DNA of 32,000 bases from positions 2,408,718 through 2,440,717 of the forward strand of contig NZ_CP017476.1 of the NCBI RefSeq assembly GCF_001761385.1, written 5' to 3'. This document shows, one piece after another, positions 1 through 32,000 of the stretch. Within the stretch, counting starts at the first letter, position 1, and every line of letters begins with the position of its first letter. The notes under the pieces are model-generated. The model was not told the origin of the DNA, ran no database searches, and saw only the letters and a list, made by a program, of their open reading frames with translations. A program made the position numbers and the translations under genes. This stretch comes from Hydrogenophaga crassostreae (GTDB lineage Bacteria; Pseudomonadota; Gammaproteobacteria; Burkholderiales; Burkholderiaceae_C).

Positions 1-222
1 GATGGTGATCCAGAGGGTGCCAAGAGAGTTCAGTTTGCGACTGAGGTATTTGGACCATGCCCCTCTGAGGTCTATTCGGCCAAGCTGCAACCACGGCACT
101 CCCGTCGGTACATCCAGATTTCTCCGGCTGAGCGTGAACTGCTGCAAAAGATCAGCGATGAAATGCTGCGCATGGAGCGTGCTGCAGAGTCCCAAGAGGC
201 AGATGACACAAAGCTGGTGTGA
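1..222 (+). CDS. 3' end of a CDS that runs off the left edge; hypothetical protein
   Basis: Frame 1 is open from base 1 to TGA at 220-222 and reads as protein-like ...RRYIQISPAERELLQKISDEMLRMERAAESQEADDTKLV*. Over the same bases the frame-2 ORF listed as 2..820 gives an implausible Arg/Cys/Ser-rich peptide. The stop lies 4 nt before the ATG at 227. Confidence 0.35.
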   Translation, partial: DGDPEGAKRVQFATEVFGPCPSEVYSAKLQPRHSRRYIQISPAERELLQKISDEMLRMERAAESQEADDTKLV

Positions 223-226
223 AGCA

Positions 227-820
227 ATGGACATGAATCTGCCGCAGTCAACAACACCCGTGGGTGAAAGGGCCTTTGATGAAAGGGCTGTGTTTGAAAG
301 GGCTTCTGAGGAGGGGAGTACGAGGATTGGACCGATTGTCAATCCAGCGCGTTGGGCGGAGCAGGTCGTGAAAGAACAAGCCTGTCAAAACCCAGCTGAC
401 ACAAAAGCCTTTAAGGGTAGGGGCAAATTGCTGGAGTTGCGCCAACTGTTGACGGAGCTTGAGTGCACAGTCATAGCGATGAAGCACTTGGTTGACATAA
501 CCAAGCAGGTTCAGAACTCGCAGATGTACCTGATGCTGCATGTCAAGACGGCTACGGGTTTGACGTTCCTACGATGGCGCGAGCGCAACGGCGCATGCCG
601 ACATGTTCCATGGCCGGAAGTGCAGGATCGAATTGATGCATTCACATCGGACGTAAGGGATTGGTATGGGCAAGCCACTGACCAGGCTCTGGCGCTGAAC
701 GAGCGCCACAAAGAATTGCGCCGTGCAATTGCAACAGCCAGGAAGGTCGTCATGAGGAGTGCCCCATCGGTCTTTGCCCGCTCCATCGAGGCGCGTTTTC
801 AACCGAGCAAGGGCGGCTGA
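227..820 (+). CDS. hypothetical protein (197 aa), function unknown, probably element backbone
   Basis: Internal ATG (MDMNLPQ...) of the 2..820 ORF, directly after the stop of the frame-1 CDS. Its stop at 818-820 is 2 nt from ATG 823 of the next gene, suggesting translational coupling. No catalytic motif recognised. Confidence 0.5.
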   Translation: MDMNLPQSTTPVGERAFDERAVFERASEEGSTRIGPIVNPARWAEQVVKEQACQNPADTKAFKGRGKLLELRQLLTELECTVIAMKHLVDITKQVQNSQMYLMLHVKTATGLTFLRWRERNGACRHVPWPEVQDRIDAFTSDVRDWYGQATDQALALNERHKELRRAIATARKVVMRSAPSVFARSIEARFQPSKGG

Positions 821-822
821 TC

Positions 823-2154
823 ATGCTTCTCTATCTGGTGATCTTCATTGAAGGCCTTTGCTCTTTGGGAGCAGAGGTCATCGCTTTGCGCCGCCTGGTG
901 CCCCACATGGGCAGCTCCATCTTGGTCACAGCGCCGACCATTGGCTTCTTCTTGCTTGCACTTGCGCTGGGTTATGCCAGTGGCGCAAAGGTCGAGCACG
1001 ACTTTTCTCGGGTGGTGGGCCGCAACTTTGTCGTGGCCGCCCTGATTGCCGGTGTGGGCCTGTCTGGGGCGGCGACATCGGCCTTGTTCGAGGTGATTCG
1101 ACCAGCGATGTTGGCATACCTGGTCTACATGCTTGTGGTCCTGTGTCCCATCGCGTGGTTGCTCGGTCAAACCGTGCCGATCCTGACAAACCTTTTCCGC
1201 CATGAACGTGTGGGTCAGGCGAGTGGCACGGCCTTGTACTGGTCCACCCTGGGCTCGTTCCTTGGGGCCACCGGTCTTTCATTGCTCGTGATGCAGTGGT
1301 TTGGCGTGTCAGCTGCGGTGATGCTGGTGTCCTTGGGCTTGGCGCTAGGCTCCATGCTCCTCACCTTGAACCGCAAATCATGGCTGTTGGCCAACTTGCT
1401 GGTGATGGCCGCGGTGGTCTGGATCAACCAACCTATGGTCGGCGTACTGGCTGATACGGCCTATGCCGAATACAAGGTGGAACCCTATGGGGACCGTCCG
1501 AACGCACGTCTTTTCAAGGTGAATCAGTCAGGCGCTTCGTTGGTTGAAGAGACCCAGCCTCCGCGATTCGCGCCCTACATTCACTACGTTCGAACCATGT
1601 TGTTGGGAGATCTTGCTTTGCAAGGCAAGGACATCCTGGTATTGGGTGCGGGCGGATTCACTTTGTCGCACTTTGAGCCGCTCAACCGATACACCTATGT
1701 TGACATCGACCCGGCAATTCGCGGCATTGCTGAAGCACATTTGCTGCGAGGTCGAATCAATGGTCAGTTTGTTGCAGGCGACGCGCGCAACTTTGTAGAC
1801 ACGACTGAGCAACGGTATTCCGCGATCGTGGTTGATGTCTTCAGCTCACACAACTCCATCCCTGGCCATTTAGCGACACGAGAGTTCTGGGCGGCGCTCC
1901 GAAGGCCCATGCTACCGGGCGCTGTGCTGGTGGCCAATCTGATCCTGGATGGCCGTTTGGAGTCACCCTATGCGCGCAACCTGTTGGCCACCATCGAGAG
2001 TGTTTACGGTCGGTGTTCGGTTGAGGTGATGGCGAAAGACAAACCACTCAGCAATGTGATCGTGGCTTGCTTTCAAAGCAGCGAACCTCGGGCCGAAACC
2101 GTCTACGTGGACGAGCGCAATCAAGCTGATCTTGACCGCGCTCTGAACATGTAG
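823..2154 (+). CDS. polytopic membrane protein fused to a spermidine-synthase-like (class I SAM/dcSAM-binding) domain
   Basis: The N-terminal ~200 aa form about 6-7 hydrophobic helices (LCSLGAEVIALRRL..., TIGFFLLALALGYASG...). The C-terminal half has ILVLGAGGFTLS (GxGxG), YVDIDPAI, GDARNF and VVDVFS, the motif order of the spermidine synthase/aminopropyltransferase fold. Confidence 0.7.
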   Translation: MLLYLVIFIEGLCSLGAEVIALRRLVPHMGSSILVTAPTIGFFLLALALGYASGAKVEHDFSRVVGRNFVVAALIAGVGLSGAATSALFEVIRPAMLAYLVYMLVVLCPIAWLLGQTVPILTNLFRHERVGQASGTALYWSTLGSFLGATGLSLLVMQWFGVSAAVMLVSLGLALGSMLLTLNRKSWLLANLLVMAAVVWINQPMVGVLADTAYAEYKVEPYGDRPNARLFKVNQSGASLVEETQPPRFAPYIHYVRTMLLGDLALQGKDILVLGAGGFTLSHFEPLNRYTYVDIDPAIRGIAEAHLLRGRINGQFVAGDARNFVDTTEQRYSAIVVDVFSSHNSIPGHLATREFWAALRRPMLPGAVLVANLILDGRLESPYARNLLATIESVYGRCSVEVMAKDKPLSNVIVACFQSSEPRAETVYVDERNQADLDRALNM

Positions 2155-2267
2155 CCATGTGGACCAGATGCCAGACCATGCCGATTAACCTCATGATTTT
2201 CAAAGAGAAAAGGCCATCTTCTGGGCTGCGTATTTTCCGCAAGCCGGACTTAGAGCTATTTTTCGTT

Positions 2268-2295
2268 CATCAAGATAAGGGTAGTTATCTTGATG
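2268..2295. promoter_or_regulatory. perfect 11-bp inverted repeat overlapping the recombinase start codon
   Basis: CATCAAGATAA-gggtag-TTATCTTGATG. The right arm contains TTG 2290 and ATG 2293, and the loop/left arm carries the only purine-rich SD-like stretch (AAGGG). Confidence 0.4.
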
Positions 2296-4248
2296 ATTGA
2301 TTTCACATCAGCCCACCAACGGCCTGGTCGGCCCCTCGGCAAGGCCGTGGTGACCCGTGAGCAAGGGCTTTGCCTGCACGACATCTCGCTCATGCGCGCG
2401 GTCGCCCAGGGCGTCGATGCGAGGGCCGCAGCGGATCGCTACTTACCCGAAGTGCATGCCGATGAGAGGGTGATCCAGAGCTACTTGCGCCGGATCTCGC
2501 GTGAAGCAGCTCAGCTGGTGGCCGACATGGGTGATGTGTCCGCTTCGGAGGCTTTGCTGAAGCGATGCGATCCAAAGCCCGTGGCTCAAGTGCAGGTGGT
2601 GATGCCGTCCCTGGAACAATTCGCCGAAGAAGAGGGGATTGAGGACTTCAGCGAAGCGGAAATCATCGCGCTGTACAAGGAACGATTCGCAGAACAGGCC
2701 AAGCCTGGCGTTCGGGCGGTGGCCAGCCAACAGGAATTGAACCTGGCCCTTCGGGGGTTGGCCACCGTGCAAAGCAAGGGCATGACCTTGCCGCAGCCAC
2801 TCGATCCCGTATTGCGCTGGTTCAGTGAAGGCCTGTCAGCCCAATTGAGGGGGCAGGGCGTCTTTGTGTTGCACGACCTGATTCAGGTCATCAACACCCA
2901 TGGCAAACATTGGTACAAGACGTTTCCCGGCGTGGGCAAAGACCGGGCGCGCCGCCTGGTGGGCTGGCTGGTTGAGCATGAGGAATATCTGCAGGCTTCG
3001 GTGATTCCACGGTGCCGTTGGGACAAGCAGCCTCCGACATCGGGTGGGGTCGTGTCCGTTCAAACACCCTCTCCTGACCTTATTGGCCAGGCGCTGGCCA
3101 CGGTGGGAGGGTTCTCGTTGCGCGCGGATGGCCCAAATGCGATGGCGGCAGGATCTGACGCCGAGGCCGTGAGCAGCTGGCTGGAGGCCATGAGTTTCAA
3201 ATCGGAGAATACTCGCACGGCCTATATCCGCGACGTGCACAGGTTGATGTTGTGGGCGCGTGAGCAGGGCAAAACACTGTCAGGCCTCACCGTATCGGAT
3301 GCGGCTGCGCACGCGCGCTTTCTGGGCAATCCCCCAGCCCATTGGATGAGTGCGCTGCCGGCGCGGCGTGACACCTTGGACTGGAAACCCATGCGAGGCC
3401 CTTTGTCGGCATCGAGCGCCGCGCGGGCGCTGACCGCAATCGGCCATTTGTTCAGCTTTCTGGTGGAAACCGGCTACCTGGTGGCCAATCCGTTTTCTCA
3501 CATCCGAAAAGTAAGGCCAACCGGACCATTGATCGACACCAGACGGTCCTTGACGTCTCGGGAGGTTCAGCATCTGGTGAGCGTCATTCAAGGCTTGCCA
3601 GAGGACGCCACCAAGCGCCGCCTGGTGGCCTTGCTGATGCTATTAGAGTCCACAGGCCTGCGGATTGGCGAGGTTGCTCGCACCTGGGGCGATCTGGTGG
3701 CCGCACAGGGTGCGCAGTTGGACGAAGAGACCGATTCACAAACCCACTATCTGCGGGTGGTGGGCAAGGGCGAGCGTGAGCGTTTCATACCGCTTCGACA
3801 AGCTGTGATTGATGCGCTGGAGGCCCATCGACGGGATCGGCGGGCCTTGGTTCAGGCTGGCTTGATTCCCGATCTCCCGCAGATCGAGGAGCCCTTGATT
3901 TCCGTGCTGGAGAAACCCGTGCAGGCTGCGCTGGCCAGCGCATCTGGTGCGTTGTCGCCGGCAGGTCTTCACAGGCTGATCAAGGCCGTTTTTAAGCAGG
4001 CTGCAGATGCCAGCTCAGAGACAGACATGCGCGAGACCTTTGAACACGCCACCTGCCATTGGCTGCGTCACACGTTCGCACACACGGTACTGAAGGCTTC
4101 GGGCAAGGATCTGCCCGTGACACAGCAGCTGCTGGGTCACGGGTCGATCTCAACCACGGGCATCTACATCAAGGCGGATATGTCAGACCGTGTGCGGGCA
4201 ATCAATGCCATGCCTGATCCTTTCGCAAAGAGCCCGACCACTGGCTGA
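2293..4248 (+). CDS. large tyrosine recombinase / phage-integrase-family site-specific recombinase with a long N-terminal extension
   Basis: C-terminal catalytic motifs are ESTGLRIGEV (Arg I), HWLRHTFAHT (H-x-x-R) and LLGHGSISTTGIYIKAD (His and the nucleophile Tyr). The ~300-aa N-terminal region is not recognised. The ATG at 2293 is preferred over the in-frame TTG at 2290. Confidence 0.9.
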   Translation: MIDFTSAHQRPGRPLGKAVVTREQGLCLHDISLMRAVAQGVDARAAADRYLPEVHADERVIQSYLRRISREAAQLVADMGDVSASEALLKRCDPKPVAQVQVVMPSLEQFAEEEGIEDFSEAEIIALYKERFAEQAKPGVRAVASQQELNLALRGLATVQSKGMTLPQPLDPVLRWFSEGLSAQLRGQGVFVLHDLIQVINTHGKHWYKTFPGVGKDRARRLVGWLVEHEEYLQASVIPRCRWDKQPPTSGGVVSVQTPSPDLIGQALATVGGFSLRADGPNAMAAGSDAEAVSSWLEAMSFKSENTRTAYIRDVHRLMLWAREQGKTLSGLTVSDAAAHARFLGNPPAHWMSALPARRDTLDWKPMRGPLSASSAARALTAIGHLFSFLVETGYLVANPFSHIRKVRPTGPLIDTRRSLTSREVQHLVSVIQGLPEDATKRRLVALLMLLESTGLRIGEVARTWGDLVAAQGAQLDEETDSQTHYLRVVGKGERERFIPLRQAVIDALEAHRRDRRALVQAGLIPDLPQIEEPLISVLEKPVQAALASASGALSPAGLHRLIKAVFKQAADASSETDMRETFEHATCHWLRHTFAHTVLKASGKDLPVTQQLLGHGSISTTGIYIKADMSDRVRAINAMPDPFAKSPTTG

Positions 4249-4319
4249 AAGTGTTTTCTCAACCTGGCAGGACTGGTGCAACTGCCGGGTTGTTCTAACC
4301 GCACCAAGGAGGATGTTTT

Positions 4320-4709
4320 ATGCAAAACATGTTTATCGGCAAAGGGAATTTGGGTAGTTCGCCTGAACTCAAGCGGCTGACTGGCAAGAACGGTGATTTC
4401 GTTGTGGCCACCATGCGCGTGATGTTCGCGCGCTGGGGCCAAAATGCGGAAGGTGCAGTTGAGCAGGTCGGAGGCTTCTGGCGTGAAGTCGAGATTTACG
4501 GTGAAAAAGCAGAGGCCTGCGCCAAACACTTGCGCAAGGGCGCTCGCGTGTTGGTCATCGGCGAGGAACGCGAGTTCATGGCGAAGGATGAGGATGGCAA
4601 CGAAGTCCAGGTGATCAAGGTCTCTGCGGACGATGTGGCCCTGCAACTCTCACGCATCGAGTCGATCACTTTTGCGCCCGCGCGCAGCCGTGAGGAAGCG
4701 ACGGCCTGA
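4320..4709 (+). CDS. short single-stranded-DNA-binding (OB-fold) protein, SSB-like, without the canonical acidic tail
   Basis: MFIGKGNLGSSPELK..., FWREVEIYGEKAEACAKHLRKGARVLVIG and EVQVIKVSADDVAL follow the SSB OB-fold pattern. Strong RBS AAGGAGGA lies 8 nt upstream. The protein ends ...SREEATA rather than the D-D-D-I-P-F type tail. Confidence 0.65.
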   Translation: MQNMFIGKGNLGSSPELKRLTGKNGDFVVATMRVMFARWGQNAEGAVEQVGGFWREVEIYGEKAEACAKHLRKGARVLVIGEEREFMAKDEDGNEVQVIKVSADDVALQLSRIESITFAPARSREEATA

Positions 4710-4785
4710 GGGTCCTTGAATCTCATGTCGTGACGTCCAAAAATAGATGATTCGCCAGTACCTTTCATCACGACACGGAGGCTCA

Positions 4786-5058
4786 ATGATCCAAAGAAAC
4801 ACAACACCTTCAGGAGCGTTTCGAACACAACCTGTCAGCCAGGACCGCAAGGACGCATTGCTCAAACTGATCCAGGTGGAACCCGATCACATCGGCAATT
4901 TGACCGATGCCACAGGGTGGGGCGAAGAGCAGACCCGCATGACACTGATGCAACTCACTGTGGATGGGCTTGTCAGCCGTCACAAGCAAGGCAGTGTGAA
5001 GATTTACAAGGCGGTGGCCACCGCAAATAATACAAATCAAAAAGGGACGGCCAAATGA
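4786..5058 (+). CDS. small hypothetical protein, possibly winged-helix
   Basis: ATG 4786 is preceded by ACGGAGG. The LIQVEPDHIGNLTDATGW...TLMQLTVDGLVSRHKQGSVKIYK pattern resembles a wHTH. The call is weak. Confidence 0.4.
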   Translation: MIQRNTTPSGAFRTQPVSQDRKDALLKLIQVEPDHIGNLTDATGWGEEQTRMTLMQLTVDGLVSRHKQGSVKIYKAVATANNTNQKGTAK

Positions 5059-5113
5059 GTACCAATAAGCCAAATCAACGGCACCCAGATTCACTTTTTT
5101 TCGGGCGTTACGT

Positions 5114-7138
5114 ATGACCGTCGGTGACCAGGTCATCGCCCACGCTGCTACCTTCACCCCCATCAGCTTGCTGCCACCCGAGCTGGTGGTCAAGGCCGTC
5201 TCAGACGGTCGTCGTCTTGGCCTGCAGCTCTATTTCGTTCGGGGCATGGGCAAAGAGCTGTCTAAGGCCGGAGCTTGCTGGTTTGCACCCGGTCGCTTGT
5301 GGGTGATGGAAGCGGGGAGCGCCGATCAGGCTATGGCCTGGCTCAAGCGGTTGTACCGGGGAGAACATTTGGACGTGGAGGCTGGCGCTGCGGTCGTCGG
5401 TGCCGCGATGCGCGCACCCCAGCCCGACTATTTCACGCAGCGCCTCGATGTGCAGGTGTTTCCACTGGCGAAGGCTGATCCTGCAAGAGGTCGCTATGCG
5501 GTGAGCTTCACCTATGACATGCTGTGTGTCAAAGCCATGCGGTTCCTGGGTGGGCAATTTCATCCCAACGCCAAGGCTTGGCAGGTGCGCGGAGAGGTCC
5601 GCGAGATCCTGCATGCGCTCCAATCTGTGGCTTTGGTAGACGAAGTTCACGTCTTCGTGCATGAGCAGCCCGTGGTGCTCGAAGACCTGGTGGCCAGTGC
5701 TGCCTCCACTTCGCCCATCAAAGTGCCTGCTGCGGTGCCTGAGCCCGGCATGGGCAGTGGGGATGACGATGCCGGCGACGGTGCAGGGTTCATGTCCGCT
5801 GAGCTGGATTCCTCCGAATGCTTTGATGTGGACAGTGCATCGCTTGCCTCTGTCTGTGCGGCCGCAGGCCTGCGGGACTACCAGGAGGTTGGTGTGCGCC
5901 ACATGGTGTCGCAGTCAGGGGCCTGTTTGGGCGACGACATGGGCCTGGGCAAAAGCCGTCAGACCGTAGTGGCCACGCGCATGATCGCCAAACAGGGCAG
6001 GGTGTTGATCCTCTGTCCGGCCAGCCTTCGGATCAACTGGGAGCGCGAGATCCACGCGGTGTACCCCAACGAGGTGGTGGGCATCGTGGGCGAGGATCGC
6101 CATGCAACCCTGTACGGGTGCCAATGGGTCATTGCGAACTACGAGCGACTGGGTGGCCTGGTGCGAGATCCAGACCTGGCCTTTGAGGTGATGGCCATTG
6201 ACGAGGCCCACTACCTCAAAGAACACCAGGCAGGGCGCACGCGCAATGCGTTTGTGCTGGCCACCCGCATTCCCCGGCGCTACGTGGTCACCGGCACGCC
6301 TTTGCTCAACCGCGAGGTCGAGCTGCACACCTTGCTGCGCATGACCGGACACCAGTTGGGCAGCTTGACCCTCAAAGACTTCAGAAGGCGGTTTTCTGGC
6401 AACAAGGAAAAGCGCGCGGAGCTGGCTGCTGCGCTCCAGGGCTGGATGCTTCGCCGTCGCAAGGATGTGCTCAAAGACCTTGGCACCAAATCGCGCCAGG
6501 TGCGCTACATCTCCCCACCTGAAGGCTTGGGTGCGTACCGGGAAATCTATGCGGACATGTCGTTGTACGTCATGCCCAAGATCGTCAAGCTGCGCCAGGC
6601 GTTGGAGGCCCTCAAGACGCAGTTTTTGATAGAAACCGTCGAGAGCCTTTCAGCGGGCGACAAGATCATCATCTTCTGTGAATACATGGCCACCGTAGAG
6701 GCCATGAAAACAGCCTTCAGCGCTGCCGGGATCGGTTGTGTCAGCCTGGTGGGGGCCGATTCGGCCAAACGCCGCCAAGGGGCCATAGATGCTTTCCAAA
6801 CCGATCCAGCCGTGACTGTGTTCATCGGAACCACATCGGCTGCAGGTGTGGGCATCACTTTGACTGCTGCAAACTACGTGGCCTTTGCATCGTTGCCGTG
6901 GACGCCTGCCCTCATGCGTCAGGCCGAGGACCGCGCCTACCGCCTGGGGCAGTTGCGTGATGTGATGGTGATCGTGCCTTTGATTGAGAACACGTTGGAC
7001 GACGGTGTTTGGAAGCTCTTACAGAGCAAACAGGAAACCGAAGACGACGTTGTAGAGTCGGTTAGGGCGGCTTTACCCGACGAACTGGCGCATGCGGTGG
7101 AGTCCGCCAATGCGTCGCTACTTTTGAGGGAAATCTAA
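5114..7138 (+). CDS. SNF2/Swi2-family helicase-like ATPase with a ~260-aa N-terminal domain of unknown function
   Basis: LRDYQEVGVRHM, DDMGLGKSRQ (motif I), AIDEAHYLKE (DEAH, motif II), VTGTPLLN (motif III), and the C-terminal helicase motifs GTTSAAGVGITLT and QAEDRAYRLGQ. The start codon is uncertain because there is no clear RBS. Confidence 0.9.
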   Translation: MTVGDQVIAHAATFTPISLLPPELVVKAVSDGRRLGLQLYFVRGMGKELSKAGACWFAPGRLWVMEAGSADQAMAWLKRLYRGEHLDVEAGAAVVGAAMRAPQPDYFTQRLDVQVFPLAKADPARGRYAVSFTYDMLCVKAMRFLGGQFHPNAKAWQVRGEVREILHALQSVALVDEVHVFVHEQPVVLEDLVASAASTSPIKVPAAVPEPGMGSGDDDAGDGAGFMSAELDSSECFDVDSASLASVCAAAGLRDYQEVGVRHMVSQSGACLGDDMGLGKSRQTVVATRMIAKQGRVLILCPASLRINWEREIHAVYPNEVVGIVGEDRHATLYGCQWVIANYERLGGLVRDPDLAFEVMAIDEAHYLKEHQAGRTRNAFVLATRIPRRYVVTGTPLLNREVELHTLLRMTGHQLGSLTLKDFRRRFSGNKEKRAELAAALQGWMLRRRKDVLKDLGTKSRQVRYISPPEGLGAYREIYADMSLYVMPKIVKLRQALEALKTQFLIETVESLSAGDKIIIFCEYMATVEAMKTAFSAAGIGCVSLVGADSAKRRQGAIDAFQTDPAVTVFIGTTSAAGVGITLTAANYVAFASLPWTPALMRQAEDRAYRLGQLRDVMVIVPLIENTLDDGVWKLLQSKQETEDDVVESVRAALPDELAHAVESANASLLLREI

Positions 7139-7179
7139 GCTCGTTTCAAAAGCACTCTCAACGTGCTTCGTCGTTACAG

Positions 7180-7205
7180 TAGCGGTGCTATCAGCAGCAC
7201 CGCTA
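7180..7205 (+). terminator. perfect 10-bp stem hairpin downstream of the SNF2 gene
   Basis: TAGCGGTGCT-atcagc-AGCACCGCTA. No clear U-tract follows, so it may be a weak or bidirectional terminator or a protein-binding palindrome. Confidence 0.35.
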
Positions 7206-7568
7206 TCGGCAACATCTTTGTCTGCCCAACCAAGATTCCAATGCGAAAAACTCAATGGACTCACTTCGTTTCGCTCTCACTTGCGGCCGCTGCTGAGCTG
7301 GGCACGCCAAAGGCATCTTAAATGCTAATGCTCAAGCAGTCGAAATGAAGGTCAGGAGTGGAGAAGAACGTAGACCCGCAATGCAGCGATTGCGACCCTT
7401 GGTATTCGGCGGCCCAACTTACTGACGGCGTAAAGCAGTCTTAGCAACCGGCGAACGTGTGCCGTGTCAGGCTTGGCAGTTCGGGCACAGCCGCGTCGGG
7501 CTGAGCGCCAAGTCAAACTTGAAGCGCCATATCTGACGTGAAAGGACCAAGCTCACCGTGGAGCGAGC

Positions 7569-10544
7569 TCAGGCCTCTGGAGCGGGCATAGTGGGAGCCA
7601 CCTCCTCAGCCAGTTCATCGAGTACGGCAAACACCCCATCGAGATCGTCGCGATAGAAAGCCGTGTAGCCAGGCATAAAGACGCATCGCCCGTTGTGTTG
7701 GAGTTCGAGCCCCCGAATGTGATCGCGATGATGCAGCCAGAAGTTCCCCATCGCCTTCGGATTCAGCCCACCTGGCAGCCCTGACTTGGTCGCGACATAG
7801 CCCTCTTCATCTCGACCCGTGTGAAAAGGGCTGCTCAAGTGGGCGAGGCAATGATCGAGGAACAGCAGCACGTTATCGCCCTTGACTGCGGGACTAAAGC
7901 AGAAGCCAAAGATGTACTCGTTCATCAACTTGGATATGCCACCGCAATCCTCAGCCCCGCTTTCGTCGTAATAGCCACATCCGACGCCAGAGCCATTCGG
8001 GGGCAGCGCATTGCTGAGCTGATAGATCACGAACGACGCGGCGAAGGAGCGCGCAGCTGCAACTCGACGGGCGATCGTGGTGTCGCCGTTCTCGGAACTG
8101 GGGTCCAGCGACGCCTGCTCATGAAGATGTGCAAAGGCTTGACCGAGAAACGCATCCACGGGTACGTCATATGCTTCAGCGATGAAGTTTCGTCCAGCGT
8201 CTATGTAGCCGCGTTTGAAGTGCGCGAAAACGCGCTGAGAGAGCTTCCTCATCCCCAGCAACGCCAGCTGGCGGACCAAGCCGGACGTCGGAGCCGACAT
8301 GTCCTGGTCGACTATGAGTGCTGTGTGCAGGTTGTACAACTGGCCACCGCGATCTGCCGAGCACTGCAACCGGAACAGCATGAGATCGTTCCAGCCCAGC
8401 ACGCCGCGGTCTGTGCTTGCAAGCTGCTCCAGCAGGCCTTTTCCAACGAAGTCTTTCTCGCCAAAGATTCTCCACGCGACCTCTTTAACATTTTCCGAAG
8501 TATTTGTCCGTCGTCGGCCAGACGTCCGTCCCCAGCCAGCGCGATCCAACAGCCGCAACAACGAGTAAATCGACCTCGGCCGCAGGCCCCGATCATCGTT
8601 GTCGAACGACGAATAAAGAGGCACGAACTTAACGAGCGTTTCAATGGCGTCTTCGGCGGTCACACCAGTGAAGTCGTAGGCCTGATTGACCAGTACTCGC
8701 CAGAACTGGTCGTGTGCGTTCTCTGTTCGCTCCAACAAAAAGTCAGCCTCTGTGAGTACCGAAGCAATGGGTTGCCCCTTGCGAACTCGATCAACGGCAG
8801 TTTGGTAGAGAACAAAGGTCTCTTGCGGCTCCGGCGTCCCGAAGCGCACGATGAGCTTCAGGTAGCTCTCCAGGTTTCTGGTGTTGCCCTTGTTGAAGCA
8901 CGCGCGTGACCGAAGGACCGACTCTTCAACATTGCGCCCGTCACCTAGCTCCAAGACCTCCACATCAAACAACTCTTCCAGCAAAAACTTGGCAGCCCCT
9001 TGGTTCTCCTCCTTAACCTGTGCAAAGCCATGGGCGTTCTTGAACTCTGGATCGTCGTACTCCCGGTTGATTGAGAAGGTACCACTTCGCCCCTCTGTCT
9101 CCTCGGCGTAAATGCGCCTGAACAACCCGGGATAGTTCAGATGCAGCAGCATCAGGTTAATTAGGTCACGCTTGTCGAAGTCGGTACGTCCCAGGTTAGT
9201 TTTCTCAATCTGCATGAGAAGAATCGCATTGATGAAGCGCTTGACCTTGCGCAGATCGCCGACCAAAGGCTGGTACTTTGCAGCAGAGTCGCCATCCAGA
9301 ATAGTCGCAAGCTCATTGAGAACGGCACCAAGCTTGACCATCGTATCTGAAGGCACTGAGCCGAGCTGACTTTCTGCGCGTTCCCAGTCACGCCGCAGAA
9401 AGTTGCTGATCCTGGAGCTGTCCACGAACAAGCTCAGTTTGACTGTCACAAACTTCTCAAGGAACTCACGTGCTCTGAATCCTTCCTCCTTGCCGCCGGC
9501 CAGTACCTCGGTGTCATAGCAAAGGACGTAGGTTGCTTGTGACAGCTTGAATGTGCGCCGAGTTGCGAACAGGACGTTGTTGACGGTTTTAGCATCCAAG
9601 CGATCTAAGTCGTCGATGACAACAATCACTCGTCGACCAATGCGACGAAGGACCTCATCAATGTCATCAAGCAGCTCATCGACAGTTTCCTGTGACGGCT
9701 CCAGTGAAAGCTTGAAGCCCAGGAACGACATGTCCGCCTTCCCCTTGATGAGTCGAGAGTATCGGGATGCCGCTGGACGGAACTCCGGTGCAAAGACCTT
9801 GCTCTGAATCGCAGCAGAAAGGTCGCGAATCAATCGATCGGAAAGATCTGGCTCAGACGCATATCGCAGAGGCTCAAACCGACAAACGATCACCTTGTCC
9901 GCAGCTCGTTCCCAGTAGCGCTCAGCAAGATTGATGAAGCTGGTCTTACCCACACCCCACGGGCCATCGACACCAAACACCAATCCCGAATGCGCCCCGC
10001 TTGCAAGGACCGTCTCTGCGAACGACTTTGCTTGGGTCTCGTTCGAGAGCAGATCGTCGTTCTCGCATCTGATCTCTTCGTCCGAAAGGAAACGGAGTTG
10101 CGAAGGAGTCTGCTGCCTCCTTGGCCAATGGCGCTGGACTAGCGGTGACAAAAGCACAGTGCAGAACAGCAAAAGAGCAACTGGCGCCCAATACGGGTCA
10201 GACGCTTTCAATGCTGCGTGGAACTCAGAAAGCCAAGGCATGGCCAACTCGTTTGACCAAGCTCCCAAGCACGTTGCGATGAATAGGTCGAGACGAAGGC
10301 TTCGACCCACTTGTACCGCAGAAATATGCGCACCACGATTGACGGCGTAAACCACACAGACCGCCAGTCCGATGAGAACCAGAATAACCCTTGTCCAAAG
10401 GGAAAGGTCGGCTATCGCAGGAGTAAACGCAGTTCCCAGGTAGTAGGTTGCCCTGTAGACCTCTGCGGCCACCAAGCCAACAACAAACATCTTGGCAAAG
10501 ACCAAGAGTTCGGGCATCTTCATCGTGCTTTTGGTAGCCGCCAT
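7569..10544 (-). CDS. membrane-anchored KAP-family P-loop NTPase (991 aa); architecture resembles the Tmn-type defence NTPase
   Basis: About four N-terminal hydrophobic helices (about aa 12-138). Walker A GVDGPWGVGKTS (9939-9974), Walker B VVVIDDLDRLD (about 9594-9626) and the KAP-typical LRKVKRFINAILL motif. The ~520-aa C-terminal region has no recognised motif. RBS GGGAGG is upstream. Confidence 0.85.
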   Translation of the reverse strand: MAATKSTMKMPELLVFAKMFVVGLVAAEVYRATYYLGTAFTPAIADLSLWTRVILVLIGLAVCVVYAVNRGAHISAVQVGRSLRLDLFIATCLGAWSNELAMPWLSEFHAALKASDPYWAPVALLLFCTVLLSPLVQRHWPRRQQTPSQLRFLSDEEIRCENDDLLSNETQAKSFAETVLASGAHSGLVFGVDGPWGVGKTSFINLAERYWERAADKVIVCRFEPLRYASEPDLSDRLIRDLSAAIQSKVFAPEFRPAASRYSRLIKGKADMSFLGFKLSLEPSQETVDELLDDIDEVLRRIGRRVIVVIDDLDRLDAKTVNNVLFATRRTFKLSQATYVLCYDTEVLAGGKEEGFRAREFLEKFVTVKLSLFVDSSRISNFLRRDWERAESQLGSVPSDTMVKLGAVLNELATILDGDSAAKYQPLVGDLRKVKRFINAILLMQIEKTNLGRTDFDKRDLINLMLLHLNYPGLFRRIYAEETEGRSGTFSINREYDDPEFKNAHGFAQVKEENQGAAKFLLEELFDVEVLELGDGRNVEESVLRSRACFNKGNTRNLESYLKLIVRFGTPEPQETFVLYQTAVDRVRKGQPIASVLTEADFLLERTENAHDQFWRVLVNQAYDFTGVTAEDAIETLVKFVPLYSSFDNDDRGLRPRSIYSLLRLLDRAGWGRTSGRRRTNTSENVKEVAWRIFGEKDFVGKGLLEQLASTDRGVLGWNDLMLFRLQCSADRGGQLYNLHTALIVDQDMSAPTSGLVRQLALLGMRKLSQRVFAHFKRGYIDAGRNFIAEAYDVPVDAFLGQAFAHLHEQASLDPSSENGDTTIARRVAAARSFAASFVIYQLSNALPPNGSGVGCGYYDESGAEDCGGISKLMNEYIFGFCFSPAVKGDNVLLFLDHCLAHLSSPFHTGRDEEGYVATKSGLPGGLNPKAMGNFWLHHRDHIRGLELQHNGRCVFMPGYTAFYRDDLDGVFAVLDELAEEVAPTMPAPEA

Positions 10545-11119
10545 TCACCATTCCTCCCTGTTAGGCGTGAGCGCCGTATACGTGTGCCGATTTGCGGGGC
10601 TTGCAGGCGCGCCTGGGCATCCTGCGCCGTCCGGAAGTTTATCTGCGGGGCGACGCTGGCACAGATCTGCCAGGTGACATGGTCCTGCGGCGCGAATACG
10701 CCCGTAAGAGACGCGCCCTACATGATGTCGGTCCCCGGGCCCGCGCCAATTCAGATTGCTCCTCTCGGGTGTTCAGGGCGGAAGGTCGGTTCTCCGTTCG
10801 AAATGCCGAGGCGGCAGAGTTGGCCTGCTGCGACTCCGAAGCCACTTACCGCTTGCAGCGATAGTAGCCCCTGCCTGGCCTAACCGAGAAGGTTCGCTCC
10901 CAGCCTGAGGTGGCCTTCGAACTTTCATTCTCGGCTTTGCAGCGGGAGCCGACCACCACCAATCCAATGGCGTTTTCCGGCAGCAGTTATTCCGTGGCGA
11001 AGCTGTAGCCCTGGACCAAGGCTAACCTGAGGAAGGTCTGTTCATGGATGACGCTCGGACTCTGATTTAGGTGCTCAGAGTTCAGGTGGAAGAATAGGGG
11101 CTACAAATAGGAGAACAGC

Positions 11120-13966
11120 ATGAGCCAAACTTGGCCATATTCCGGCGCACGCTGGTGGAAGTTCGATTTCCATACACACACACCGGCATCCAAAGACACG
11201 GGAGCTTGGCAGGCGGCCATTGGTACGCCCTCTGAGCTGACGCCACAAACCTGGTTGCTCAAATATATGGCCGCCGAAATCGACTGTGTGGCTGTCACCG
11301 ACCACAACACGGGCGATTGGATCGACAAGATCAAGGTCGCCTATGCCGAGATGAAGGCCGAGGCCGATGCAGGCACACAGTGCGCCGGTTTCCGTGAGCT
11401 ACACGTCTTCCCTGGAGTAGAAATTTCCGTACAAGGTGGCATTCACCTGCTTGCGATATTCGACCCGTCTGCCACCAGCCAGACCATCGACGGCCTGCTG
11501 GCGAGGGTGGAATACGAGGGAACGCGGGGTGACAGCGATGGCGTTACCCGCGAAGGGGCCAGCAAGGTGGTGGAGCGCATTCTCGCGGCGGGAGGCCTTG
11601 CCATCCCGGCACACGTCGAGGGAGAAAAGGGGTTGTTACAGGTCAAGCCTGGCACACACAAATGCTTGTTGGACGCCACAACGGTCAAGCAGGTCTTGCA
11701 AGAGTCGGGCCTCCTGGCGCTGGAGTGGACTGCTTACACCAGCCCTAAGCCGACGGTACTAGACGAATTGAAACTGCGTTTCGCCAGCGTAGTCGGAAGT
11801 GATTGTCACAGCTTCCGAGGTGCGGCTGTTCCTGGCTCGCGCTACACCTGGATCAAGATGGCCCAGCCTAGCCTGGAAGGCTTGCGCCTTGCACTGCTGG
11901 ATGGGCAGGAGGTCTCGGTAAAGCGTAGCGACGAGAGCAGTGGCTTTACGCCGTTCAACACGCCAGAGCATTTCATTGAGTCGATTGAAATCCGTGACGC
12001 GCGCTATATGGGGCGCGGCAGGCAGGCAGACAGCTTGCCGCTCAACCCGTACTTCAATGCCTTCATCGGTGGACGTGGCACCGGCAAATCGACCATCGTG
12101 CATGCCCTGCGCCTGGCCTATCGGCGCGAGAAAGAGTTGTCGCCCAGCTCGGAGGCAGGGCAGACCTTCAGCCGCTTCTGCAAAGTCGCCAAGAGCCGAA
12201 ACGATGAAGGCGGAATCCAAGCGGAGACAGCCATCTGCGTACGAGTGCAGCGGGATGGAACGTCCCATCGGCTGATCTGGCGACACGACGGTCAAGGCCA
12301 TGCGGTGGAGGAATGGGATACAGCCACTGGCAGCTTCGCGCCCTCGACCAGCCAAGCAGTCACCGCGCAGAGATTTCCAGTGCGGCTGTTCAGCCAGGGG
12401 CAGATCGCGGCACTGGCGGGCGACAGCCAGCAGGCCCTGTTGAAGGTAATAGACGATGCAGCGGACACGCAGTCACAGCAGACGGCCTTTGACGAAGCCA
12501 AGCGTGCATTCCTGGCCGCTCGGGCGCAAATTCGGGAGCTTGATGGCAAGCTGCAAAAAAGCGAAGCGCTGACGCTTGCCCTGCAAGACGTTCAGCGTAA
12601 GCTGGCCCGCTTCGAAGGCGCCGACCATGCTGTGGTGCTGAAAAACTACCAACATACTAGCCGGCAAAGCCTCGAATTAGAGCGCCAGCTCGATGCCGCC
12701 GCTGATTTGTCAGCGCGCCTGAAAGCGTTTGCGGCCGCCCTGCTGGCGGAAGATTTGCCACAAGGGCTGTGTGATACCGGCGAGGACGGCGAGGCGCTGA
12801 GCGTTGTCCAAGCGCTGCACGCAGCCATCACCAAAGCGCGGCAGGAGGTCGAGAACACCGCCGCCGCGCTGCATGAGTGCGGACGAGTCCTGCGCAACGA
12901 GTTGGAGGCCTCACCCACGTTTGTGCGGATCGGCGAGGCAAAGGCGGCCTATGAAAAACTGAAAGCCGACCTGCAGCAACAAGGGGTCAGCGACCCAAGT
13001 GAGTATGGCCGTCTGGTGCAAGAAAAGCAGCAGCTCGAAACCGAGCTGAAGAAGCTTGAGGCCTTACAGACGCAGCAAATAGAGTTACGCGACAAGGCAA
13101 AAGCACTGCTAGAGCAGGTGAGGTCCGCTCGTCGCGCCATCAGTGCCCAACGGAGTGGATTTCTTCAGGAAACGCTGCAAGGCAATCCGTTTGTTCGGAT
13201 CGCGCTAATCCCATACAGTCGGGATGCGCAGGGCATTGAACGCTCCTTGCGGGAGCTTCTTGGCGCTGCTGATGGCAGGTACGTGGACGATCTCTATCAG
13301 GAGCAAGAAGGGGGGTCACCCAAAGGGCTTCTGGCTGATCTGCTGGTCACGGTTGATCTGTTCGAGCAGCCGGGCGCGTGGGACACCGCAGCATTTGAGC
13401 AGGCGCTACTGACTCAGAAGAAGCGCCTGTCAAACGCCTGTCGCGGCCAGGCTGAATTTGGAGGCTGGTTCAATAAGTTCTTAAAAGCGGAAGCCGACAA
13501 ACGCCCTGAGTTCATCGATCACATCTTGTGCTGGTTCCCCGAAGACGGATTGCAGGTGGAATACAGCCGCAAGGGAGACGGACGGGACTTTCAGTCCATA
13601 GGTCAAGCGTCCGCCGGTCAGCGCGCGGCCGCGATGCTCGCTTTCTTGCTGGCGCACGGAAACGAGCCGCTCGTGCTTGATCAGCCTGAAGATGACTTGG
13701 ACAACCACCTAATCTACGGACTAGTGGTTCAGCAGATACGCAGCAACAAGCTGCGTCGTCAGCTAATCGTCGTGACCCACAACCCCAACATCGTGGTCAA
13801 TGGGGATGCGGAGCTGATTCACGTACTGGACTTCAACCACCAGTGTCATGTGAAGCAAACCGGCTCCTTGCAGGACCAAGCAATGCGCCGCGAGGTCTGT
13901 CAGGTGATGGAGGGGGGCGAAGAAGCGTTTGAGCGGCGCTATCAGCGTCTGGGAAGAGATGTTTGA
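11120..13966 (+). CDS. PHP-domain phosphoesterase fused to an ABC/SMC-type ATPase with a coiled-coil insert (948 aa); architecture resembles the Ppl-type defence protein
   Basis: PHP ligand motifs are FDFHTHTP (H18/H20 at 11171-11179), VAVTDHN, PGVEIS, GIHLLAIF, PAHVEGE and GSDCHS. ATPase motifs are Walker A GGRGTGKST (12068-12094), Q-loop LFSQGQI, signature SAGQRAA (13610-13630), Walker B LVLDQPEDDLD (13670-13702) and H-loop VVTHNPN. An Ala/Leu/Gln/Glu-rich helical segment spans about aa 450-700. RBS AGGAG lies 7 nt upstream. Confidence 0.9.
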   Translation: MSQTWPYSGARWWKFDFHTHTPASKDTGAWQAAIGTPSELTPQTWLLKYMAAEIDCVAVTDHNTGDWIDKIKVAYAEMKAEADAGTQCAGFRELHVFPGVEISVQGGIHLLAIFDPSATSQTIDGLLARVEYEGTRGDSDGVTREGASKVVERILAAGGLAIPAHVEGEKGLLQVKPGTHKCLLDATTVKQVLQESGLLALEWTAYTSPKPTVLDELKLRFASVVGSDCHSFRGAAVPGSRYTWIKMAQPSLEGLRLALLDGQEVSVKRSDESSGFTPFNTPEHFIESIEIRDARYMGRGRQADSLPLNPYFNAFIGGRGTGKSTIVHALRLAYRREKELSPSSEAGQTFSRFCKVAKSRNDEGGIQAETAICVRVQRDGTSHRLIWRHDGQGHAVEEWDTATGSFAPSTSQAVTAQRFPVRLFSQGQIAALAGDSQQALLKVIDDAADTQSQQTAFDEAKRAFLAARAQIRELDGKLQKSEALTLALQDVQRKLARFEGADHAVVLKNYQHTSRQSLELERQLDAAADLSARLKAFAAALLAEDLPQGLCDTGEDGEALSVVQALHAAITKARQEVENTAAALHECGRVLRNELEASPTFVRIGEAKAAYEKLKADLQQQGVSDPSEYGRLVQEKQQLETELKKLEALQTQQIELRDKAKALLEQVRSARRAISAQRSGFLQETLQGNPFVRIALIPYSRDAQGIERSLRELLGAADGRYVDDLYQEQEGGSPKGLLADLLVTVDLFEQPGAWDTAAFEQALLTQKKRLSNACRGQAEFGGWFNKFLKAEADKRPEFIDHILCWFPEDGLQVEYSRKGDGRDFQSIGQASAGQRAAAMLAFLLAHGNEPLVLDQPEDDLDNHLIYGLVVQQIRSNKLRRQLIVVTHNPNIVVNGDAELIHVLDFNHQCHVKQTGSLQDQAMRREVCQVMEGGEEAFERRYQRLGRDV

Positions 13967-14406
13967 GGCTCGGCGAAGCTGCCAATGCGGACAGTGGCCA
14001 ATGTCTGCTTACAGCCTTGAAGCGACTTTCGAATTTCTAGTTTCGGCTCTGCAGCGATTACTGCCGCTGGGTGCAGCCATACGGGTTCCAGCTGCCTGCC
14101 AAGAAGCAGCTGTTGGGCACGGCGACTGGTGCTGTCCCGAGTGGCGGCTGTACGGGGTACTGCGGTCTTTGGGCATCCGCGACACGGTTGGTGCAGCGCC
14201 ACTGACCGCTTCCTCATCACCTGGCCTGCTGGTATCGACCCGTTGCGGTCCACCAGCATGTCGAAAAGCAGTCTTTCGCGGTGACAGGTCCTCAAGGCAA
14301 CTTTGCTGCGATGTTCAACTTCCAAACCAAGCCGAAATACCTTGAAGCCCTCCACTGACGTGTCTGGGAGAGGACGAGGAGCACGTCAAAGTATCCAGCG
14401 TCGACC

Positions 14407-15726
14407 TCATCGCCTCGGATTCGGCCAACGCAGATGGTGGTCATCGATCACAAAAGGGTGCGAATGGTGTCCACCTTGCTCGGTGGAACCCGCGCCATGG
14501 GGGTGTCCCGCTGGCAGATCAGGGTGTTCGTGCTCAATGGACTCAGGATCCTGTGGCGACCAAACCAGTGTGGCCACCCAGACGGCCAATGCCGCAGCAC
14601 TGCCCAAAACAGCAAAGGTCACCGGCATGCCGAAACGGGCCCCCAACCAGCCGGCCAGCGGATAGAACAACAACCAGCAGGCATGCGACAGCGCAAACTG
14701 AGCGGCAAACAGCGCAGGACGATCCTCTGGATTTGAAGAGCGACGCAACAAGCGCCCTGAGGGCGTCTGCGCGGTCGAATATCCCAAACCGAGAGCCAAC
14801 CACAAGACCATGAGCGAGGCATGCCCGACCACCAAGGTGCCCGCGAACATGCCCACGACCATCAACGCTATGCCAAATAGCATCACGCGCCGATCGGACA
14901 GTTTTTCCAGAAGACTGGGCAAGGCCAGCGCCGCCACCATGGAGCCGGCTCCGAAGCTGGCCAAGGCCAGAGCCACCGCGCTCTGGGTCAAACCGAATTT
15001 CCCCTGCACGATGACCACCGTGTTGACAAAAACCATGGAGCCTGCCGCTGCAACCGCCGCATTCACGGCCAACAGTCCGCGCAGCCGAGGTGTGGCGAGG
15101 TAAATTCGCAGGCCGCGTGTGGTTCGGTCGTAAATGCTGCGACTCTTTGGAGCTGGATGAACGGGCAAAACCACCGAGACCACCAACACGGCAGAAGCCA
15201 AGAACCCAACCACCGTGCCCGCGAACAGATCGTGAAAGCCGATCACCGTCAGCAACGCAGCAGCCAGCATCGGGCTGACAAGGCTTTCCATGTCGTACGC
15301 AAGGCGTGAGAGCGACAAAGCCTTGGTGTAGTCCGCCTCTTCCGGAAGGACATCGGGGATGGTGGCCTGAAAGGTGGGCGTGAAAGCAGCCGACGCGGCT
15401 TGCAACACAAAAATCAACACGTAGATTTCCCAGATCTGGGAAACAAATGGCAGCAGCAAGGCAACAGCCGCCCGGACCAGGTCCAGCGTCACCAGCATGG
15501 TGCGTCTGGGCAGGCGCTCGGCAAAGGCTGCTGCGACCGGTGCCACGCCGACGTAGGCAATCATCTTGATGGCCAATGCCGTTCCCAGAACCATCCCTGC
15601 GTTGTCGCCCGCCAAATCAAAGGCCAATAGCCCCAGTGCAACGGTCGCCAGACCGGTCCCGATCAAAGCAATCACCTGAGCGGCGAATAAGTGACGGTAG
15701 GTGCGGTTGGAAAGAATGGCCAGCAT
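14407..15726 (-). CDS. MFS transporter with a His-rich C-terminal tail; NreB-like putative Ni/Co exporter
   Basis: About 12 TM segments with an MFS_3/EntS-like N-terminus (MLAILSNRTYRHLFAAQVIALIGTGLA). The cytoplasmic tail is IEHEHPDLPAGHPHGAGSTEQGGHHSHPFVIDDHH. It lies 45 nt downstream of a CsoR/RcnR-family gene. Confidence 0.8.
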   Translation of the reverse strand: MLAILSNRTYRHLFAAQVIALIGTGLATVALGLLAFDLAGDNAGMVLGTALAIKMIAYVGVAPVAAAFAERLPRRTMLVTLDLVRAAVALLLPFVSQIWEIYVLIFVLQAASAAFTPTFQATIPDVLPEEADYTKALSLSRLAYDMESLVSPMLAAALLTVIGFHDLFAGTVVGFLASAVLVVSVVLPVHPAPKSRSIYDRTTRGLRIYLATPRLRGLLAVNAAVAAAGSMVFVNTVVIVQGKFGLTQSAVALALASFGAGSMVAALALPSLLEKLSDRRVMLFGIALMVVGMFAGTLVVGHASLMVLWLALGLGYSTAQTPSGRLLRRSSNPEDRPALFAAQFALSHACWLLFYPLAGWLGARFGMPVTFAVLGSAAALAVWVATLVWSPQDPESIEHEHPDLPAGHPHGAGSTEQGGHHSHPFVIDDHHLRWPNPRR

Positions 15727-15771
15727 GTTTTAGTTCAATGGATCAGCGGTCGGTATGCAAGAGGCAACAAC

Positions 15772-16050
15772 TCACAGGTACCGAGTGATTTCCTTGAACT
15801 CCTCCATGGAGTGCTGCTGCTCTCCAGCAAGGGGCCCCACGAGATGCTCAAGGCAGTGGTCCAAATGGTCCTGGATCAGCGCTTTCTTGGCTTGCTGAAC
15901 AGCCTTCTCGACAGCCTGTAACTGCTGAGCGATATCCAGACAGGGGCGGCCCTCCACCAACATCGCTATCGTGCTGTTCAGATGCCCATTCGCCCTCTTT
16001 AGGCGCTTGATGACGGCGGGGTGTGAATCGTGAATGTGCGGAAGTGTCAT
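15772..16050 (-). CDS. CsoR/RcnR (DUF156) family metal-sensing transcriptional repressor
   Basis: 92 aa with VIKRLKRANGHLNSTIAMLVEGRPCLDIAQQLQAVEKAVQQAKKALIQDHLDHCLEH. The ligand fingerprint is C37/H62/C66 (x-C-H-C), with extra His at positions 5, 7, 10 and 65. Confidence 0.85.
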   Translation of the reverse strand: MTLPHIHDSHPAVIKRLKRANGHLNSTIAMLVEGRPCLDIAQQLQAVEKAVQQAKKALIQDHLDHCLEHLVGPLAGEQQHSMEEFKEITRYL

Positions 16051-16059
16051 GGACGTTAT

Positions 16060-16084
16060 TATCCCCCCAAGGGGATACTATAAT
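16060..16084. promoter_or_regulatory. C/G-tract palindromic operator (CsoR/RcnR type) abutting a TATAAT -10 box
   Basis: TATCCCC-CCAA-GGGGATA (16060-16077) has perfect 7-bp arms and lies 10 nt upstream of the repressor ATG. TATAAT at 16079-16084 faces the + strand operon, and its complement region reads TATAGT for the - strand. Confidence 0.6.
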
Positions 16085-16109
16085 CACCCGACTCACCCAA
16101 GAAAACCTC

Positions 16110-23298: not shown

Positions 23299-23486
23299 GG
23301 TTGTGCCAATGTTCCTGAGGAGCGCCAAACGTCATTCCAGCTGCGGTCGGTCTCAGACGCTAGCGAGCTCCGTTCAGGTTGTTGTTTGGCAGAGACGGTT
23401 CCCACGCGCTACCAACAGTCAATCCTGGCAAGCCAGTTGCACTCATCGAAGGTCAGCTTCATGGCGCCGCCTTCCCAACGCCGTAG

Positions 23487-23532
23487 GCCATAAGCCATAA
23501 GCCATAAGCCATAAGCCATAAGCCATAAGCCA
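23487..23532. repeat. heptanucleotide tandem repeat (GCCATAA) x6.6
   Basis: GCCATAAGCCATAAGCCATAAGCCATAAGCCATAAGCCATAAGCCA read directly, in the 580-bp non-coding gap between the methyltransferase and the Cu-ATPase 3' end. Confidence 0.9.
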
Positions 23533-23827
23533 GCGTTCACCAAGGTGCAGCCTTGGTCGGCCGGCTGGGTCCAGATATTCGATGTTTTCGCCTGAAAGAT
23601 TGCTAGTGCCGCAACCGGTCATTCGCGGAACGAGACCACTATTGAACCGCCCCGGTGCGGCTCAGCACGACAGGTGAACTGTGCTAGGCACATCGAGGAA
23701 GCAGAATGGAAATCCGCTGCCCATCTCAAACAACGAACAAGCCAAACCTCGATGGGTTTGAAGCGCTGATCGAGGTCAAATGGGCGTGGTGTTAACAGCT
23801 GTTGCATAGGGGTCCTATTCAGAGCGA

Positions 23828-26206
23828 TCAGTGATCGCCCTCTTGATCCAGTTTTGCACCCCGCAAACGAAGTGCATTGAAGATCACCGACGCAGAGCTG
23901 AGACTCATCGCCAATGCTGCGATCAAGGGGGACAACAGCCAACCAGTGAAGGGAAACAGAACGCCTGCAGCCAAGGGCACACCCAGGGCGTTGTAGATGA
24001 ACGCAAAACCCAAGTTTTGTTTCATGTTGGCCACTGTGGCAACCGAGAGAGCGCGTGCCGTCGCGATGCCGCGCAAGTCACCCTTGACAAGGGTCAACTG
24101 AGCACTGTTCATCGCCACATCGGTTCCCGTCCCCATGGCTATACCGACATCGGCCTTGGCCAGTGCTGGCGCATCGTTGATGCCATCGCCTGCCATTGCA
24201 ACCACACGGCCTTCCTTTTGCAGCTTCTCGACCAGCGCCAGCTTGTCTGCAGGCTTGACTTCGCCATGCACTTCCTCAATGCCAAGACGTTTGCCGACAG
24301 CCTTTGCTGTGGTCAGGCCATCACCAGTGGCCATGATGATGCGAAGACCCGACTTGCGCAGAGCCGCCAGAGCGTCGGGCGTGGTCGATTTGACTGGGTC
24401 CGACACCGACAGCAGGCCAGCCAACTGGCCATCGACTGCAAGGTGCATGACGCTGGCACCTTGGCTTCGCAGTTCCTCGGCTTGTCCTTTCAATGCCGCG
24501 ACCGAAACACCGAGTTGATCCATCAACGCGGTGTTACCGAGCGACAGTGCCTTGCCGTCGACCGTGCCTCGCACGCCAATCCCGGATTCCGAGTCGAACT
24601 GCTCAGGTGTGGACAAATCCAAGCCTTGCTCGCGCGCTGCCGAAACAATGGCAGCGGCCAATGGGTGTTCGCTGCCCTGGTCCAGACTCGCGGCGAGGCG
24701 AAGCACATCAACTTCTTTGAAGCCATTGGCCGCCAAGGCCTTCTCAAACACGGGGCGCCCTTCGGTGAGCGTGCCTGTCTTGTCGACGATCAGGGTGTCG
24801 ATCTTGCGCAGGTTCTCGATGGCCGCCGCATCTCGGAACAGCACGCCACTGGTGGCGCCTTTGCCAGTTGCGACCATGATGGACATGGGTGTCGCCAAGC
24901 CCAGCGCGCAGGGACAGGCGATGATCAGCACCGCGACGGCATTGATCAGACCAAAAACCCACCCCTGCTCCGGACCGAACAGGCCCCAGGCGAAAAAGGT
25001 CAATATGGCAATGCCCACCACGGTCACCACAAAGTAACCAGCGACGACGTCGGCCATGCGCTGCATGGGAGCGCGAGACCGCTGTGCCTGAGCGACCATT
25101 TGCACAATTTGCGACAGCACGGTCGCCGAGCCTACGTGTTCCGAGCGCATCACCAGTGCACCACTGGTATTCATGGTCGCACCAATGAGCTTGTCGCCAA
25201 CGCGCTTGGTGACCGGCAACGGTTCACCCGTCAGCATGGACTCATCCAGTGCGCTGGAGCCCTCGACCACGATGCCGTCCACAGGCACCTTCTCGCCCGG
25301 CCGCACACGCAGATGGTCTCCAACGTGCACATTGGACAGAGGAACGTCCTCTTCGGTGCCATCTTCTGCGATACGGCGCGCCGTTTTGGGCGCCAGGCCG
25401 AGCAGCGACTTGATGGCTGCCGACGTTTGTGATCGCGCCTTCAATTCGAGGATCTGTCCAAACAGTGTCAGTGAAATGATGACCGCTGCAGCTTCGAAAT
25501 AGACCGCTACCGCGCCGTTGGTGACAAAAGCCGCCGGGAAGATCTGCGGCGCCAAAGTGGCCACCACGCTGTAAACAAAGGCAACACTCGTGCCGAGGCC
25601 GATCAATGTCCACATGTTGGGACTGCGGTTGACCAGCGACTGAACACCCCGCACGTAAAACGGCCATCCTGCCCATAACGCGACGGGTAGTGAAAGCACC
25701 AATTCGATCCAGGTTTGCGTGCGCGGGGCAAACCACCCCAGGCTATGACCTGCCATTGCCAACACCATGACTGCAATAGAGAAGGGCAAGGTCCACCAGA
25801 AGCGGCGTGTGAAGTCGATCAGCTCAGGATTTTCGTCATCCTCCAGCGATGGCATCACCGGTTCCAGTGTCATTCCACACTTGGGGCAACTGCCAGGGTG
25901 GTCCTGCCTGATCTCTGGGTGCATGGGGCAGGTGTAGATCGCTCCAGCAGCTTGCGGCTCCGTTCCGACAGGGGCAGGCGCGGCGCCGGCTCCGGTGTAG
26001 CGGGCAGGCTCGGCGACAAACTTTGTTTGGCACTTTTCGCTGCAGAAAAAATAGGGCTTGCCCTTGTGTTCCACGTGGTGCTCAGATTGCTTGGTCACCT
26101 TCATTCCACACACAGGATCCTTAAGGCCTTCGTCATGGCCTTGAGGCGTTACAGCACCGTGGTTGTGGCCCGCGTGGGTGTGGGCGTGGCTTGGTTTCAT
26201 GTCCAT
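23828..26206 (-). CDS. P1B-1-type Cu(I)/Ag(I)-translocating P-type ATPase (CopA/SilP-like)
   Basis: DKTGTLT phosphorylation site, TM6 [11 protein letters not shown] (CPC), TM7 IYNALGVP (YN), TM8 MSLSSASV (MxxSS), TGDG and GDGINDAP. The N-terminus has a His-rich stretch, a YHS/TRASH-like DPVCGMKV...FFCSEKC motif and a YTCPMHPEI...CPKCGM metal-binding module. Confidence 0.95.
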
Positions 26207-26212
26207 GGCTAC

Positions 26213-26458
26213 TTACTCCTCGTTCTTGTTGGAATTATTGGAATGGCCGCCATGGCCACCATGTCCGTGAAAGAAATGCATCAGTGGACAGGCCAACAGC
26301 AGCAAATAAATCCAGTTGTTGGAAAAAAGCGCCCAGTTCTCGCGCACCAGAAAGAAACTAGCCACGGCAGCGACCATCCACAAGGCAGTCTTGAACGGGC
26401 GGCTTAGCAGCGCTTTCCGCGATTGTGGGGTGGGCGTTTTGTGTTCGATCGTTGTCAT
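26213..26458 (-). CDS. DUF2933-like small membrane protein with a His-rich tail
   Basis: Two TM helices, then LLLLACPLMHFFHGHGGHGGHS. Its stop is embedded in the GAGGAG RBS of the ATPase gene. Confidence 0.65.
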   Translation of the reverse strand: MTTIEHKTPTPQSRKALLSRPFKTALWMVAAVASFFLVRENWALFSNNWIYLLLLACPLMHFFHGHGGHGGHSNNSNKNEE

Positions 26459-26578
26459 TTGGATCCGTCCTCTTCTGGTCGTTTGAGACCAATGGTTTTG
26501 GCCTTTAGTTGGAAGATAGACCCTGACATCGTGTGAAGGTCAAGCAACTTTCAGAAGCCACCACCCGTTTCATTCTTC

Positions 26579-26817
26579 TCACGCCTTGCCTGCGCTGTCG
26601 CGATCCAGCAGCGTCTTGCGCTCTTCGTACTGCGCGGTCGATATTTCACCGTTTGCCAGCCGACGGCGAAGAATTTCGTGGGGTGTCTCGCGGGGGGGCG
26701 GCGCTTCTCGCTGGGTCTCCCCCATCCGTAGAACGCGATCACGCCAACCAGCGCCACCCAGAAAATCCACCACAGACCGTGCATGCCGCCCATGAAATAG
26801 CCATCGTTGAAGTACAT
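26579..26817 (-). pseudogene. SHOCT-domain membrane protein gene interrupted by a -1 frameshift in a homopolymer
   Basis: The N-terminal TM part (MYFNDGYFMGGMHGLWWIFWVALVGVIAFYGWGRPSEKRRPP) is in the frame of ORF 26551..26817. The SHOCT part (RETPHEILRRRLANGEISTAQYEERKTLLD) is in the frame of ORF 26579..26863. The frames meet at the G7 run at 26692-26698, and one extra G would fuse them exactly. Confidence 0.65.
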
Positions 26818-26834
26818 GGGTTTGTCCCTCTAAA

Positions 26835-27287
26835 TCAGGATGCGTTGATGGAGGGAGCGGCAAGGGAATCTTTTACCCGCATCAACCGCTCACGCACCTC
26901 GTGGGCAACAGCGGCCACTTCGGGGTTGCTGGTCATCTGCAAAACGGCCACGGGGTCCATGAAGGCGACACAGAGGCGTCCGTCTGCCTCTTCGCGCACG
27001 ACCACATTGCAAGGCAGCAGCAAGCCGATGTCGGGCTCTGCCTCAAGGGCTCGGTGCGCTAGCGGCGGGTTGCAGGCGCCGAGAATCCGGTAAGGGCGAA
27101 CATCCACCCCCAGCTTGGCCTTCATGGTGGTTTGAACGTCGATCTCGGTGAGCACGCCGAAGCCTTCGCTCTTCAGCGCTTCGGTGACGCGTTCGACTGT
27201 CTTCGCGAAGCCTTTCCCTGTGATTTCACAATGAAACCCGTAAGCAGTGGCTGTCGGGGTTGAGGCTGTGGTGGGGGCGGTGCTCAT
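26835..27287 (-). CDS. DUF302-domain protein
   Basis: Internal ATG 27287, with an ATGA overlap onto the upstream small [51 protein letters not shown] is the typical DUF302 pattern. Confidence 0.75.
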
Positions 27288-27469
27288 GATTGGCCCTTCT
27301 GTGTGGTGGCCGACGTTTTCACCTGGGGATTGGCTTGGGGGACCTGAATCGCAATGACGCTTGCAGGCTGACGCTTGCTTTGACGATCGGTTGCAGCGAC
27401 CCAGGACAGCCATGCAAGAGCTGAGGTGGTCACAACGGAGAATGCAAAAAGAGAAAGGGCGAAGGTCAT
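27284..27469 (-). CDS. small single-TM protein (61 aa), first gene of the Cu-ATPase operon
   Basis: Strong RBS AAAAGGAG lies 7 nt upstream of ATG 27469. The stop overlaps the DUF302 start. It has a hydrophobic N-terminal helix. Confidence 0.5.
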
Positions 27470-27555
27470 GTTGAGCTCCTTTTAGTGAACGGGAAGAATG
27501 TCAGTGGAACGGATCGCCGTCTGTGCGAAAGCGAACCTTCAAAGATGATTTTTCG

Positions 27556-27587
27556 AGTTTGCACGCTGTACCTGGGTACAGAGTCAA
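27556..27587 (-). promoter_or_regulatory. MerR-type promoter with a dyad operator in a long (19-20 bp) spacer
   Basis: The minus strand reads TTGACT-CTGTAC-CCAG-GTACAG-CGT-GCAAACT. The perfect dyad CTGTAC/GTACAG (27566-27581) sits between a consensus -35 and a weak -10, the same layout and GTAC-N4-GTAC core as mer operators. It lies ~90 nt upstream of the first operon gene. Confidence 0.6.
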
Positions 27588-27657
27588 GCGAAAAATGAAG
27601 GGCAGCGCTGGAGAAGGTGCGCGGCGCGGCACACCTTGCCTTACCAGCGGCCTTTGG

Positions 27658-28074
27658 CTACAACACGAGTCGCGAGTAGCAGGTGCGCAAGGGCACTTGT
27701 GGGCCTGGCGCAAGCCGGGCGGGCAGGAAATCTTCGGCTGCCGCGGCAGAGAGCTGCACAGCCCATTCGGGCGCCACCGGAGGCGACATGGCGACAAAGA
27801 TAGAGTCGACACTTGTGGATGACTTGACGATCGCGCCTGGTCCATCGTCGCAGTCTTCCAATGGCGCGCCCTTTCCATCGCCGGGGAGGCCATGGTCAAG
27901 TGGGACGAATGCGCCAACGGCCAAGAAGGCGCCATTGGTTGCCACCTGGTTGTCAGCGGCGTGACCCTGAACATGGCAAGCGGCGAACCAACCGACTCCC
28001 AAGGCGAACATCCACACCATCAACACCGTGAGTACGGTGCAGCGCTTGGTCCGGTTGATCGAAGAGTGGGTCAT
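27658..28074 (-). CDS. hypothetical membrane-anchored protein (138 aa), divergent from the MerR-family gene
   Basis: N-terminal TM helix (VLTVLMVWMFALGVGWFAA), a CHVQGH motif, and coding-like third-position G+C. No family recognised. Confidence 0.45.
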   Translation of the reverse strand: MTHSSINRTKRCTVLTVLMVWMFALGVGWFAACHVQGHAADNQVATNGAFLAVGAFVPLDHGLPGDGKGAPLEDCDDGPGAIVKSSTSVDSIFVAMSPPVAPEWAVQLSAAAAEDFLPARLAPGPQVPLRTCYSRLVL

Positions 28075-28186
28075 GCTTTCAGTTTGGGGTGCTTTGATCG
28101 ATTGTCAATTTTCAGCATGGGCATGGGTTGATCTATGTCAAACGCACTCTGGGCTGAGGTACAGGGCGCGCAGATATGCTGTGTCC

Positions 28187-28618
28187 ATGACTATCAAAAG
28201 TAATCGCAGCAAGGGAAATGATCAGGCGCTGACCATCGGGCACTTGGCCAAGGCTGCGCATGTTGGCGTTGAGACGATTCGGTACTACCAAGGTCGGGGG
28301 TTGCTTCCTGTCCCCGAGCCAATAGGCCGGATTCGGTATTACGGCCCTGAACTTGTTGACCGCATCGGTTTTATCAAGAGGTCTCAGGGCCTGGGTTTCT
28401 CGCTGAACGAGGTGACCACGCTGCTTGCTCTGGCCGACGGGCTCAACCGTCGCGCGGTGCAATCGGTGGCTGTGGCGCGTCTCGATCAGATTCACCGAAA
28501 GCTTGACGACCTCTCGCGCATGCAGAGGGCATTGGACAGTCTTCTCGAAAAATGTATAGCGACAGGGCAGGCGCACCAGTGCCCGATTATCGACGCGCTG
28601 ATGGGCACCGGTGACTGA
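28187..28618 (+). CDS. MerR-family metal-responsive transcriptional regulator (two-Cys, CueR-like chemistry on a MerR-like scaffold)
   Basis: LTIGHLAKAAHVGVETIRYYQGRGLLP...IRYYGPELVDRIGFIKRSQGLGFSLNEV closely parallels MerR. The C-terminal C-x8-C-P (CIATGQAHQCPII) is present, but the position equivalent to MerR Cys79 is Arg (ADGLNRRAV). Start at the internal ATG 28187. Confidence 0.85.
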   Translation: MTIKSNRSKGNDQALTIGHLAKAAHVGVETIRYYQGRGLLPVPEPIGRIRYYGPELVDRIGFIKRSQGLGFSLNEVTTLLALADGLNRRAVQSVAVARLDQIHRKLDDLSRMQRALDSLLEKCIATGQAHQCPIIDALMGTGD

Positions 28619-28997
28619 TACCGAATCGCTTTCATCGGTTGCCTGGTTTTCTTCAGGTAACCCAGGCGACACCACTCGGAATCTGTCTGAGTTTGCCCCC
28701 CGGCTGAGCGGTTGCTCTTGCGACACAGCGCGTTTAGGCAAATTCTTCGAATAAAGAAGAGTCATGATGGCCTTCCTTCAACCTTCAAAAGATTCGAGCG
28801 AATCGCACCGCAGAGCACCGTTTTGACGGGGGCGTGGTTGGTGCATTGTTTTCCATTTGGCAAAATTTGATCTTGGCAAGTGGAGTCTGTTCCCGTATAG
28901 GTATCAACTACAGAACCGCACGATTACAAATCTGACATGTTTGCTTTTTGACCGATCAAAAGGCGCACACTTCTTCGAAATCGAAAGGAACAGCGCC

Positions 28998-29684
28998 ATG
29001 AAGATACTAATCGCGGAAGACGAACCCAAAACGGGCAATTACCTCCGCCAAGGACTGAGCGAGGCAGGCTATGTTGCGGACCTCGTCAGCAACGGCGTCG
29101 ACGGACTACACCAGAGCATGGAAGGTGGCTACGATCTCGCCATCCTTGATGTGATGCTGCCGGGCATGGATGGTTGGCAAATAATCAGAAGTCTGAGAGC
29201 CTCGGGGTGTGATGTTCCTGTGCTGTTTTTGACAGCCAAGGACCATGTTGAAGACCGAGTAAAGGGCCTTGAGCTTGGTGCAGATGATTACTTGGTCAAG
29301 CCGTTTTCTTTCTCTGAACTGCTGGCCCGGGTTCGCACCATCCTCCGGCGCGGGAGAGCTGGGACAGAGGTCACCTTGCTTAAGGTCATGGACCTTGAGC
29401 TGGACCTGCTGCGTCGACGGGTCTCCCGTGAAGGAAAGCGCATCGACCTCACTGCCAAGGAGTTCGGGCTTTTGGAACTCTTGATGCGCCGCCACGGCGA
29501 AGTGCTTCCGCGTTCGCTCATTGCATCTCAAGTCTGGGATATGAACTTCGACAGCGATACAAACGTCATCGAAGTTGCGATCAGACGTCTCAGAGCAAAA
29601 ATTGACGACCCGTTTCAACACAAGCTTTTGCAAACCGTCAGAGGCATGGGCTACGTCATCGAGGAGCCCGAGGTGGCTGTGTGA
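28998..29684 (+). CDS. heavy-metal response regulator, OmpR family (CusR/CopR-like)
   Basis: [25 protein letters not shown]...[16 protein letters not shown]...[27 protein letters not shown], plus a winged-helix C-terminus (TVRGMGYVI). Very close to the CusR pattern. Confidence 0.95.
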
Positions 29685-31063
29685 TTGGCCGCCTGTCACT
29701 CACTGCCCGAATAGTCGTTCTTTTCACCCTGATTTCTGCATCCATCCTGTTGGGTCTGGGCTGGTTGATTTCGAATTCGGTTGAGCGCCATTTCATGGAC
29801 CTGGATCGTGCCGCACTGCAGGACAAGCTGCACCTCATTCAGGAAATCGGAGCGGAATCAACGGATCGAACCGACCTCGCGAACCGGCTTGCGGACGTGC
29901 TCCAGAGCCACAAGGACCTTGCTGCGCGCATTCAGTTGGGCAGCGATGTGATCTACGCCACACCTGATTCGGCAGCACTAGCAATGGGGGATGGAGTACG
30001 AGACGAATCCCCGGTAGAAAGCCTCATATTTTGGACGCGAAATGGGCTTAGCTACCGTGCCCTTGAGGGGGAGATGGTCGCTCCTGGAGCCTCCCCTGCG
30101 CCACTGAGCATACTCGTGGTGTTGAATACCCAGCACCATGCCCGTTACATGGTGATTTTCCAGAGAACGCTGGTGATCTATGTCTTGGTGGCGACGCTTC
30201 TCAGCGGAGTGCTGGGATGGTTCGCGGCACACAGTGGGCTTCGTCCGCTTAGAAGAATGAAGACCCAAGCACACTCTGTGAACATCAAGAATCTGGATCA
30301 ACGGATGCCGGTGGAATCGGTTCCCGTTGAGATGGCCGATTTGGCCAAAACACTCAACGAGATGTTTCAGCGCCTGCAGATTGACTTCCAGCGGCTCACC
30401 GAATTTTCTTCGGACTTAGCTCACGAGTTGCGCACGCCCATTTGTAATATGTTGACCGAGACCCAGGTTGGGCTTTCACAGAAACGCTCCGTCTCCCAAC
30501 ACGAAGAAATTTTGGCGTCCAATTCGGAGGAGCTTCAGCGCCTGACCCGTATGGTCTCGGACATGCTGTACCTTGCCACCACCGAAAACGGTATCTCACT
30601 TCCCAATCCTGAGTTCGTTGCACTAGAAAACGAAGTTTCTGCTCTATTCGATTTTTATGAGGCACTTGCAGAGGAAAAGCGCATTGCCTTGTTGCTGACA
30701 GGTGAAGGGGGCACGATAGGTGACCGGCTCATGATCCGCAGAGCCATCAGCAACTTGCTCTCCAACGCCTTGCGACACACATTCCCTAACGAGTCGATTG
30801 AAGTTTCCATCAACCAAACTGCAAATGGCGTGACTCTCAACGTGATCAATGCTGGCAGCGACATTCCAACAAACGTTCTGCCTCGACTATTTGACAGGTT
30901 TTACCGTGCTGACAGCGCCAGAGCACATCCTCAGGCGGAAGGCGCGGGCCTGGGATTGTCCATCACCCAAGCTATCATGCGCGCTCACGGGGGCGAAGCT
31001 GCCGCGAGCTCACTGGGAGGAAAGACACTTTTCAGTTTGAGATTTCCAACCGCAACGGCTTGA
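29681..31063 (+). CDS. heavy-metal sensor histidine kinase (CusS/CopS-like)
   Basis: GTGA overlap with the regulator gene (the kinase GTG start at 29681 overlaps the regulator TGA stop). Two TM helices flank a periplasmic domain. H-box [13 protein letters not shown]-box LSNALRHT, and G-boxes DRFYRAD...GAGLGLSI. Confidence 0.95.
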
Positions 31064-31276
31064 CCCAACGTAAGCGCATGATCACTTCTGAACCTCACCG
31101 GGGCGGTTCACCTCACTCTTGAAGGGATTGGCCTAAGCGGCAACGATTGTGCGGACTCCATCCGCGACTCTAGACAGTTTTCAACACCTGTTCGACCCGA
31201 GCAGGTGTCCTTTGAAGCGGGCGATGTCCAAGCATCTGCGACGAAGCGATACGTCGCCAAAACGGTCAGTTCAACA

Positions 31277-31588
31277 CTAGGGGTGTTGCGTTGATGCCCA
31301 TGACTTGAAAGTTGAGCTCACAGTCTTGACGCCTGGAACAGCCGCAACGATCGCGTGCACTTTTTGATAGTCGTTGGCATGTTGAAGCCAGCCGCTCAGC
31401 TGCACGTTACCGTCTTGAACTTGAACAGACACGGCAGACGATTTGGTCTCGAGGACGTCTGGTTGTTCAACTCGCTGCTGCACGAGCCTTGCTAGGTTCG
31501 CGTCCTGCCCAGCGGCATGAGCGAATCCGGCTGCCATGCTTCCTGCGAGCAATACTCCCAGCGCCATTTGTCTACTGAATAGATTCAT
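31277..31588 (-). CDS. secreted BON-domain protein (103 aa)
   Basis: Internal ATG 31588 with RBS AGGAG. Signal peptide ...GFAHA/AG. VSVQVQDGNVQLSGWLQHANDYQKVHAIVAAVPGVKTV is a BON-domain pattern. Confidence 0.65.
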   Translation of the reverse strand: MNLFSRQMALGVLLAGSMAAGFAHAAGQDANLARLVQQRVEQPDVLETKSSAVSVQVQDGNVQLSGWLQHANDYQKVHAIVAAVPGVKTVSSTFKSWASTQHP

Positions 31589-31845
31589 CTTTAGCTCCTG
31601 TGGTTCAATGATTCGGAATGGAAACTGCCGCTGTGGAAAGCAGCCTCGCAGTGGAAAAAGGGTCTCTTTGGTCTTTGGGGCAATGAAAGGCGCTGAACCA
31701 GCGTACGACCTGATTGGGCACGCCTGGGCAGGAGGTGGCCCACTTCGATGGGCGGTTATAGGCTGCGCCCCCGAGCTTCTTCCCCTGAAGGCAAGGTCGA
31801 AGCAACTCTTTCTGAGGAGGTTGAAGCTGCTTCGCCTTCGGAGCT

Positions 31846-31989
31846 TCAATTGTGGTGACCTCGGCGAATCAGTCCGGACAGTTGCGCAATTTCGTTGCCC
31901 ACTGCGGCAATTGGTTGGCCATCAATCGGGGTCAGAATTTCCCCTTGTTTGAGAAACACCGGACGACCAAATTGGTTGGCTTTGGCCAT
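31846..31989 (-). CDS. possible small ORF (47 aa), below the ORF-track cut-off
   Basis: ATG 31989 is preceded by AGGA. It translates to MAKANQFGRPVFLKQGEILTPIDGQPIAAVGNEIAQLSGLIRRGHHN*. No family recognised, and its promoter would lie outside the window. Confidence 0.25.
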   Translation of the reverse strand: MAKANQFGRPVFLKQGEILTPIDGQPIAAVGNEIAQLSGLIRRGHHN

Positions 31990-32000
31990 GCGACCATCCT

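What the first reader, a model, noticed from the sequence alone, without database searches (positions are those of the whole stretch)
7569..13966. Head-to-head pair of giant NTPases (TM-anchored KAP NTPase and PHP-phosphoesterase/ABC-SMC ATPase): candidate defence module in ICE cargo
Two ~2.9-kb genes are transcribed divergently from a single 575-bp spacer. The left gene (7569..10544) encodes a membrane-anchored KAP P-loop NTPase. The right gene (11120..13966) encodes a complete PHP metal-dependent phosphoesterase fused to an ABC/SMC-type ATPase with a coiled-coil insert. Neither fits conjugation, metabolism or the neighbouring metal-resistance genes, and both sit in the cargo slot of a mobile element. 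From memory, the two architectures correspond to the single-gene systems named Tmn (transmembrane KAP NTPase) and Ppl (PHP-like phosphoesterase plus ATPase) in the 2020 Gao et al. defence screen. To my knowledge the two have not been described as a fixed divergent pair sharing one control region. That arrangement raises the question of whether they cooperate (a membrane-associated sensor or pore plus a nucleic-acid-degrading ATPase) or are simply stacked in a defence islet.
Basis: partly seen in the sequence, partly recalled or inferred. Interest (0 to 1): 0.8.

Follow-up and report, generated by a model that had tools for sequence, protein, structure and literature searches.

The report
Two stacked single-gene defence cassettes
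The two large divergent genes are real and defence-like, but they are two independently mobile single-gene cassettes (a membrane KAP NTPase and a Ppl-like nuclease-ATPase) that landed side by side in a variable cargo slot of a conjugative element, not a conserved two-gene system.

Summary
ORFs 7569..10544(-) and 11120..13966(+) diverge from a 575-bp spacer in Hydrogenophaga crassostreae.

**Right gene.** It is a full-length Ppl-like PHP-nuclease/ABC-ATPase. It passes NCBIfam's "TrlF family" cutoff, gives PADLOC Ppl E 2e-137, and falls below NCBIfam's Ppl equivalog cutoff.

**Left gene.** It is a KAP P-loop NTPase with N-terminal TM helices and an α-solenoid C-terminal half of about 540 aa. It is not Tmn: there is no profile hit, and the TM helices are not inserted in the P-loop. 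Its nearest defence relative is PifA, by a partial match.

**The pairing is fortuitous.**
- 0 of 79 KAP-family loci from different species have a Ppl/TrlF gene within 10 kb.
- TrlF/Ppl-like genes are on 1153 plasmids, and KAP-family genes on only 6.
- KAP copies at 87–92% identity and TrlF copies at 85–92% identity all sit in unrelated contexts without the partner.
- The spacer is two abutted private 5' flanks: about 360 bp travel with KAP and 186 bp with TrlF.

Both genes lie in a variable cargo hotspot (7394..19624) of an ICE backbone. Relatives carry other cargo in that slot.

One unexplained extra: direct copies of an ~85-nt element punctuate the cassettes.

The parts
7569..10544 (-). KAP-family P-loop NTPase gene (991 aa). 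It has an N-terminal TM bundle, a KAP NTPase domain and an α-helical C-terminal half.
   Evidence: ORF. Pfam PF07693 gives 186.7 bits. The full-length family is conserved down to about 28% identity. AF2 model.
10131..10523 (-). Region encoding the N-terminal membrane segment (aa 8-138), with 3-4 hydrophobic helices, all upstream of Walker A.
   Evidence: Kyte-Doolittle windows >=1.5 occur at aa 8-32, 40-74 and 117-138 only. The AF2 model shows helices H10-44, H49-69, H85-100 and H119-139.
9216..10040 (-). KAP P-loop NTPase domain (aa 169-443), with Walker A GPWGVGKT at aa 194-201 and Walker B IVVIDD at aa 307-312.
   Evidence: G197, G199, K200, D311, D312 and R315 are invariant in the family alignment. 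The best fold matches are the RdrA (RADAR) ring ATPase and ORC/Cdc6, at low TM-scores.
7572..9194 (-). C-terminal region (aa 451-991): an all-α, solenoid-like domain with no recognisable enzymatic fold. It is conserved together with the NTPase domain across the family.
   Evidence: The domain-only AF2 model has pLDDT 81.5 and pTM 0.72. Foldseek against the PDB gives a best E of 0.016, to armadillo/HEAT repeats only. Many columns are invariant.
10545..10905 (.). Non-coding 5' flank that travels with the KAP gene; it forms the left part of the 575-bp spacer.
   Evidence: DNA homology to solo KAP loci reaches 10705/10710 (Delftia, Variovorax), 10857 (Zoogloea), 10893 (C. guangdongensis) and 10905 (L102). 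Frame-breaking indels show it is non-coding.
10934..11119 (.). 5' flank that travels with the TrlF/Ppl-like gene; it forms the right part of the spacer.
   Evidence: Homology to solo TrlF loci starts at 10934/10939 (L017, L018-21, L175/176) and at 10888 in L174.
11120..13966 (+). TrlF-family (Ppl-like) gene (948 aa). It combines an N-terminal PHP phosphoesterase with an ABC/SMC-type ATPase that has a coiled-coil insert.
   Evidence: PADLOC Ppl E 2e-137. NCBIfam TrlF 648.7 bits against a cutoff of 350; Ppl_antiphage 529 bits against a cutoff of 1000. Motifs.
7377..7394 (+). Left edge of the cargo hotspot and of the KAP cassette: the palindromic-arm site CGCAAT-GCAGCG-ATTGCG. The ICE backbone and the KAP cassette share the 11 bp GCAGCGATTGC.
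   Evidence: Backbone homology to L106 ends at 7393. KAP-cassette homology starts at 7383/7384 in three unrelated contexts.
10872..10954 (+). Copy 1 of an ~85-nt boundary element, lying between the KAP and TrlF cassettes.
   Evidence: nhmmer profile E 8e-18. Alignment.
13980..14066 (+). Copy 2 of the boundary element, immediately after the TrlF cassette.
   Evidence: nhmmer E 7.5e-16. TrlF-cassette homology ends at 14017-14029.
19702..19795 (+). Copy 3 of the boundary element (diverged), in the ICE backbone at the right edge of the hotspot.
   Evidence: nhmmer E 1e-13. The homologous backbone copy is in L106 at 7241-7335. Backbone homology resumes at 19625.
7394..19624 (.). Variable cargo segment of the ICE hotspot between the SNF2 helicase and the DUF3577/STY4534 gene. 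It holds KAP, TrlF, a Ni/Co-type module (MFS, RcnR-like, HupE/UreJ) and a ThsB-like TIR gene.
   Evidence: Comparison with 69 SNF2-anchored related loci. The gap is 1-6 kb elsewhere with different cargo. Annotation.

Best explanation
Two autonomous single-gene anti-phage-type cassettes were captured independently and happen to be neighbours. They lie in the variable cargo hotspot (window 7394..19624) of an integrative conjugative element of Hydrogenophaga crassostreae. Each gene brings its own 5' regulatory flank, so the 575-bp 'shared' spacer is two private upstream regions abutted back to back.

Gene 2 (TrlF family) is a close sister of Ppl. By homology it is most likely a PHP-domain 3'-5' ssDNA exonuclease controlled by its ABC ATPase. 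As described for E. coli Ppl, bound NTPs would keep it off, and phage-induced nucleotide depletion plus free 3'-OH DNA ends would release it. This mechanism is inferred; only the motifs are shown.

Gene 1 is a member of a large, uncharacterised KAP-NTPase family. I infer that its α-solenoid C-terminal half is the sensing or partner-binding surface. The P-loop would act as an NTP-driven switch or oligomerisation module of RdrA/STAND type. The N-terminal 3-4 TM helices would anchor the protein in the inner membrane and possibly act as the effector, perturbing the membrane or draining ATP as reported for PifA and Tmn. It would do this on its own, without Ppl/TrlF.
For: (1) KAP side.
- A scan of one genome per species with a family alignment gave 79 loci, 59 of them full-length and 49 with >=4 kb upstream.
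- None has a Ppl/TrlF homologue within 10 kb (tblastn E<=1e-5), and no other neighbour recurs.
- Close KAP copies sit alone among unrelated genes: Delftia 87%, Zoogloea 89%, metagenome 92% and a B. glumae plasmid 53%.

(2) TrlF side.
- TrlF/Ppl-like genes are on 1153 plasmid records, against 6 for the KAP family.
- TrlF copies at 78-92% identity occur in seven unrelated contexts, never with KAP:
  - after an MmeI-like methylase;
  - between unrelated genes, with a MetX-like gene downstream;
  - in another ICE;
  - directly after gyrB;
  - after hsdR in a type I R-M island;
  - after a helicase plus an N6-methylase on E. coli IncF plasmids;
  - after TauD genes in Pseudomonas.

(3) Spacer.
- KAP-linked DNA homology covers 7383..10905.
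- TrlF-linked homology covers 10888/10934..14023.

(4) Hotspot.
- In 69 related elements the SNF2-to-DUF3577 gap is 1-6 kb with other cargo, such as a methylase plus ResIII helicase pair (type III R-M-like) or a transporter plus dehydrogenase.
- None carries KAP or TrlF.

(5) Identities and literature.
- Profile identities come, and motifs.
- The E. coli Ppl mechanism is summarised in PMC12904381.
- KAP NTPases fused to unknown C-terminal regions act as single-gene defences in PMC13552941.
Against: - No experiment shows that either gene defends against phage in this host.
- TrlF scores below NCBIfam's Ppl equivalog cutoff, so the Ppl mechanism is transferred from a sister family.
- The KAP mechanism is inferred from architecture alone. 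The full-length model has only moderate confidence (pLDDT 72, pTM 0.46).
- TM helices were called by hydropathy only.
- Absence of conserved adjacency does not exclude a local functional interaction. Tmn, another KAP NTPase, is reported to synergise with the ABC ATPase of Gabija.
Confidence: 0.85

Rival explanations
1. Facultative synergy. The two genes are autonomous systems, but when co-resident they potentiate each other, for example with the TrlF ABC ATPase enhancing the KAP NTPase. That would give this particular ICE a broader or stronger defence.
For: Wu et al. report that Tmn, a KAP NTPase, synergises with Gabija through the GajA ABC ATPase domain. Here a KAP NTPase sits next to a nuclease-ABC ATPase, and both are intact.
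Against: - The protein is not Tmn.
- There is no co-occurrence signal at all: 0 of 79 KAP loci, 0 of 69 related ICEs, and essentially disjoint plasmid distributions.
- Synergising pairs in that study were found through significant co-occurrence.
Confidence: 0.1
2. Obligate two-gene defence system. A membrane sensor (KAP) and a nuclease-ATPase effector (TrlF/Ppl) are co-regulated from one bidirectional control region.
For: The only support is the divergent arrangement and the complementary domain content in this one genome.
Against: - Every other copy of either gene lacks the partner, including copies at 85-92% identity.
- The spacer is a composite of two private flanks.
- E. coli Ppl works as a single gene.
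Confidence: 0.02
3. Neither gene is a defence gene. They are ICE maintenance or DNA-processing functions, for example SMC-like partition or repair and a membrane NTPase for transfer.
For: Older annotations call the right gene 'chromosome segregation protein SMC'. The genes lie in an ICE next to SSB and an SNF2 helicase.
Against: - Both genes are absent from 69 related ICE backbones, so they are not core ICE functions.
- TrlF matches the Ppl anti-phage profile end to end and is repeatedly embedded in R-M or defence islands.
- KAP relatives (PifA, EF_KAP) are phage-exclusion proteins.
Confidence: 0.03

Closest known systems
Ppl (Gao et al. 2020 single-gene system; NCBIfam NF042955, PADLOC PDLC02208) and its sister 'TrlF family AAA-like ATPase' (NF045780)
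   Same: - The architecture matches end to end: an N-terminal PHP phosphoesterase with HxH/DxH motifs, and an ABC/SMC-type ATPase split by a coiled-coil.
- Profile matches cover the full length.
- It occurs as a single gene with changing neighbours, often in R-M or defence islands.
   Different: - It scores 529 bits on the Ppl equivalog model, below the cutoff of 1000, but passes the TrlF family model. It is therefore a sister-family member, not an orthologue of the tested E. coli Ppl.
- No activity data exist for TrlF-family proteins in the literature I could search.
- The only 'TrlF' found there is an unrelated tropolone-pathway thioesterase.
PifA (F-plasmid T7 exclusion protein) and the recently described class of KAP NTPases fused to C-terminal regions of unknown function (EF_KAP, PMC13552941)
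   Same: - It has a KAP P-loop NTPase core with intact Walker A and B motifs.
- It is membrane-associated.
- It has a large uncharacterised C-terminal region.
- It is a single-gene module on mobile elements.
- PifA is the best PADLOC match (E 6e-33).
   Different: - The PifA match is partial (aa 279-478 against positions 157-346 of 720).
- The C-terminal 540 aa form their own family-specific α-solenoid with no match in the PDB.
- There are 3-4 N-terminal TM helices, whereas EF_KAP has one N-terminal helix and one inside the domain.
Tmn (Gao et al. 2020)
   Same: It is a membrane-anchored P-loop NTPase of the KAP/YobI-like assemblage and a single-gene defence candidate.
   Different: - No Tmn profile hit appears even at E<=10.
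- Tmn's two TM helices are inserted inside the P-loop domain after Walker A. Here all TM segments precede Walker A.
- This protein also has a 540-aa C-terminal domain.
RdrA of RADAR (PDB 8hr8)
   Same: It is the best structural match of the full-length model (Foldseek E 1e-5). Both are large defence ATPases with a helical C-terminal extension, and RdrA forms rings.
   Different: - TM-scores are only 0.23-0.27 and identity is 12%.
- No RdrB deaminase partner is present.
- RdrA has no TM segment.
Variable-cargo hotspots of ICEs (e.g. SXT/R391 hotspots) and integron cassette arrays
   Same: - The variable DNA sits at a fixed position between conserved backbone genes.
- The cassettes are separated by direct copies of a short element.
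   Different: - The elements show no attC-like hairpin.
- No integron integrase is present.
- Each cassette carries its own 5' flank.
- The recombination mechanism is unknown.

Membership tests
TrlF family AAA-like ATPase (NCBIfam NF045780) | Whole-protein score above the curated cutoff of 350 bits, with an end-to-end match | tested here: met
   648.7 bits, aa 9-945 against profile positions 2-944 of 944.
Ppl (anti-phage protein Ppl) | Full-length match to a Ppl profile | tested here: met
   PADLOC PDLC02208 E 2.3e-137, aa 9-944 against positions 4-892 of 894.
Ppl (anti-phage protein Ppl) | NCBIfam equivalog cutoff of 1000 bits, which signals orthology to the tested protein | tested here: not met
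   529.2 bits against a cutoff of 1000.
Ppl (anti-phage protein Ppl) | N-terminal PHP metal-dependent phosphoesterase motifs plus ABC ATPase Walker A and B | tested here: met
   HxH at aa 18-20, DxH at aa 228-230, Walker A at aa 317-324 and Walker B at aa 851-857. There is a weak CehA/McbA metallohydrolase hit at aa 11-167. No Pfam PHP hit at E<=0.01.
Ppl (anti-phage protein Ppl) | Acts as a single gene with no conserved partner | tested here: met
   Seven different neighbourhoods for copies at 78-92% identity.
Ppl (anti-phage protein Ppl) | Protects against phage; 3'-5' ssDNA exonuclease inhibited by NTPs | not testable with these tools
   Known for E. coli Ppl only from the literature.
Tmn | Match to the Tmn profile in PADLOC | tested here: not met
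   No Tmn hit at E<=10. That PADLOC-DB v2 contains a Tmn model rests on my own knowledge.
Tmn | Two TM helices inserted within the P-loop NTPase domain, after Walker A | tested here: not met
   Hydrophobic segments occur only at aa 8-138. None lies between Walker A (aa 194-201) and Walker B (aa 307-312).
KAP family P-loop NTPase (Pfam PF07693) | Domain match above the gathering score, with intact Walker A and B | tested here: met
   186.7 bits against a cutoff of 20, aa 169-443 against positions 2-288 of 293. Motifs.
KAP family P-loop NTPase (Pfam PF07693) | Classic KAP feature: TM helices inserted in the P-loop domain | tested here: not met
   The TM segments are N-terminal instead.
PifA | Full-length match to the PifA profile | tested here: inconclusive
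   E 5.6e-33, but the best stretch covers only positions 157-346 of 720.
QatA (QatABCD) | NCBIfam equivalog cutoff of 600 bits and QatBCD neighbours | tested here: not met
   44.7 bits, covering only aa 152-229. No Qat genes are nearby.
Conserved two-gene KAP+Ppl system | Adjacency conserved across independent genomes, in both directions | tested here: not met
   0 of 79 KAP loci and 0 of 69 related ICEs. 1153 plasmid records hold TrlF/Ppl-like genes and 6 hold KAP. All 11 neighbourhoods inspected lack the partner.
Conserved two-gene KAP+Ppl system | A single shared control region inherited as a unit | tested here: not met
   The spacer splits into a KAP-linked part (10545-10905) and a TrlF-linked part (10888/10934-11119).
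Integron gene cassette | attC site able to fold into a hairpin; integron integrase nearby | tested here: not met
   Boundary elements fold no better than shuffled sequence (z 0.17 to -0.61). The only recombinase is a DUF3701-type tyrosine recombinase 3 kb away.

The most novel reading that the evidence does not exclude
The adjacency is a by-product of a cassette-capture mechanism not described before. Single-gene defence cassettes, each with its own promoter flank and no recombinase, are inserted one after another at an ~85-nt element in the SNF2-DUF3577 hotspot of this ICE family. This leaves direct copies of the element between cassettes, at 10872-10954, 13980-14066 and 19702-19795. The crossover would occur at a GCAGCG core, as in the palindromic site CGCAAT-GCAGCG-ATTGCG at 7377-7394. 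That would make the hotspot an integron-like assembler of defence genes. A weaker second reading is local KAP-TrlF synergy analogous to Tmn-Gabija.
Probability: 0.15. Interest if true: 0.65.

Novelty: new member of a known kind. Interest (0 to 1): 0.3.

Why it matters
The result is mostly a clean negative. An attractive "sensor plus nuclease" pair turns out to be two independent cassettes, so it should not be counted or cloned as a new two-gene system.

Three smaller positive points follow.
- It defines a large, phylogenetically wide, untested family of KAP NTPases with N-terminal TM helices and a private α-solenoid domain. The family has 234 representatives at E<=1e-30 and reaches Patescibacteria, Paenibacillus and Bacteroidota. 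It behaves as a solo mobile gene and is a good candidate for the newly recognised single-gene KAP defences.
- It shows that TrlF-family Ppl relatives are extremely mobile single-gene cassettes with sharp ends, often lodged inside R-M operons.
- It points to a specific ICE hotspot and a repeated boundary element that may explain how such cassettes are collected.

Tried and rejected
- **Tmn identity for the KAP protein.** Rejected: no profile hit, and the TM topology is wrong.
- **Conserved partner for the KAP family.** All-vs-all clustering of neighbour ORFs in 59 loci found only generic paralogues (histidine kinases, ABC ATPases). Serine recombinases and methylases appeared in one Patescibacteria subclade only.
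- **Small regulatory gene in the spacer.** Rejected: the KAP-linked flank has 4-nt and ~97-nt indels that break every frame.
- **Known RNA or tRNA in the spacer or window.** None found.
- **Sigma-70 promoter scan.** It gave 0 sites against 1.7 expected, which is uninformative.
- **attC-like hairpins at cassette edges.** The edges fold no better than shuffles.
- **Link between cassettes and the DUF3701 tyrosine recombinase.** Such integrases are near KAP or TrlF only in the B. glumae plasmid, out of about 100 loci.
- **The 9-mer TGCAGCGAT and the 'TTTCGG.T.TG' arm as general markers.** Both occur at chance frequency outside this element.
- **Sequence search of the PDB with both proteins.** No hits.
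- **Enzymatic effector fold in the KAP C-terminal half.** None found; only weak armadillo/HEAT resemblance.
- **Origin of the name 'TrlF'.** Not traceable. The only TrlF in the searchable literature is an unrelated PaaY-like thioesterase.


Full report
**1. Observation**

The window is from Hydrogenophaga crassostreae, contig LVWD01000013.1. The right-hand protein is 100% identical to an NCBI protein of that species, and the locus was recovered from GCA_001640105.1. ORFs 7569..10544(-), 991 aa, and 11120..13966(+), 948 aa, exist as described, and 575 bp lie between their start codons.

**2. The right gene**

- PADLOC matches the Ppl model end to end, E 2.3e-137.
- NCBIfam places it in the 'TrlF family AAA-like ATPase' at 648.7 bits against a cutoff of 350.
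- The 'anti-phage protein Ppl' equivalog model scores 529 bits, below its cutoff of 1000.
- The protein has the PHP signatures HxH (aa 18-20) and DxH (aa 228-230).
- It has an ABC ATPase Walker A (aa 317-324) and Walker B (aa 851-857).
- A coiled-coil-like insert spans about aa 430-691, and the SMC_N match is split across aa 287-902.

It is thus a sister-family relative of Ppl with the same architecture. [quoted passage not shown] NTPs bound to both the PHP and NTPase domains inhibit it, and nucleotide depletion plus 3'-OH ends made by phage homing endonucleases activate it (PMC12904381). An earlier preprint found a phage counter-defence gene against it. No sequence relative is in the PDB.

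**3. The left gene**

- Pfam KAP_NTPase covers aa 169-443, E 7e-55.
- Walker A is at aa 194-201 and Walker B at aa 307-312.
- Strongly hydrophobic segments occur only at aa 8-32, 40-74 and 117-138, all before Walker A.
- The best PADLOC match is PifA, and it is partial (E 6e-33). QatA matches are weak.
- No Tmn model appears even at E<=10.

The literature defines Tmn by two TM helices inserted inside the P-loop domain. That feature is absent here, so the Tmn assignment fails.

An exhaustive profile-free search found 8230 relatives at E<=0.001 and 234 at E<=1e-30. Many are about 950-1050 aa long and align from about residue 10 to about residue 980 at 28-60% identity. The N-terminal TM region, KAP domain and ~540-aa C-terminal region therefore form one conserved family. 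It has numerous invariant residues in the C-terminal half.

An AlphaFold2 model of the whole protein has moderate confidence (pLDDT 72, pTM 0.46). Its best PDB fold matches are the ring-forming RADAR ATPase RdrA and then ORC/Cdc6-type ATPases, at low TM-scores. A model of the C-terminal half alone is good (pLDDT 81.5, pTM 0.72). It has no significant structural neighbour and shows only weak armadillo/HEAT-like similarity. No enzymatic effector domain is recognisable.

A 2026 paper shows that KAP NTPases fused to C-terminal regions of unknown function act as single-gene anti-phage proteins. That activity needs both Walker B and the C-terminal region (PMC13552941). This protein fits that class architecturally.

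**4. Is the pair conserved? No.**

*KAP side*
- The Delftia (87% identity), Zoogloea (89%), metagenomic (92%) and B. glumae plasmid (53%) copies all lie among unrelated genes with no Ppl/TrlF.
- A scan of one genome per species with a family alignment returned 79 loci spanning Proteobacteria, Patescibacteria, Paenibacillus, Bacteroidota and others.
- Of these, 59 are full-length and 49 have at least 4 kb upstream.
- tblastn with the window's TrlF protein found no hit in any of them.
- No other neighbour recurs.

*TrlF side*
- tblastn finds relatives on 1153 plasmid records, 55 of them at 80-90% identity and mostly E. coli IncF. The KAP protein matches only 6 records.
- Copies at 78-92% identity occur in these contexts, never with a KAP gene:
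  - after an MmeI-like methylase (L174);
  - between unrelated genes, with a MetX-like gene downstream (L175/176);
  - in an Aquabacterium ICE after an HTH gene (L017);
  - immediately after gyrB (L018-21);
  - after hsdR in a type I R-M island with GmrSD and MksBEF (Vogesella, L103);
  - after a DEAD-box helicase and an N6-methylase on IncF plasmids (L016);
  - after TauD genes in Pseudomonas (L007-12).

**5. The 'shared control region' is a composite**

- DNA homology to solo KAP loci covers window 7383/7384 to 10705-10905, depending on the locus.
- Homology to solo TrlF loci covers 10888 or 10934/10939 to 14017-14029.
- About 360 bp of the spacer therefore belong to the KAP cassette and 186 bp to the TrlF cassette.
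- The KAP-linked flank is conserved as DNA but has frame-breaking indels, so it is non-coding.
- No Rfam family or tRNA is present.

**6. Why are they neighbours?**

Anchoring on the adjacent SNF2 helicase retrieved 69 related loci. They share the backbone orf272 - DUF3701 tyrosine recombinase - SSB - orf103 - SNF2 - [gap] - DUF3577/STY4534 ICE replication protein - C5 methylase. The gap is 1-6 kb in relatives and 13.3 kb here, and none of the relatives carries KAP or TrlF.

The closest relative, L106, is collinear up to window 7393 and again from 19625. Window 7394..19624 is therefore variable cargo. It holds:
- KAP and TrlF;
- an MFS, RcnR-like and HupE/UreJ module;
- a full-length ThsB-type TIR gene, E 4e-123.

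Relatives carry different cargo in the same slot. One has an N6/N4 methylase plus ResIII helicase pair (type III R-M-like). Another has a LysR regulator, an ABC transporter and a 2-hydroxyacid dehydrogenase. The two genes are neighbours because both landed in the same ICE cargo hotspot.

**7. Unexplained extra**

- The hotspot's left edge is the site CGCAAT-GCAGCG-ATTGCG (7377-7394).
- The backbone (as seen in L106) and the KAP cassette (as seen in three unrelated contexts) overlap there by the 11 bp GCAGCGATTGC.
- In the + orientation both cassettes start at GCAGCG and end at CAGCC.
- An ~85-nt element occurs in direct orientation at 10872-10954, 13980-14066 and 19702-19795.
- An nhmmer profile of this element also hits three other places:
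  - the flank of TrlF in L174;
  - the hotspot of an independently fetched related ICE (L115, E 6e-18 after iteration and 9e-8 before);
  - the backbone copy in L106.
- The elements do not fold as hairpins.
- A DUF3701 integrase does not generally accompany the cassettes.
- The short motifs are at chance frequency elsewhere.

This may mark site-specific or short-homology cassette capture, but the motif definitions were post hoc and the mechanism is open.

**8. Verdict**

It is precisely a TrlF-family member, sister to Ppl. The Tmn call is wrong.

Local synergy cannot be excluded, given the reported Tmn-Gabija ABC ATPase synergy, but it has no comparative support. The finding is a new member or combination of known kinds and of modest interest. 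The most interesting residue is the solo, widely distributed KAP family with a private α-solenoid domain, together with the possible cassette-capture element of the ICE hotspot.

Noticed in passing
window 10872-10954, 13980-14066, 19702-19795 (all + strand); L174 554-644; L115 14512-14602; L106 7241-7335: An ~85-nt repeated element (…CCAGCC-TGARGYG-…CTTCGA…TTTCA…CGGCTYTGCAGCG…) lies between the KAP and TrlF cassettes, after TrlF, and in the ICE backbone at the right edge of the hotspot. A profile also finds it in the hotspot of an independently fetched related ICE. It shows no hairpin signal, and its function is unknown.
   Followed up: partly
window 7377-7394: A palindromic-arm site, CGCAAT-GCAGCG-ATTGCG, lies exactly at the left edge of the cargo. 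The ICE backbone (as in L106) and the KAP cassette (as in L101, L102 and L022) overlap by the 11 bp GCAGCGATTGC, as expected for a recombination core. TGCAGCGAT occurs only 3 times in the window (7382, 10854, 14050), all on the + strand and at cassette edges. The motif was chosen post hoc.
   Followed up: partly
window 18717-19442 (+): A full-length ThsB-type TIR protein (PADLOC ThsB E 4e-123) lies in the same cargo segment. No ThsA-like gene was recognised nearby, so it may be an orphan or an unconventional Thoeris component.
   Followed up: partly
L016 (E. coli IncF plasmid pL37-4), L103 (Vogesella), L174: TrlF-family genes are repeatedly the last gene of restriction-modification-like operons. 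They follow a DEAD-box helicase plus N6-methylase, or sit 11 bp after hsdR of a type I system, or follow an MmeI-like methylase. This hints at a functional link with R-M systems rather than with KAP NTPases.
   Followed up: partly
L018-L021 (metagenome), TrlF at L018 10001-12847: A TrlF cassette (88% identity) is inserted directly downstream of dnaA-dnaN-gyrB. It is flanked by the inverted repeat TTTTGTTGCTGCG … CGCAGCAACAAAA, as if inserted into a hairpin or terminator. A 491-aa AAA protein follows it.
   Followed up: no
window 823-2154 (+) versus L105, L111, L115: The fused MFS/spermidine-synthase-like gene lies upstream of the integrase in the window but downstream of the SNF2 helicase in related elements. 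It is therefore also movable cargo, or the elements are rearranged.
   Followed up: no
L051, L054, L057-L063, L074, L092 (Patescibacteria loci): In candidate-phyla-radiation genomes the KAP-family gene (about 33% identity) is often near a large serine recombinase and a DNA methylase. This suggests carriage on a different kind of mobile element.
   Followed up: no
L015 (B. glumae plasmid p76s4p) 2143-3978 and 7381-9204: Two DUF3701-type tyrosine recombinases (28-30% identical to the window's integrase at 2290-4248) lie just upstream of that plasmid's solo KAP gene. This is the only other locus where this recombinase type accompanies a cassette.
   Followed up: partly
window 11120-13966; NCBI annotation: The NCBIfam name 'TrlF family AAA-like ATPase' could not be traced to any paper. 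The only TrlF in the searchable literature is an unrelated PaaY-like thioesterase of tropolone biosynthesis. Older records call these proteins 'chromosome segregation protein SMC'.
   Followed up: yes
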